Origin: an uncultured Poribacteria bacterium
GTDB taxonomy: Bacteria; Poribacteria; WGA-4E; WGA-3G
Assembly (NCBI GenBank): GCA_958296135.2
Contig: CATQHZ020000001.1
Coordinates: forward strand, 4,800,001-4,864,000
DNA length: 64,000 nucleotides
Direction: 5' to 3'
Shown: positions 1 to 64,000 of the stretch, piece after piece
How positions within the stretch are numbered: the stretch's first letter is position 1
Layout: each line of letters starts with the position of its first letter
The notes under the pieces: model-generated
What the model was told of the DNA's origin: nothing
Seen by the model: the letters and a program-made list of their open reading frames with translations, nothing else
Databases searched by the model: none
Translations under genes and position numbers: made by a program

Positions 1-8
1 CACGAGCA

Positions 9-347
9 TTACGAACTCTCAACACCGTTCGGCGGCGGCTCATCAAACGGTTCACCCTTCTCAGCCGCAGCGATGCGCCGTTCATACCACGCGTTGGCAG
101 CCGCTTGTTCTTCCTGCAACTGCTCAAGAACAGGAGAACCCGTCCCATTAGGCATCGGTTCGTCAAACGGCGCGCCATTTTCTTGCGCCCGGAGACGGCG
201 TTCGTTCCAAGCCTGCTGAGCACCGCGTTCTTCCTGTAACTGTGCGACAGCCGCGCGCGCCGTTTCCTCCGCAGCGTGGAGCCGCGCTTCCAGCTCGCGC
301 CGACGTGCCGCCAATTTTTCGCGATACCACTCATGTAACATCATCAT
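9..347 (-). CDS. Small helical protein with two internal copies of the (A)W..RR..GxPFDEPxP module (copy 2 of tandem)
   Basis: 112-aa ORF with an AGGAG SD upstream of ATGATGATG; the motif is shared with ORFs at 874-1212, 6394-7339 and 33832-34296. Confidence 0.75.
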   Translation of the reverse strand: MMMLHEWYREKLAARRRELEARLHAAEETARAAVAQLQEERGAQQAWNERRLRAQENGAPFDEPMPNGTGSPVLEQLQEEQAAANAWYERRIAAAEKGEPFDEPPPNGVESS

Positions 348-380
348 TAAAACTCCTGTGGAGAAGGAGCCGTTTTTTCC

Positions 381-852
381 ACCGTAGCGCGAGGGCCTGT
401 CCCTCGCGATCGTCGATCAAGCCGAAAACCTCCCCTTCCACCGTCGCGCGAGGGCCGTTACGGTCACGTCTACAGTTGTCCCTCGCGAGCGTTCATCGAA
501 ACGAAAACGGCCCCCTTCCACCGTCGCGCAAGAGCCTCTCCCGCGCCGCCCTTCGATAGACCTAGCATGGCGGAGGACAGGCCCCCGCCCTACGGACTAA
601 GGGGCCCTTCCACCATCGCGCAAGAGCCTGTCCCGCGTGATCGTTCATCCAAACAAAAACGGCCACTTCCACCAACGAAAAACGCCACTTTCACCGTAGC
701 GCGAGGGCCCGGCGATCACTAATCGCCGAGGGTTCCCCTCGCGATCCCCCGACCGTCTCAAAAACGTCAATTAAACCGTAGCGCGAGGGCTTGTCCCTCG
801 CGAGCCCCTTGATAGACCTAGCATGGCGGAGGACAGGCCCCCGCCCTACGGA
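381..852. repeat. Cluster of GTAG-type REP-like palindromes (BIME-like mosaic)
   Basis: About 8 variants of accGTAGcgcgagggcctgtccctcgcga in both orientations (e.g. 381, 440, 520, 693, 775; reverse at ~570 and ~825). Confidence 0.85.
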
Positions 853-873
853 CTTAGGGGCCCTTTGCGCTCA

Positions 874-1212
874 TTACGAACTCTCAACACCGCTCGGCGG
901 TGGCTCGTCAAACGGTTCACCCTGCTCAGCCGCAGCGATGCGCCGTTCATACCACGCGTTGGCAGCCGCCTGTTCCTCCTGCAACTGCGCGACAACACCG
1001 GGGTCTGTCCCATTAGGCATCGGTTCGTCAAACGGCGCGCCGTTTTCTTGCGCCCGGAGACGGCGTTCGTTCCAAGCCTGCTGAGCACCGCGTTCTTCCT
1101 GTAACTGTGCGACAGCCGCGCGCGCCGTTTCCTCCGCGGCGTGGAGCCGCGCTTCCAGCTCGCGCCGACGTGCCGCCAATTTTTCGCGATACCACTCATG
1201 TAACATCATCAT
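874..1212 (-). CDS. Small helical protein with two (A)W..RR..GxPFDEPxP modules (copy 1 of tandem)
   Basis: 112-aa ORF with AGGAG SD; differs from 9-347 only at GSPVLE/DPGVVA, K/Q and N/S. Confidence 0.75.
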   Translation of the reverse strand: MMMLHEWYREKLAARRRELEARLHAAEETARAAVAQLQEERGAQQAWNERRLRAQENGAPFDEPMPNGTDPGVVAQLQEEQAAANAWYERRIAAAEQGEPFDEPPPSGVESS

Positions 1213-1245
1213 TAAAACTCCTGTGGAGAAGGAGCCGTTTTTTCC

Positions 1246-1645
1246 ACCGTAGCGCGAGGGCCTGTCCCTCGCGATCGTCGATCAAGCCGAAAACCTCCCC
1301 TTCCACCGTCGCGCGAGGGCCGTTACGGTCACGTCTACAGTTGTCCCTCGCGAGCGTTCATCGAAACGAAAACGGCCCCCTTCCACCGTCGCGCAAGAGC
1401 CTCTCCCGCGCCGCCCATCGATAGACCTAGCATGGCGGAGGACAGGCCCCCGCCCTACGGACTTAGGGGGCCCCTTGAACCGTAGCGCGAGGGCCGTTAC
1501 GCCGAAACTTTGTCATCTCTGCAGCCTCGCTGCAGAGATGTCCACTGTCCCTCGCGATCGTCGATCGAGATATAGACCCAGCATGGCGGAGGAAACCCTC
1601 GGCGATTCGCTATCGCCGGGCCCCCGCCCTACGGACTAAGGGGCC
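1246..1645. repeat. Second REP-like palindrome cluster with nested hairpins
   Basis: Same GTAG-cgcgaggg...ccctcgcg family; loops carry inserted hairpins (catctctgcagcctcgctgcagagatg ~1514-1540; ctcggcgattcgctatcgccggg ~1598-1620). Confidence 0.8.
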
Positions 1646-1685
1646 CTTCACGCTTCTTCAAAGCAGCTCCTTCTATTTCTGTTAC

Positions 1686-1714
1686 AGTTTACGCTATTTG
1701 CGGCGAAAAGTCAA
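1686..1714 (-). promoter_or_regulatory. Putative sigma70 promoter
   Basis: TTGACT-17bp-TAAACT on the minus strand, upstream of the REP/small-ORF array. Confidence 0.5.
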
Positions 1715-1738
1715 GGGACATTTGCACACCAGCGGCAC

Positions 1739-3481
1739 TTAGGCATCACATGCCCCACATTTCCTGCAAACCGCCGTATCGCACTCACTCGTCATGAAGC
1801 CTTTTTCATGCTTGTGGAACTCTAACCGCAGGAATTGCGGTTTCACGTTCAGATCGAGGTGGGCCCAAGGGGATATTTCATGGAGGGGACGTTGACGGAG
1901 GGCATAAAAATCGGGGGCTAACCCGTGTTGACGGAACGCTTGATTCCACGCTGCGCCGCGCGCGAGGGCTAAAATCACCTTGCCGAGCCGCCGGTCGCCG
2001 CGCGCGAAGACTGCTTCCTGATGCGCCAGCCGCGCACTTGCAGAACCAACCTTGATGCTACCGAGCCGGTTAATCTCGCGCTTGAGAAAATCAAGTTTCC
2101 GAGCGATAGTCTTCGGCGGTTCCATCGCTACCCACTGGAACGGCGTGTGCGGCTTCGGCACCATCGGCGAGATAGTGAAACTGATGCGGCCCATTCTCCC
2201 AGTCCGCTTCGCATGCGGGAGAAGAATGCTGCGCATCTCTCTCGCCATATCGGCGATAGCCTGCACATCTGCCGGTGTCTCGTCCGGCACACCGATGAGG
2301 AAATAGAGACGCAAATTGAGGATGTCGCGCTTCAACGCCTCTTCAAAGATATAATAGAGACGTTCACGCGGGATGGCCTTGTTGACGACTTTCTGCAGAT
2401 GCTCGGTGGCAACCTCGGGGGCAATGGTAATGGTGCCTTGTTCGCTGTCGGCGAGGGCATCAAGGAGCGGCGCGCGCACCGTCTCCGCACGGAGCGAAGC
2501 ACAGGAGATGCGGAAGCCACGCGCCACTAAGCCGGCAGCAATCTCGTCGATTTGCGGATGGTCAGAAATCGAAGCACCGACTAAGCCAATTCTGTCCGTG
2601 ATGCCGCGGGCGCGCTCAGCAAGAGCAAGCGTGTTTTCAACAGAGCGATGCCTCGGCCAGCGGCGCGCGTAATCCGCAACGCAGAACCGACACTGCCGGC
2701 CACAACCCCGCACAATTTCAATCAGGTGCGCATTGGAAAATTCGGTATGCGGCGTATGAAGCTGCGTGCAGGTCTGGACATCATCAAGCTTCGGCACAGC
2801 AGCGGCGTGAATCGGAAGAGACGCGCCGGAACCGCACCGCGGCTGCACATGCTGGACAGTGCCATCATCGTGATAGGTAACGTCATAGAAACATGGCACA
2901 TAGAGCCCAGGAACCATCGCGAGCGTTTCAAGCAACTCGGTCTTCGGCGCGCCGCTCTGTTTCCACGCATCAAAGCGCGCCATCAATTCGTGGATAACCA
3001 ACTCCGCCTCTCCGACAACGAAAACGTCAACGAAATCCGCGATAGGTTCCGGATTATAGGAGATGTTAATGCCACCGGCGATGACGAGCGGATCCCAGTC
3101 AGAACGTTCTTCAGCGAGGGGCGGGATATTGGCGAACTCCAGCACGCGCGGGATGTTCACGTAATCGGACTCAAAGGAGACAGAGAACCCAATGATGTCG
3201 AATTGGTTAAGCGGCGTTTGCGTCTCAAATGAGAAGAGCGGTGTTTTCTGAGCGATGAGCTGCCGCAGATAACTGGCTTCGGGCACGAAGGCACGCTCGC
3301 AAGAGGTATCCGCACGCGCGTTAAGCGTGGCATAGATAACCTGAACGCCGAGACTGGACATGCCGAGCTCATAAGTGCTCGGATAGACAAGAGCAAATCG
3401 GTTACGTTTTCGGAACTGCGAGAACTGCTGGTTTTCGTGCTCTTGCTCGAGTAAGTGTTGGTAGTGTTTTCGTAGATTCAA
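1739..3481 (-). CDS. Radical SAM protein (TIGR03960/B12-binding-like family)
   Basis: CGRQCRFC CxxxCxxC motif; N-terminal YPSTYELGMSSLG; PKPHTPFQW; C-terminal CxxCGAC. Confidence 0.85.
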   Translation of the reverse strand: MNLRKHYQHLLEQEHENQQFSQFRKRNRFALVYPSTYELGMSSLGVQVIYATLNARADTSCERAFVPEASYLRQLIAQKTPLFSFETQTPLNQFDIIGFSVSFESDYVNIPRVLEFANIPPLAEERSDWDPLVIAGGINISYNPEPIADFVDVFVVGEAELVIHELMARFDAWKQSGAPKTELLETLAMVPGLYVPCFYDVTYHDDGTVQHVQPRCGSGASLPIHAAAVPKLDDVQTCTQLHTPHTEFSNAHLIEIVRGCGRQCRFCVADYARRWPRHRSVENTLALAERARGITDRIGLVGASISDHPQIDEIAAGLVARGFRISCASLRAETVRAPLLDALADSEQGTITIAPEVATEHLQKVVNKAIPRERLYYIFEEALKRDILNLRLYFLIGVPDETPADVQAIADMAREMRSILLPHAKRTGRMGRISFTISPMVPKPHTPFQWVAMEPPKTIARKLDFLKREINRLGSIKVGSASARLAHQEAVFARGDRRLGKVILALARGAAWNQAFRQHGLAPDFYALRQRPLHEISPWAHLDLNVKPQFLRLEFHKHEKGFMTSECDTAVCRKCGACDA

Positions 3482-3498
3482 TATGCTGCTCCAGTGGC

Positions 3499-3912
3499 TC
3501 AGAGTTGGTATTCCGTGCGTTCGCCGCCATGTGCCGGATTATGGATAAGCCCCTCTCTCACATTCACATCCAGATCTAACAGTTCCATCACCATATGCCC
3601 AACAAGCGCAGGAACGTTGTCCGGCAAACTGCTTACCTCTATGATGCCTTTCCGCGATAGCACGGTAAACTGGACAGGCGAATAAAGCGTCCGAGTCACA
3701 ATGCCGTTTGTCGTGTGGACCAGGGTGGTATCGGTAGGTGTCAAACCGAGACTGTCAATTATCGATTGCGGCAAAGAGAGCCGCGTCGCACCGGTATCAA
3801 CAATCGCGCCTTTGATAGTCACCTGCCGAACCTCTTCAGAACCAATAATGCCAACTTCAGCCAAAACCAGATCTTTCTGATTTGCGACGTGGATGGTGGT
3901 CCTGTGTTGCAT
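3499..3912 (-). CDS. Clan AA (retropepsin-like) aspartyl protease, copy 2
   Basis: IVDTGAT catalytic motif, ALVG..MELLDL C-terminal motif, GGAGGAG SD before ATG at 3912. Confidence 0.85.
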   Translation of the reverse strand: MQHRTTIHVANQKDLVLAEVGIIGSEEVRQVTIKGAIVDTGATRLSLPQSIIDSLGLTPTDTTLVHTTNGIVTRTLYSPVQFTVLSRKGIIEVSSLPDNVPALVGHMVMELLDLDVNVREGLIHNPAHGGERTEYQL

Positions 3913-3937
3913 CGTTTTATCTCCTCCAAAGATGTCA

Positions 3938-4354
3938 TCAGAGTTGGTATTCCGTGCGTTCGCCGCCATGCGCGGGATTATGGATAAGCCCCTCTCTCAC
4001 ATTCACATCCAGATCTAACAGTTCCATCACCATGTGTCCCACAAGCGCAGGAACGTTGTCCGGCAAACTGCTTACCTCTATGATGCCTTTCCGCGATAGC
4101 ACGGTAAACTGGACAGGCGAATAAAGCGTCCGAGTCACAATGCCGTTTGTCGTGTGGACCAGGGTGGTATCAGTAGGTGTCAAACCGAGACTGTCAATTA
4201 TCGATTGCGGCAAAGAGAGCCGCGTCGCACCGGTATCGACAATCGCGCCTTTGATAGTCACCTGCCGAACCTCTTCAGAGCCAATAATGCCGAGTTCTAC
4301 CGCAACCAGATCTTTCTGATTTGCGACGTGGATGGTGGTTCTATGTTGCATCAT
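3938..4354 (-). CDS. Clan AA aspartyl protease, copy 1
   Basis: Same motifs; near-identical 439-bp-period tandem duplicate; AAAGGAG SD. Confidence 0.85.
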   Translation of the reverse strand: MMQHRTTIHVANQKDLVAVELGIIGSEEVRQVTIKGAIVDTGATRLSLPQSIIDSLGLTPTDTTLVHTTNGIVTRTLYSPVQFTVLSRKGIIEVSSLPDNVPALVGHMVMELLDLDVNVREGLIHNPAHGGERTEYQL

Positions 4355-4557
4355 TTTATCTCCTTTCAAACGGATAAGAGTCCGGCGCGCTGCCATCACC
4401 GTCCCGGACTCACGTAGTAACGAGGAGCTGTCCCTCGCAATGCCGAGGTAGAGCCCGTCAGAATGTTCATCTGAGCCCTACCTCGCCTCGTTTGAACGCA
4501 ACCGAACGGAAACGACAGCGCGAGAAACAAAACGGTTCCGCCGGGCAGACTGCGCGC

Positions 4558-5946
4558 CTATTTCCCAGACTTCCCGCCTCGCTTCTGCACGCGCAGGAAG
4601 GCCGGAATATCCCAGTCCGTCTCGCCACGTCCGCTGCTAGTCCCGGTGGCGGCAGGTTGCTGCGCGGGTGCCGGTCTCCGTGCCTGTCTCGCAGGTGGTT
4701 TTTCCGCCGGTGGCTGCTGCGCCGGCGCGGCAGGCGCGCCGGCGGCAGGGAACCCAGCTGCAGAACGGCCCGGGCGCGTTCGGCCCTGGGGTGCCGCGCT
4801 CGTACGGGAACCACCCAGATGCTGCCCAGGCAGCGGTGCCCGGCGTTCCGGGTAAGCCTCCTGTTCATTGTACTGCCTCGGTGCCACCCGCGGATCGACC
4901 CCGGATGCGCGCAAATCCTCTGTATCAAACCCTGTCGCAATGACGGTGACAAGCACCTCATCGCCGAGCTCCAAACTGTCTTTGTAGACAAGCCCGAAGA
5001 TAATCTGCGCATCGGTAGCCGCATCTTGGATTACCTGCATCGCCTCATCCAATTCGTGCATCATGAAATCGGGCGGTGAGGTGATGTTGACAATCATGCC
5101 ATAGGCACCGTTGATGTCAGTTTCCTCAAGAAGCGGCGAAGAAATTGCCTGTTGGGCAGCGGCTTGCGCACGGTTATCGCCCGTGGCGCGCCCCATGCCC
5201 ATCAGCGCACTGCCTGCTTCACGCATGATAGACTCCACATCGGCGAAGTCAACGTTAATCTCACCCGCCTCCGTAATAATATCCGAGATACTCTGAACGC
5301 CGTGGAGCAAAATCTCGTCTCCAACGCGGAGCGCCTCCTGAATCGGCAGTTTTCTGTCCATCGCATCCATCAAGCGTTGGTTCGGAACGACGATGACAGA
5401 ATCGGCGGATGCACGAAGCTCCTCAAGACCGGTTTCGGCTGCCTCGGCGCGCCGCATCCCCTCAAAATTGAAAGGACGGGTAACAACACCGATAGTGAGT
5501 GCCCCGCGTTCGCGCGCAAGCGATGCAATGAGCGGCGCTGCCCCGGTGCCAGTACCGCCGCCCATGCCAGCGGTGACGAACACCATGTTCGCATCCTCAA
5601 CAATCTTTTGCAGATGCTCCCGGTCTTCTTCCGCCGCTTTTCGGCCAACTTCGGGATTCGCACCGGCACCAAGGCCGTTAGTGGTGTTAATCCCAATCTG
5701 GAGTTGTGTCGCGCCATGGCACGTTTTCAACGCTTGATGGTCGGTGTTCACCGCGTAGAATTCGATGCCGGCTAATCCTGCTTCAATCATCCGTTTGACA
5801 GCGTTGCCACCAGCACCGCCGACACCGATGACCTTAATTTTCGCCCGCAGATCTCCAAATTCTTCTTGTTCAAATTCAATCATGTCTGGTTTCGGTTGCG
5901 CTTGCACTACAACCTCATTCCTCCTATTTTTTCCCGATGATACCAA
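4558..5946 (-). CDS. ftsZ: Cell division protein FtsZ (exact start uncertain)
   Basis: GVGGAGGNAV, GMGGGTGTG tubulin signature, INVDFADV, C-terminal WDIPAFLR. Confidence 0.98.
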   Translation of the reverse strand: MVSSGKNRRNEVVVQAQPKPDMIEFEQEEFGDLRAKIKVIGVGGAGGNAVKRMIEAGLAGIEFYAVNTDHQALKTCHGATQLQIGINTTNGLGAGANPEVGRKAAEEDREHLQKIVEDANMVFVTAGMGGGTGTGAAPLIASLARERGALTIGVVTRPFNFEGMRRAEAAETGLEELRASADSVIVVPNQRLMDAMDRKLPIQEALRVGDEILLHGVQSISDIITEAGEINVDFADVESIMREAGSALMGMGRATGDNRAQAAAQQAISSPLLEETDINGAYGMIVNITSPPDFMMHELDEAMQVIQDAATDAQIIFGLVYKDSLELGDEVLVTVIATGFDTEDLRASGVDPRVAPRQYNEQEAYPERRAPLPGQHLGGSRTSAAPQGRTRPGRSAAGFPAAGAPAAPAQQPPAEKPPARQARRPAPAQQPAATGTSSGRGETDWDIPAFLRVQKRGGKSGK

Positions 5947-6103
5947 ATCAATTCACGCTAATTCAGGCTCGTCCGAACCCGAAAGGTCAAAATCAGGGAA
6001 TCTGGTTTCCCTACAGAGATGAGACAAATCAACGTTATTTGGTATTATAGACTCGATTTGACTGCACCTATTGGACATCATAACACTGCATTGCGATCGA
6101 AAC

Positions 6104-6380
6104 AAAAACGGCCCATTCAACCGTAGCGCGAGGGCCGTCACGGTCACGCCTACAGAAAACGTGCGTGTGTCGCCCCGCGTAAACACGGTCACGTCTACAG
6201 AAAATGTGCGTGTGTCGCCCCGCGTAAACACGCTACCTTACTTACTTTAACTTTGTCCTCTCTGCAGCCTCGCTGCAGAGATGCCCACTGTCCCTCGCGA
6301 ATCGCTAACAAAAACGGCCCATTCAACCGTAGCGCGAGGGCCCGGCGATCGCGAATCGCCGAGGGTTCCCCTCGCGATCG
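6104..6380. repeat. REP-like palindromes with nested 45-bp tandem repeat and hairpins
   Basis: aaaacggcccattcaaccgtagcgcgagggcc occurs twice; 45-bp unit at 6139-6183 and 6184-6228; ctctgcagcctcgctgcagag hairpin. Confidence 0.8.
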
Positions 6381-6393
6381 CTCGACCGACATC

Positions 6394-6576
6394 TTACAGC
6401 GCGCTGTTACGTTTCTCGGCAGGGTTGGGTTCGGTGAAGTCTTCGCCGGCGGCTTCCGCTGCCTTCCGACGTGCTTCCCACTCAACCCACTCGCGGTTCG
6501 CAAGCTCTCTGCCGAGGGCCTCGCGCATCCGCTGACGCTTCTCAATCCCCTCGCGGACTAAATTATACAAAATCAT
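6394..6576 (-). CDS. Stand-alone C-terminal module (60 aa) of the 6881-7339 membrane protein
   Basis: GGAGG SD then ATG (MILYNLVREG...WVEWEARRKAAEAAGEDFTEPNP). Confidence 0.65.
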   Translation of the reverse strand: MILYNLVREGIEKRQRMREALGRELANREWVEWEARRKAAEAAGEDFTEPNPAEKRNSAL

Positions 6577-6632
6577 GGGAACCTCCACTACTGCAAAGAA
6601 AAGATAGGGAGCGCGATGCGGTGCCGTGCACC

Positions 6633-6824
6633 TCATGCGTCTTGTGACGTACCATTGCGTTTCTCGGCAGGGTTGGGTTCGGTGAAGTCTTCGCCGGCGG
6701 CTTCCGCTGCCTTCCGACGTGCTTCCCACTCAACCCACTCACGCCGCTCAAGCTCTCTGCCGAGGGCCTCGCGCATCCGCTGACGCTTCTCAATCTGCTC
6801 TTGGACTAAACCATACAAAATCAT
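6633..6824 (-). CDS. Stand-alone C-terminal module (63 aa), variant
   Basis: GGAGG SD then ATG (MILYGLVQEQ...); 248-bp-period repeat. Confidence 0.65.
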   Translation of the reverse strand: MILYGLVQEQIEKRQRMREALGRELERREWVEWEARRKAAEAAGEDFTEPNPAEKRNGTSQDA

Positions 6825-6880
6825 GGGAACCTCCACTACTGCAAAGAAAAGATAGGGAGCGCGATGCGGTGCCGTGCACC

Positions 6881-7339
6881 TCATGCGTCTTGTGACGTGC
6901 CATTGCGTTTCTCGGCAGGGTTGGGTTCAGTGAAGTCTTCGCCGGCGGCTTCCGCTGCCTTCCGACGTGCTTCCCACTCAACCCACTCGCGGTTCGCAAG
7001 CTCTCTGCCGAGGGCCTCGCCGCGCGCCTCGCGCATCCGCTGACGCTTCTCAATCCCCTCGCGGACTAAATTATACAAAATCATGGGAACCTCCACTCCT
7101 AAAAATAAAATCAGAACGGGAATAGTTATCGCCGTCGGAATACACCCCGTGGTATCAACGACAATTGCACGCACCGTCTCATAACCAGCCCAGCCTTTTG
7201 ACAGATGATAGGCAATTGCCATACCACCATAAACCAAGACAAGGACACAAAAGATGAGTAGCGCGATACCTACCCACCCCTGTCGGACACCTAGAAATTG
7301 CACCCGATCTCTCTCTTTCTGCTGTTCATCTTTCTTCAT
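6881..7339 (-). CDS. Membrane protein (2 predicted TM segments) with C-terminal WxxW..RR..GEDFTEP module and internal start at 7084
   Basis: Hydrophobic stretches GWVGIALLIFCVLVLVYGG and AITIPVLILFLG; internal AGGAGTGGAGG SD immediately before the in-frame ATG at 7084. Confidence 0.75.
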   Translation of the reverse strand: MKKDEQQKERDRVQFLGVRQGWVGIALLIFCVLVLVYGGMAIAYHLSKGWAGYETVRAIVVDTTGCIPTAITIPVLILFLGVEVPMILYNLVREGIEKRQRMREARGEALGRELANREWVEWEARRKAAEAAGEDFTEPNPAEKRNGTSQDA

Positions 7340-7376
7340 GCGCCGCTTCCTTCCCCCCAAATGGAGACACAATTGC

Positions 7377-7405
7377 ATTTTAACACACATCGGCATGGAT
7401 GTCAA
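7377..7405 (-). promoter_or_regulatory. sigma70 promoter for the inserted membrane-protein gene
   Basis: TTGACA-17bp-TAAAAT. Confidence 0.7.
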
Positions 7406-7462
7406 GTTTTTTTCAGAATGGGGAGGCGCGCGGTGACAACGCGAAACTCCTGGGCAGCGCGC

Positions 7463-8692
7463 CTAATAGCCGAACCACTCTTTGAATCGCTGCATCAGCG
7501 CACCAAGGCCACTCGGCCGGTGCCGTGAGGACTCTTCAAGTTCCTGAAGGCGGAGCGCGCTACCGTAAAGTACCAGGCCAATACCGGTTGCATACATGGG
7601 ATGATTCACCCGATCGGTCAGCCCCTTCAGTTCCTTCGGGTAGCCTACCTGCACGCGGAGCGGGATAATCTGTTCAGCGAGCTCGGTTAAGCCATCCATT
7701 AGCGATGTACCGCCGGTCAGCATCAACCCGGCGGGGAGTTGCATATCGCCAAGTTCGTAGGCGAGTGCCTCTAAAATTTCTACCATCCGATACTCAATGA
7801 TTTGCGCCAGATCGACTTTATCGATGAACCGCGGCCGATTCGCACCTACCACAGTCGGAATCGGCTCCGAATTCTCCGGGCCAACCAACGCTGTCCATGC
7901 GCAGCCGCGGTGCAGTTTGAGTTCCTCTGCTTCGGGGAGCGTCACCTTTAAATACTGCGCGATATCGTTGGTGACATGCTGCCCGCCCACCGGCAAGACA
8001 GCGGTGTGTTGAATGGCATCCTCTTTGTAAACGATGATTTCGGTGGTGCCGTCCCCGATATCGGCCAGAGCAATCCCTACCTCGCGTTCGTCTTGTGATA
8101 TGACTGCTTCTGTCGATGCCAATGGTGAAGCAACCAGTGTCTCCACATGTGTCAACCCTGCCTTCTCAATGCTGTTCAGCAAGTTCTGTGTTGCCGTTAC
8201 GCCCCCCGTGATGATATAGGCGTAAGCCTCCAGCCGCGCGCCCGACATGCCAACAGGCTCTTTGATGCGATTCTGCGTATCTACGACAAAATTCTGCTCA
8301 ATGACATGCAGAATGTCGCGGCCAGCAGGGATGGAAACGGCGCGCGCGGCCGTCATCGCACGTGCCACATCTGCCTGCGAAATCTCCGGCACACTCGCCA
8401 CGGCGACAACACCGTGCGAGGTTTGCCCAACAAGATGGTCTCCCGAGATGCCGACACACGCGGACTCTATCTTTACGCCTGCCATCAGTTCAGCATCCGA
8501 GATGGCCTTGCGGATAGCTTCCGCCGTTTGAGAGATGTCAACGACACTCCCGCGGCGCACGCCTTCGGAGCGCGCATGGCCAACGCCGATAATCTCAACA
8601 CCTTCCCGCTGCCCCTGCCATGCGTTTCCGACGACGACAGAAATTTTGCTTGAGCCGATATCTAGGCCCGCGATAATACTTTCCTTAGCCAT
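7463..8692 (-). CDS. ftsA: Cell division protein FtsA
   Basis: GLDIGSSKI, DIGDGTT, GGQHVTNDIA, LTGGTS actin-like motifs. Confidence 0.97.
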   Translation of the reverse strand: MAKESIIAGLDIGSSKISVVVGNAWQGQREGVEIIGVGHARSEGVRRGSVVDISQTAEAIRKAISDAELMAGVKIESACVGISGDHLVGQTSHGVVAVASVPEISQADVARAMTAARAVSIPAGRDILHVIEQNFVVDTQNRIKEPVGMSGARLEAYAYIITGGVTATQNLLNSIEKAGLTHVETLVASPLASTEAVISQDEREVGIALADIGDGTTEIIVYKEDAIQHTAVLPVGGQHVTNDIAQYLKVTLPEAEELKLHRGCAWTALVGPENSEPIPTVVGANRPRFIDKVDLAQIIEYRMVEILEALAYELGDMQLPAGLMLTGGTSLMDGLTELAEQIIPLRVQVGYPKELKGLTDRVNHPMYATGIGLVLYGSALRLQELEESSRHRPSGLGALMQRFKEWFGY

Positions 8693-9667
8693 TTACCTAT
8701 TTTCACTCCCCAAATAGATTGCGTCCTCAAACCTTGCATCCAAATAAGTGTGTGTCTCTTGTTCGGTAGGCATCCTCCTTGAGCCATCCGCCTGCGCTCC
8801 ACTGCCGGTGGAAAGCCGGGAGCGCTGTCTCCCCCCGTTCTCCCGGTCTGCCCAGCCCGATTCCCTCTTCAAGAAGAGTTCAATGTAATGAAGTCCCCTC
8901 GCAATCGTGTCTGCTGCAATCCATGCCTGCATGCCGCCGCGCCGCGCTGAAGTCCCCACGATGTGCAGCCGAATCTTCTGTGCATCGCGCGCGTCCACAG
9001 CCTCCAACCGCTTCGCAAACGTCCACCCTCCCCGCAGCACCGCCTCCAAAACGTGGAGCCCCAACACCACCGCCGGCGTTTGCACTACCGTTCCAACGGC
9101 TGGAAATGCATCACCTTCTGCCTGGAGCATCACCGCATCAAAGGAGGAGCGCTCATCCAAAATAGATTCTAACACATACCCCTCTCTATCTAATAGAAAA
9201 AATTGTGTGTCAACACGATTCTGGCGCGGCGCAGTGAATTGGAGCCGCGCGAACGGCTCGCGTTCTGTCACCTCAATGGACAGCACTCGTTTCATCAAAC
9301 GTTTCGATATCCGCGCGTCTTTGATGTAACTCAGGTTCTCCTTCAGATACCGCGCAGCCTGCTCCTCCGACTCGGTGACGATATTGTCCAGATTCGCGCC
9401 TAAGACATCGTAAATCGCGCGCTCGGTATAGTGAACGTTGCCCGAGACTTCCAGTGTGACATGCTCAACGCGAAAAAAGTCGAGCAGCGTTTTCCCCACG
9501 AACGCCAACGTTACAACCAACGCGATGAAAAAGATGAGCCGCCGCCACGCGTAAACCTTCGTGCTACGGTGCGGGGTGCCCAACTGCCGCGCAGCCGGTG
9601 AGAGGGCACTCACCGGCACTCGACGAGAATTTCTCTGAGGTTGAGAGGATGGCTTCATCTTTTTCAT
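8693..9667 (-). CDS. ftsQ: Cell division protein FtsQ/DivIB
   Basis: N-terminal TM, POTRA-like VSGNVHYTE...IEVTEREP, C-terminal YLDARF; located between murC and ftsA. Confidence 0.8.
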   Translation of the reverse strand: MKKMKPSSQPQRNSRRVPVSALSPAARQLGTPHRSTKVYAWRRLIFFIALVVTLAFVGKTLLDFFRVEHVTLEVSGNVHYTERAIYDVLGANLDNIVTESEEQAARYLKENLSYIKDARISKRLMKRVLSIEVTEREPFARLQFTAPRQNRVDTQFFLLDREGYVLESILDERSSFDAVMLQAEGDAFPAVGTVVQTPAVVLGLHVLEAVLRGGWTFAKRLEAVDARDAQKIRLHIVGTSARRGGMQAWIAADTIARGLHYIELFLKRESGWADRENGGRQRSRLSTGSGAQADGSRRMPTEQETHTYLDARFEDAIYLGSENR

Positions 9668-9677
9668 CGCTCGCGTC

Positions 9678-11102
9678 TCATCTCGTCTGTCTGCGCGCCA
9701 AGAATTCATGCCCAACTTTATTGATGTCGCCCGCACCCAGCGTCATCACCATATCGCCCGGACGGGTGACTTCCATGAGGCAATCCGTAACGTCACCCAT
9801 CTCGGGAACGTAGATGACGTGCCGATGCCCGTGCACCCGAATCGCCGCCGCCAGCTTCTCGCCTGTCACGTTCTCTATCTCTGCCTCACCCGCGCCGTAG
9901 ATGGAAGTAACGATAAGCACATCTGCTTGATAGAAAGAGCGGCAGAATTCGTCAGCCAGATCTCGCACCCGCTGATGGCGATGCGGTTGAAAGACACCAA
10001 CGATACGGCGTTTGTAACCCTCGCGCGCACCGTTCAACGCAGCTTTCAACTTCGCCGGATTGTGCGCGTAATCGTCCACAACGACAATGTCATCAGCTTC
10101 ACCGAGCACCTCAAACCGGCGATGCACACCTTGGAACGATGCCAGACTCTCCCGAATCTGCTCAAACGGGATGTCTAATTCAAGGCCAACAGCGATAGCC
10201 GCTAACGAATTCGCGATGTTATGACGGCCCGGCATTTTGAGATGAACCTCGCCGAGTATCTCGCCCGAGACCGAAGAACGAGCGGGGCAGCCCTGCGCGC
10301 TACGGAGGAGACGCGCGACATCGTGCGAGGCGCGAACGCGATAACGAGACGTAGGGCCCTCCACGCGAATCGCCTCCGCCACCAAATCCGCACGCGTTTC
10401 AAGCCCATAAGTCACATACCGCTTCTCCACCCGCGGGATGAACTTCTGAACGTTCTCACTATCCAGACACAGCACCGCCGTGCCATAGAAAGGCACTTTG
10501 TTAATGAATTTGAGGAACGTCTCGCCTATCTCATCAACGCTCTTGTAATAGTCAAGATGGTCTGCATCAACCGAGGTGACTACGGCAACCGTCGGATAGA
10601 ACATCTCAATTGAACCATACGCTTCATCCGCCTCAACTACCATCACCTCGCCATCGCCGCTGTGTGCATGACTGCCGTTGACGAGCTTCCCACCGACGAC
10701 TACCGTCGGATCGAGGCTTCGCAGCACCGCCGCTGTCATCGCCGTTGTGGTAGTCTTGCCGTGCGTGCCGCTGACAGCGACACTGTAGCGCATCCGCGTA
10801 ATCTCGTTGAGCATCTCCGCGCCCCGGACAATAGGGATTTTCTGTGTCCTCGCGGCGAGCAGCTCCGGGTTATCCAGCGGAATCGCGGGCGATTTGACGA
10901 CGACATCTGCGCCGTTGAGGTTCGCCGCGGCGTGCCCATAGTGGACAGTCGCACCGCGCGCGCGCAACTGCTCTGTCGTCTCTGAGCGTCGGATATCAGA
11001 ACCGGTGACGTTAAAACCCAAGTCGAGGAGGATTTCCGTAATCCCACTTAACCCAGCACCGCCGATACCGATAACATGGATGTGTTGTGTCTTTCCAAAC
11101 AT
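9678..11102 (-). CDS. murC: UDP-N-acetylmuramate--L-alanine ligase
   Basis: GIGGAGLSG, GTHGKTTTT, EADE, DDYAHNP, FQPHR. Confidence 0.97.
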   Translation of the reverse strand: MFGKTQHIHVIGIGGAGLSGITEILLDLGFNVTGSDIRRSETTEQLRARGATVHYGHAAANLNGADVVVKSPAIPLDNPELLAARTQKIPIVRGAEMLNEITRMRYSVAVSGTHGKTTTTAMTAAVLRSLDPTVVVGGKLVNGSHAHSGDGEVMVVEADEAYGSIEMFYPTVAVVTSVDADHLDYYKSVDEIGETFLKFINKVPFYGTAVLCLDSENVQKFIPRVEKRYVTYGLETRADLVAEAIRVEGPTSRYRVRASHDVARLLRSAQGCPARSSVSGEILGEVHLKMPGRHNIANSLAAIAVGLELDIPFEQIRESLASFQGVHRRFEVLGEADDIVVVDDYAHNPAKLKAALNGAREGYKRRIVGVFQPHRHQRVRDLADEFCRSFYQADVLIVTSIYGAGEAEIENVTGEKLAAAIRVHGHRHVIYVPEMGDVTDCLMEVTRPGDMVMTLGAGDINKVGHEFLARRQTR

Positions 11103-11125
11103 TTTATATGTTGCCCTTTCTCATA

Positions 11126-12256
11126 TTAAGTTGAATCGGGTGATTGCCGCGGCCGGGCCGGTAATGAAAGAATAGCCTTCGCAATCTCATCACTTGCATT
11201 CGGGCTGCCGATAGCGCGGCTCGCCGTTACCATCTGCTGATGCACCTGCTCATCCATCGTGATGCGGGTGAGGTGTTTCACCAGTTCATCAATAGTAAAC
11301 GCGCCTTGTTCCAACACGATGGCTGCGCCTGCATCGGCGACAGTGCGCGCGTTCAACACCTGATTATTGCCGGTTTGCGCGGGCAGCGGGATAAAAATCG
11401 CCGGGATACCGCACGCTGTCACTTCCGAGACTGTCATGCCGCCGGCGCGGCACACCATCACATCGGCGATGCTGTAAACTTCTTCTACGGTGTCAAAGAA
11501 AGGTTGGACGCAGTGGCTAAGGGCTGCTGCCTCATAAGCCGCCATGACTGCCGCAGCGTCTGCCTCCCCGGTCTGATGCACGACTTGGATGTGCGCGCGC
11601 AGTTGCGTTAACAGCGGTAGCGCGTCCATCAGTGCCGCGTTAATTGCGTGCGCGCCTTGACTGCCGCCCATGACAAACACCGTTTTCCGTCCTGAACGCA
11701 AGCCGTATTTTTGATAGGTGGCTTCCGAGCGTTCATAAGCGGTAATTGCAGGACGAATCGGGTTGCCCGTTACCTTCACAATGTCTGCCGGGAACTTGGC
11801 AGCCGCCGGTGCCAATGCGAGATAGGCGGCTTTCGCCCAGCGCGCCAAAATCCCGTTCGTCAAGCCGACAGAAGCGTTCTGTTCCTGTATCACAATCGGA
11901 ATGTTGCGCAGCACGCTGGCGAAAAGCACGGGCCCCGACACATAACCGCCCGTGCCAACCACGACATCCGGGTTCAGTTTCTTGATGTGGCGCAGCGAGT
12001 GGAGCACCCCCCGAAACGCTTTCCAAAGCACCAGCCCCCACTGCAAGGTGAGTCTGCGCGGAAACCCCGCCACCGTAATCGGCAGGAAAGAAAACCCGTG
12101 CTGTGGCACAAGTTTCGCCTCCAGCCGGTTTTCACCGCCGATGAAGATAATGTCGATACCCGGGTCCAAGCGTTTCAGGGCTTGGGCGATACCAATGGCG
12201 GGATAGATATGTCCGCCGGTGCCGCCGCCAGAGATAACGATGCTTCTTTTCTTCAT
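11126..12256 (-). CDS. murG: Undecaprenyl-PP-MurNAc-pentapeptide GlcNAc transferase
   Basis: GGGTGGHIYP, GTGGYVS, EQN, GGSQGA, RAGGMT. Confidence 0.97.
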   Translation of the reverse strand: MKKRSIVISGGGTGGHIYPAIGIAQALKRLDPGIDIIFIGGENRLEAKLVPQHGFSFLPITVAGFPRRLTLQWGLVLWKAFRGVLHSLRHIKKLNPDVVVGTGGYVSGPVLFASVLRNIPIVIQEQNASVGLTNGILARWAKAAYLALAPAAAKFPADIVKVTGNPIRPAITAYERSEATYQKYGLRSGRKTVFVMGGSQGAHAINAALMDALPLLTQLRAHIQVVHQTGEADAAAVMAAYEAAALSHCVQPFFDTVEEVYSIADVMVCRAGGMTVSEVTACGIPAIFIPLPAQTGNNQVLNARTVADAGAAIVLEQGAFTIDELVKHLTRITMDEQVHQQMVTASRAIGSPNASDEIAKAILSLPARPRQSPDST

Positions 12257-12263
12257 AGTTTCC

Positions 12264-13568
12264 TCACCTGAAGGCATTTGTGGCTGGCTCGCGATGCACG
12301 CGGGAGACATTCAACAGGATGCCCACACTGACGAGACTCAGCACAATCGATGAACCGCCGTAGCTGATAAACGGCAACGTAATCCCTTTCGTCGGTAAGA
12401 GCCCGGTGACAACGCCGATATTGATGAACGCCTGCAAGCCGATGAGGGTTGTCATGCCGATGGCTAGCAGGCCGCCAAACCTATCATCGGCGTGGCGCGC
12501 GATGTGCAACCCACGCCAGATAAATAGCATGAAAAGGAGCGCGATACTCGCCGTGCCGAGGAACCCGAATTCTTCGCCTAATACCGAAAAGATGAAATCG
12601 GTGTGTGGGTAGGGCAGCTTGACAATCTTGAGCGCGCTGTTATCAATGCCAACACCGAGGAGGCCGCCTGAGCTGAGCGCGTCAAGCGAATGCGCTAGTT
12701 GATAGTTCGCCGCATCCGGCGATTTCCACAATGCGATGTAATCGATAAACCGCTGCAACCGGTACGGGTCGCGAATAATCAGCACAGCGAGCATTGCGGC
12801 TCCTGCGCCGGCAAGCATCAGCGTATGCGCGATACGGATACCGCCCACAAAGAGCACGATGCACACCGTCGCCGCGAGCAGCAACGCCGAACCAAAGTCC
12901 GGCTGCGCCGCTACCAGCCCGAACGCCGCACCTAAAACCAGCATATTCGGCACAATGCCGTTAAAGAAACTTTTCACTTTCTCCGGGTTCCGGCTCAGGA
13001 ACGTAGCAACATGGATGACGAGCGCAATTTTGGCGAATTCAACGGGTTGAAAGTTCACCGGCAGCGGGCCAAGCCGAATCCATCGGTTAAACCTGCCGCC
13101 TTCTGCGCCTTGCACGCTGGAACTCAACTGCGGCACGAAGACTAAGGCCAAGCCGATAAACGCGCAGACCAGAATCTTCGTCGCATGCCGCGCATAAAAG
13201 CGGTAGGGGATATAGGAGACAACGGACATGCCGACTAACCCAACAACGCAAGCGATAACGTGTATCTGCAGATACCGATAACTGTAGCCATCATAGAGAC
13301 GTGAGGAGAGGAGGTGGCTTGCGCTATACACCATCAAAATCCCGCCCGCAAGGAGAAGGCATGTCAGCGCACTCAGCCCCTTGTCCATTTTCTCGATGCC
13401 GCCCGGATGCTGCGTTCGCGCCGAATCGGCATTTGTCTCCCTGTCTGCACCTATCTCCCGTTTACGGGAGAGTAAAATGCCTTTGGAAGATTCAGGTGTC
13501 CGAAAGGAGAAAGACGGCGCGCGGAAACCTGCGTGTGGAGTCACTTGTCGCTTACGAAGGAATGTCAT
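12264..13568 (-). CDS. ftsW: SEDS peptidoglycan glycosyltransferase FtsW (start uncertain)
   Basis: FQPVEFAK, QPDFG, HTDFIF, GEEFG, PTKGITLPFISYGGSS. Confidence 0.95.
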   Translation of the reverse strand: MTFLRKRQVTPHAGFRAPSFSFRTPESSKGILLSRKREIGADRETNADSARTQHPGGIEKMDKGLSALTCLLLAGGILMVYSASHLLSSRLYDGYSYRYLQIHVIACVVGLVGMSVVSYIPYRFYARHATKILVCAFIGLALVFVPQLSSSVQGAEGGRFNRWIRLGPLPVNFQPVEFAKIALVIHVATFLSRNPEKVKSFFNGIVPNMLVLGAAFGLVAAQPDFGSALLLAATVCIVLFVGGIRIAHTLMLAGAGAAMLAVLIIRDPYRLQRFIDYIALWKSPDAANYQLAHSLDALSSGGLLGVGIDNSALKIVKLPYPHTDFIFSVLGEEFGFLGTASIALLFMLFIWRGLHIARHADDRFGGLLAIGMTTLIGLQAFINIGVVTGLLPTKGITLPFISYGGSSIVLSLVSVGILLNVSRVHREPATNAFR

Positions 13569-14922
13569 GGACTGCCTCTCTGAACGCGTCGCCGCGCGCT
13601 TTATAGTCAGCATACCTATCAAAACTGGCATTCGCCGGTGAAAGTAACACCACATCGCCCGGTGCAGCGTGTGTGTACCCTATCTGCACCGCTTCCGCCA
13701 TCGTCGCCGCGTGAAATATCTCTGTCACCCCAGTGAAACTCGCTTCAAGGCGTTCCACATGGCTGCCCAACAGTATCGCGCCTTTCACCTGCCGCCGAAC
13801 GAGGGCCGTCAGCGGCGTATAGTCGTTGCCTTTATCAACGCCGCCCATAATGAGCCAAACGTTTTTTGTCTCGGCCGAGAGAGGGCGAGGGACAGGCACG
13901 CACCCTACCGAACAAGGACGAAGGGATGCAAGGGCCGCTTTAACCGCCGCCACATTCGTCGCCTTCGAGTCATTGATGAATTGAACCCCGTTGACTGTCT
14001 TCACCAGCTCAAACGCATGCGCGAACGCCGGGTGTCCCCGGTCGAAGTTTTCAAGCGCACGCCGAACCTGTTCAGGCGTTACGCCGAAAATCTTCGCCAC
14101 GCTCAGCGCCGCGAGGGCGTTCTGCACGTTATGCACACCCGGCAGCGGAAACCCAGACGCAGCCCAACTTTCAGGCGGTTCACTGTCTGTCCAATAGATA
14201 GCCTGTGCCGCCGTGCAGGCTGCAAAACGCGCACTGTCATCGTGCCGATTCAACACTATCCAATCCGCCGCGGTCTGGTTCGTGCAGACCAGCTGTTTCG
14301 CCGCGGCATAAGCTGCCATCGTGCCGTGCCTATCCAAATGGTCTGGGGAAATATTGAGGATAACGCTCACCTTCGGATGAAACGTAAGCGTGCTCTCCAA
14401 CTGAAAACTGCTCGCCTCTAGCACAACAATATCGCGGCGTGTTAGGCACTGCACCTCCGCTGCAAGCGGGATACCGATATTCCCTGCAACACAGACCTTC
14501 TCAAACAGGCCGCCCGCTTCAAGGAGCGCGGCCGTCAAAAGCGTCGTCGTCGACTTGCCTTTTGTCCCCGTAATCGCCACGATGGGCGCAGGACAGACGC
14601 GGGACGAGACTTCTAACTCGCCCCAAATCGGGATGTCCCTGGCGCGAGCCTCGCACAAAATGGGGATATCCAGCGGCACACCGGGCGAGACAACTATCAA
14701 CTCAGCGTTCGCGATGCACGCCGCAGGATGCCCGCCGAGATACAACCGCCCGTTCGGGGCAAACCCTTGAAAGCGCGCAATCTCCGCGGATAACGCAACC
14801 GCCGGGCGCGTATCCGTCACTGCCACTGACGCGCCAAGTGAGACAAGCAATTCTGCGACAGCGAGCCCACTGCGGTTTAATCCAAAGACTGTTATCTGTT
14901 TCCCTGAAAATAGACTTGGCAT
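13552..14922 (-). CDS. murD: UDP-MurNAc-L-Ala--D-glutamate ligase
   Basis: SPGVP, GTKGKSTTT, GNIG, EASSFQL, NDSKATN, LLSPA. Confidence 0.95.
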   Translation of the reverse strand: MPSLFSGKQITVFGLNRSGLAVAELLVSLGASVAVTDTRPAVALSAEIARFQGFAPNGRLYLGGHPAACIANAELIVVSPGVPLDIPILCEARARDIPIWGELEVSSRVCPAPIVAITGTKGKSTTTLLTAALLEAGGLFEKVCVAGNIGIPLAAEVQCLTRRDIVVLEASSFQLESTLTFHPKVSVILNISPDHLDRHGTMAAYAAAKQLVCTNQTAADWIVLNRHDDSARFAACTAAQAIYWTDSEPPESWAASGFPLPGVHNVQNALAALSVAKIFGVTPEQVRRALENFDRGHPAFAHAFELVKTVNGVQFINDSKATNVAAVKAALASLRPCSVGCVPVPRPLSAETKNVWLIMGGVDKGNDYTPLTALVRRQVKGAILLGSHVERLEASFTGVTEIFHAATMAEAVQIGYTHAAPGDVVLLSPANASFDRYADYKARGDAFREAVHDIPS

Positions 14923-14925
14923 CGC

Positions 14926-16041
14926 TTACCGGACCTTCAGCGTGCTTAACGCTATCAACACCAAAATTAACCCCATAATCCAAAAACGGATAACCACTTT
15001 CGATTCCTTCCATCCAGACAGCAGAAAGTGGTAGTGGATAGGCGACATCTTGAAAACCCGCTTCCCTAACGTGCGGAAGGACCAGACTTGGATGATAACC
15101 GATAGTGCCTCTACGACAAAAATCGCACCGACAATCACCAGCAAAAATTCCTGTTTGATAAGCAATGCGACAGTGCCAAGCGTCGCCCCTAGCGTGAGCG
15201 AACCGGTATCGCCCATAAACACTTGCGCCGGATGCGAGTTATACCACAAAAACCCTAACCCCGCTCCGACTAACGCTGCGCAAAAAATCGCTGTCACCTC
15301 GCCGCTCACGGGGAGATGAAAAATGTTGAGATACGCCGCAATCTGGTGATGGCTTGTCATGTAGCCCAACACCCCTAAAGTGCCGGCAACAAACAGCGTG
15401 CATCCGATTGCCAATCCATCCATGCCATCCGTCAGGTTTACGGCATTTGACGTGCCGACGATGACAAGCGTTGCAAACGGAATAAACAAAATCCCCAGCT
15501 CTGGCTGCACCGCTTTGAAAAACGGAAAACTTAGCGCGGTGCGCGTCGTAACATCATCGCCCGCGACCGGCCCCCAGCCATAGAGATAGACAGCGATTGC
15601 CACTGCCCCCAACGTCTGCAGCCCTATCTTGTGCCAGCCGCGGAGCCCTAAGGATTGCTGTTTGACGAGTTTGCTGTAATCGTCTAGGAAGCCGAGCCCG
15701 CCGAACCACAGCGTCGTCAAAATCATCATGAAAATGTAAGGCTGGTCCCACCGACTCCAGAAAAGGACAGATACCAGCACCGAGACGATGATGAGGATGC
15801 CGCCCATTGTCGGCGTGCCTGCCTTGTCCTCCCACTCGGTGGATTTCGCCTTCGGGCCGTCTTCAAGGATATGTTCACCGATGCGGAGTTGCTTCAGCCG
15901 CCGTATCATGAACGGCCCTAACACCAGTGAGATGATGAGTGCCGTCGCTGTCGCGTAAATGGCCCGAAAACTGATATAGCGGAAAATGTTGAACGGCGAA
16001 AACGCCTCCACCAGATTTGCATAAAACAGATGATAGAACAT
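14926..16041 (-). CDS. mraY: Phospho-MurNAc-pentapeptide transferase
   Basis: KAGTPTMGG, DDYSK, NAVNLTDGMDGL, VFMGDTGS, PIHYHF. Confidence 0.97.
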   Translation of the reverse strand: MFYHLFYANLVEAFSPFNIFRYISFRAIYATATALIISLVLGPFMIRRLKQLRIGEHILEDGPKAKSTEWEDKAGTPTMGGILIIVSVLVSVLFWSRWDQPYIFMMILTTLWFGGLGFLDDYSKLVKQQSLGLRGWHKIGLQTLGAVAIAVYLYGWGPVAGDDVTTRTALSFPFFKAVQPELGILFIPFATLVIVGTSNAVNLTDGMDGLAIGCTLFVAGTLGVLGYMTSHHQIAAYLNIFHLPVSGEVTAIFCAALVGAGLGFLWYNSHPAQVFMGDTGSLTLGATLGTVALLIKQEFLLVIVGAIFVVEALSVIIQVWSFRTLGKRVFKMSPIHYHFLLSGWKESKVVIRFWIMGLILVLIALSTLKVR

Positions 16042-16046
16042 TTTTC

Positions 16047-17294
16047 CTACGCTGTGCCCCCAAACTTTTCGCCCTTCTTCAATTTCGCGAAACTGGCACC
16101 GGCATGGCTGAGCAGGTTCGTGTTGTACGAATAGACGAGGCTGTTTTTCGCCGCATGCACGGAAAACGCCACGTCAATGAGTTGTGAAACGAGCTGCGGA
16201 AATCCAACGCCATCGTGCTCCCACAGGTAAAAACTGAACGAGCCGGGGATAGTATTGATTTCATTGACGTAGACGTGTTCATCGGCATCCATCAGGAAAT
16301 CGATGCGTGCGACACCGGCGCAGTCTAACACCTGAAACGTCTGTCTGGCGAGCTCCTGAATATGTAACGTCAATTCTTCCGAAAGGGGTGCAGGAATTTT
16401 CCGTTCCGCGCCAGCCATCGCCGAGGGCGTGCTTCGCCCCTCTGTTGCCGATGCGTTCACCCGGGTCTCATGGATGTATTTATCGTCAAAGGTAAGGAAC
16501 GCCGCGTCCGTCATCGGCTGCTCACAGACAGAAGCGGTTACCTGCTGCGCGCCCATCACAGCGCAGTTGATTTCACACGGATTTTGCACCGCCTGTTCAA
16601 CAAGAATTCGGTGGCAGTAGTGCCCGGCGAGTTCCACGGCGGCGGCGAGTTCCTCGCTATTTTTGACGTGGCTCACGCCGATGCTGGAGCCGCTGACGGC
16701 AGGCTTCACGAAAACCGGGTAGCCCAGCATCGCCGCCACATTTTCTAAGAGCGCCGCGCTGTCGGTGTTCCACTGGTGCTGCGCCCACCAAAGATATGGG
16801 ACAATCGGGAGTTGATTCTCGCTGAGAATCGCCTTCATCATGATTTTATCCATGCCGACAGCCGAACCGACGACTCCCGAACCGACATACGGCAGGTTCA
16901 TGAGTTCCAGCACGCCTTGGAGCGTGCCATCTTCGCCGTGTGCTCCATGTATCGCCGGGAACACGACATCTACCGGGAGTGCTGTTTTCTGCGCCGCCCG
17001 AAACCAGCCGGCGCGTTTGGGATGGACGACAAACGTGCCACAGCCGGGGGGCGTATCTTCAAATTCAACGGTAACAAGGGCAAACTCGGCGGCGGTTGGC
17101 AAACTTCCATCCGTGAACGTATCCAATTCGCGAAGCCCATCGCCCGTTAACCACGCGCCATCCTTCGTGATGTAAATGGGGATAACGTTATGGTTCTCCG
17201 CCAAAGCGGCGCAGACCTGGTGTGCTGTGACGATGGAGACTTCGTGCTCCGGGGAGCGTCCACCAAAAATGAGGGCCACATTCTGTCGCTGCAT
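16047..17294 (-). CDS. ddl: D-alanine--D-alanine ligase
   Basis: FGGRSPEHEVS, HGAHGEDG, GSSIG, ARIDF, NEINTIPG. Confidence 0.93.
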   Translation of the reverse strand: MQRQNVALIFGGRSPEHEVSIVTAHQVCAALAENHNVIPIYITKDGAWLTGDGLRELDTFTDGSLPTAAEFALVTVEFEDTPPGCGTFVVHPKRAGWFRAAQKTALPVDVVFPAIHGAHGEDGTLQGVLELMNLPYVGSGVVGSAVGMDKIMMKAILSENQLPIVPYLWWAQHQWNTDSAALLENVAAMLGYPVFVKPAVSGSSIGVSHVKNSEELAAAVELAGHYCHRILVEQAVQNPCEINCAVMGAQQVTASVCEQPMTDAAFLTFDDKYIHETRVNASATEGRSTPSAMAGAERKIPAPLSEELTLHIQELARQTFQVLDCAGVARIDFLMDADEHVYVNEINTIPGSFSFYLWEHDGVGFPQLVSQLIDVAFSVHAAKNSLVYSYNTNLLSHAGASFAKLKKGEKFGGTA

Positions 17295-17296
17295 CC

Positions 17297-18955
17297 CTAA
17301 CTCTCCTCGTTGTAGTTGTCCGGAAGATCATTCTCGAAAAGGACGACATCGCCGGGTTTCAAGAGTTTCGCCAGATAGGTTTTGACTTCAGCGAGGTTCA
17401 CAGCGATGCTCACGTGCTCGCTTGGGTAATTCGCGATTTTCAACCCATCCAGAATCGGCGTGGTTCTGTTAGGCCCGACGAGGATAACCCTGTCGCACAC
17501 TTGGGCGGCACGTTCCCCGAAGCGTCGGTTCTCTTCGTATTCCTGCTCGCCGAGTTCTACCATGCCGGGTGTCACCAGCACCTTCTTCCCACCGGTTGGG
17601 CCGCCCCCGAAATCGTCAAGCACTTCCAGGGCAGCCTTCGCGCCAACAGGGTTCGCGTTGAAACTGTCATCAATAATCGTGACACCGCCCGCGCCCGCGC
17701 TGAGCTGCAAGCGATGCGGCACGGGCACCACCTTCGCAACGGCATCGCGGATTTCGTCAAGTGCCATGCCGCACGCCAACGCGACGCTCGTCGCGGCGAG
17801 AATGTTGGAGACGTTATGCCTGCCAAGCAGTTGCGTCCGCATCTCGGCACGCAGCACGGAAGCCTGTCCCCCGCGACTGGCCCCTTGTACCGGTGTCTGA
17901 CTCTGCACGGTAAATGCCACTCCTGCATCCGTGTGCCGAATGTCTGAAGCAGTAAGTTCCACATTTTCTGCGTCTACGGCGTATCGGACAACGCGTTTCG
18001 CATCGGTTTTATCCGCGAGTTCGGCACAGATAGCGTTGTCACAGTTGAAAACAGCGAGCCCCTCCGGTGGCAGCGATTCAATCAGTTCATATTTCGTCTT
18101 GGCGATATTCTCAAGGCTCTTAAACCGCTCAAGATGCTGCGGGCCGACAGCGGTGAGGATACCGATTTCTGGCGATGCCAATTCGCACAACTCGCGGATA
18201 TCGCCGCGCCGATACGCCCCCATCTCAACGATAAACACCTCGTGCGTCGCTGTCAACTCACCACGGATAACTTTGGTGATACCCATCGGCGTGTTGTAAC
18301 TATCAGGTGTCATCAACGTGTTGAATTTTTGTGAGAGAATCTGGTGCAAAATATACTTGGTGCTGGTTTTGCCGTAACTCCCGGTAATGCCGATGACTTT
18401 AGGCCGGAACGTTTTTATCCGCTTTTTCGCCGACCGGAGATACGCGCCGTTGATGGTGCGTTCTAACGGATAGATGAGTAGGTTCGCCACGGTGAGATTT
18501 ATCACCGTCACCTCACCGAAAAGGAAGGCAGCAACGCGCCAGAGGTTTTCTGTCCCCGTAGACGCGCTTCGGAAACTTAGAACAACAGCGAGCCCGACGA
18601 GAAGAAAAACGGCAAGCCCAAACACCCGTTTGGCACGCGCGGTGTAGACAAGCGGCTTTTTCGCATCAACCTTCTTGCGCCAAATGAACTGAGAACCTTG
18701 GAACACACTCCACGCAACGCAAAGCACCGGAAAGAGCCACGCCGCCGGATAGACAGCCGTTAGCAGCACGAGGCCAGCAACGATAAGCATCTCCGGCACC
18801 TCAAAGCAGTCCCCGAGGTGCTGGCGTATCCACCGCACGTATCGCGTGGTTTTATACCCATCAAGTTGCAGGATATGGAGCCCGCTCGTCGTTCTCACGA
18901 TTGCCCGGGCGAGGCAGGCGGCTATTGTAACGTAAAAAAGCAGATTAGCAATCAT
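17297..18955 (-). CDS. murF: MurF-type ligase with N-terminal membrane extension
   Basis: GITGSYGKTSTK, SYNTPMG, EMGA, DDSFNANP, TPGMVELG; ~170-aa hydrophobic N-terminus. Confidence 0.85.
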   Translation of the reverse strand: MIANLLFYVTIAACLARAIVRTTSGLHILQLDGYKTTRYVRWIRQHLGDCFEVPEMLIVAGLVLLTAVYPAAWLFPVLCVAWSVFQGSQFIWRKKVDAKKPLVYTARAKRVFGLAVFLLVGLAVVLSFRSASTGTENLWRVAAFLFGEVTVINLTVANLLIYPLERTINGAYLRSAKKRIKTFRPKVIGITGSYGKTSTKYILHQILSQKFNTLMTPDSYNTPMGITKVIRGELTATHEVFIVEMGAYRRGDIRELCELASPEIGILTAVGPQHLERFKSLENIAKTKYELIESLPPEGLAVFNCDNAICAELADKTDAKRVVRYAVDAENVELTASDIRHTDAGVAFTVQSQTPVQGASRGGQASVLRAEMRTQLLGRHNVSNILAATSVALACGMALDEIRDAVAKVVPVPHRLQLSAGAGGVTIIDDSFNANPVGAKAALEVLDDFGGGPTGGKKVLVTPGMVELGEQEYEENRRFGERAAQVCDRVILVGPNRTTPILDGLKIANYPSEHVSIAVNLAEVKTYLAKLLKPGDVVLFENDLPDNYNEES

Positions 18956-19746
18956 TGACTCCCACCGTAGGCACGGTTCTCAACCGCGCTTCCTTCCTGA
19001 ATGCCAAAGAAACTCGCGACAATTTGGCAAAACTGCGGGAACTTGTCAAGGTACGAGAAGTGCCCCGCCTCTTGGAGGACAACAAGCCCCGCGTCCGGTA
19101 TCTCCCGCTCCATAATCTTGCCGTAAGCCACAGGCGTATCTTTATCGTCTGCACCCCAGATGAGCAACGCCGGCGCGGCGATACGGGAGAGGAGTGGACG
19201 CAAGTCTTCGTTGACAACCTTCACCAGCGTCGCGCGCATCGCACCCGCGTTCTGATAATCCGTCGAACCGACGCATCGGGACATCGCATTGGCGAGCCGA
19301 GTGCCGGAAGTACCATAGCGGCGGAGCAGTTTCCCCAGCTTTGCAAGGCTGACGCGGAGGTAGTATTTCGCAGCGCGTCGCGGTTTAATGCCGGCACTAT
19401 CAACGAGGATGAGCTTCGCCACCTTTTCAGGATGCTCCGCGCCGAGGATGATAGAAATCCGCCCGCCAAACGAGTGCCCAATGAGATGCGCCTTCGCGAT
19501 ACCAAGTTTCTCAAAAAACGCCGTAACGAACCGCGCGTAATCGGGGGTGCTCCAAGCAGTAGGCGGTATCTCGCTCTGACCGAATCCCGGAAGATCGAGC
19601 GCGTAGACCTGGTGTGTCTGGGAAAGCCACTCAAAAACGGGTTTGAAACTGTCCGCCTCGCCGCCCCAGCCGTGCAGGAGGACGACAACGTCCCCTTCCC
19701 CCGCGACCTGGTATGCAACGTTGAGATTGTTAATTGTTATGAACAT
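18952..19746 (-). CDS. Alpha/beta hydrolase
   Basis: LLHGWG oxyanion motif, DLPGFG, GHSFGG nucleophile elbow, C-terminal GH. Confidence 0.9.
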   Translation of the reverse strand: MFITINNLNVAYQVAGEGDVVVLLHGWGGEADSFKPVFEWLSQTHQVYALDLPGFGQSEIPPTAWSTPDYARFVTAFFEKLGIAKAHLIGHSFGGRISIILGAEHPEKVAKLILVDSAGIKPRRAAKYYLRVSLAKLGKLLRRYGTSGTRLANAMSRCVGSTDYQNAGAMRATLVKVVNEDLRPLLSRIAAPALLIWGADDKDTPVAYGKIMEREIPDAGLVVLQEAGHFSYLDKFPQFCQIVASFFGIQEGSAVENRAYGGSQ

Positions 19747-19823
19747 TTTTTATTTGCGATAGGCGCGCTTTACAGAAGGCGCGCTTCCATGAAACTCAAA
19801 GAAATAATCGGATCAAAGCGCGT

Positions 19824-21296
19824 CTACGGGGCAGGGTTGAGGGTATCTAACGCCTGCGCGGCTACCTTCCTGTCATCAAACGGGAATCTTTCACCGTGAA
19901 TTTCCTGATAATCCTCGTGTCCCTTGCCAGCGATGACAACGACATCGCCCGGTTTCGCCACTGAAACCGCGTGCTGGATTGCCTCACGTCTCTGCTGAAT
20001 AGACACATAGTGGGTACCATGTGGTAAATTTGACACAATCTGCGCGATGATTTTGGCGGGCTCTTCCGTGCGCGGATTGTCAGAAGTGATGACGCTATAA
20101 TCCGCAAGCACCGCCGAAATGCGTCCCATTTGCGGCCGTTTGCCGGCATCCCTGTCACCGCCGCAGCCGAATACAGAGATGAGCGCGCGGTTCGTAATGC
20201 CTTTTGCCGCCCGCAAGACGTTTGCCAGTCCATCAGGCGTATGCGCGTAATCAACGATAACGGCGAAATCCTGTCCCCTATCCACGAGCTCAAACCGCCC
20301 CGGCACGACGGTGGCGGCCAGGCCTTCCTGAATGGCGGGGATGGCGCAGTCGTAACGGAGTCCCACACCTATCGCGGCGAGTGCATTGTAGAGGTTATAT
20401 TCGCCGAGCAGGCGCAACTTCGCCGGCATTGCACCCTGCTGCGTAACCGCCGTAAATGCCAACTGATTCAATGAACGTTCAACGTCCTTACCGCGCAAAT
20501 CCGCGCTTTTCCGGAGCGCATACGTCCACACTCGGCGTGCCCCGACAGCCTTTGTAATTTGTGCCGAAGCAGGCGCGTCGCCGTTGAGAATTGCAACGCC
20601 CGCCTCGGCGAGCTGCGCGAACAGCATTAACTTCGCCGCAAGATACGCCTTCATCGTGCCGTGGTAATCAAGATGGTCTTGCGTTAAATTCGTAAACACG
20701 GCGGTATCAAATGTCAGTCCCGCCAACCGATGCTGTGCAAGTCCTTGCGAGGAAGTCTCCATCACGACATATTCTATCCCCGAATCAGCGAATTGTTTGA
20801 AGAGCGCGTGGAGCTCAAACGCATCGGGGGTTGTGAGCGCAGCCGGGACAAACACGTCGCCGTAATGGTGCCCCACCGTGCCGAGCAATGCCGATTTTCG
20901 TCCACTCGCCGTGAGAATAGCATGGATGAGATGCGCCGTGGAAGTCTTGCCGTTCGTGCCAGTAATCCCGATGAGTTTCAACCGTCTCGCAGGGTTGCCG
21001 TGCCAATTCGCCGCGAGGAGGGAGAGCGCGCGCCGTCCGTTCGGCACCTGCACGTACGTAACGTTGGCCCCTATTTCAACCTCGGTGGGCGGCTTTTCGC
21101 CGATGACAGCCGCCGCGCCGTTTTCAATCGCTGCGGCGATAAACTGGTGTCCGTCCACTGCGATACCTTGATAACAGACGAAGACGTTCCCGGGCGCGCT
21201 CTTTCTATTGTCGCTAGCGATGCCCGTTATCTCACAAGTGAGAGAGCCTGTCTGCGCAGTCACCTCCAGCCCACGAAGCAGGTGTTTGAGTTGCAT
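19824..21296 (-). CDS. murE: UDP-MurNAc-dipeptide--meso-DAP ligase
   Basis: GTNGKTST, LTTP, DHLDYH, DYAHTPD, DNPR (meso-DAP-type), GKGHE. Confidence 0.96.
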   Translation of the reverse strand: MQLKHLLRGLEVTAQTGSLTCEITGIASDNRKSAPGNVFVCYQGIAVDGHQFIAAAIENGAAAVIGEKPPTEVEIGANVTYVQVPNGRRALSLLAANWHGNPARRLKLIGITGTNGKTSTAHLIHAILTASGRKSALLGTVGHHYGDVFVPAALTTPDAFELHALFKQFADSGIEYVVMETSSQGLAQHRLAGLTFDTAVFTNLTQDHLDYHGTMKAYLAAKLMLFAQLAEAGVAILNGDAPASAQITKAVGARRVWTYALRKSADLRGKDVERSLNQLAFTAVTQQGAMPAKLRLLGEYNLYNALAAIGVGLRYDCAIPAIQEGLAATVVPGRFELVDRGQDFAVIVDYAHTPDGLANVLRAAKGITNRALISVFGCGGDRDAGKRPQMGRISAVLADYSVITSDNPRTEEPAKIIAQIVSNLPHGTHYVSIQQRREAIQHAVSVAKPGDVVVIAGKGHEDYQEIHGERFPFDDRKVAAQALDTLNPAP

Positions 21297-21348
21297 CGGT
21301 TTCTCCTTGCTGTCTTCAATCCGCCCATGTCCTTTGCGAAATTGGGTA

Positions 21349-23118
21349 TTATTCTGCCACAGTCGGCGCGGATGCCTCATGTGCCGGCGGTGTGCCAAAG
21401 AATTCTGTCTGTCTGAAGTATTGCATCGTCTGCGTGGCAACGGCTTTGAAAAGCGGCCCTGCTGTCTGGCCACTGAAGCGCGCGCCTGTCGGTTCATCAA
21501 GCATCACAATGATGGAGACCTCGGGGTTCTCAGCGGGGAGGAATCCCATGAAAGACATAATCTCCTTGCCGCTGGCGTAGCCTATGCCTTTTTCCGCTTT
21601 TTGGGCGGTGCCGGTTTTCCCAGCGACGCGATAGCCTTCGACTTGCGCGCGGCGCCCGCTGCCGCCTTCCACCACCCCGACGAGTATTTCTGTCATTAAT
21701 CGCGCGACTTCTGGTTTCAGCACACGGCGCACCGGAATCGGGTATACCTTCTTAACAACCTTTCCAGTGCTATCCCGAATTTCGCGCGTGATATAGGGGC
21801 GCATCAACTCGCCGCCCTTCGCGATGACATTCAACGCGCTCACCATCTGGAGCGGTGTGACGAGGATGCCTTGTCCAAAAGGCACAGAGCCGAGCGAATT
21901 GGTGTCCCAGTTCCTCACGGCGTAAAGGCTGCCGCTGTGTTCATACGGCAAATCAATACCGGTTACCTTGCCGAACCCATATTTTTCGATGTAGGCACCG
22001 AAGTTGTCGTGCCCGAGCGCCTTCACAATCTTAATCATCCCGATATTGCTGGACTTGTGGAGGACTTCCTCCAGCGTTAACCACCCCTTCGGGCTGACAT
22101 CCTTGATAACTCTGCCTCTGCCCACCCGAAACCGGCCGTGTTCACAAAAAACACGCGTTTCGCGCGTCATGATGCCTTCGTTTAGCGCGGCGGAAGAGGC
22201 AACGATTTTGAAGACGGAGCCGGGCTCATACGCAAACCACACGCCCATATTCCGCTTCGCCGCCTCGCTAGCGTCCCCATAGGCGTTCAGTTCGTATGAA
22301 GGATAACTGGCGAGTGCCAATATCTCCGCCGTTTGCGATGCCAAGACAATGACAGTGCCTCTCGGCGCGTTCCACTGTTGACACGCCGCCGCGAGCTCCT
22401 TCTCGGCGACGTATTGAACGTACTCGTCAATCGTGAGGACGACACTGTGTCCGTAATCCGCCGCGGTGTTCTTGAGCAAACGGCGCATGGGTTCATCCGC
22501 ATCGGCGTATGTCTCAAGCAAGGAGCGCGATTCACGCGATACCGCTCTCGTCAGATACTCGTTATACTGGTATTCAATCCCTTCACCCCTATTCTCGGTG
22601 TTGACATTCCCGATAACCTGCGCCGCAAGCGAACCTTTCGGATAAGTGCGTCCCTGCTCCACGGTGTACTTTAAACCGCGAATCTTCTTCTGAAGAGCCC
22701 GAATTTCATCAAGTGCCTCGTAATCGACATCCCTTTTAAGTGAGACGAACCGTTTGTCCTTCCGGCTGAGCTGCGCGAGCAACTCAGCCTCTGTGCCACC
22801 TAAGATGGGCGCGAGCTCACGCGCTACTTCCCTCGGGGCAGCGCGCATATACTTCGGATCGGCGGAGACATGGAGGCGGTGGCGGCTCAAGCCTAAGATG
22901 GTGCCGTGCCTGTCCAGAATCTTACCGCGTTTGACTTTCGCCGCGCGCCGGGAAAGCCGCTCGTAATCTCCAGCATCCCGCCCCGCCGTGCCATCAACAA
23001 CCTGAACCCGATACAACTTGACGACTAACAACAGAAAGCCTGCCTGTAGCACAAGAAGAATCAAAACCAGGCGGCGAATGGATAAATGGGGGTGATGTGT
23101 CGTGGTTTTCCGTATCAT
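21349..23118 (-). CDS. ftsI: Class B penicillin-binding protein FtsI
   Basis: RGKILDR, EPGSVFK (SxxK), SSN, KTG motifs. Confidence 0.93.
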   Translation of the reverse strand: MIRKTTTHHPHLSIRRLVLILLVLQAGFLLLVVKLYRVQVVDGTAGRDAGDYERLSRRAAKVKRGKILDRHGTILGLSRHRLHVSADPKYMRAAPREVARELAPILGGTEAELLAQLSRKDKRFVSLKRDVDYEALDEIRALQKKIRGLKYTVEQGRTYPKGSLAAQVIGNVNTENRGEGIEYQYNEYLTRAVSRESRSLLETYADADEPMRRLLKNTAADYGHSVVLTIDEYVQYVAEKELAAACQQWNAPRGTVIVLASQTAEILALASYPSYELNAYGDASEAAKRNMGVWFAYEPGSVFKIVASSAALNEGIMTRETRVFCEHGRFRVGRGRVIKDVSPKGWLTLEEVLHKSSNIGMIKIVKALGHDNFGAYIEKYGFGKVTGIDLPYEHSGSLYAVRNWDTNSLGSVPFGQGILVTPLQMVSALNVIAKGGELMRPYITREIRDSTGKVVKKVYPIPVRRVLKPEVARLMTEILVGVVEGGSGRRAQVEGYRVAGKTGTAQKAEKGIGYASGKEIMSFMGFLPAENPEVSIIVMLDEPTGARFSGQTAGPLFKAVATQTMQYFRQTEFFGTPPAHEASAPTVAE

Positions 23119-23459
23119 CGGTGTATTCCGTGTGAAAGCGGCGCGTTGAGAACTCGCGCTGCCTCGGTAGGGGCTACCATGCCGAGTTCATCGGCGATGC
23201 GCCGGATGCGTTCAACCGCCGTTAACGTGGCCTCCTCCAATTCCAATCGATGGATTTCATCTTGGATGAGGTGCATCTGCCTCTCATAAACAGGTCTTCG
23301 TTGCAATGCCACCTTCTTCGCGTACGACGAGAACCAGACGCTCCCGGCAAAGATGCAGAAGCAGAGCCCTAGCACCAAATAGACAAACGGAAACGCCCGT
23401 TTCGGTTTCGGCGCCGCGGCTCTCGGTGTGCGTGTTGAATAACGATGTGAATTCTGCAT
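23115..23459 (-). CDS. ftsL: Cell division protein FtsL-like
   Basis: Single TM plus coiled coil ending ERIRRIA.ELGM; lies between rsmH and ftsI. Confidence 0.75.
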   Translation of the reverse strand: MQNSHRYSTRTPRAAAPKPKRAFPFVYLVLGLCFCIFAGSVWFSSYAKKVALQRRPVYERQMHLIQDEIHRLELEEATLTAVERIRRIADELGMVAPTEAARVLNAPLSHGIHR

Positions 23460-23552
23460 AGGACGCGCCTCGTTCTCGCATGCGGATGTTCGTATCCGTA
23501 CGCCTTCCTTTTTTAATCTATACGTTGAATATGGCGTTTAAGATACACGTTT

Positions 23553-24497
23553 TTACGTTTCTGGCGCGATTTTGCGTGCAGCGCGTAACTTCGCACTCCG
23601 CGCACGAGGGTTGCGATGCACCTCCGCCGCCGATGGCAACACAGGCTTCCTTGTCAACAGCCGCAAAGAGGGACGATGCCTACAGATGCAGACAGGCGTT
23701 TTCGGCGGACAGATACAGGCTCGCGCGCTCATCTGAAATCGCCGCTTCACTATTCTATCCTCAAGCGAATGGAACGCTATAACACAGAGACAGCCGCCCG
23801 GTTTCAGCAGCGATAGGGCCGCAGCTAACCCGAGGGCAAGGTTCTCCAATTCGGCATTGACATAAATCCGCAGGGCCTGAAACACGCGCGTCGCCGGATG
23901 GATGCGGGATGCTCTGTGTGATGGGACTGCAGCCGCGACAATCTCGGCGAGATGTGCCGTTGTTGTAATCTTGCCTGTCTGCCTCGCCTGAACAATGCGA
24001 CGCGCGACGCGCCTCGCGAACCGTTCTTCGCCATACCGCTTGAAAATATCCGCCAGTGTCTCAGCAGCACTCTCATTGACGACGTGCATCGCCGAAAGCG
24101 ACTGGCGCGCGTCCATCCGCATATCCAGCGGACCGGGGTGGTTAAAACTAAACCCTCTCTCCGGGGTATCCAACTGTAATGAGGACACGCCTAAATCCAG
24201 CAGTATCCCATCTATAGCATCAACAGCGTGACTTGCCAGCAACGTATCCATCTGTGCAAAGTTGCCGTGGATTAAGCGGTGCCGGGCTGGGAAGGCGTTC
24301 AGCCGCGTTTGGGCAATTGCCAATGCCGCCGCGTCCGCATCAATGCCGATGACGCGGCCGCTCGGCGCGGCGTTCTCTAATATTGCGAGGCTATGTCCCC
24401 CTAACCCCACCGTGGCATCTACGTAAACGCCATCGGGTTTCGGTTTAAGGAAGTCAAGCACCTCGTCGCGTAAAACCGGGATGTGCTGCGTATCCAT
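23553..24497 (-). CDS. rsmH: 16S rRNA m4C1402 methyltransferase
   Basis: HIPVL, DATVGLGGHS, DLGVSS, LDMRMD, FHSLEDR, NPRARSAKLR. Confidence 0.97.
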   Translation of the reverse strand: MDTQHIPVLRDEVLDFLKPKPDGVYVDATVGLGGHSLAILENAAPSGRVIGIDADAAALAIAQTRLNAFPARHRLIHGNFAQMDTLLASHAVDAIDGILLDLGVSSLQLDTPERGFSFNHPGPLDMRMDARQSLSAMHVVNESAAETLADIFKRYGEERFARRVARRIVQARQTGKITTTAHLAEIVAAAVPSHRASRIHPATRVFQALRIYVNAELENLALGLAAALSLLKPGGCLCVIAFHSLEDRIVKRRFQMSARACICPPKTPVCICRHRPSLRLLTRKPVLPSAAEVHRNPRARSAKLRAARKIAPET

Positions 24498-24508
24498 ATA
24501 AATGTATT

Positions 24509-24525
24509 AGCAAGAATCGTGCCAA
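24509..24525 (-). promoter_or_regulatory. sigma54 (-24/-12) promoter-like motif upstream of rsmH/dcw
   Basis: TTGGCACGATTCTTGCT (GG-N10-GC) ending ~12 nt before the rsmH ATG. Confidence 0.6.
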
Positions 24526-24526
24526 C

Positions 24527-25495
24527 TTATTCACTATCTATCCGATTTTGGTAAATGGCTTGGACGAGCGCCATCGTTTTCACCGCATCCGCGAAACAGG
24601 TGAGCGGCTGCCGGCCTTGCTGAATACAATCGACAAAATGGCGACTCTCACCGTAGAATCCGTATGCCTTGTGGAGGGAATCGGAACCAGCGGCTGCCTC
24701 TGGCTCGATTTCAGTTATACCTTCGGGGGTATGTAGCGTCGCGCGGCCGCCAGCATCGGGATTGATATAGGCGGAAATTCCCCGCGCGTGCATTTCAAAT
24801 GTGTGAATGCGGCCGCCGACTGCCCAATTGGTGCAGAGATACCCGGACGCGCCGCTCGTAAACTTGACAATCGCGTTGAAACTGTTCTCGCGCGCCGAAT
24901 CGAAGCGGTTAATGTCGCTCGCGACCGCTTTTACCTCGCCGCCGCCGAGCCAACGAAGCGTGTCTACCGCGTGAATCGCATCGCACGTCAGCACATCAAT
25001 GATGCCATCGTAATAAAGCGCGCTCGGGCTATTTTTATGGAAGGTGGCCATGCACTGGATAATCGGGCCGCTCTCTTCAACGCGCGCCTTCACCTTTTGC
25101 AAGAGTGGGATAAAGCGGCGGTTGAAACCTACCATCGTTTTGCAGCCATGCTCCTCGGCCGCGCGTGCCATCTCTTTCGTTTGATGGAGCGTTACACCCG
25201 GCGGTTTCTCAATAAAGACATGGTGCCCCCGCGAGAGACTCTGAATAACAAGTGGAAACAGGTGTTGCGGGGGCATTAAAATATAGACAGCATCGGGGCT
25301 CGTCTTCTCCAGCATCTCCCGATAGTCCGTGAAGGTGTGCTCTATCTCAAACCGCTCCGCCGTAGCGTGAAGTTTTGACGGCACCAACTCGCACAGGCCG
25401 ACAAGGTTTACATCGTCACATGCTGCAAGCGAGGGGTAATGGACGCTATTCGCCATGCCTCCCGCGCCGATTAAAGCGATAGTGACAGTTTGCAT
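24527..25495 (-). CDS. Gfo/Idh/MocA family oxidoreductase
   Basis: IGAGGMA Rossmann motif, EKP, GFNRRF, IHAVD. Confidence 0.9.
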   Translation of the reverse strand: MQTVTIALIGAGGMANSVHYPSLAACDDVNLVGLCELVPSKLHATAERFEIEHTFTDYREMLEKTSPDAVYILMPPQHLFPLVIQSLSRGHHVFIEKPPGVTLHQTKEMARAAEEHGCKTMVGFNRRFIPLLQKVKARVEESGPIIQCMATFHKNSPSALYYDGIIDVLTCDAIHAVDTLRWLGGGEVKAVASDINRFDSARENSFNAIVKFTSGASGYLCTNWAVGGRIHTFEMHARGISAYINPDAGGRATLHTPEGITEIEPEAAAGSDSLHKAYGFYGESRHFVDCIQQGRQPLTCFADAVKTMALVQAIYQNRIDSE

Positions 25496-25653
25496 GCGTT
25501 TCTCTCCAAGCAATCAGTTTTCTTGCATTTTATACGACAATCTGTTACAATGCAACTACAGTTTAACCTGTTCGCCCGCGCCTTTATAGGGCGGGGACGC
25601 ATGAAATGAAAAACTAAATCGTTCTCGGCAGCATACCACTAACGAGGCTATAA

Positions 25654-27315
25654 ATGAACTTCAATGCCATCAAATTAGAACTTTACAAAAACATGCTCAC
25701 CTCCATCGCAGAAGAAATGGGCGTGACGCTCCAACGCACCGCTTTCTCGCCTAATATCAAAGAACGGCTCGATTTCTCATGCGCCGTTTTTGATGCCACC
25801 GGACAGATGGTAGCGCAAGCCGCGCACATCCCCGCGCACCTCGGCTCCATGCCGCTCTCCGTACTCGCCGCAATCGAACACACTCACATGGAACCGGGCG
25901 ACATGATTGCACTAAATGACCCGTATTGTGGCGGCACTCACCTGCCGGACATTACACTTGTCGCACCGATTTTTGTCGAACAAAACGGAACGGACAACTA
26001 TAGAAATCTGTCCTTACCCGCTGTCAAAGCAACGCACGAATATAGCAATCCAGCTGTCCGCTCGCGAGGGCCTGAGTCGCCTACGTTTTTTGTGGCGAAC
26101 AGGGCACACCATGCCGATGTCGGCGGGATGACACCCGGCTCCATGCCCCTCGCAACGAGTGTCATCCAAGAAGGCATCCGCATCCCACCCATCAAACTCA
26201 TCCGAGGCGGGCAACTTAGCACAGCGTTGTGGGAACTCATCCTCGCCAATGTGCGTACACCGACAGAACGACGCGGCGATTTGGAGGCCCAACTCGCCGC
26301 CAACCGCATCGGCGAACGCCGACTGCAGGAGATGGCGGATAAATATGGCATCGCGGAGATGGAGGCATCCATGCAGGAATTGTGCGCCTATGCCAGCCGA
26401 ATGGTGCGCAACTGCCTCCAAGAAATCCCTGACGGCCGCTATACCAACGCCGATTTCTTAGACAATGACGGCATTACCGATGAACCGGTTGAAATCCGCG
26501 TCGCTATTGAAATTAAAGGAGATGAGGCAGTCGTCGATTTCAGTGGCACGGCGGGACAGGTACGCGGCTCCGTCAATGCGATTTACGCTATCACTTTGTC
26601 GGCTGTCTTCTACACGTTCCGATGCATCGCGGGGGTAGACGTGCCATCGAATGCCGGGTGCATGGAGCCGCTCCGGGTTATCGCGCCGGAAGGGAGTGTC
26701 GTTAACGCGAAATTCCCAGCGGCGGTTGCCGGTGGGAACGTCGAGACTTCGCAGCGTATCGTTGATGTGCTACTCGGAGCACTAGCGCAGGCGTGCCCAG
26801 AACGCATTCCCGCGGCGAGTTGCGGCTCCATGAACAATCTGACAGTAGGCGGCCACGACGCTGCGCGAGAGAGAGATTTCACCTACTACGAGACTATCGC
26901 TGGCGGCATGGGCGCGCGCCCCGACAGAAACGGCATCGATGCCATCCACACGCACATGACAAATACGATGAACACGCCGATAGAAGCAATTGAGACGACG
27001 TATCCGATGCAGGTTGAACGGTATGCAATCCGACGTGGGACAGGGGGTGCCGGCAAGTTTCGCGGCGGCGATGGCGTTGTGCGCTCCCTGCAGCTCCTTA
27101 CCGACGCGGAAGTGACTATCCTCTCAGAACGCCGAACGCGAGGCCCTTACGGCTTGCAAGGTGGCGAGGCGGGACAACCGGGGCGCAACGTCATGCGCCG
27201 TGATGGCGAAGAGCAGCCGTTAGCCGGAAAGGCGAGCATATCCGCGCGCAAAGGCGACATCGTGCAGATTGAAACCCCCGGCGGCGGTGGATATGGCATT
27301 GAAAAGAGCCCCTGA
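25654..27315 (+). CDS. Hydantoinase B / 5-oxoprolinase subunit
   Basis: RTAFSPNIKERLDFSCA, HLGSM, NDPY.GGTHLPD, HHADVGG, ETPGGGGYG; upstream TTGCAT-17bp-TACAAT promoter. Confidence 0.93.
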   Translation: MNFNAIKLELYKNMLTSIAEEMGVTLQRTAFSPNIKERLDFSCAVFDATGQMVAQAAHIPAHLGSMPLSVLAAIEHTHMEPGDMIALNDPYCGGTHLPDITLVAPIFVEQNGTDNYRNLSLPAVKATHEYSNPAVRSRGPESPTFFVANRAHHADVGGMTPGSMPLATSVIQEGIRIPPIKLIRGGQLSTALWELILANVRTPTERRGDLEAQLAANRIGERRLQEMADKYGIAEMEASMQELCAYASRMVRNCLQEIPDGRYTNADFLDNDGITDEPVEIRVAIEIKGDEAVVDFSGTAGQVRGSVNAIYAITLSAVFYTFRCIAGVDVPSNAGCMEPLRVIAPEGSVVNAKFPAAVAGGNVETSQRIVDVLLGALAQACPERIPAASCGSMNNLTVGGHDAARERDFTYYETIAGGMGARPDRNGIDAIHTHMTNTMNTPIEAIETTYPMQVERYAIRRGTGGAGKFRGGDGVVRSLQLLTDAEVTILSERRTRGPYGLQGGEAGQPGRNVMRRDGEEQPLAGKASISARKGDIVQIETPGGGGYGIEKSP

Positions 27316-27324
27316 GCGCGAAAA

Positions 27325-27770
27325 AGGCTTGAGTTGAGAATAAGCCGGATTCTGTATGCGATGATCATTCATCTCGGATGAATGTTACCATTCACCTCTA
27401 GCGGTTACCCGGGGACGAGGCGGGCACACCCTTGAATGTTCCCCGTTTTACCTTGCTCCAGATGGGGTTTACCGAGCTCCATAAGTCACCTTATGGACTG
27501 GTGCGCTTTTACCGCACCGTTTCACCTGTACACCGTCCGAGTTCTCCCTGCAGGCGCGCTTTGTGAACGCGCCTACCAGGAGAGCGAACGATGTAGTCTA
27601 CTTTCTGTTGCACTTTCCATAGCGTCGCCGCTCCTGGGGGTTACCCAGCACCCTGCCCTGCGGAGTCCGGACTTTCCTCATCCCGTCTCGCGATGCGGTG
27701 TGCGCGGTTTGCAACCGCGACTCCCGGCACCAAACGGATTGGGACGCGACCATCTACTCAACTCAAGCCT
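27325..27770 (-). ncRNA. rnpB: RNase P RNA (type A-like)
   Basis: Minus strand has GAGGAAAGTCCGG, GGAAAGTGCAACAGAAA, GGTGAAACG, GGTAAACCCC and ACAGAATCCGGCTTAT; P1 helix aggcttgagttgag pairs the two ends. Confidence 0.96.
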
Positions 27771-27810
27771 CTCAATAGGATACCATAAGATGGGGATTCA
27801 GCGCAACCGC

Positions 27811-30800
27811 TTATGAACATCCGCTCGTCGAACCGCAATTGGTGCAGCGGTAGCAGACACCACTGCGCATCATCAGCGCGCCACACTCCAAGCACGGCGG
27901 GGCATCGGCGTGCTGCAACGCCACCTGCTTCTCCCGCTCTACCCACGACTCCGTGTCGCCGTTGCTGCCGTGGCCGAACGGATGCAGCTCTTCCGGCGGC
28001 ACCAGTTGTTCATCGTAATCTGTAGCGTCATCGGCCTCCTGCACGTCTTCGGGAAGGAATTCTTTGCCGAGCCACCGGTAGACATAATCCATAATCGATT
28101 TCGCCATCGGGATTTCAGGATTGTTCGTGAAACCGGATGGCTCAAACCGCACATGGCTGAATTTATTGACAAGCGATTCTAACGGCACGCCATATTGCAA
28201 CGCCACCGAGGTTAGAATCGCCACCGCATCCATCAGCCCAGAGATAACCGAACCTTCCTTGTTCATGCGGAGGAAGACTTCCCCCGGCTGGCCATCATCG
28301 TAGAGGCCGACGTGGATGTAACCCTCATGTCCACCGATGCTGAATTTGTGCGCAATAGCATTTCGTTTGTCGGGCAGACGCTTCCGAATCGGACGCTCAG
28401 CAAGCACATTGACAACTTCACTCTCAATGAGCTCAGCAGTTTCACCCTCAGCCGCATCCTGTTGACTCCGAGTAGAAAGGGGTTGGCTGCCTTTGCTGCC
28501 ATCGCGATAAACGGCGAGGCACTTCACGCCACGCTTCCACGCCTCAACGTATAACATCTTAATGTCGTCCACGGTCGCGTCGTTCGGGATATTCACCGTT
28601 TTGGAAATCGCCCCGGAGATGAACGGCTGCACAGCCGCCATCAGCTGCAGGGGTGCCATGTGATTGATATACCGAGTGCCATGTTTGCCAGATTGAACAG
28701 CGCAATCGAACACCGGATAGTGCGCGGGCGACAGATGCGGCGCGCCCTCAACAGTACCCGTGCCACAGATAATTTCCTCAGCCGCCGCAATTTCATTCGG
28801 GCTGTAGCCAATCGCCTTGAGCATGCTAAAGTTGGGCGCTGATGCCGCTTCTGCGCTGATTTCAAGTCGCTCTAAGCACTCTTCGCCAAGGAACCCGGGC
28901 GCGAAAGCAAGATTCAAGTCAAAGGAGCTCGGCAACCTCGCCTCCACCCGCGCAATGTCTTCGTTTGTGAAACCCCTGCGCCGCAGGGACTCCGGATTGA
29001 TATAGGGTGTGCCTTCAAACGTGCCTGTTCCGATGAGATGCGTGATAATCGCCTCGGTCTGCTGCAGCGAATAGCCCAATTTCTCCAATGCCTTTCGGAC
29101 ACTCTGGTTGACAATTTTCATGTAGCCGCCGCCCGCCAACTTTTTAAACTTGACGAGTGCGAATTCGGGCTCAATCCCTGTCGTATCGCAATCCATCAAA
29201 AGCGCGATAGTGCCGGTAGGCGCGATAACGCTGATCTGGGCGTTCCGATACCCCCACGCTTCGCCTATCTCAAGGCATCCGTCCCAGCCGGCCTGCGCCG
29301 CTTCCAAAAGCGCCACCGGACACGCCGCCGCGTCAATCTGATACGCGGCTTCACGGTGCATACCGATGACGGCTAACATCGATTCCCGATTTTCAGCGTA
29401 GCCCGCGAAAGGCCCGATGCTCTTGGCGATTTCCGCGCTGGTATGATAGCCGTGCCCACTCAGAATGGCGGAGATTGCACCGGCGTACGCGCGCGCCTCG
29501 GCACTATCGTAAGAGATGCCCAAGCGCATCAGGAGCGCGCCGAGATTCGCGAACCCAAGGCCGAGTGGACGATATTCGTGCGAACGCCGCGCGATGCTCT
29601 CGGTAGGATAGGCAGAAAAATCGACGATAATCTCCATGGCGGTGGCAAAAACGCGCACGGCGGCACGGAGGCCTGCAACGTCAAATGTGTCCGCTTCATC
29701 AAGAAATTTGACGAGGTTGATGCTGGCCAGGTTGCAAGCGGAATCATCAAGAAATAAATATTCACTGCACGGATTGCTGGCGTTAATCCGTCCGGTCTGC
29801 TTGCAGGTGTGCCACTTCTGAATCGTATCGTCAAACTGCACACCCGGGTCGGCGCATCCCCAGGCGGCGTGTGCGATTTTATCCATCAGCGCTCTGGCAT
29901 CATATTCGGCGGCGACTTCGCCACTAGTGCGATACGTCGTCTTCCACGAATCACCCTGGAGATAGGCGTTCATGAATATATCCGGAATTCGGACAGAATT
30001 GTTGCTGTTCTGCCCGCTGATAGTGCCGTATGCCTCGCCGTTGAAGTCTGCAGGGTATCCGGCGGCGATGAGTGCCTTCGCCTTCTGTTCCTCCTTGAAT
30101 TTCCAGTCAATATAGTCAACAATCTCCGGATGCTCCATGTCAAGGATAACCATTTTCGCGGCGCGGCGCGTTGTGCCACCCGATTTGATGCTCCCTGCCC
30201 ACCGGTCGAATCCCTCTAAGAAGGAGAGCACCCCGGAACTCTCACCGCCGCTGGAGAGATGTTCGCCTTTGGCGCGCACTTTGCTGAAATTCGAGCCGGT
30301 GCCGCTGCCGTATTTAAAGAGCCGCACCTCCGATTTTTGGAGCTCCAGCATAGAATCCAAGGAGTCGTCAACGCTCTGAATGAAACACGCCGAATTTTGC
30401 GGATGTTGATACGCGTTGGTGGAAACTGCCACTTTCTGCGCAGTGGTATCCCAATAATAATTCCCGCCGCCGCCCTCAATGCCATATTCATGCCAGAGGC
30501 CACAGTTGAACCACACAGGCGAGTTAAAGGCACCGCGCTGTGTCACGAGGAGATGGGTAAGCTCCATCTCAAACGTCTCGGCATCTTCGCGTGTGGCGAA
30601 GTAGCCGCCGAATTCTTCACCGCTGCGGCGAAGCGTGCGAGCGACGCGCGTGACTAACTGACGGACGCTGTTCTCCGAGCCGGTACCAGGAACACCCGCC
30701 TTGCGAAAATATTTAGACGCAGCAATATCCGTTGCGAGTTGGCTCCACGGTTTCGGCACTTCCACCTGCCCCATCTGAAAGATGGCTTCGCCTTTCTCGT

Positions 30801-30915
30801 TGTAGATGGCAGCATCACGCTTTTCCCATTCAACCTGCTCGTACGGATGAACGCCGGGCGTTGTAAAGTAGCGTGTGAAGGTGAGGCCATCCCCGTCGCC
30901 CACCTGATTTCTCAT
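27811..30915 (-). CDS. nrdJ: Adenosylcobalamin-dependent (class II) ribonucleotide reductase with C-terminal TSCPD/Zn-ribbon
   Basis: FNSPVWFN, SACFI, GGTTRRAAKM, SNPCSEY, APTGT, GAISKT, C-terminal CxxC...CxxC. Confidence 0.95.
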   Translation of the reverse strand: MRNQVGDGDGLTFTRYFTTPGVHPYEQVEWEKRDAAIYNEKGEAIFQMGQVEVPKPWSQLATDIAASKYFRKAGVPGTGSENSVRQLVTRVARTLRRSGEEFGGYFATREDAETFEMELTHLLVTQRGAFNSPVWFNCGLWHEYGIEGGGGNYYWDTTAQKVAVSTNAYQHPQNSACFIQSVDDSLDSMLELQKSEVRLFKYGSGTGSNFSKVRAKGEHLSSGGESSGVLSFLEGFDRWAGSIKSGGTTRRAAKMVILDMEHPEIVDYIDWKFKEEQKAKALIAAGYPADFNGEAYGTISGQNSNNSVRIPDIFMNAYLQGDSWKTTYRTSGEVAAEYDARALMDKIAHAAWGCADPGVQFDDTIQKWHTCKQTGRINASNPCSEYLFLDDSACNLASINLVKFLDEADTFDVAGLRAAVRVFATAMEIIVDFSAYPTESIARRSHEYRPLGLGFANLGALLMRLGISYDSAEARAYAGAISAILSGHGYHTSAEIAKSIGPFAGYAENRESMLAVIGMHREAAYQIDAAACPVALLEAAQAGWDGCLEIGEAWGYRNAQISVIAPTGTIALLMDCDTTGIEPEFALVKFKKLAGGGYMKIVNQSVRKALEKLGYSLQQTEAIITHLIGTGTFEGTPYINPESLRRRGFTNEDIARVEARLPSSFDLNLAFAPGFLGEECLERLEISAEAASAPNFSMLKAIGYSPNEIAAAEEIICGTGTVEGAPHLSPAHYPVFDCAVQSGKHGTRYINHMAPLQLMAAVQPFISGAISKTVNIPNDATVDDIKMLYVEAWKRGVKCLAVYRDGSKGSQPLSTRSQQDAAEGETAELIESEVVNVLAERPIRKRLPDKRNAIAHKFSIGGHEGYIHVGLYDDGQPGEVFLRMNKEGSVISGLMDAVAILTSVALQYGVPLESLVNKFSHVRFEPSGFTNNPEIPMAKSIMDYVYRWLGKEFLPEDVQEADDATDYDEQLVPPEELHPFGHGSNGDTESWVEREKQVALQHADAPPCLECGALMMRSGVCYRCTNCGSTSGCS

Positions 30916-31074
30916 AAGTTTTCCCCTCTCATCAATTGTTTTCGATTGTCTCAAAAAAACATAGTAACGTCATATCGGATACTATGATACCAAAAAAAGC
31001 AGATTATTGCAAGAGGAATTTTGCCCACATATTTTTTCTTGACATCGCAATGTCAATTCTGTTATGATAACAAC

Positions 31075-31395
31075 ATGCGACAATTAAGCCTCAACCGCAA
31101 CAGCAAGCCGGTCCGAGAATACTACGCCACGCTGCAACAATACGATGCCTCGGCGCACGCGCTGACTTTTGGTGCCTGGCCACGGATGTTATCCCGAACA
31201 ACTGCCTCATTACAACCGATCCAAATCACTGCTTCCCCTTCTACATTTACGATGAAGACAGCACCAACCGCGGCGAGAACATCACCGACTGGGCAGTGGA
31301 GCGGCATTGTTGAGTTGCTCGGGCGCATTATCACCGTCAGCATAGAGACAGTGCGGCTGGTTGAGAGTTTGTCGGCACTCCATTCGCCGTTATAG
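31075..31395 (+). pseudogene. Heavily deleted remnant of a Type ISP/IIG-like restriction-modification gene
   Basis: N-terminal MRQLSLNRNSKPVREYY; shifted frame CFPFYIYDEDSTNRGENITDWA; C-terminal IVELLGRIITVSIETVRLVESL; TTGACA promoter at 31039. Confidence 0.65.
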
Positions 31396-31473
31396 TTCCG
31401 CAGGCGGAACATCCTTCAAGCAATCAAGACCGGGGGGGTTTCTCCTACAAGGAGACATTATTCAAACAAAAAC

Positions 31474-32847
31474 ATGAAAAACGCCCGGGGCGATCTAACA
31501 CAAGGCAATCTCCTAAAACACCTCTTGCGGCTCGCGGTGCCGTTAACGCTGAGCAATATCCTGCAAGATGCCTTTAACATCGTGGATATGATTTTCGTTG
31601 GGAGATTAGGCCCCGCGTCCATCGCCGCGGTCGGCGTGAGTGGCAATTTGCTGCGGCTTGTCAGCGTTATCTCACTCGGCATCTCCACGGGGAGTGGGGT
31701 AATGGTGGCGCAGTATCTCGGCGCGAAGAACCGTGCGCAGGCGGAGCATGTCGCGATGCAGGCGATTCTACTCTCCATCTTCTTCTCCATCGGCATCGCG
31801 CTCATCGGCTATCCACTCGCGGAGCAAGGGTTACTCACCGTCCGCATGACAGACCCGGAGGTGTTACGCCTCGGCACAACCTACATGCATATCATTCTCA
31901 TCGGGAGCAGCGCGATGTTTTTGTCAATGACACTCGGTTCTATCTTTCGCGCCGGTGGCGACGCGGTCACGCCGATGGTGGTGCTGATTTTCTCAACAGT
32001 TATCAACATCACGTTGGATCCGCTGCTGATTTTCGGGATATGGAAATTTCCGAAACTGGGAGTGGCAGGTTCGGCGTATGCGACGCTCATCGGCAGAGGC
32101 CTCGGCGTGAGTGTCTTGCTCTATCTCTGTTGGAGCGGCCGCGCGCCGCTCTCGCTGCGCAACGTCGAATTCCGCGCGGATTTGGTAGAAATGCTTGACA
32201 TTTTACGGCTCGGCATTTATAGTTCAATGCAGGGGTTCTGGCGGCATCTGTCCCGCCTCGGGTTCCTGTGGGTAATCGGGCCGTTTGGAAAGAACGTCGT
32301 CGCGGCGTATACGATTTGCATGCGGCTTCGGATTCTGGTGATGACCCCGGGGTTTGGCATCTCACACGCCGTATTACCGATGGTGGGACAGAATCTCGGC
32401 GCGAACCAGATAGAACGCGCAGCAAAATCAACGCGGGTTGCGAACCTGGTTGGCGCGGCAGTGATGACGCTCATCGGCGCGATGTTCCTCTTTTTCCCGC
32501 AGGTATTCATTCGGATTTTCGCGCCAGATGAACCGGACGTTGTGGACATCGGCGCGGTTTATTTACAATTTTTATCACCCACGTTCGGCTTTATCGCTTT
32601 TTCATTGGTGTTCGGACGTGCCTTAAACGGTGCAGGCGATACGTTCTCGCCGATGATAATTACGCTGGCGGCGCAAATCGGTGTCGGGTTAGGGCTCGTC
32701 ATCGTGTTATCGCACTTCATCGGCTTGAACGGCGTGTGGCTCGGCATCGCGCTCTCCAATGTTGTGCAAGGCATCGCCATGTGGCTCTGGTATCGCACCG
32801 GCAGATGGAAGACAAAACGCGTTGTGAAAAAAAGTAGGAGAAACTAG
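31474..32847 (+). CDS. MATE family efflux transporter
   Basis: DLTQG, D.IFVGRLG, RAGGDAVTPM, NITLDPLLIFG, GQNLGA, GAGDT. Confidence 0.95.
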   Translation: MKNARGDLTQGNLLKHLLRLAVPLTLSNILQDAFNIVDMIFVGRLGPASIAAVGVSGNLLRLVSVISLGISTGSGVMVAQYLGAKNRAQAEHVAMQAILLSIFFSIGIALIGYPLAEQGLLTVRMTDPEVLRLGTTYMHIILIGSSAMFLSMTLGSIFRAGGDAVTPMVVLIFSTVINITLDPLLIFGIWKFPKLGVAGSAYATLIGRGLGVSVLLYLCWSGRAPLSLRNVEFRADLVEMLDILRLGIYSSMQGFWRHLSRLGFLWVIGPFGKNVVAAYTICMRLRILVMTPGFGISHAVLPMVGQNLGANQIERAAKSTRVANLVGAAVMTLIGAMFLFFPQVFIRIFAPDEPDVVDIGAVYLQFLSPTFGFIAFSLVFGRALNGAGDTFSPMIITLAAQIGVGLGLVIVLSHFIGLNGVWLGIALSNVVQGIAMWLWYRTGRWKTKRVVKKSRRN

Positions 32848-32849
32848 CA

Positions 32850-33680
32850 ATGGCTTACAAAGGCTACGAAAACCCTCAACTGGTAATCACCGCTGAGGCG
32901 TTGAAAGACGAACTAGACAAGGAGACGTTCTGTATCGTCGATACACGGCCGACGTATGAATATATCCGCGGGCATATCCCCGGGGCACTGCACTTGGATC
33001 TGTTCGGGTTGAGTCTCACGGACACCCGCATGGAGACGTTTGATACCTTTATGGGGATGATGGCGTACCTGTTTCAGCAGCGCGGACTAGACCCGAGGAA
33101 ACCCATCGTCTGGTATGAGGACATTTCTGGGACTCGTGCCTCACGCGGCTTCTGGTTCTGTGAATACATGGGCCATACTGAGCCGCGGCTGTTAGATGGC
33201 GGTTTCAAGGCGTGGCTTGCAGCAGAGGGCCCCGTCAGTACGGCCGGTGCAGAACCGTCGGAAGTGCCGCCGTTTCCTATCCTTGCACGGCACGATACGC
33301 ACATGAACGTAGATCTGATCCGGCTGCTGCTGAACCGGGACGATTTTATCCCGTTGGATACGCGCACGCCGGATGAACACTACGGCAGAGTGGCGCGTGC
33401 CGCACGCGCCGGTGCCATCCCCGGCTCCATCCATATCGAGTGGCTCGACAACCTTGACGAAAAGGGCGCATTCAAACCAGCCGATGAACTCCGGGAGATG
33501 TACGAGGCAGTCGGCATCTCACCGGACAAGCAGGTAATGTGCTACTGACAGGGCGGCTACCGCTCTTCACAGTCCTATTTGGCGTTGCGGCTTTTGGGCT
33601 ACCCGAAAGTGAGCAACTACATCGGTTCGTGGAAAGAGTGGGGAGACCGGCTGGATTTGCCGGTCGAAGTTCCGGAGTAA
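32850..33680 (+). CDS. Two-domain rhodanese/sulfurtransferase with in-frame UGA (33546-33548) at the catalytic Cys position; probable selenoprotein
   Basis: GHIPGA, LDGG, DTRT, GAIPGS; the frame continues after TGA as [32 protein letters not shown] to TAA at 33680. Confidence 0.85.
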
Positions 33681-33694
33681 TTTCGTTGCGAATC

Positions 33695-33726
33695 TGTAAG
33701 GACGGATATAGACATCCGTCCTTACA
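33695..33726. terminator. Strong hairpin (terminator or REP-like) after the rhodanese gene
   Basis: tgtaaggacggat-atagac-atccgtccttaca perfect 13-bp stem. Confidence 0.55.
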
Positions 33727-33740
33727 ACAGCCGCCTTACA

Positions 33741-33770
33741 TTGACATCTGCTCAGAATTTATGATAAAAT
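33741..33770 (+). promoter_or_regulatory. sigma70 promoter
   Basis: TTGACA-18bp-TAAAAT with extended TG. Confidence 0.55.
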
Positions 33771-33831
33771 GTTGACAACAGATAGAAGATTCCCTAACAT
33801 TTGTGGGTTACTTAAAAAAAGGACTATCTTC

Positions 33832-34296
33832 ATGCCAGCAGAACGTCAATCGCTAATTAGTGTCAAAGACGTAGAAACCGCTATCGTTCATTTCGGAATA
33901 ATGGAGTCGATTTATCCCTTTCTTGTCATCGGATACGTTCTCATAAAAGGCGGGCACACGCCGCTTGAGACGCTGTTCCTCATTCTGAGGCATTTTCCGA
34001 CAGGCATGCAAATTGGGATAGGGCTCATCATCTTCAAGGAGGCAGTAGACATCATGCTATTCAGACGTTGGAGTGAAGCCAAAGCCGAATTTGCCGCACG
34101 CATCGAACAAGCAAAAACCGAAGGCAAAGCCGAAGGCAAAGCTGAAGGCAAAGCTGAAGGCAAAGCTGAAGGCAAAGCTGAAGGCAAAGCTGAAGGCGTT
34201 GCGGAACGGGACCGGCAGTGGGCGGCGTGGAATAACCGTCGCACAGCAGCGGAAGCGAAGGGCGAACCGTTTAACGAACCGCCACCGCATCCATAA
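33832..34296 (+). CDS. Membrane protein with (EGKA)n repeat and C-terminal WAAWNNRR..GEPFNEPPP module; internal start at 34054
   Basis: Hydrophobic N-terminus; internal AAGGAGG (34036-34042) before in-frame ATG; motif shared with 9-347 and 6394-7339. Confidence 0.75.
   Translation: MPAERQSLISVKDVETAIVHFGIMESIYPFLVIGYVLIKGGHTPLETLFLILRHFPTGMQIGIGLIIFKEAVDIMLFRRWSEAKAEFAARIEQAKTEGKAEGKAEGKAEGKAEGKAEGKAEGVAERDRQWAAWNNRRTAAEAKGEPFNEPPPHP
34120..34197 (+). repeat. 12-bp in-frame tandem repeat (gaaggcaaagcY) x6.5
   Basis: Encodes EGKA x6 + EG. Confidence 0.95.
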
Positions 34297-34386
34297 CGAA
34301 CACGGCGACGCACGCGATGTGAAGAGAACGGGGACACTGCCCCCGTTCTCTCTTGCGAAGCCCTCCCGCGGCTCTGCCTATCGTCT

Positions 34387-35589
34387 CTAAAAAAACTGTG
34401 CCGCCACTGTCTCACCCGCTTGTAACGTCACGCCCTTAGGAATCGTAATCAACCCGTTCGCTAGCACCAACGAATGGAGGATACCTGAACCTTGCGGGCC
34501 TGTCGTTCTCGCGTTCCATTCTCCATCTTCTTCGGTGAGGATAGCGCGCATATAGTTCACACGTCCATCGCTGTTGGCGACATCTTCGGCGAGCGTCGCC
34601 TTGAAAGTAGGACGCAACAACGCCGAATGCCCCGCCATCTTCAGCAGCGCAGGGCGCACGAAGAGTTCAAACACAACGAGCGAGGAGACCGGATTACCAG
34701 GCAACCCAAAAATCGGTTTTCCATCAGCGATGCCGTATGCCTGCGGTTTGCCCGGTTTCATTGCAACGCGCCAGAAGTGAATCTCACCCAATCTCTCCAA
34801 GACACTTTTGACGACATCGTATTCTCCCACCGAAACGCCGCCGCTGGTGATGAGCGCATCTGCCTGTGAAAGCGCGGCACGGAAAATCCGTTCTGTCTCC
34901 GCCTCGTCATCAGGCGCGATGCCCATGTCAATCGGGACACCGCCCGCCTCCTCAACCTGCGCATAGATGCCGTAGCGGTTGCTATCTCGGATTTTTCCCG
35001 GCTCAAGCGGTTCACCGAGTCGCGTGAGCTCATCGCCGGTTGAGACGATAGCGACGGTAGGCTTCCGATGCACCTTCACCGCCGAACAATTGAGAGAAGC
35101 AAGCATAGAAATTTCGGGGGGACGGAGATGTTTCCCCGGTTCCATCACAAGCGCGCCCCGCGTGACACTCTCCCCAGCGAAACGAACGTTTTCGTTTTCG
35201 TCCACGCCTTCAAAGATGTTGACACCCCCGTTTTGGGGGCGCGTTACCTCTTGCATGACGACAGCATCCGCGCCACTCGGCATCATCGCCCCGGTCATAA
35301 TGCGCGCCGCTTGCCCGCTACCGACAGGTTTTGTCGGCGCATCTCCTGCAGCGAGTGTCTCGACAATAGAGAGGACAGCCGGACGCGCCTCGGACGCGCC
35401 TATCACATCAGCGGATTGGACAGCGAATCCGTCCATCGCCGAATTATCAAACGGCGGGATGTCTTCGGCGGCATAGAGTGCTTCGGCCAACACATATCCA
35501 TGGCAGTCAAGGATGTCGCGTTTCTCTATAGGCAAAACGGGAATAGTGGCGAGCATCCGTTGGCGTGCTTCTTCAACAGTAAGCATCAT
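34387..35589 (-). CDS. moeA: Molybdopterin molybdotransferase
   Basis: PPFDNSAMDGFA, IMTGA, STGDEL, TSGGVSVG, KPGKP, GLPGNP. Confidence 0.96.
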   Translation of the reverse strand: MMLTVEEARQRMLATIPVLPIEKRDILDCHGYVLAEALYAAEDIPPFDNSAMDGFAVQSADVIGASEARPAVLSIVETLAAGDAPTKPVGSGQAARIMTGAMMPSGADAVVMQEVTRPQNGGVNIFEGVDENENVRFAGESVTRGALVMEPGKHLRPPEISMLASLNCSAVKVHRKPTVAIVSTGDELTRLGEPLEPGKIRDSNRYGIYAQVEEAGGVPIDMGIAPDDEAETERIFRAALSQADALITSGGVSVGEYDVVKSVLERLGEIHFWRVAMKPGKPQAYGIADGKPIFGLPGNPVSSLVVFELFVRPALLKMAGHSALLRPTFKATLAEDVANSDGRVNYMRAILTEEDGEWNARTTGPQGSGILHSLVLANGLITIPKGVTLQAGETVAAQFF

Positions 35590-35660
35590 GATTTTCCTCC
35601 TACCTCCCACAAGAGCACGAGGCACAGGCACTCGCGCCCCGGTGGAGAGGCAGCAATTGG

Positions 35661-36182
35661 CTAACGCCCTACCTCCCATGCCAAATGTTGGAGCTCCGGC
35701 CCGATGAGTTTCTCCCATGCCAACTGCACAGCAGCAGTAGAACCCGGCGTGGAGATAACCACCTTGCCGCGATAGACACCCGCTGTCGCGCGTGAAAGCA
35801 TGGCAGCGGCTCCAACCTGTTCATAACTGAACATCCGGAACAGTTCGCCGAAGCCAGGCAGCGTCTTCTCCAACTTGCGGTTGAGAACATCAAACGTCGT
35901 GTCGCGCGGTGCGATGCCGGTACCGCCGTTGAATAAAATGACGCGCGCATCGCTGGCCGCCATCTCATCTAAAACCGATGCTACCTGAGCCGGTTCATCT
36001 TTGATAATCTGGTATGCAACCACGCTGTTCCCTTCCGCCGATAACTGTTCTCGTAGAAAGACAGCGTTCTTGTCCGTCTCCGGCGTGCGCGTATCGCTGA
36101 CGGTGACAATCGCGACAGCGACGGCTCCCTGTTCGGTTGCCATGTCTCGATGTTGTTGTGTGCTAGTAGAACCTGTTGTCAT
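35661..36182 (-). CDS. moaB: Molybdenum cofactor biosynthesis protein MoaB/MogA
   Basis: [36 protein letters not shown]. Confidence 0.92.
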
Positions 36183-36279
36183 TGTTAATTCCTTCTGTTC
36201 CTTTGAACCTACACAAATCGAGACAAGAGCAGAGATAACGTCTATTGCGTTACCATCTCTACCGTGTGGTTTGCAGCGA

Positions 36280-37833
36280 TTATCTCGCTGGAGGAACCCT
36301 CAAAGCACGTGACATTTCCGCTATGAAAATACCGCGTGCGCCGTTTAAATCCCTGTCACACCGATGACCGTCTGCATCAGTAATCACCTTCGCACCGCCG
36401 AGGTTCTCGACAATGTTACCTGTCCAGCTAATCGTCTTTGACGTATATGCTTCATTGGCATCAACTACAAGAACGCCATATTCCTTCGCCTTTTGCTTCA
36501 GGAACATTTTGAACTGGTAATGCGATAACGTGAGCATTTGTCGGACAGACTTTTTACGGAGCTTCCTCGCACCACGCCGTGTCATCTGCTTTGTTTCAAA
36601 CGTCGGCAGCAGGATAACGTCGTAAGTATTGACAAGGAAGTGTGCAACTTTCTTGTGTAGTTCCTTCACAAGATTACGGATGTTTACCTGAATCTTCTGT
36701 GCGCATTTTCGCAAGGTGCGCCGTAGCGGACGCTTTACTTGTGTTGCGCGGGAGTAGAGATCATCTGCATGTTGGCAGAGCCTCTGGATACGATTAATTG
36801 CATGATGTCCGAGCCAGCCGAACGCCGTTTCAGAAAACATTGTCATGAACGTCCGAACGCCAGGGTCGAGTGCTACGATATGTCCGCTTGAGTCTCGCGG
36901 TTTTGTTTTCTCGATGTAGCTGACGTTCATATAAAACCTGTCATGTTCCATGACGATGCGACTCTCTTTTACCTCAGATTCATGGTCACGTTCCGCCTTC
37001 TTGCCAGGACCTTGCGGCTTCGCTGGGAGCGTTTCTGTCATCTTCATTTCACCGAGTAAGCGGACATAAAAACCATGAGTTTTGATGAACTGCGCACACA
37101 GGTAAAACGACTTCGTGGTGTTCTTCTTCCTGCGGAACTTTACGCATTGCGGTTCACCTGTTTCCTTCCACTTTCGCCGTGCTGCAGTCACCGCTTTCTG
37201 TGCATCCATCACTGCACCGACACGGATATGTCGAGGACAATTCGATGTCCACTCAGGCAGTGTTTTTAGCAAGTCAGGCGCATAAACCTTGCGTCCTTTA
37301 TTGAATTGCTTCACCGCCTCGTTGTAGACGTAACGTGAGATACCTTCCCACCTACGGAGTCTCGCTTTCTGTGCCGTTGTGGGTAAGATTTCGATCTGCT
37401 TTGATTTCGTCACGGTAGCGTCGGAGTCCATACATCCGTGAGGAAAAGACGTGGAGAATCTCCAGCAAATCGGAAGTAAGTTCCTGTTCGGGACTGTGAG
37501 GAGTTTGGTTGAGAACCACGACTTCTCCACCGTTTTGCTCGATAAGATATCGAATGACTTCGCTGCCGAAGCGGGCGAGTCTATCCCGATGGGCGACCAC
37601 AACGCGGCGTTGATCACCGCACAGGACTCTGTCCAATATCCGCTGGAGTCCTTTTCGCTTGAAGTTGATGCCACTGCCGAAGTCTTCAATGACTTCCGCA
37701 TCTGGGAACTTTTCCTGCATGTAGGCGACTTGCGAGGCGAGGGCGTCCGCCTGCGCTTTTCCGCTGACACGGAAACCGAAGCAAATGGTAGAAATGTCTG
37801 GTTGACGTTGAGCATCAACAAACTTTTGGACAT
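36280..37833 (-). CDS. tnpB: RNA-guided endonuclease TnpB, Fanzor-like RuvC arrangement (start uncertain: 37833 or 37431)
   Basis: ALDPGVRTF (RuvC-I), ILLPTF at the canonical Glu position, NEAYTSKT (shifted Glu), [10 protein letters not shown] (RuvC-III). Confidence 0.88.
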
Positions 37834-37960
37834 CGTAACGCCGATGACCGCCTCCAGTGCGCACGCAGTCGATTTCGCCGCGTGCTTCCATCCTGCGAAG
37901 GTGCTCGATGGAAATATCCAACACCTGCGCAGCGTTTTGTGGTGACATTAGGTTATTCAT
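37352..37960 (-). CDS. tnpA: IS607 serine recombinase transposase
   Basis: MerR-like HTH (RTGGGHRRY), RVSG catalytic Ser, [27 protein letters not shown]. Confidence 0.92.
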   Translation of the reverse strand: MNNLMSPQNAAQVLDISIEHLRRMEARGEIDCVRTGGGHRRYDVQKFVDAQRQPDISTICFGFRVSGKAQADALASQVAYMQEKFPDAEVIEDFGSGINFKRKGLQRILDRVLCGDQRRVVVAHRDRLARFGSEVIRYLIEQNGGEVVVLNQTPHSPEQELTSDLLEILHVFSSRMYGLRRYRDEIKADRNLTHNGTESETP

Positions 37961-37966
37961 ACCTAC

Positions 37967-37995
37967 ATTATCCCACATTTATTCCGCTTTGTCAA
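37967..37995 (-). promoter_or_regulatory. sigma70 promoter of IS607 tnpA (near-leaderless)
   Basis: TTGACA-17bp-GATAAT, 6 nt before ATG 37960. Confidence 0.6.
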
Positions 37996-38151
37996 GTAAA
38001 AACGACATTTATACCGATTGACTCGGATTTTCGGGGTCTAGCACTCAACTCCTTCTCGTAGCGCGAGGGTTTCCTGTCCCTTTTCAATCAAAACCTGCAC
38101 CCTAACCGTAGCGCGAGGGCCGTCACGGGCACGTCTGTCCCTCGCAAGCGA

Positions 38152-40347
38152 TTATTGATTTGGATACCCGCGCCTGAGATGTTTGGGCATCGGATAGAAA
38201 CGTCCCCCGGTCTTCTCCACCAGCGTCGCCTGAAAATCGTTGGGCATCGGATGCCCGATGACATACGCACGGATGCCAAGTGACTGACACGCCTCTATTG
38301 CGCGTTCGGGGAGATAGCTGCCGGTTGTCGGTTCATCGGTTAAGATAAGCAGAAAGCGGCTTGCATACGGGCTGAATTTCACCTTCGGCACGCCTTCTAC
38401 GATAGCATCGATGAGATGTTCATCGCCGCCGAAAGGGGCTTCCATGAGACGCTCCAGCATCGCTTCGTTGAGCGGCATCGGTGTTACCACTGCGCCGTTG
38501 ATAACCTTAATCGCATCCTTCGCCGCCGCGAAACGGATGAGCCCGATGCGATACTTTATCGGCAGAATATCCAACCGCCCGATAAGCGTGCTGAGTCCGA
38601 GCATAATCGCCTGCGATTTGCCGCCCATGCTTCGGCTGTAATCTAGCACGATGACGATGTCAACGGTAGGCTCAAACCCTTTGTTTGCGGCAACCCCCGG
38701 GGCTGCACCAGCGTAGATATTGAGCCGATTTTTGTCGCTGCGGATAGTATACATCCGGTGGTGCCGTGCGTCGTTGAGGAGCCATCTGTTGCCACGCCGC
38801 TGCGGCATCGCCGTGAGATTCGCGGAGATATTCAGACGCTCCGGGAAAATGCCGGCGTAGACGTTCAATTTATTGCCCTCTTTGCGAACGGTATAGACGC
38901 GCCGGTTCACGTTATCCGTAATCATCCACAAATCGCCTTCGTCTTTCTCCCAGATAGTCGCGCTTTCAGAGAGACGGGTATCCGCTCCCAACGAAACCCC
39001 TTTTCTCCCGAATTCGCGAAGCAACTTTTTCATCGGAATATCGCCATCTTCGAGGAAGACTTCAAATTTCGCCTCCAGGCTAAACAGTAAACTGCCGCCG
39101 TTTCGCCGAATGTCTGTGGCGATGTCGCGAAAAACTTTGAGGAACGCCTCATTTTCAACACGCGTCGTCGGCAGCGAGGCAGCAGTCCCGATATCGCCCG
39201 GGATGCGCTGCCAGAGCCCACCTGTCTCTTCCGCCAACTGCTGCTGAAAAGGTTCGGGATGCCCGAGGACATTGACGTGAATCTGCTCCAATTGATACCG
39301 ACTGAGCACCTTCGCGCGCATCGCTGTATACGCATCCTCTTTTTTCAAGCGAGTCGTCGCCGGTTCATCCGTGACGAGGATAAGATACTTATCGGCATCG
39401 GCGTGGAAATCGATGTAGCCGAGGGTATCAATGAGCGCATCCAAGGCGTGTTCTGTGCCGCTCAGCGTCGTTTTCTGCATTCGGCGGCGGAGCATGCCGA
39501 CATCCGGCATGAGGGAGCGAATCTGGAGTTGTTGTCCCTCGCGCCGCACGCTAAACTCCGCCATGCCAAAGTGATATTCCAGATTGACGTAGTCAAACGC
39601 ATCGCTCATGCTATAAAGGTTTGCAGCCACTTGCTGGATGTTATCGCGCATGCTCGCGCTCGTATCCAAAACAAAGACGACATTGACTTTGTCAAGTTCG
39701 CGCGTGCCAATAACGTGGTCTGCAATGTTTCGCAGTGCTTCGGCGAATGGGTTTGTGCTGTCCCCTTCACCCTCACCGCCGCCGCCATCTTCCCCCTCGC
39801 CATCCCCGACGGTGCCGATTTCCGACGTACCTGTGGATTCAAGCCGATGAAACCCGCTGCCGCCCTCACCTTTGACGCGCTGCCGAAAACTGTCTACGCC
39901 TGCCCCCGCTGTGCTTTGAAAGGGGCTCGCCACAGTTTCAGGGAGCGTCGCTCGGCTGTTGAAACGTTGTGCAGCCGTCGTCACTTCAGGAAGAGCCGCC
40001 GCCACATCCGACACCGCGCGCGTCGCGTTGTGCAGAAGTGCAGATTCCGATTGCAGCAGCGTTTCGTCAATCAAACTCGCGGATGCAGTCAATTTGAGGT
40101 GCTGCGGCTGTGCCTCGCTCGCGGCTTCGGCGTGCGCCGCTATCCGCTTTCGCAAAGGCTGTTTGAGCGTGCGGCGCGGTTTCTGAAGCTCCTTCTCCGC
40201 TACCAACTCTAACGCTATCGCATCTGCCACCTCGGACGGCCGATGAGTATAGAAAAAAAAGGAACCAATAATCGCAAAGCTGAGATGAACAATGCCTGAA
40301 ATGAGCAGTGCCCGCACGGAACGCGGTCGCGTAATGGAACGGTGCAT
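38152..40347 (-). CDS. Membrane-anchored protein with two von Willebrand A domains
   Basis: N-terminal TM (LLISGIVHL), MIDAS motifs DTSASM and DYSRSM, two LxxTDEP motifs. Confidence 0.85.
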   Translation of the reverse strand: MHRSITRPRSVRALLISGIVHLSFAIIGSFFFYTHRPSEVADAIALELVAEKELQKPRRTLKQPLRKRIAAHAEAASEAQPQHLKLTASASLIDETLLQSESALLHNATRAVSDVAAALPEVTTAAQRFNSRATLPETVASPFQSTAGAGVDSFRQRVKGEGGSGFHRLESTGTSEIGTVGDGEGEDGGGGEGEGDSTNPFAEALRNIADHVIGTRELDKVNVVFVLDTSASMRDNIQQVAANLYSMSDAFDYVNLEYHFGMAEFSVRREGQQLQIRSLMPDVGMLRRRMQKTTLSGTEHALDALIDTLGYIDFHADADKYLILVTDEPATTRLKKEDAYTAMRAKVLSRYQLEQIHVNVLGHPEPFQQQLAEETGGLWQRIPGDIGTAASLPTTRVENEAFLKVFRDIATDIRRNGGSLLFSLEAKFEVFLEDGDIPMKKLLREFGRKGVSLGADTRLSESATIWEKDEGDLWMITDNVNRRVYTVRKEGNKLNVYAGIFPERLNISANLTAMPQRRGNRWLLNDARHHRMYTIRSDKNRLNIYAGAAPGVAANKGFEPTVDIVIVLDYSRSMGGKSQAIMLGLSTLIGRLDILPIKYRIGLIRFAAAKDAIKVINGAVVTPMPLNEAMLERLMEAPFGGDEHLIDAIVEGVPKVKFSPYASRFLLILTDEPTTGSYLPERAIEACQSLGIRAYVIGHPMPNDFQATLVEKTGGRFYPMPKHLRRGYPNQ

Positions 40348-40548
40348 AAGTTTTTCCTCCCAAAAAAAGCGTGTGCAGAAACGCGTATATAAAGTCTATC
40401 ATAAATTGCGAACCGATTTCAAACAGAAAATCAGCATCCGGATTTGCAGGAGGAGAAGAATTAATTTGTTGAAAAATTTCGTTTTTCATGCGATACTAAC
40501 AAAATGCCAACGAAAAACGCGGAAAAATAAAGACGATTCGCTTTTTTC

Positions 40549-40577
40549 TTGCATTTGAACGTTGAAAATGCTATAAT
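40549..40577 (+). promoter_or_regulatory. sigma70 promoter
   Basis: TTGCAT-17bp-TATAAT with extended TG. Confidence 0.65.
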
Positions 40578-40741
40578 ATATAAAAGTGCGTTTTTTCAAC
40601 GCGCAATTGCGTGATTTGCATGCAGTACTGCTATCACACCAATTTTTATATTTTGTCCGGGCGAGAGATTTTGGGAAGCGCGCTTCTTACCCAAAGGACT
40701 TTCATCCGGATGCAACTCAATGAAAAGGAGATTTCATAGCT

Positions 40742-41461
40742 ATGAACAAATTAGCAATCTTGCTCATGATAGCCTGTGTCACTCTCACGCCGATGGCGTT
40801 CGCGCAGAATTGGCAGCCCGCGGGTGACGCATGGATTGAAAAATGGTGGGGGCTCGATCTGGTGACGGACACCGGTGGCTTCGACGACTCCGCCGCGGTA
40901 GACTACCTCTCCGAAGGAACCGGCGGCGCGATTTCCAACGCCTCCGTTTCTACGCGCGACGGTGCCGGAAAAACGGCGAACGTCATTGTCAACCTGCCCG
41001 ATAACGGCGGCGCGTTAGCCTGGTCTATCGTCACGCTGAACACGGAGGACCAGCTCAATCTGTCCACCAGCCACGGCCTCGCCGATGGCGGCGACATCAC
41101 ATGGCACGGGCTTATCGTCGTCATCTCACCCGATGACCGGCAGACGGTGATGCACCCAGCGCACGACGATTACGCGCAAATTTGGATCAATGGGGAACAG
41201 GTTTACGACAACTCCGAATGGACAGGCGGCGCACGCGAGGTAACAACACCCACCGAGATTAGCCTCCAGAAGGGCGAAAATTTCTTGCACTTCAAATGCG
41301 GCGAATCCGGCGGTGCCGATTATGTCAACCTCCGTTTTGAACCGACAGACACCGATCTCAAGATAGCACCGACGCAAGATAACCTCTTCATGGACGTCCT
41401 CACGCCGGTTGAACCGCAAGGCAAACTGGCGACGCGGTGGGCAGATATCAAGCGGCGGTAA
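40742..41461 (+). CDS. Secreted beta-sandwich protein with Poribacteria-type C-terminal motif
   Basis: Signal peptide (..AFA-Q), DDYAQIWINGEQV..LQKGEN, C-terminal VEPQGKLATRWADIKRR; AAGGAG SD. Confidence 0.8.
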   Translation: MNKLAILLMIACVTLTPMAFAQNWQPAGDAWIEKWWGLDLVTDTGGFDDSAAVDYLSEGTGGAISNASVSTRDGAGKTANVIVNLPDNGGALAWSIVTLNTEDQLNLSTSHGLADGGDITWHGLIVVISPDDRQTVMHPAHDDYAQIWINGEQVYDNSEWTGGAREVTTPTEISLQKGENFLHFKCGESGGADYVNLRFEPTDTDLKIAPTQDNLFMDVLTPVEPQGKLATRWADIKRR

Positions 41462-41466
41462 ATCGC

Positions 41467-41501
41467 AAAGCCCGTATCCAATCGAGGATACGGGCTTTTT
41501 T
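41467..41501 (+). terminator. Rho-independent terminator
   Basis: aaagcccgtatcc-aatcga-ggatacgggc-tttttt. Confidence 0.85.
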
Positions 41502-41543
41502 GTCGGCAAGGCATCAACTTTCGATAGTGCGGTAAACTTCCTA

Positions 41544-43262
41544 TCAATTCTCCGGTTCTGAAATCGTCAAGATTTTATTCACCCCCACCCGTTCCAATTC
41601 CTGCGTGAGCCCGCTCGGCCAGGTAATAGCAATCTTCTCCACGCGCTCATGTTCTCCTACCCCAAACAGCAATCGCACATCACTTCCCGATGCATAACTT
41701 GAACCGCTCTTCACCACCGCCACTTGTGTAATAGGCCGCCCAGTAGACGCGCTTTGCAAGCGCGCCGCTGTGACGCGCACCTTCGCGCCGATGCCATTGC
41801 GGTTACTCCGCGTCCCGACCAGCTTAATGCCGAGCCAATTGTGCCGATTGCCTGCTTCATTGCGGAGCAGCACGGGCCGCTGGTTAGAATTCATAATGAC
41901 AATATCCACATCGCCATCGTTATCGTAGTCAGCGGATGCCGCCGCGCGGCCGACGCGTGCTGCTAAAAAATAAGGACCGGCGTTCTCCGACACCTCTCTA
42001 TAGGTGCCATCGCCGTTGTTTCGGAAGACCTGGTCGCGTTGCGCATACGTCTCGTGGTCCTGCAGGATTTCAATGACATCTTGGGGGTGCCCATTCGCAC
42101 AGAAAATATCAAGATGCCCATCGTTATCGTAATCTAAAAAAAGGGGACTGAACCCGACAAACGGCAGTGTCGGCTGTTGCAATCCGCTCGCCACAGTCGC
42201 ATCTGTGAAGATGCCCTCCTCATTCTTATACAGCGTCGCCTTCTCTGAATTCGCGACGATGAAGTCCAGCCATCCATCCCTATTATAGTCGCCGCAATCT
42301 ACACCCATCGAACCCTCCGCGACACCGTTCTCATCATATCCACTGCCGATGAAGAGGCTTTCGTCGGTGAACGTGCCATCGCCGTTGTTTCGGTATAAGA
42401 AATTGCGGTTGGTATCGTTCGTGACGTAAATATCGGGGAACCCATCGTTATCATAATCGCACGCGAGGGCGGCCATGCCGCGTCCTTCATCGGGGTTTGT
42501 CACGCCCGCTTCCTCCGCAACATTAGTGAACGTGCCATCGCCGTTGTTTCGGTAAAGTACATCCGCCGTGCCCCTGTAGCGCCGCGGGTGTCCATAACCG
42601 ATGATGCCTTTGTAGGTTTCAACCGGCATGGATAAATCATAGATGAGATAATTGACGACGAAAATGTCCAGATTGCCATCCAGATTGAAATCGAGATAAA
42701 CCGCCGCGATGCCCCAACTTTGGTTATCAATGCCAGCGGCTTCGGTGATGTCCGTGAACGTGCCATCGCCGTTGTTTCGGTAGAGGATATCCGGTCCGAA
42801 GTTTGCGACATAAAGGTCTGCATCGCCATCGTTATCAATATCGCCTGCGGCAGCAGCCATGCCGTAGCCAGTGTCACCGGTGCCAGAGATTTCGGTGACA
42901 TCGGTGAAGCGTCCATTTCCTTCGTTACGATAGAGGACATTTCCGGGGCTGCTGGGAGGCGCGCTTTGTAAGCGCGCATGCTGCTTATCCTCTGGAATAG
43001 AGCCGCTGTTGACAAAATAGAGTTCTGCGTCGCCATCGTTATCATAATCAAAAAAGACGGCACCAGAGCCCATCGTCTCGATGATGTGCTTGTGTTCGGT
43101 TTTGCCGTTAGTGTGTTTGAAATAGATGCCAGCTTCTTCAGTGACATCAACGAAGATGGGAATGGGTGCGGCAGGAACGCGCTTGCAAAACGCGCCCACC
43201 GAGGTGAGCAGGATGAAAATAATTATCTGCAGGAACAACTGCAGGTTACGATGCTTTCGCAT
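41544..43262 (-). CDS. FG-GAP repeat / ASPIC-UnbV (CRTAC1-like) secreted protein
   Basis: Multiple DYDNDG and LYRNNGDGTFTD repeats; C-terminal SNRNGIGAKV...WPSG. Confidence 0.92.
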   Translation of the reverse strand: MRKHRNLQLFLQIIIFILLTSVGAFCKRVPAAPIPIFVDVTEEAGIYFKHTNGKTEHKHIIETMGSGAVFFDYDNDGDAELYFVNSGSIPEDKQHARLQSAPPSSPGNVLYRNEGNGRFTDVTEISGTGDTGYGMAAAAGDIDNDGDADLYVANFGPDILYRNNGDGTFTDITEAAGIDNQSWGIAAVYLDFNLDGNLDIFVVNYLIYDLSMPVETYKGIIGYGHPRRYRGTADVLYRNNGDGTFTNVAEEAGVTNPDEGRGMAALACDYDNDGFPDIYVTNDTNRNFLYRNNGDGTFTDESLFIGSGYDENGVAEGSMGVDCGDYNRDGWLDFIVANSEKATLYKNEEGIFTDATVASGLQQPTLPFVGFSPLFLDYDNDGHLDIFCANGHPQDVIEILQDHETYAQRDQVFRNNGDGTYREVSENAGPYFLAARVGRAAASADYDNDGDVDIVIMNSNQRPVLLRNEAGNRHNWLGIKLVGTRSNRNGIGAKVRVTAARLQSASTGRPITQVAVVKSGSSYASGSDVRLLFGVGEHERVEKIAITWPSGLTQELERVGVNKILTISEPEN

Positions 43263-43469
43263 ATTGTGGAAGCGTCCTCCGAGCGTGATACGGATTCGGT
43301 AAATTTGTCAGGATTCTTATACGTGTTGGGTCCCTCTAGGTATTCTACTCTGAAGAGAAAATCTGTCAAGCAAAATCGAGAATTATTGAGTGGGTCTGGT
43401 ATCGCATCGGATAACCTGAGTCTCGTGGCACAATGCCTCTCCGGGCAGTAAAATCTCTGCACTTTTGGC

Positions 43470-43498
43470 TTGACAACAAGGTAGAAAAATGGTATCCT
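43470..43498 (+). promoter_or_regulatory. sigma70 promoter for the S8 peptidase
   Basis: TTGACA-17bp-TATCCT with extended TG. Confidence 0.55.
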
Positions 43499-43578
43499 CT
43501 ATTCAGCCTTGGCGCGTATCCGTTCACAGTTTCTGTTGTTCGTGAAGCGGCATCGGCAAAATTGACTCAAAGGAGGAT

Positions 43579-45309
43579 TTGATGACATCTGGAAAAATCG
43601 CGCCTGCCCTGATGGTTGCCCTTAAGGACTACCAAGATGAGGGAGTGGACGGTTTGAACCGCCATCTCCGGACGTTGGGCATTCGCTACCATGTTGGGAG
43701 TCCGAAGCCGCCGCGTGCACCGGTTTTTATTGACTGCAATGAGGAAGCAAGGTTTGCCCATTTGGACAAATATAGCATTCAGGTCAACCAGCAAGTAGGG
43801 CAGATCCGGACAGCATTTTTGCCACTGGAACGTTTAGGCCGCCTTTCAGCTGAACCTGCCGTTGAGCGTATCCTGCCCTCTCGCTATCTGCATCCGATGA
43901 TGGATGTGGCATCAGCCACAGTGAATCTTCCGCAATTCCGCCAAAAGACTGGGCTGACAGGGAAAAGTGTCATTATTGGCGTGGTGGACACCGGTATTGA
44001 TACGAACCATCCAGCGTTTCGCGGCAGGATTTTGCGATTGTGGGATCAGACACTCCCGGGCCCCGGCATGCCAAACGCGCCTTATGGCATGGAATTGACA
44101 GGCAAATTTCTCGCTGTCTCTCGCGACACCGAGGGGCATGGCACTCATGTTGCAGGCATCGCAGCAGGCAGCCATGCGACATTCGGGGGGATTGCCCCAG
44201 CAGCAGCATTGGTTATCGTGAAATCCGACTTGCAGGAAGCACACGTCGCCGATGGCATCCGCTATATCTTCCAAGTCGCCCAGACGCTTGGAAGACCGGC
44301 TGTTGTGAATCTGAGCCTTGGCGGACATGGCGATGCACATGACGGCAGCGACCCTTTGTCACGAATTATTGATGCAGCATCTGGCAGCGGCAGGATTGTC
44401 TGTTGCGCCGCCGGCAACGAGGGCGATGACAATATTCACGCCCAAGCACAACTACCTCCAGATGGAAGTCCGCACACCATGCGCTTCAAGATACCTGTTA
44501 CCCATCTTCGCTCCGCTCAACTCAATGGATGGTATTCAGGACAAGACCGGCTAGAAGTGGCCGTCCAATCACCCGGCGGATTTCGGACACCCTATCAACG
44601 TGTTATAACAGCCGGGCAGCCTTCACACGCCTACGAATTGCCCGATGCACGTATCTGGATTTCCACACCGGGCCCCGATAAAGCAAACGGCTCCCATCAC
44701 TTCCTCATCACGATTTGTCCGGCTCAGGATGTAGGGGGAATATGGAAACTGTGGTTACGCGGCACCGTCATACAGAAGGGGCAAGTGGACGTGTGGGCAC
44801 TAGATGAGCGTCCACACGCAGACATGATTTTCACAGGACAGAGCGTTTCTGACAACTTGAAAATTGGTTCCCCAGGGGCAGCAGCACAGGCCATCACCGT
44901 AGCATCCTACACGACGAAAGCAGAATGGTGGGATATAGATGGGACACCGAGACAGGTAGCCTACAAACTTCACGACATTTCTGGCTTTAGCAGCGAAGGG
45001 CCGCTGCGTAACGGAGTACCCAAGCCAGAACTAGCCGCGCCCGGGGCGATGCTCACGAGTTGTCAGGCTGCTGATGCTCCTACCGCGCGCGCTCACCGGA
45101 TACAGACAGACTACAACACGTCTGCCGGGACAAGTATGGCAACACCGTTTGTCAGCGGTATCGTGGCACTGCTGTTAGAAAGAGAGCCAACACTTAATCC
45201 AGAACGTATCAAAGAACTTTTACGCGCAAACTGTTCGATCCCAGGACAACCGCCGGGCACTTTCACACCAAAATGGGGCTTCGGGGTGATTGACGTACTG
45301 AATCTCTAA
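43579..45309 (+). CDS. Subtilisin-like S8 serine peptidase (CspA-like architecture, no obvious signal peptide)
   Basis: VVDTG, HGTHVAG and GTSMA triad; AAGNEG; large insert between the His and Ser regions. Confidence 0.93.
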   Translation: MMTSGKIAPALMVALKDYQDEGVDGLNRHLRTLGIRYHVGSPKPPRAPVFIDCNEEARFAHLDKYSIQVNQQVGQIRTAFLPLERLGRLSAEPAVERILPSRYLHPMMDVASATVNLPQFRQKTGLTGKSVIIGVVDTGIDTNHPAFRGRILRLWDQTLPGPGMPNAPYGMELTGKFLAVSRDTEGHGTHVAGIAAGSHATFGGIAPAAALVIVKSDLQEAHVADGIRYIFQVAQTLGRPAVVNLSLGGHGDAHDGSDPLSRIIDAASGSGRIVCCAAGNEGDDNIHAQAQLPPDGSPHTMRFKIPVTHLRSAQLNGWYSGQDRLEVAVQSPGGFRTPYQRVITAGQPSHAYELPDARIWISTPGPDKANGSHHFLITICPAQDVGGIWKLWLRGTVIQKGQVDVWALDERPHADMIFTGQSVSDNLKIGSPGAAAQAITVASYTTKAEWWDIDGTPRQVAYKLHDISGFSSEGPLRNGVPKPELAAPGAMLTSCQAADAPTARAHRIQTDYNTSAGTSMATPFVSGIVALLLEREPTLNPERIKELLRANCSIPGQPPGTFTPKWGFGVIDVLNL

Positions 45310-45337
45310 AACCTTCACCGAAAAAGGAGAATTCCTC

Positions 45338-45604
45338 ATGAACATCCAGAAACTTGACGCGCTCCTCGCAGTCGCACTTACCGAAGTGTCTGACGCGGAT
45401 AAACGGGCCTTTCCCGTTTTTATCAACACGCTGCATGCACCCAAACCAGAGGAAGCAACTATCCTTAAAGCGTTGGGGGTACCCGGAGTCACCGCAGAGC
45501 GGCAGATATTTACCGCCACTCTCTCCGCGCACGCTGTTGCCGATTTGTCGGAACTGCCCTGGATCCAGTCGCTTAAACTTTCCAGAAAGCTGCACCTGTT
45601 GTAG
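45338..45604 (+). CDS. Small protein resembling the S8 propeptide (putative inhibitor or chaperone)
   Basis: AAGGAG SD; aligns by eye with the N-terminus of 43579-45309 (PVFI, QIxTAxL, LS..P...SRxLH). Confidence 0.7.
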   Translation: MNIQKLDALLAVALTEVSDADKRAFPVFINTLHAPKPEEATILKALGVPGVTAERQIFTATLSAHAVADLSELPWIQSLKLSRKLHLL

Positions 45605-45631
45605 GACTTCACAATTGGACCCGGGAAACGC

Positions 45632-46918
45632 CTACTGCTCCCTTTTTTCCGCAGCTTTCACCAACCGAAACCCGACAAACGAAGTCTTCAAGCGCGGATA
45701 CAGATAAAACCGAAACGTCGTGCTACACCGAGGCAGCGCGTCTATCCACGAACCGCCGCGGATGACGCGCCAACTACCGACATCCGGCCCCAGCGGGTTC
45801 CGCCTCGCACTCCGAAAATAGTAGACATCGCTATACCAATCCGATGTCCACTCCCAGACGTTGCCTGCCATATCCAGCACGCCGTAATAACTCTTCCCTT
45901 TCGGAAAACTGCCGACTGGCGCGAGTTGGTTCTCATACCCATCATCAGCGGCACTCGTATTGGCATAAGGTTCCATCGCATTGCCCCAGGGCCAGGTTCT
46001 ATCGGTGTAACCGCGCGCCGCCTTCTCCCACTCCGCTTCTGTCGGAAGGCGCATCCCTTGCCATGCCGCATACGCCTTCGCATCGTGCCACGAAACACCG
46101 ACGACAGGATGATTTGGAAACTGCTTGGCACGTTCGGGCCAGGTACCGATATGCGGCAGATGCGCGAAGTTTTCCGGCGTATGTGGACGCATCGCCACCG
46201 GAAGAGCGTGCCTACTCGCCCAAAATTCGTAATACTCGGCGTTCGTCACCTCATATTTGCTGATATAATAGGCATCAAGGTAGATCTTATGCACCGGTTT
46301 TTCATCGGCGGCGCGTCTCTCGCTGCCCATCGTAAAGGTGCCGGCAGGAATTAAGATGAGGTTTTCCTCTGCTCCTACATCGTCTCTCGCGTCACTCAAA
46401 CCATCGCGAGGGACAGGCCCTCGCGCTACGGGCGTACTGTCAAAAGCCTCAGCAGAGGCAGCATCGCGGGGGACAGGCCCCCGCGCTACGGCGGCAACGG
46501 TATTGCGAGGAACAGGCCCTCGCGCTACGGGCGTACTGTCAAAAGCCTCAGCAGAGGCAGCATCGCGGGGGACAGGCCCCCGCGCTACGGGGGCCACGGT
46601 ATTGCGAGGAACAGGCCCTCGCGCCACGGGCGTACTGCCAAAAACCTCAGCCGAGGCAGCATCGCGGGGGACAGGCCCCCGCGCTACGGCGGCAACGGTA
46701 CTGCGGGGGACAGGCCCTCGCGCCACGGGCGTACTGCCAAAAGCCTCAGCCGAGGCAGCATCGCGGGGGACAGGCCCCCGCGCTACGGCGGCAACGGTAT
46801 CGCGAGAAACCGGCCCCCGCGCCACGGTGGTGAGGAAGCATAAGGTGATACCCAAAACGAATAGGATGACGAAAAGCCGCTTACTTTTCCTGTGCAGCCA
46901 TCTTTTTATAGTGTTCAT
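45632..46918 (-). CDS. Formylglycine-generating enzyme (FGE-sulfatase/SUMF1) family protein with REP-derived N-terminal repeats
   Basis: IPAGTFTMGS, YEVTNAEY, HPVVGVSW, RLPTEAEWEKAARG, DMAGNVWEW, RGGSW, GFRL. Confidence 0.93.
   Translation of the reverse strand: MNTIKRWLHRKSKRLFVILFVLGITLCFLTTVARGPVSRDTVAAVARGPVPRDAASAEAFGSTPVARGPVPRSTVAAVARGPVPRDAASAEVFGSTPVARGPVPRNTVAPVARGPVPRDAASAEAFDSTPVARGPVPRNTVAAVARGPVPRDAASAEAFDSTPVARGPVPRDGLSDARDDVGAEENLILIPAGTFTMGSERRAADEKPVHKIYLDAYYISKYEVTNAEYYEFWASRHALPVAMRPHTPENFAHLPHIGTWPERAKQFPNHPVVGVSWHDAKAYAAWQGMRLPTEAEWEKAARGYTDRTWPWGNAMEPYANTSAADDGYENQLAPVGSFPKGKSYYGVLDMAGNVWEWTSDWYSDVYYFRSARRNPLGPDVGSWRVIRGGSWIDALPRCSTTFRFYLYPRLKTSFVGFRLVKAAEKREQ
46404..46826 (-). 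repeat. In-frame 99-bp-period tandem array of REP palindromes (9 x VARGPV[P/S]R)
   Basis: gtagcgcgagggcctgtccctcgc translates to VARGPVPR, identical to the intergenic REP at 384-407. Confidence 0.92.
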
Positions 46919-48104
46919 AAGCGCGATAATGCTCCTGCGCGAGGCCGTGCCTGCCGAGACTCTCGTATAACTTCGCGAGGTTCAGGTGAAAATAGGGCTG
47001 CGCGCCGTTGAGTTCAATCGCCTTCCGATAGGCACTGATTGCCTGCTGCGCATCCCCCTGCATCGCATAAGCACTGCCGAGGGTATTATAGAGCACCGCC
47101 AAGCGAGAACGGGAGGACTCGTTGGCAGGGCCAAGCAATTGGATTGCCTTCCGAGCCGCTTCCGCTGCAGGTTTCGGATAGCCGAGGTTCACGAACGCTT
47201 GGCTGAGCCCGTGATAAAAATTCGCCTCGTTCGGCGCAAGTTCAATGCATTTTTGCAACACCCGCACCGCTTCCGCATAGTTCTTTTGATAGATAAGCAA
47301 ACTCGCCAAACCAGCCCATCCCTCCAGATTCTTCGGCTCAGCGCGAGTGAGCCGAGAGAGGCGTTCATACTCAGCGTATTCCTTTTGGAGCTGCTGATAG
47401 ACGCGCATTTCTTCCCGGCCTTTCTCCCGGTTGCCCATGCGGAGATACGCCGTGCCGAGCCCATAGTGCGGCTCTGCATAACGCGCCGGACCGAATTGCA
47501 GTGCCTGCTTGAAGTTCTCTATCGCCGCCGGGTACGCCTTCAAATTGAGATAGGCCGTGCCGAGCTCCTGATAGGTGCCAGCCGCGTTCGGTTTCAGCGC
47601 GAGAGCCTGCGTTAAGGTATCGACTGCCGCCGCATAGTGCCGAAGTTTCACCTGTGCCTTGCCGAGCACCTCATACCCGCGCGCGTGCTGCGGCGACAGC
47701 GCGACAACCCGCTGCAACGGTGCCACTGCCGCCTCCCATTCGTCCATCCTAAAATGCGCAACGCCGAGGGAATAGAGGGCCTCAATGTTATCCGGCACCA
47801 ACGCCAACGAACGTTGATAGGCATCGACAGCCTTTTTCCAGAACTGTTCTTGTGCATAAGCCATGCCGAGATAGTGGTGAATTTCGTAGTGTGCCGGTTC
47901 ACTGGCGAGTGCGGCTTCAAACGCAGCAATTGCCCCTTGATTATCTCCCTGAAAGAGGCGGACAAATCCGTGTTCAACGTGCTGCACGTAAGTGCTGTGC
48001 GCGTCTGCACCGTGTCCCTCAAGCGGCCAGCATAGGCAAAGCACTGTTATTGCCAGTAGGACAGCCCTCCCTGTCGCGACTCCTGCTTTCAACCATTTTT
48101 GCAT
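46881..48104 (-). CDS. Secreted tetratricopeptide repeat protein
   Basis: Signal peptide; many TPR-like units (LGMAY, LGVAH, LGTAY, LGSAY). Confidence 0.9.
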   Translation of the reverse strand: MQKWLKAGVATGRAVLLAITVLCLCWPLEGHGADAHSTYVQHVEHGFVRLFQGDNQGAIAAFEAALASEPAHYEIHHYLGMAYAQEQFWKKAVDAYQRSLALVPDNIEALYSLGVAHFRMDEWEAAVAPLQRVVALSPQHARGYEVLGKAQVKLRHYAAAVDTLTQALALKPNAAGTYQELGTAYLNLKAYPAAIENFKQALQFGPARYAEPHYGLGTAYLRMGNREKGREEMRVYQQLQKEYAEYERLSRLTRAEPKNLEGWAGLASLLIYQKNYAEAVRVLQKCIELAPNEANFYHGLSQAFVNLGYPKPAAEAARKAIQLLGPANESSRSRLAVLYNTLGSAYAMQGDAQQAISAYRKAIELNGAQPYFHLNLAKLYESLGRHGLAQEHYRAYEHYKKMAAQEK

Positions 48105-48310
48105 TGGATTCTCCTAAGGGGTTGGAGATTTGGTTAAATGTTAACCGTTATGAGAAAAAAAGTCAAGGAAATAACGTCCTTCGGCCCACATGTGCGGAAA
48201 ACCTGAAATGGATAGACAACAACTGAACGCCAAAGAGATTCGCTGTCACCGATTTAACGCCCGAATTCATCTATTATTGTGGAAACTTCGCAATTAAGAG
48301 CGGCAGTCTT

Positions 48311-48571
48311 CTAAGCAGACACAAGTTCAAACGTGACGATAGGACTGCTCAGCGCATTGCCCGCATCGCTGAGGCTCGCCGTCAGCGTTAACGTCTCACC
48401 CGCCGTGGGAAGCCACGTCGCAGAAAGCCCACTCAGCGTCAGCGTGACGGTATGCGTGTGCACCACATTGCCCGTGTCGTGTGCATCGCTGACAGCAGCC
48501 AGAACCAAGGACACGGCGAACAGCAAACCCAACACCCTCACTCCTGAAACACGCGCTCTTGAAACCTTCAT
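48311..48571 (-). pseudogene. Truncated 5' fragment of a secreted protein
   Basis: AAGGAGGAG SD, signal peptide, and an abrupt stop after ~86 aa; FELVS resembles FTLTDVSS in 52091-52535. Confidence 0.5.
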
Positions 48572-48583
48572 CCGTTCTCCTCC

Positions 48584-49681
48584 TTAGTCCCCGGCGGCAC
48601 CAACGGGGTGAATCAATGGCGCACCCGCTTGAATCGCTATGATATTGTTCCGCATCATGCCCATGAAATCTATGCTTGTCATGTTCTGATACACTTCCAG
48701 GGCCTTGTCGTATTGCCCCAGGTATTCGTAGCATTCCGCTAACAGGAAGTTATATTTCGGAATGCGGGCATCGAGCCGTATCGCCTTCTGGATGTAGCCG
48801 AGCGCCTCGTGCGGATGGGTTTGCCGCAGCTTCCAGGCAAGGTCGCGGAGGGCAATGGAAGAGTTCGGATCCAGCGCGAGCATCTGGCGTAACGCGGCGA
48901 GGGCTTCTTCCTTTCTGCCGAGCCTATCCAGGACGAGAGACAAGACATGGCGCGCCGCCGGGGACTTCCGATGCTTGCGAACCGCTTTCTCCGCATACTT
49001 CAACGCTAAGCCCTCAGCCATATGGTAACGCAAACAGTACTTTGCGGCCGTGAGCAGGTCAAGCCCCTCAAAGCGAATCTCGTCCCTTTTTCGATCGAGT
49101 CTTTTATATTCTGCCTCGCTCAGCGTCCCTGCCACGCGTTTCTGATCCATTTCCAGCGCAATCGCGTCCATTCGCTTGTTTTGCGACTCGGAGAATGTCA
49201 CGGCATCGGCGACGGTATCGTAGTCCCATAACTCGCCGAGACTCGGCGGATTATGGGGATCGGCAATCGGCGGCACGATGAACCAGGGCTGCCACGCCAG
49301 TTCCGGATGTTCAGCAACTTGGCGTTTGCGGGCTTCCCAGGTGGCCGCCGGGCGAATTGGGGGGTTGCGGAACAGTTCAAGTTGCCGCGCGGCCGGGATA
49401 CGTGTCAATGTCGGCCGTGGGGGGACGCGCACCGGGGGGCTGTCGGCGTGTCCGGCGTGTCCGTCCGCCGGATGCGAGTGTTCACCGGGTGCGAGTGGGT
49501 GCCGTCCGTCATCGTGCGGGTGTCCATCGTCTGTCTGCTGAGCGGCAGTCCTGGGCATCGGCTGTTCCTGTCGCTCGCCGCAGCCCGTGCAGCCGGCAAA
49601 GACAAGCCAGCTGAACGCGAACGCGCTGAGCCAGCAGCCCCAGGGTTGAGAGCGGCGTTGCAGTCTGTCTCTGATGTTCAT
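48584..49681 (-). CDS. TPR lipoprotein, signal family B
   Basis: GAGGAG SD; FAGCTGC lipobox; His/Pro-rich linker; C-terminal TPRs (LALDPNS, YLGQYDKALEVY). Confidence 0.8.
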   Translation of the reverse strand: MNIRDRLQRRSQPWGCWLSAFAFSWLVFAGCTGCGERQEQPMPRTAAQQTDDGHPHDDGRHPLAPGEHSHPADGHAGHADSPPVRVPPRPTLTRIPAARQLELFRNPPIRPAATWEARKRQVAEHPELAWQPWFIVPPIADPHNPPSLGELWDYDTVADAVTFSESQNKRMDAIALEMDQKRVAGTLSEAEYKRLDRKRDEIRFEGLDLLTAAKYCLRYHMAEGLALKYAEKAVRKHRKSPAARHVLSLVLDRLGRKEEALAALRQMLALDPNSSIALRDLAWKLRQTHPHEALGYIQKAIRLDARIPKYNFLLAECYEYLGQYDKALEVYQNMTSIDFMGMMRNNIIAIQAGAPLIHPVGAAGD

Positions 49682-50172
49682 TGTCTTTCTCCTCGGAGCG
49701 GCTCGGGTGGAGCCACAAGTGTGTTGAGTGGCTTCTGCCACAACCTTGCGGGGATGTCACTGGTTTTGGAAACCCGCTGCATCTTATTCAAAGGTATCCC
49801 CTGTTGTGGTGTTTTGTCAACAAGGTTCTGTCGGCACGTTCGCCCGAGTGGCAAAGGGAGACATGAGCGACGGAGAGTGGGCGCGGCGGCGCGGTGCAAT
49901 TGAGGCATCGCCGCGTGCGGTGTCTCCACCGGTGCCGGCGCGGGTGTGTCTGCTGCTGGCGGTGTGTGCTGCGCTGTCGGCTCGCACCCCGCACACAGCC
50001 ACACGCTAAACAGCGCAAGGCCGCAACACAGGTGGGCCAACCCACGCATCAGAAGCCTGCAGAATGGGATATTCACTAAAGCAAGCCTGAACATTTCATG
50101 TGTCGCCGCAGAAAAAGCGGTAGTGCAGCACACGAGGAAAAAGACACCAAAGAAAAACGTCATTTTCATCAT
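49678..50172 (-). pseudogene. Chimeric deletion product: foreign signal peptide + family-A lipoprotein 5' end + tail duplicated at ~53514-53747
   Basis: Contains the ~100-bp family-A repeat but no TPR body. Confidence 0.55.
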
Positions 50173-52047
50173 GGAATTTCCCCCGCTTCAATCAGTTCAA
50201 TGAGGTCGCGTCTGTGAGCCGAGCGGTGAATCGTCTGGGCACGCTTCAAGTATTCCAACGCCTTGTCGCCATCACCGAGTTGTAGATATGCACTTCCCAA
50301 GAGGGCAAATGCGGAACCTTGTTTAGCGTGAGGGTCTAATTGGGCAGACTTTTCGAGGTAAGGAATGGCTTCTACAATGTTGGTGCGACTCATTCCTACA
50401 CCTATGAGATTCATTCCCAATTCACGGAGGATGCGCGCAGAATCGGGTTGCATTTCCAGTAGATGGCGAAACCCTGCAATTTTTTCCGGCGTTTCGTCAG
50501 GCTGTAGGATTGTCCAGACATAGAGGGTGTTAAAGTCGTCCGGAGACGCTTCTAGTGCTTGTGCAGCAAATTCCTGGGCGTATGTTATGTCCCAATAGCC
50601 GGTCACGAAGATATACTTCGCCACGGCTAAGGCAGGCAAGTCTTCGGCGAGAATCGCAAGTTCTATGCGAGCGCGCTGCTCCTTCGTCACAGGGGTCTCG
50701 TGATTTTTAAAGTATAATACCCCTTCCTCTGTCCAGAGTAAGTGTTGGAGTTCTTCCAGGCGGCGTGCGGTTTCTCCTGGAAGCACGGGCGACGATTTCC
50801 GGGGAAAATTCTCCAAGAAGGGCGAAGTAGGATGCAGCGTGTATGCCAAGTTCGGTGTCCAGAGCAGCGGATCACCGTGATAATCCACCGGTGGGGGTTC
50901 TCCCGTTTCGGTCATGCCGGTATAGGGGTCGGTGCCCTCCGGAGGTTCCGCCCTGAGTAAGGCGGTGGGTGCCGGTGCCGGGCGTTCCTCCACACCCGGC
51001 GGCTCCGCCGGTGCGGTGGGTGGCGCGGTATGGGGTGTTTCTGCGGTAAGCGGTGTGGGCGGTGTGCGCTGCGCTGTCGGTTCACACCCCGCACACAGCA
51101 CCACGCTAAACAGCGCGAGGCCGCAACACAGGTGGGCCAACCCACGCATCAGAAGCCTGCAGAATGGAACGCCTACTAAAACCTGTCTTAACATCTTATC
51201 TTCCTCCTTTGCATCGCAGCCGCTACCGCAGCGAAAACTATTCCCCGGCAAACGGCAGTTGGCTGACGCGGGGCGGCAGTGACGATACCGGCACCGTCCC
51301 CGCGGCGCGCTGTTGTTCAAGCAGCCGCTCGTAATGCTCAATCCGCACGGGATCCATGAGGCCGATGTAAACAAATTGGTGGTGCGGTATCCTTTTGACA
51401 AGCACTGGAATGAGGGCGCGCTGCTCCCGCGCCTCGGCGATGCCCTTTTCATACTCACCCACCTCACAATAGAGGTGTGCCAACACCGATGTCTGGAGGA
51501 GATGTCCCTGCGCTTTCGCCACGCGCTTCCCTTCTTCCCAGACAGAAATGACAGCGAGTTTCTCGGCGCGCGTCTGCTGCGGTAAATAGGCAGCGAGCCC
51601 CCGATACAACCACGGATTGTTCGGTTCCCACCGGAGCATCTTGCGATGGACAGCTGCATGAACGGCGCTGTCGGCGGTGATTTGCAGCACGCTCAGTAAC
51701 GCCCACAGTTCTGCTTTGGTGTCCGGAATCAGTGCCGCGAGGCGTTCGGGATCTGCTGCCGCCGCGTTCAGGTGCATCGTCCACCACTCCCGATTCGCCT
51801 CAGTGATGGGTGGGCGGGTGTCGTCTGTGTCGGCTGCCACCACCGGTGCCGGGCCTACTGCCGCTTCGGACACGGGTGGGGGTGCCGGCGCATCGGGTGT
51901 CTCCACCGGTGCCGGCGCGGGTGTCTCTGCCGCCGGCGGTGGGGTGCGCTGCGCTGTCGGTTCACACCCCGCACACAGCACCACGCTAAACAGCGCGAGG
52001 CCGCAACACAGGTGGGCCAACCCACGCATCAGAAGCCTGCAGAATGG
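49968..52047 (-). repeat. Three dispersed ~100-bp near-identical repeats encoding a lipoprotein signal (49968-50067, 51068-51167, 51948-52047)
   Basis: Encode PFCRLLMRGLAHLCCGLALFSV.LCAGCEPTAQ. Confidence 0.92.
50169..51194 (-). CDS. TPR lipoprotein, signal family A
   Basis: AAAGGAGG SD; CAGC lipobox; Pro-rich linker; PDDFNTL, EAIPYLEK, LGDGDKALEY. Confidence 0.8.
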   Translation of the reverse strand: MLRQVLVGVPFCRLLMRGLAHLCCGLALFSVVLCAGCEPTAQRTPPTPLTAETPHTAPPTAPAEPPGVEERPAPAPTALLRAEPPEGTDPYTGMTETGEPPPVDYHGDPLLWTPNLAYTLHPTSPFLENFPRKSSPVLPGETARRLEELQHLLWTEEGVLYFKNHETPVTKEQRARIELAILAEDLPALAVAKYIFVTGYWDITYAQEFAAQALEASPDDFNTLYVWTILQPDETPEKIAGFRHLLEMQPDSARILRELGMNLIGVGMSRTNIVEAIPYLEKSAQLDPHAKQGSAFALLGSAYLQLGDGDKALEYLKRAQTIHRSAHRRDLIELIEAGEIP

Positions 52048-52074
52048 GGTATTCACTAAAACAGGTCTGAACAT
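51238..52074 (-). CDS. TPR-like lipoprotein, signal family A (divergent body)
   Basis: AAGGAGG SD; same signal repeat; WEPNNPWLY, VGEYEKGI. Confidence 0.75.
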   Translation of the reverse strand: MFRPVLVNTPFCRLLMRGLAHLCCGLALFSVVLCAGCEPTAQRTPPPAAETPAPAPVETPDAPAPPPVSEAAVGPAPVVAADTDDTRPPITEANREWWTMHLNAAAADPERLAALIPDTKAELWALLSVLQITADSAVHAAVHRKMLRWEPNNPWLYRGLAAYLPQQTRAEKLAVISVWEEGKRVAKAQGHLLQTSVLAHLYCEVGEYEKGIAEAREQRALIPVLVKRIPHHQFVYIGLMDPVRIEHYERLLEQQRAAGTVPVSSLPPRVSQLPFAGE

Positions 52075-52090
52075 TTCATGTGCCTCCTTC

Positions 52091-52537
52091 TCATCGCTGC
52101 CCGTGCAACTGGCTGACGCGAGGCGACACGCACGTGACTGCCACCGTCTGCCTATCGGCACTCGCCTTATAAGTCAGCCCTGGCACGGCCGGCTGGGTGT
52201 CATCAAACACCAGATCTTTTGCCGAACGCAACTGCGAACCAACATTCAGACAGTAGCCGGCGTAAGAGGAGACATCCGTGAGGGTGAAGGTGTAAGAGGT
52301 AGTCCGGTGCGCGTCTGTCTCGTTAGCCGTGCCATCAAGGGTTGCCTGAAAAGCGACGTTTGTCTCGTAGACAGGGTGCCACGTCTGCCACCACGCCAGT
52401 GAATCGTTTTTCTCAGCGGGGTTCAAGACGCAGGAGAAGCCGGGCTGCTGTGCCTGGCAGGGACACGGCAAGAACACCCAACCACTCACCGCAGCGAGAA
52501 TTAGAAGGAAGAGTAGCGGTTGTTTTTTCATTTTCAT
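52091..52537 (-). pseudogene. Truncated 5' fragment of a secreted protein
   Basis: GAGGA SD, signal peptide (MKMKKQPLLFLLILAA), ends abruptly at SPRVSQL, a junction also seen at ~51256. Confidence 0.5.
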
Positions 52538-52546
52538 GTGGTTTCC

Positions 52547-53509
52547 TCAGTGGGCTCGCTTCTTTGCGAGTTCCCGCTTAATCACCGGGATATAAAGCGA
52601 GGTGCCATCAGTCGGCCCGGTGAACCTTTCACTCGCTTGAAAGTATCGGAGGGCTTTTTCATAGTCCCCTAAGGTAAAGTAGGCGCAACCCAAAACATAG
52701 ATAGCCCCGGGCCACCGGGGGTTGAGGTGATAAACCTTCTCAAGGTAGGGGATGGCTTCACGCGGTTCGGGGTGGTGATCCACCAGGTGTGTCGCTAAGC
52801 CAAAGAGGGCCCCCACCGATTCGGGACGCATCTCAAGCAAGCGGCGCCGGACGGCTTCCACCTCCACCGGTTTGTCATCCTTATTCATGCCACACCAGTA
52901 ACTCAGCGTGTCAAAGTCATCCGGATTTGCTTCGCGGGCGATGTCAAGCAGGCGTTTCGCTTCCTGTTGTAACCCGCCGATCGCTAACACAAACAGGGCG
53001 GCCGGGAGCGGCTCTAGTCCTTCTGCAAGAATCTCCGCGGTTTTTTTGTCGTAGACAGCTACTGGCATGCTGCTGCCATCTAACTGTAACTGTTCAAGGC
53101 GGCGGACTTTTTCGCCATAGATGGGATACCAGTCGCCGTTTTCGTCCACCCTAAAGAGGTGGGGGTTATTTCGGATGACATCTCGCATAGGGAACGGGGA
53201 TTCTTTTAGCACATAGTGTCCGTGCGGTCTGTGGGGCGGTGTTTCCGGGAAAACGATACTGTTACAAAAGGTGTCGGTGTCCGCCGGTGCTGCCGATTTT
53301 GTGATGCTCAGTTGTTCCGCGGCAGGGTGCCCCCTGTCATCGTGCTGCTGTCCATCGGGTGTTTGCGTCGGCGAGGCTATCGGTGTCGAGGGTTCCGGGT
53401 GCTGCCCGCAGCCCGTACAGCCGGTAAGCCCTAGCACGCAGAACGTAAAGAGGCAGAGCAACACCCTACCGGGGGAATAGCGGCGTTCTCGTCTGTCTCG
53501 CGTTTTCAC
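52547..53509 (-). CDS. TPR lipoprotein, signal family B (GTG start)
   Basis: GAGGAG SD; LTGCTGC lipobox; PDDFDTL, EAIPYLEK, LGDYEKALRY. Confidence 0.8.
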   Translation of the reverse strand: MKTRDRRERRYSPGRVLLCLFTFCVLGLTGCTGCGQHPEPSTPIASPTQTPDGQQHDDRGHPAAEQLSITKSAAPADTDTFCNSIVFPETPPHRPHGHYVLKESPFPMRDVIRNNPHLFRVDENGDWYPIYGEKVRRLEQLQLDGSSMPVAVYDKKTAEILAEGLEPLPAALFVLAIGGLQQEAKRLLDIAREANPDDFDTLSYWCGMNKDDKPVEVEAVRRRLLEMRPESVGALFGLATHLVDHHPEPREAIPYLEKVYHLNPRWPGAIYVLGCAYFTLGDYEKALRYFQASERFTGPTDGTSLYIPVIKRELAKKRAH

Positions 53510-53589
53510 GGTATTTCTCCTCGGCGTGGCTTCAAGGGAAAGCCACAAGTCATTCACATTCATTCTCCCCCCAAAGTGAGGGGATGTCC

Positions 53590-54080
53590 CTATTTTTTCG
53601 GAAACTTTGCATCAGGTTTCAAAGGTATCACCGGTTGTGGTTTGTTGGCACCCCAGTGGCGTTGGCGCGTTCGCCGCGTGGGCAAGTGGAGACGTGAACC
53701 GGCGGCGGGTGGGGCGCGGCGGCGCGGTGCAATGGAGGTATCACCGCAGACGCACCGCGTCGCGCCCGGTTTCCAAGCGGTTTCCCGTTCACCGCGATGC
53801 CGCAATCACGTGCGGACTTCCATCCGGGGACAGCGGCACCACCGGGGGCGTGCCACAGCAACCACCGCCTGGTGGGGCCGCCGTCGGCGCAGCAGGCCTT
53901 ACACTCGCACAGCGGGCGCGGCAACTTCAACAAAGCCAGCACGAGGCGGTGGCACAGGGGCCAGCACCGGGACGCACTGTGGTTTCTGCGTTTGACTCTG
54001 CGCAAGGATGATACCTGCACCCAATAGGGTTAGCACGAGCATCGCTGCTATACTCCAGAAAAGGGGTTCTCGAAACTTTA
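53590..54080 (-). pseudogene. Degenerate fragments of a secreted protein gene
   Basis: GAGGAGG SD followed by ATA in place of ATG, signal-like WSIAAMLVLTLLGAGIILAQ, early stop; 3' part duplicated at ~49686-49915. Confidence 0.4.
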
Positions 54081-54556
54081 TTGGATTCCTCCTCTATCAA
54101 GTTATGATGCTTTCTCAACAGAAAGCAATTCCCATACGCTTTTACAAGGATACCACATTAAACCACACTCAATCAACCCATTTGCGAATCAAATAGGTAA
54201 CTTCACCTGGATACGCTGTTCTTTAGCAACAGCCCGTTCCTCCGGTTGGAGATGCGCGGGAGCCGCAAGGGAATAGGCGGTATCCGTATCAACCTGCGTC
54301 AAACGAGCACGAGGGAGCATTTTATGCGCTCATTAGGGAAGTGGAAGAAAGGGGAGAAAAGGTTACATCTTTTTTAGGAGGACATTGGAAAAATGGACGA
54401 ACCTAAAGAAGCCACGCTCGCACAGGACAGGCACCCGCACTACGAGCCACGGGTGGGTTTGTTGGCAAAACCAAACAACACCGCACAAAAATTAAAATCG
54501 ACTTGACGCAAAATACCGAATATGATAAACTTGGTTATCATTTCAAGGATTGTAAA

Positions 54557-55303
54557 ATGCGAAACATCAAACTGGTGCTGGAATATGACGGCACGAACTA
54601 CCACGGATGGCAAATCCAACCCAACCTCCCGACAATTCAGGGAGAGGTTGAAGATGCACTGACGAAATTGGCAAAGGCACCTATCCAGATTATCGGCGCG
54701 GGGAGGACAGATAGCGGTGTCCACGCCGAAGGACAAGTCGCGAATTTCCACACCGATGTGCAAATACCGACTGTCGCTTTTCAGAAGGGACTCAACACCA
54801 TTCTGCCGCGGGATATCGTCGTCTGTGAGGCGATAGAGGTACCAGCAGAATTTCACGCACGGTTTAGTGCCACCAGCCGACGGTATCGGTATACGATTCT
54901 GAATCGCGCCTATTCCTCCGCGCTGTCGCGGCACAGAAGTTATTTTCATCCGGCGGCGATTGACGTTTCGCAAGTGGACGCGCTGTGCCAAAGTCTAGTG
55001 GGGAAACGCGATTTCTCCGCTTTCCAGAAAACGGGGAGTGATAGGTTGAATCCGGTGTGCGAAATTTATGAGGCGCGTTGTTGGAAGGCGGGTGAACACG
55101 TCTATCTTGAAATTGAGGCGGATGCGTTTCTACGGGGGATGGTGCGCGCCATCGTTGGGACAGTGCTAAAATATCAGCATTGCGAGGACGCAGCGACGCA
55201 ACTTCGTCGCATTGTGGAAGCGAAAGAGCGGACAGCCGCAGGACCCGCCGTGCCTGCCCACGGGTTGTCACTTACCCATGTCAAATACAGTGGAGGGATG
55301 TAG
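54557..55303 (+). CDS. truA: tRNA pseudouridine(38-40) synthase
   Basis: EYDGTNYHGWQ, AGRTDSGVHA, FHARFSA, FLRGMVR, GLSL; upstream TTGACG-17bp-TAAACT. Confidence 0.96.
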   Translation: MRNIKLVLEYDGTNYHGWQIQPNLPTIQGEVEDALTKLAKAPIQIIGAGRTDSGVHAEGQVANFHTDVQIPTVAFQKGLNTILPRDIVVCEAIEVPAEFHARFSATSRRYRYTILNRAYSSALSRHRSYFHPAAIDVSQVDALCQSLVGKRDFSAFQKTGSDRLNPVCEIYEARCWKAGEHVYLEIEADAFLRGMVRAIVGTVLKYQHCEDAATQLRRIVEAKERTAAGPAVPAHGLSLTHVKYSGGM

Positions 55304-55690
55304 GAGGGACATCCGTGTCCCGATACCGGCAAGAAATCGAAACAGGCAGGGCGCACCTACCGGCAGACAACTTACCTATGTCAAATACTGTAGGAGGGAC
55401 ATCCGTGTCCCGATACCGGCAAGAAATCGATAACGGCAGGGCGCACCTACCGGCAGACAACTTACCTATGTCAAATACTGTAGGAGGGACATCCGTGTCC
55501 CGATACCGGCAAGAAATCGAAACAGGCAGGGCGCACCTACCGGCAGACAACTTACCTATGTCAAATACTGTAGGAGGGATGTAGGAGGGACATCCGTGTC
55601 CCGATACCGGCAAGAAATCGATACCGGCAGGGCGCACCTACCGGCAGACAACGGACAAGAAATCGAGACCGGGAGGTCTCTCCTACCGGT
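55271..55690 (+). repeat. ~90-bp tandem repeat (about 4 units) combining the truA 3' end with GTAGGAGGGAC..GTCCCGATA REP-like palindromes
   Basis: cttacctatgtcaaatactgtaggagggacatccgtgtcccgata... at 55371, 55461 and 55551, with a variant at 55271. Confidence 0.9.
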
Positions 55691-55708
55691 ATACGATGGA
55701 GGGAATTT

Positions 55709-56722
55709 ATGGATTATGCTCAAACTTTGAATGAACTTGAAACGCTTGTCACCGAAACGTTTGGGCTCTGGGAGCACAATCGCGTCGGCTTCCAGTGGCG
55801 GCACTACACATGGAACCATACGTTACGCGTACGCGCGATGGGCATGGAACTCGGCAAACGCGAAGGAGGCGACGTCAAACTGCTCGAAATCGCCGGCACC
55901 CTGCACGACATCACCAAGCGTTACGACGGTGTCATCTTAACTGACGATAACGGCCGCAGAATTCTGGACCCGAGCGGCTTCTGGCTCAACGAAACCCTCA
56001 CGCCAAGCGAACAGAATATCGTCACCGAACTTTACGATAAGCACAACCTCCACGGAAAGGTGCATCACGAATCGGGGGCAGTCATCACGCAGCACATTTT
56101 GGCGAAGTATGACTTTGAGCCGGCATTCGTTGAAGCCGCCACAGCCATCGTCTTGGCGCATCTGAAGCCGATGAATCTGACCGCGGCGGACTTCAATCTG
56201 CTGTATCGCAACATTGAGAACCAGATTCTATACGATGCCGATACCATGGATCCGAATGTCGGGTATACCGCCTTCTTCCGGAACATCCATATCCACGCGC
56301 ATTTCGCGCTACAGCGCGGCAAATTTGAACTGGAGGACTACGTGCGCAACCTGCCGCGATGGATTAATTCCAAGCAGGAATTTGTCGATAAACTGCTGAC
56401 TGCCTCCTCGCGCGAGGTAGCGCAAGCCCGACAGGACCGGAACCAGCAACTCTTTGTGCAGATGGTGGCGGAGTTGGAGGACATGGAGATAAATCGGAAA
56501 TACGGGTTACTCGGCTTAATCGAGTACTTCGTCAGTGAAACGACAGACCCGCATTTTCTAAACCAGCTCACCTATCTGCAAACCGAGTGGCTCCCACAGC
56601 GGCGGCAGTGGTTGGCTGAGGAGGAGAAAAGCGGTTCGGCACGCGACCGGGCGCAAGCAGCAATCGCTCGGGTTGATAATTTCTTAACGCTGCTCGACCG
56701 GGAACGCCGAGGGGAGATTTAA
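55709..56722 (+). CDS. HD domain metalloprotein
   Basis: NHTLRV, LHDITK, HHESG, AH, DADTMD. Confidence 0.85.
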   Translation: MDYAQTLNELETLVTETFGLWEHNRVGFQWRHYTWNHTLRVRAMGMELGKREGGDVKLLEIAGTLHDITKRYDGVILTDDNGRRILDPSGFWLNETLTPSEQNIVTELYDKHNLHGKVHHESGAVITQHILAKYDFEPAFVEAATAIVLAHLKPMNLTAADFNLLYRNIENQILYDADTMDPNVGYTAFFRNIHIHAHFALQRGKFELEDYVRNLPRWINSKQEFVDKLLTASSREVAQARQDRNQQLFVQMVAELEDMEINRKYGLLGLIEYFVSETTDPHFLNQLTYLQTEWLPQRRQWLAEEEKSGSARDRAQAAIARVDNFLTLLDRERRGEI

Positions 56723-56777
56723 GCAGCACAAACACCGCAAGCGCGGTTTGCAACCGCGCCTACCGGTCTGGAGGTTT

Positions 56778-57641
56778 ATGATGAACAATTTAGCAACAGC
56801 CGAACTCGGGGCACCGACAATTCCGTATCCGCCTGAGCTCTACCGTTTTGACACGGCGGCAGAAGGCATCACCGGCGGCTTTTCAGCGGTAACCGACGCA
56901 GATATTGAATACTTTCATCGGCACGGATACCTTGTCATCCACGAGGCGTTTAGTGACGCAGAAATTCAGGACGCGGTGGCGGGGATGGTTCACCTCATGG
57001 ATGGAGGGAACCCCGATTTCCGGGCAATCCAATTTGAACCGTCCCTCGTCAAGCGCAAGAATGAGATGGGACCAGACGAACGCCGCGATGCCATCCGGAA
57101 GATATTCCGGTTTGTCGACTACGAACAGCGGCTGAACGCGGTGGCGGAACATGCCGGGTTACTCGACGTGCTCAAACGGATGATGGGCGAGGCACCGGCA
57201 CTCTTTCAGGATATGGCATTGGTGAAGCCGCCGCTCTTCGGCTCGGAAAAGCCGTGGCATCAAGATTGCGCCTATTTCAATCTGCCGCGGGGGACAACGG
57301 TCGTCGGTGTATGGATCGCGCTGGACGAGGCCACGCCGGAAAATGGGTGCATGCACATCATCCCCGGTTCGCATAGCGAGGGCCCGATGATCCACTTCAA
57401 GCGGCGCGACTGGCAGATTTGCGACACGCATGTCCCCGTCGCCCGCGATACCATGGTGCCACTCAAACCGGGGGGATGTCTCTTCTGGCACGGGTTGCTC
57501 CATCACGGCAGTCCTGCGAACCAGTCTGCGCAGCGGCGGCGCGCGCTCCAGTTTCACTACAAACCCACAAGTTCCGCCGAAATCACGACACAGGAACGGA
57601 TGGCAGTTTACGGGAGTGAGGGGAAAGAGGTGGACTGCTGA
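56778..57641 (+). CDS. Phytanoyl-CoA dioxygenase (PhyH) family Fe(II)/2OG enzyme
   Basis: PWHQD, VWIALD..TPENGC..IPGSH, LHHGS, RRA. Confidence 0.93.
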
Positions 57642-57669
57642 GGAATTGACTAGAAAAAGGAGGCAGAAA

Positions 57670-58713
57670 ATGAATAACCTAAACGTTGGAATTATTGGCC
57701 TCGGCTGGGTAGCCGGGGCGCATATTGAGGCGTTCAAGGCAGTCAACGGCGCGAACGTCACCGCCATTTGCTCGCGGCGCGAGCACGATGAGACCGAACT
57801 TGCCGCGACATACGGCACGCCGCTCAAGGCAGTCACTGATTACGAAGAGATGCTCGCAGACCCGAGCATCCACATCGTTGATATTTGCACGCCGCACCCG
57901 TTTCATGCAGCGCAAGCCATTGCTGCAGCGGAAGCCGGGAAGCATCTCATCATCGAGAAACCGATCTGCCTCACCTACGACGATGCCAAAGCGATTCGCG
58001 ACGCGGTGAAAGCGGCCGGCGTGCATGTCTGCGTCTGTTTCGAGTGTCGCTACAGCGCGCATTTCACGATGATCCGCTCCGTGATTGACAACGGTTTGCT
58101 CGGCGAACTCCATTACGCCGAAGTTGACTATTACCACGGCATCGGCCCTTGGTACGGGCAATATGAGTGGAACATCAAAAAAGATTTCGGCGGTAGCACA
58201 CTGCTCACGGCGGGATGCCACGCGCTTGACGCACTGCTCTTCTTCATGGATGGCAACGTGCAGGAAGTCACGAGTTATCACACCCAATCTACCGGGCGTG
58301 ATTTCCAACCCTACGAGTATAAGACGACGAGCGTCAGTCTGCTCAAGTTTGAAGAAGGCGGGAAGATCGGGAAGGTTACCTCATGCGTTGACTGCCTGCA
58401 GCCCTATTACTTCCACATCCATCTCGTCGGAAGCGAAGGAAGCCTGCTGGACAATCGCATCTATTCGGCGAAGCTGAAAGGCATGGACAAGAGCCGATGG
58501 AGCACGCTTGAGACTTCGCTGATCGACTCGGGTGACGTGACAGACCATCCGTATGAACCGCAGTTCCAAGCGTTCATCGACAGCATCGGACAGGACAAAC
58601 CGATGCCGCTGACAGATTTTGACACCGCTTTTGAATCGCACCGCGTCGTTTTCGCGGCGGATGCTTCGGCGGAAGCGGGTGGGAAATCGGTGAAGTTGTC
58701 GGAATTCGCGTAA
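57670..58713 (+). CDS. Gfo/Idh/MocA family oxidoreductase
   Basis: [21 protein letters not shown]; AAGGAGG SD. Confidence 0.92.
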
Positions 58714-58766
58714 ACACAGGCGGATAGAAAAATCCACCCTTTACAGGTTCATCCGGCTACAAATCA

Positions 58767-59345
58767 TCACCATTTCATGGCAGCCTCGCGATAGAGCTGG
58801 ATTTGCTCCATATTGCGAGGCACGGCGACAGGGATGGACTTGCGCTTCCGATTTGCGTCCTTGAGCACAATCGGCGCGCGCAGCATGTTCGTCATCGTAA
58901 CAATGCCGGAGTGATAGAAAACCCACATCCGCTGTTCGGTGTAAGGGTTAAGCACATACTCCGCGTTGTATGCGTCTGAAAACAAATCGTATGTTGGATA
59001 GGCGAGTTCGACGCTTCTGTCATGTCCTTGCAAAAAGAGTTTTTCTGGCGGCGGCTGCGGCGAGTAGCCGCTCAGTTTACACGCCCGAAATCGGATCGGC
59101 GCGCCCGATTTGTTCATCAAATGCAACGAGACAACGATGGCGAGACGATTCCTGCCTTGCTCGCTGTCGTCACGGTTGATGAACCATGTATCTTCCGGGA
59201 TAACCTCCACGGTCAGCCCCGGAATTTGTCGTCTCTTATGGTAGACAACCGCCAACGCAATCAGACTGGCGAGCGCGAGGAGCACCCACTGTCCGGTCGG
59301 CGTGGATAGGAATTGGAGTAATTGCTTTAACGCTTGTTGTAGCAC
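58767..59345 (-). CDS. Hypothetical membrane-anchored protein
   Basis: 192-aa ORF with N-terminal TM, downstream of tsaC on the same strand. Confidence 0.65.
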   Translation of the reverse strand: MLQQALKQLLQFLSTPTGQWVLLALASLIALAVVYHKRRQIPGLTVEVIPEDTWFINRDDSEQGRNRLAIVVSLHLMNKSGAPIRFRACKLSGYSPQPPPEKLFLQGHDRSVELAYPTYDLFSDAYNAEYVLNPYTEQRMWVFYHSGIVTMTNMLRAPIVLKDANRKRKSIPVAVPRNMEQIQLYREAAMKW

Positions 59346-59415
59346 ACAAGTCCCTTCTTTGATTAACGTAGGGCGAGGGAAAACCTGTCCCTCGCCTTGT
59401 TGCCGTTCGCCGGCC

Positions 59416-60027
59416 CTACCGATTGTAAGACGCGAGTTCCTTAGCGAGGGTTTCTGCGGAAATCACGCCAAGGCGGCGGATTTGCGGCGGTGAGACAGAA
59501 ATATCGTAGACGGTGGATGGCACGGGGCCCGGTGTCTTGCCCCCATCAACTACCATATCCATTTGCGATGTCAGTGCAGCACCGACTCCTTGCACAGAAG
59601 TCGCCGGCGGCTCCCCAGAGAGATTCGCGCTCGTTATCGCCATCGGCCCACCAAACTGCCGGAGGATTTGCAAAAGAAGCGGATGGTTCGGGATACGCAG
59701 CCCGACAGTGCCGCCGCCAGCAGTCAATACTGGCAGCAGGTTTTTCGCCTCAACGACGAGAGTCAGCCCGCCGGGCCAAAACTTCTCGGTGAGGTGAAAG
59801 AAGAACCCCGGCAAATTTTGCGCAACCTGATGCACATCGTCTACCGTGCCGAGAACGAGCGGAATCGGTTTCCCTGCCGGGCGTCCCTTCAATGTGTAGA
59901 GTTTTTGCACGGCCGCGGCATTAAAGGCATCTGCACCTAAGCCGTATACGGTATCGGTAGGAACAGCGACAATGCCGCCGGCTGCAAGGCAACCTGCGGC
60001 GGCTTTAATGCGTTCATGAGAATCCAC
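59416..60027 (-). CDS. tsaC: L-threonylcarbamoyladenylate synthase (TsaC/Sua5/YrdC)
   Basis: PTDTVYGL, KGRP, WPGGLT, TSANLSG, PSTV; AAGGAG SD before GTG. Confidence 0.92.
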   Translation of the reverse strand: MDSHERIKAAAGCLAAGGIVAVPTDTVYGLGADAFNAAAVQKLYTLKGRPAGKPIPLVLGTVDDVHQVAQNLPGFFFHLTEKFWPGGLTLVVEAKNLLPVLTAGGGTVGLRIPNHPLLLQILRQFGGPMAITSANLSGEPPATSVQGVGAALTSQMDMVVDGGKTPGPVPSTVYDISVSPPQIRRLGVISAETLAKELASYNR

Positions 60028-60040
60028 AGCACTATCTCCT

Positions 60041-61090
60041 TCAAACGTCCACGATCGCCCCGGTTGCAGCGGCGTTGAGTGCCAACCCATCGCGCAGGCC
60101 CCGATGATATTTCTCGTAAGCAATCCCGGCAATCATCGCGCCGTTATCCGTGCAGAGGCGAATCGGCGGATAGTAGACGTTCGCGCCAATCTCAGCAGCC
60201 GCGGTTTTCAGCGACGCGCGGAGCTGGCTATTCGCGGCGACACCGCCAGTCAACGTGATTGTCTTCGCGCCCGTGGCCTTCGCAGCGCGAACTGTTTTGT
60301 AGACGAGCACGTCTACCACGGCAGCCTGAAAACTGGCGGCGATGTCTTCAAGGCGTATCCTATCGGGCCCAGAAGCACTGCCTACTGGGGGGAGCTGAAG
60401 TGTTCCAGCGCGCTGTGCCTTCTCTACAAAATAGCGAACCGAGGTTTTAATCCCACTGAAACTAAACTGATAATCGCCGCTGTTGCGCATCGGCCGCGGG
60501 AAGGCTATCGCGGTAGGGTTGCCTTTCTGCGCGAGTTCATCGATAATTCTGCCACCGGGAAAACCAAGCCCAAGATACTTCGCAATTTTATCGTAGACTT
60601 CTCCGGCCGCATCGTCTTGGGTGCCGCCCAGAACCTTGTATCTCCACCCTTCGTGAACCTCAACGAGCAGCGTATGTCCACCAGAAACGGTGAGGCAGAT
60701 GTGCGGAAACGTCAGCGCATCGTGCACCATGGAGTTCGCGTAGATATGTCCCTCAATGTGATTAATGCCGAGCAGTGGGAGGTTGTGCGCGTAGGCGAGG
60801 CTTTTCGCCGCCGCCACGCCTACAAGCAGCGCGCCGATGAGCCCAGGACGATTTGTCACCGCCACTGCATCCACGTCGCGAAACGTGACAGCCGCTTCCG
60901 TGAGTGCCTTATCAACAATGTAGTTAATCGCTTCGATGTGTTTGCGCGATGCGAGTTCCGGGACAACCCCGCCGTATTCTTCATGCGCTTTTACCTGCGA
61001 AGCGATTACGTTGGACAGCACGTCACGCCCATCGGCTACAACCGCAACCGCTGTCTCATCACATGAAGTGTCAATACCAAGGATTTTCAT
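60041..61090 (-). CDS. tsaD: tRNA N6-threonylcarbamoyltransferase TsaD
   Basis: DTSCDET, GGVVPELASRKH, HIEGH, VSGGHT, GGVAAN, CTDNGAMIA. Confidence 0.97.
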   Translation of the reverse strand: MKILGIDTSCDETAVAVVADGRDVLSNVIASQVKAHEEYGGVVPELASRKHIEAINYIVDKALTEAAVTFRDVDAVAVTNRPGLIGALLVGVAAAKSLAYAHNLPLLGINHIEGHIYANSMVHDALTFPHICLTVSGGHTLLVEVHEGWRYKVLGGTQDDAAGEVYDKIAKYLGLGFPGGRIIDELAQKGNPTAIAFPRPMRNSGDYQFSFSGIKTSVRYFVEKAQRAGTLQLPPVGSASGPDRIRLEDIAASFQAAVVDVLVYKTVRAAKATGAKTITLTGGVAANSQLRASLKTAAAEIGANVYYPPIRLCTDNGAMIAGIAYEKYHRGLRDGLALNAAATGAIVDV

Positions 61091-61169
61091 TTTTTGTTCT
61101 GCCTAGCGGTGGTTCAACTGCCCCTGGTCAAAGACGCTAGACTTAGCAGGCCGCAGTGACGTTGTCAAT

Positions 61170-61300
61170 TTAACTGGGTATCGGTTCTGGTACGTGTTCA
61201 TCCTCATAATTTTTGATGAACGTGCCAACCAGTTCCATCAACGGTGCTAACGTATGCCTCGCGTCTTCACCGAAAAGGAGCGAAAACGCTTCTCTTTCAT
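61170..61300 (-). pseudogene. Fragment resembling the N-terminal region of a HigA-type antitoxin
   Basis: Minus frame GEDARHTLAPLMELVGTFIKNYEDEHVPE with no HTH following; the upstream ATG is out of frame. Confidence 0.35.
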
Positions 61301-61361
61301 CAAAACTCTTTTTGTAAAGGGTGGATATAAACGATATCCACCCTTGTCTTAGAACTTACCT

Positions 61362-62972
61362 TCATCGCGGTTCGCGACGGAGCCCCATCCAGACGCAAAC
61401 ACACATCCCAAGGAGCACCAACGCGAAGGGCAGCCCTGTCGAGAGTGAGGCGGCTTGCAAGGCTGTCAAACCACCACCGACTAGCAGCACGATTGCGACG
61501 AGTCCTTCGGCCCACGCCCAGAATACCCGTTGCGCGACAGGTGCATCTACCTTACCGCCGGAGGCGATAGTGTCAATGATGAGCGAGCCGGAATCCGACG
61601 AAGTGACAAAAAAGACGATTGTTAGAATCATCCCCGCGCAGGAGAGCAGCATCGTCAACGGCAGTGCGTCAAACATTTTGAACAATACGAGCTCCGGTTT
61701 GTACGCTTCAACCGTCTCGGTTACGCCGGTGTAGCCCTCGGTTAGGAATTGGTGGATGGAGGTGCCACCGAAGACACTAAACCACAGCAAACAGAGTAGC
61801 GTCGGGAGGATGAGCACAAAGAACATAAACTCTCGCACGGTGCGCCCCTTTGAAATGCGGGCGATGAACGAACCGACGAACGGTGCCCAGGCAATCCACC
61901 AGGCCCAGTAGAACGTCGTCCATCCGTGCATGAACGCCTTATCTTCCCGGCCGATCCAATTACTGAGTGGCCCAGTCTTCATGACATATTCCCCGAGTCC
62001 TCCAAGCATACTCTGGAAGATGTACCGCGTTGGGCCGAGGATGAACACGGCAGCCAGCAACAGAAACGCGAGGATGATGTTGAACTGACTCAGCCGCTTA
62101 ATGCCGACGTTAATCCCGGACAACACAGAAATCATCGCTATCGTCGTAATCACGAGAATCAAGATCACCATTGTCCAGATATTCTGGGGCACGTCAAAGA
62201 GATAATTGAGCCCAGCTGTCACTTGCTGCGCCCCGAATCCGAGCGATGTTGCGAGCCCGAAGAGCCCGGCAAAGATTGCAAACGTATCAATAATGTGTCC
62301 CGGCCAGCCCCAAATCCGCTCTCCGAAGATAGGATAGAATACCGAGCGGATAGTCAGAGGTAACCCTTTATTATAGGCGAAGAACGCGAGGCCGAGGCCG
62401 ACAATAGCGTAGACTGCCCACCCGTGCAAGCCCCAATGATAAGTGGTTGTCGCTATCGCCAAGGAGGCTACCTTCTGCGTGTCGGCGGACTCCATGTCGG
62501 GCGTATTCTCCGTGGTATAGACAGTAGCTGTGTCATAAATTTTCTCTACGCCGAGCGGGGGACTCTGAAAGTAGGTAACCGGCTCAAGCACCCCAAAAAA
62601 GAGGAGCCCGATGCCGACACCCGCGGCGAAGAGCATCGCCAACCAGGTCAGATAGGAATATTCAGGCTTCGCTTCTTTCCCACCGAGGCGCACCTTGCCG
62701 AGTGGGGAAAATGCCAGTGCCAGACAAAATAGCACGACAAGATTGACGCTGAGCATGAAAAACCAGTCAAGGTTCGTCGTGAGCCATGAACGCGTACTCT
62801 TAAAGAGCTCCGTGGCGTGTTCCTGAAAAATAAGCGAACCGACAACAAAAACCACGATGGCAATACTAGAAATCACGAATACCGGTGTCAGCAGAATGTT
62901 TAGACCGAAGAGTTTCCGGTACTGCTGTTCGTCCGGTAAGCGCGGCTGTTCTCCTTCTCCGTGCTTATGCAT
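61362..62972 (-). CDS. BCCT family (betaine/choline/carnitine) transporter
   Basis: WLAMLFAAGVGIG, HWGLHGWAVY, WTTFYWAWWIAWAPFVGSFIARISKGRT, FFVTSSDSG. Confidence 0.96.
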   Translation of the reverse strand: MHKHGEGEQPRLPDEQQYRKLFGLNILLTPVFVISSIAIVVFVVGSLIFQEHATELFKSTRSWLTTNLDWFFMLSVNLVVLFCLALAFSPLGKVRLGGKEAKPEYSYLTWLAMLFAAGVGIGLLFFGVLEPVTYFQSPPLGVEKIYDTATVYTTENTPDMESADTQKVASLAIATTTYHWGLHGWAVYAIVGLGLAFFAYNKGLPLTIRSVFYPIFGERIWGWPGHIIDTFAIFAGLFGLATSLGFGAQQVTAGLNYLFDVPQNIWTMVILILVITTIAMISVLSGINVGIKRLSQFNIILAFLLLAAVFILGPTRYIFQSMLGGLGEYVMKTGPLSNWIGREDKAFMHGWTTFYWAWWIAWAPFVGSFIARISKGRTVREFMFFVLILPTLLCLLWFSVFGGTSIHQFLTEGYTGVTETVEAYKPELVLFKMFDALPLTMLLSCAGMILTIVFFVTSSDSGSLIIDTIASGGKVDAPVAQRVFWAWAEGLVAIVLLVGGGLTALQAASLSTGLPFALVLLGMCVCVWMGLRREPR

Positions 62973-63184
62973 AATTTTCTCCCTGATTTTTCCGTATCGC
63001 CGCGAAGCAAGTGCGGGAACCCCACTGCAGCGTAGCGCGGGGGATTTCTTTCGTCCTTTGGCCCCCGTGCTCGCCGGGGCAGGGCGAGGGACAAGCGTTT
63101 CGGCGTGATGCCCCTCGCCCTACGCGACTCAGCGACGGCAGCGTAAATTACCCGATTTCATTCTTCGGACGATACAGAGAAATG

Positions 63185-64000
63185 CTAGAAATAATAGCCA
63201 AAGTTCAAATTAAGACGCGTATTCCACGTATCATTTCCGTTGGCACCCAGGTCACCTACCCCAAGGAGGCTACCGTAGTCATCGCCATCGTTACCGACGA
63301 AACCGTTGCCGTTGGAAACCCCGACATCGCTATAAACATAGAGATTCCCGAAGAGCGTCCAACTTGCGCCGACAACCAACAAATGGCTGGGATTGTAGTC
63401 GGCTACCGTTTTCAGGACAGTGCTGAATTCAACATACGGCGTAACACTGTCAATCCATGAGACACCCGATGCATCGATGCCACCATAGCGCAGCGAGAGC
63501 GCGGGAATGAGTCCCTCCGAGGCGATGGGCCACGCGAAATCAAAGGCACCCATCGGAATCAAGTCTCCTGTGCCCCAAGGCGTTTCATCCGCGATGTTAT
63601 ACGCGTAATAGGAGAATTGTGAAAAGAGGGTGAAGTCCGAGAACGCGTTTTTCATGTGCGCGGAGACAGCATAGTGGTTCGCGCCATCGTCATCCACGTC
63701 GGTTCCTTTCAGCAACCCGTATTGCAGTGACGCGCCGATGTCCGCAACATCCCCCACGCTATAAATCGCGCGCAAGTTCACTTGATGTTGCTCATCAAAT
63801 CCGTTTTCACCGGCTCCCCACGCCACGACACCTTTGGCATCAGCGTGTTCTTCCCATCTGACGATGTCGTAGGTGTAGCGCGAACTCGCGACGCTGTCAC
63901 CATCCGTTTGGAATTCGCTTTGCAAGTAGTAGGCAACGTCAAGTTGCAACTTGTCAAAAGTGCTATTCCATCTTACCCCGAGGTCCATGTCATCGGCGAG
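63185..64000 (-). CDS. Outer-membrane beta-barrel/porin-like protein (5' end outside window)
   Basis: Alternating amphipathic strands, C-terminal RLNLNFGYYF with terminal Phe; upstream of BCCT. Confidence 0.7.
   Translation of the reverse strand, partial: LADDMDLGVRWNSTFDKLQLDVAYYLQSEFQTDGDSVASSRYTYDIVRWEEHADAKGVVAWGAGENGFDEQHQVNLRAIYSVGDVADIGASLQYGLLKGTDVDDDGANHYAVSAHMKNAFSDFTLFSQFSYYAYNIADETPWGTGDLIPMGAFDFAWPIASEGLIPALSLRYGGIDASGVSWIDSVTPYVEFSTVLKTVADYNPSHLLVVGASWTLFGNLYVYSDVGVSNGNGFVGNDGDDYGSLLGVGDLGANGNDTWNTRLNLNFGYYF

Follow-up and report, generated by a model that had tools for sequence, protein, structure and literature searches.

A two-TM hairpin gene with tandem copies of its cytosolic module between ftsA and ftsZ of a poribacterium: a candidate gene-within-gene module

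The window analysed here is a 64,000-nucleotide stretch of DNA from an uncultured Poribacteria bacterium (GenBank assembly GCA_958296135.2, contig CATQHZ020000001.1), and all coordinates are window positions. On its minus strand, ftsA (7463-8692; Pfam FtsA, 4.4e-42) and ftsZ (4558-5946; Pfam Tubulin, 6.6e-49; start codon not fixed within the ORF) flank an array on the same strand that comprises, in order, a promoter, a gene termed L (152 aa), two 248-nt tandem copies of the 3' part of L, and a terminator-like hairpin. The promoter (7377-7405) is sigma-70-like, reading TTGACA-17-TAAAAT with TG, and is a candidate by consensus match (11/12 positions); a scan of the region found three such sites versus 0.8 +/- 0.9 in shuffled sequences. 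The hairpin and its T run (6314-6330) lie inside a 36-nt element with 53 BLAST matches in the genome, many of them partial, and the two copies in the window are the only full-length, identical ones. Because the region scan gave two terminator-like hairpins where 2.2 are expected, the terminator call is weak. An Rfam search over 5800-7600 returned nothing beyond a single chance miRNA match (E 0.41). L and the copies of its 3' part appear to form a transcription unit of their own between ftsA and ftsZ. Although 2 of the 11 family members in this genome adjoin ftsA/ftsZ or minDE, none of 20 other genomes has a member between ftsA and ftsZ; the placement is a genus-specific insertion, and a cell-division role was rejected as a family trait.

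The L gene (6881-7339), defined by its ORF, alignment, hydropathy and an AlphaFold2 model, encodes a predicted two-TM hairpin protein. Two hydrophobic segments (KD19 >= 1.6) are centred on residues 24-38 and 67-84, and the AlphaFold2 model (pLDDT 78) contains helices at residues 20-47 and 67-131. TM2 runs into a long charged helix, and the C-terminal end carries the motif W-x2-W-x2-RR-x2-A-x3-G-x2-F-x-EP-x-P. Under the positive-inside rule, with 6 K/R residues in the N-tail, 2 in the loop and 13 in the tail, the tail is predicted to be cytoplasmic. Neither L nor its C-terminal module has a match in Pfam, NCBIfam, PADLOC or PHROGs, and no protein of the window matches PHROGs at E <= 0.1. Foldseek against the PDB yielded no match at E < 1 for the model of L or for that of the module without its anchor (S). 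PDB sequence searches with L and S alignments likewise gave nothing significant (0 matches for the module at E <= 10), and a protein Atlas search returned unnamed clusters only.

At the membrane/cytosol boundary, the coding sequence of L holds an SD-like element, GGAGTGGAGG (GGAGG at 7094-7090), followed after 5 nt by the in-frame ATG of Met86 (7084-7082; whole element 7082-7099, minus strand). If Met86 serves as a start, a candidate in-gene S frame of 67 aa (6881-7084, minus strand; MILYNLVREG...) would be read. Such signals are rare in this genome: GGAGG lies 4-14 nt upstream of just 0.98% of its 20,978 internal in-frame ATGs, and the predicted anti-SD duplex at Met86 (-11.2 kcal/mol) is reached by 0.25% of internal ATGs. 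Ranked by the same measure among internal ATGs, all 11 family members of this genome are within the top 8%, and 7 of them within the top 1.1%. Genome-wide, starts use GGAGG at 5-10 nt upstream.

An SD-like GGAGG before the boundary Met is found across the family, in part through a synonymous site that looks frozen. Across 19 orthologues, 17 four-fold codons are conserved, and just one of them never varies at its third position: the GGA contributing to GGAGG. This places the SD-like element under constraint at the nucleotide level; GGA is the first codon in 6.6% of Gly-Gly pairs in this genome. The 13-nt SD spacing of those orthologue genera is also seen at ftsA in most of 18 genomes checked. 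Synonymous recoding of the seven codons before the Met gave a modest result (median p 0.32; 2 of 43 at <= 0.05). Much of the SD-likeness follows from the amino acids themselves (G-G, G-V and E), so the motif may have its cause in the protein. The boundary Met itself occurs without exception in all 23 aligned family members and in all 22 truncated copies examined, 13 of which begin at most 11 profile positions before it; it is residue 1 in 12 of the top 150 representatives. Among 110 longer representatives, 75 have the Met and 35 have none at that column. A sequence-only reading of this DNA had proposed conservation of the internal SD and ATG across homologues as a check on its interpretation: the aligned members retain the Met and the SD-like element, and about a third of the wider set (the 35 just mentioned) does not have the Met. 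Overall, these signals suggest that S is probably also translated from within L.

Overlapping the 3' part of L, a tandem DNA repeat (6410-7097, minus strand; 248-nt unit, 2.7 copies, 91% matches) has as its unit the module, a stop codon and about 60 nt of non-coding spacer. Each tandem copy begins about 30 nt before a GGAGG-5nt-ATG. Copy 2 (6633-6824, minus strand) is a 63-aa anchor-less module gene with GGAGG 5 nt before its ATG, and copy 3 (6394-6576, minus strand) is a 60-aa anchor-less module gene with its own GGAGG-ATG and a changed C-terminal tail (..RNSAL); both small ORFs start with MILY. Each also has a second possible start, an ATG that overlaps the previous stop as ATGA, which in copy 2 (6884) would give an 83-aa ORF (6633-6884). 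Relative to the in-gene module, copy 3 differs by one repeat unit, one synonymous change and its last few residues, and copy 2 by six residues and the same repeat unit. Identity among the window copies is 92-96%, non-coding spacer included. In Logan contigs from three of four runs of one sample, a junction links position 6657 back to 6410, with a depth roughly double that of the flanks, as fits a tandem array; this sample is probably the source sample, so the assembly check is not an independent one, and none of its contigs covered 6702-7025. The differences between copies, looked at with a DGR-type origin in mind, are not adenine-specific.

The sequence-only reading had already described much of this anatomy, and the description stands. 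The gene with its own promoter (7405-7377) lies where it was placed, between ftsA and ftsZ, both of which Pfam confirms; the two TM segments followed by a charged helical module are borne out by KD19 hydropathy and the AlphaFold2 model; and the strong SD with its in-frame ATG (7084) at the TM/module boundary is present in the sequence. The two further module-only copies do start just upstream of the same SD and ATG, and the middle one is indeed a variant, with GLVQEQ/ERR where the others have NLVREG/ANR. The further proposal that the tandem variants make up an antidote repertoire was not sustained, because the three window copies are too similar to one another.

A sister species (L009) has the same three-part array, in the order ftsA, L, S, S, ftsZ. 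It was the only relative found among genome contigs, and metagenome contigs searched with a single protein and then by alignment yielded none. In L009, the start codon of each S gene shares an ATGA with the stop codon before it, which suggests translational coupling. The S copies are under coding constraint across the two species: S2 and L009 S2 diverge with dN/dS 0.12 (dS 0.98, dN 0.11), S3 and L009 S3 with dN/dS 0.24, and the two S2 genes share lineage-specific residues (GLV.EQ, ERR). With the shared array, these dN/dS values and the retained boundary Met, the small S genes look real. The SD is weak in some S copies (L009 S2, L009 S3, L066 and the partial copy of L070), and the open frames and low apparent dN/dS of the S copies could stem from gene conversion with L as donor.

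The module helix contains four-residue repeats (EARG/EAIG/AEGK), the first of them 18 aa beyond Met86. In a set of 27 proteins (the query, paralog B and 25 close homologues; 64-100% identity), lengths range from 148 to 176 aa, all in 4-aa steps, and the number of repeats varies between close relatives. It also differs between L and the downstream copies at all four such loci of this genome. A rule that the downstream copy is one unit shorter than L holds at these four loci, but it was dropped because repeats are more numerous in L009 S3 and in the partial copy of L070.

The suggestion of searching this genome and other Poribacteria for the module proved productive. Of 121 genomes in the phylum, 84 contain family matches. 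A single genome has up to 26 of them, the source genome and two related genomes have 15-26 each, and an exhaustive HMMER search yielded 1315 representatives at E <= 1e-3. All source names seen read 'hypothetical protein, Candidatus Poribacteria', and a literature search turned up no publication that deals with the L/S family or with a poribacterial gene lying between ftsA and ftsZ. Judged by these searches, L belongs to an orphan, multicopy family of Poribacteria. Anchor-less module genes also stand free, far from any L gene (for example at 9-347 and 874-1212 of the window), and standalone module genes as a class recur in many genomes under purifying selection. Partial copies are nearest to their own upstream gene at four loci in this genome and at others elsewhere. 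Their truncation points range from profile position 39 to 84, and since 9 of the 22 truncated copies extend to TM2 or beyond, duplication does not always break at the SD. Stops interrupt a few of the partial copies, and N-terminal fragments are present among the representatives (P0094, P0096, P0101 and P0122).

The genomic context of the family is varied. Neighbours of members in this genome are mostly housekeeping genes (FtsA/FtsZ, MinD-MinE, CcmA-like/CcmB, LpxK, HolA, NuoN), and among 71 neighbouring ORFs in other genomes the commonest families are FolD (7) and FIST (6), with no partner common to all. In one orthologous group, the FolD/FIST neighbourhood is stable from species to species. 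PADLOC models matched neighbours mostly once each and at most twice, with one match each for type I MTase, DpdF, PsyrT, pAgo and mad2, and an informal tally of these 71 ORFs revealed no defence-island context.

The anatomy resembles that of Rpn L/S systems. Zhong et al. 2023 (PMC10327210) describe a small C-terminal protein made from an in-frame SD and ATG inside the long gene; repeats of four residues, one hydrophobic and the others charged or Gly, in the first long helix of RpnS, which vary in number between strains and begin 8-20 aa after the initiating Met; and second S copies downstream that arose independently at different loci. The same paper presents this intragenic antitoxin as the first of its kind. 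Three likenesses can be drawn: sequence signals for an internal SD and ATG in L; four-residue repeats of variable number in the S helix, here 18 aa after the Met; and downstream standalone S copies, independently derived from the adjacent L. Genuine Rpn L genes of Poribacteria served as a positive control. They contain an in-frame GAGGAGGTGGAACAG-ATG, and each of the S copies that follow them starts immediately upstream of this SD; some of these loci, which share the layout, carry (AEGK)n.

The proteins themselves are different. Where Rpn L has a PD-(D/E)XK nuclease, L has a two-TM hairpin (residues 1-90) with no Pfam or NCBIfam match, in keeping with the earlier description of the system as nuclease-free. 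The S model is one long helix plus a short helix or tail, in contrast to the three-helix bundle of RpnS/DUF4351. The module has no match to PF14261, an hhalign comparison of the module alignment with 18 RpnS sequences from Poribacteria gave a probability of 6.4%, and Foldseek with the S model does not recover 7TH0; the module is not homologous to RpnS/DUF4351. An idea that the C-terminus of P0113 is DUF4351-like was abandoned after Pfam gave no confirmation at E <= 0.1. The analogy to Rpn drawn in the sequence-only reading carries over to the three anatomical traits; its defence side does not fare as well, with mostly housekeeping neighbours and no match in PADLOC or PHROGs. A complex prediction of L with S scored 0.10 (mark 0.32), which counts neither for nor against binding.

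Other systems share single features with the locus. In SctQ/SctQ-C, CcmM58/M35 and CheA L/S, the C-terminal domain is also made from an in-frame internal start and works with the full-length form. We know of no tandem downstream copies or strain-variable four-residue repeats in these systems, and here, unlike in those isoform pairs, the long form is a small membrane anchor. Class II holins with dual-start antiholins have two TM helices, a charged cytoplasmic C-terminus and two products per gene. L shares the two TM helices and the charged C-terminus, but the alternative start of a class II holin adds a few N-terminal residues, whereas the candidate one in L would remove both TM helices. L as a class II holin was rejected: there is no PHROGs holin match, no endolysin among the neighbours checked, which are mostly housekeeping genes, and this and two related genomes each carry 15-26 family matches.

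Our preferred reading, which we put at about even probability, is that a family member inserted between ftsA and ftsZ in this genus is an L/S gene-within-gene module, in which S tunes membrane-bound L. L would be a two-TM hairpin whose TM2 helix extends into a long cytosolic repeat helix with a near-invariant docking motif at its end. S would be the cytosolic part of L without the anchor, supplied by two downstream partial duplicates with their own GGAGG-ATG. Because S and L have the repeat helix and the end motif in common, we infer that S may pair with the L stalk or compete with L for the same cytosolic partner. S would thereby set the amount of active membrane-bound L, and repeat number may tune which S fits which L.

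Three other explanations bear on the same observations. One, which builds on the sequence-only reading, takes L for a toxin that acts on the membrane or an effector of abortive infection, such as a pore of hairpin oligomers; S, made from the internal start and the downstream copies, would be its antidote, and repeat number would set the pairing specificity. The three anatomical hallmarks in common with Rpn L/S (PMC10327210) speak for it, as do the patchy, multicopy distribution with lineage-specific positions, the layout shared with genuine Rpn systems of the phylum down to (AEGK)n, and the few neighbours that match defence models, one each. However, neither L nor S matches a toxin-like or defence family, most neighbours are housekeeping genes, the module is not a homologue of RpnS, and the orthologous group in a stable FolD/FIST context is unlike typical mobile toxin-antitoxin genes. 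We regard this explanation as unlikely. The same grade applies to the idea that the extra copies are functionless by-products of a duplication-prone locus, kept open by gene conversion, with the Met and G-G/G-V-E being structure at the membrane boundary. Internal 12-nt repeats in a repeat-rich genome provide the duplication-prone setting, and the high identity of the window copies extends into the spacer; the differences of copy 2 fall in clustered patches, as gene conversion would leave. Variable truncation points, stops in a few partial copies, the existence of N-terminal fragments and the weak recoding test agree with it as well. Yet S2 keeps the residues shared with L009 S2 at a dS near 1, the ATGA overlaps in L009 point to translational coupling, free-standing module genes occur far from L, and the GGA third position is uniquely frozen.

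The downstream copies could also be untranslated recombination cassettes, donors that alter the repeat number or sequence of the L tail in the manner of pilS or orphan C-terminal cassettes. In pilE/pilS, promoterless, 5'-truncated silent cassettes adjoin the expressed gene and feed mosaic differences into it by gene conversion. The S copies are likewise promoterless, 5'-truncated, mosaic and next to an expressed gene, and at none of the four such loci of this genome do L and its copies have the same number of repeats. Unlike pilS, they keep coding constraint (dN/dS 0.12-0.24) and an SD with ATG or an ATGA overlap, signals for which a donor has no use. As the K/R counts given above predict a cytoplasmic location for the variable part, no immune or phage pressure on it is evident, and free-standing module genes fit poorly. 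We consider donor cassettes highly improbable, and surface-variation cassettes in particular were rejected on these grounds.

A bolder extension of the L/S reading, which we rate as rather doubtful, is that this would be a second, unrelated family built on the Rpn L/S plan, in which a membrane-inserting effector is checked by an intragenic S, with a repeat-length code and spare S genes of other lengths. If true, the L/S plan with dodecamer-repeat specificity would be a general, convergent design for self-inhibited effectors, and sponge symbionts, in which the family has expanded, would possess a large set of membrane-acting modules for defence or conflict that has so far gone unrecognised. Small proteins encoded within genes easily escape detection. 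Here an orphan family unrelated to Rpn shows the three structural signatures, and genuine Rpn systems in this phylum allow the two to be compared side by side. This suggests a search rule that combines a conserved internal SD and Met, a strain-variable four-residue repeat helix and downstream partial copies. The locus also offers a compact, clonable case (152-aa and 60-63-aa genes) for asking whether repeat length generally encodes pairing specificity and whether a bare membrane hairpin can be a regulated effector. For at least 825 'hypothetical proteins' of sponge-symbiont genomes, it may provide a first working model.

Instead of adjoining each other, the minus-strand genes ftsA (7463-8692) and ftsZ (4558-5946) are parted by ~1.5 kb. 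From the ftsA side, this interval carries a near-consensus promoter (TTGACA-17-TAAAAT with TG, 7405-7377, 11 of 12 consensus matches), the 152-aa ORF L (6881-7339), the small ORFs S2 (6633-6824) and S3 (6394-6576), a terminator-like hairpin (6330-6314), all on the same strand, and lastly a patchwork of short genome-wide repeats. At 6410-7097, Tandem Repeats Finder detects 2.7 copies of a 248-nt unit (91% matches), and a three-copy alignment places the unit from ~30 nt upstream of the internal ATG in L to ~60 nt beyond the stop. Because the unit spans these limits, the array is a DNA duplication of the 3' part of the L gene, not a within-protein repeat. GGAGG-5 nt-ATG is present in each of the three copies, and each small ORF has an alternative start, an ATG overlapping the preceding stop as ATGA, that would add 20 residues. 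Alignment of L with its copies in the window shows a single indel, one 12-nt unit long. The coordinates, motifs and variant residues that the sequence-only reading had assigned to the array were all correct.

Between the array and ftsZ, the sequence at 6100-6400 consists of short interspersed repeats scattered across the genome: a 45-nt unit has 121 matches, a 36-nt unit bearing the terminator-like hairpin has 53, and a 168-nt stretch has 507 partial matches. Just downstream of ftsZ, a tandem pair of 153-156-aa ORFs (3499-3969 and 3938-4399, minus strand) yields a weak aspartyl-protease match (Asp_protease_2, 1.2e-5). This duplication (period 479) is shared by the sister species of the same genus (locus L009, 7069-7976).

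L begins with a charged tail (residues 1-22) and has two hydrophobic segments, their centres at residues 24-38 and 67-84. The N-tail, loop and C-terminal part carry 6, 2 and 13 K/R residues, respectively, which by the positive-inside rule suggests that both termini are cytoplasmic. Met86 is located where TM2 exits the membrane, and in an AlphaFold2 model (23-sequence alignment, pLDDT 78) TM2 is continuous with a helix that reaches residue 131, beyond which the tail is extended. L matched no family in Pfam, NCBIfam, PADLOC or PHROGs, and no solved structure by sequence or by fold.

L belongs to a large orphan family. An exhaustive profile search yields 1315 cluster representatives at E <= 1e-3, matches occur in 84 of 121 genomes of the phylum (maximum 26 in one genome), and the two-TM plan is found at no fewer than 11 places in the genome of the window. 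The names among the family source records seen were all 'hypothetical protein, Candidatus Poribacteria', and no paper on this family was found. The 23-sequence alignment has just ten invariant columns: Met86, Gly111 and eight positions of the C-terminal motif W-x2-RR-x2-A-x3-G-x2-F-x-E-x2-P. Within the window or just beyond its edges there are two more full-length members and three that lack the anchor. One full-length member, at 33745-34293 (plus strand), carries seven AEGK repeats. The anchor-less three (9-347 and 874-1212, minus strand, and G000:C1:4797673-4798047 of the same genome) are near-identical proteins of ~112 aa (MMMLHEWY...), each with two copies of the C-terminal motif and a start that coincides with the conserved Met of the family.

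The placement of L between ftsA and ftsZ is a genus-level accident. Outside its own genome, a member occurs there only in the sister species, at the same place, and none (0/20) was found upstream of ftsZ in 20 genomes of other genera, 17 of which have ftsA in that region. Elsewhere in its own genome, members adjoin lpxK, holA, nuoN and other genes. A member and its partial copy lie between genes for a CcmA-like ABC ATPase and a CcmB permease (G000:C1:1309001-1312408, locus positions 591-2991), which normally form one transporter operon. Another follows minD and a tandem pair of MinE paralogs (85 and 82 aa; Pfam MinE 1.8e-14 and 7.6e-14) at positions 570-2696 of G000:C1:3662001-3666000. In other genomes the commonest neighbours (71 ORFs) are FolD (7) and FIST proteins (6). 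PADLOC models mostly match one neighbour each and at most 2, and neither a shared partner gene nor a clear defence-island context was seen among the neighbours examined. In many genomes of the window's taxonomic family, very long open frames of ~1350-1440 aa contain a second FtsZ-like domain (e.g. G098:C1:747217-748185).

Several observations bear on whether translation also begins at Met86, as had been proposed from the internal SD and ATG. The genome has a standard anti-SD and places GGAGG 5-10 nt ahead of starts. Pairing with the anti-SD before the conserved Met ranges from -6.8 to -13.1 kcal/mol among the 11 own-genome members, compared with a mean of -2.9 kcal/mol for internal ATGs, and places every member within the top 8% and 7 of the 11 within the top 1.1%. 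GGAGG lies 4-14 nt upstream of only 0.98% of 20,978 internal ATGs, and Gly-Gly pairs start with a GGA codon in only 6.6% of cases. The residues that encode the SD-like motif differ among paralogs (GVE, WE, GG, EGG, KEA, LE). Among 19 orthologues from two other genera, where GGAGG stands 13 nt from the ATG, 17 four-fold codons are conserved and only one, the GGA that creates this motif, is invariant at its third position. GGAGG also occurs 12-13 nt before the ftsA ATG in most of 18 genomes checked (L039-L058), a wider spacing than that typical of own-genome starts. The weak point of the case is a synonymous recoding test of the motif (median p 0.32; 2 of 43 at <= 0.05), in which much of the SD-like signal follows from the residues themselves, thereby weakening the p-values. 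Conservation of the Met itself stands in the 23-sequence alignment, but among longer representatives of the wider family it occupies this column in only 75 of 110. These sequence features make internal initiation at Met86 likely.

Several lines suggest that S2 and S3 are genes. The sister species retains L and two S ORFs, and both S starts form an ATGA overlap with the stop before them, an arrangement that usually signals translational coupling. GLV.EQ and ERR are common to S2 of the two species and absent from the respective L genes. Between species, S2 yields dS 0.98 and dN 0.11 (ratio 0.12), and S3 a dN/dS ratio of 0.24. The Met codon is kept in 22 of 22 N-terminally truncated copies examined, 13 of which start <=11 profile positions before it. 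Of the top 150 representatives in the exhaustive search, 12 are short proteins with this Met as residue 1, and free-standing genes for anchor-less versions exist, such as those at 9-347 and 874-1212. Counting against this conclusion, 9 of the 22 truncated copies retain TM2 or more, and a few partial family copies contain stops. Gene conversion from L could also inflate the apparent constraint on S, and the copies might then be non-functional duplicates held alike by this process, an explanation that the interspecies ratios and the residues particular to S2 lead us to regard as improbable. That the copies are untranslated recombination cassettes seems more doubtful still, given the retained SD+ATG or ATGA overlaps.

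The closest parallel is Rpn L/S, an anti-phage toxin-antitoxin system. As described by Zhong et al. 2023 (PMC10327210), RpnS translation begins at an internal start within rpnL, and the first long helix of RpnS holds four-residue repeats in which a single hydrophobic residue is joined by charged residues or Gly. These start 8-20 aa past the initiating Met and differ in number between strains, this number sets which S neutralises which L, and second S copies of independent origins lie downstream of some rpn genes. The two-TM family shows all three structural traits described there, namely an internal SD and ATG, four-residue repeats and downstream S copies. Its repeats (EARG, EAIG, AEGK and others) start 18 aa after Met86, and lengths in 27 proteins (the query, paralog B and 25 close homologues) range from 148 to 176 aa in steps of exactly 4 aa. 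Genuine Rpn/DUF4351 loci occur in 74 of 121 genomes of the phylum (L079-L098 were fetched as a positive control) and were not found in the window's genome or that of the sister species. At 7 of 20 fetched Poribacteria Rpn loci an L ORF is followed by a separate S ORF. The internal start of these L genes is GAGGAGGTGGAACAG-ATG, downstream S copies start just ahead of the internal SD, and some loci carry (AEGK)n, a repeat type identical to that of the two-TM family.

Unlike Rpn L, however, L of the two-TM family has no nuclease domain. Its module matches 18 Poribacteria RpnS proteins with a profile-profile probability of only 6.4%, RpnAS is absent from the PDB sequence and fold matches of the module, and the module is modelled as a long and a short helix, unlike the three-helix bundle of RpnS. 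Membership of the family in Rpn L/S is ruled out on these grounds, and the resemblance therefore lies in locus construction, not descent.

We give roughly even odds to an L/S module in which S is the anchor-less cytosolic part of L. The two downstream genes, and probably also the start at Met86 inside L, would produce S, which would either pair with the stalk of L or compete for L's partner. The sharper form in the sequence-only reading, with L as toxin and S as antidote, draws on the analogy with Rpn and seems unlikely to us. What is known is the gene-within-gene L/S plan; what would be new is a membrane hairpin replacing the nuclease.
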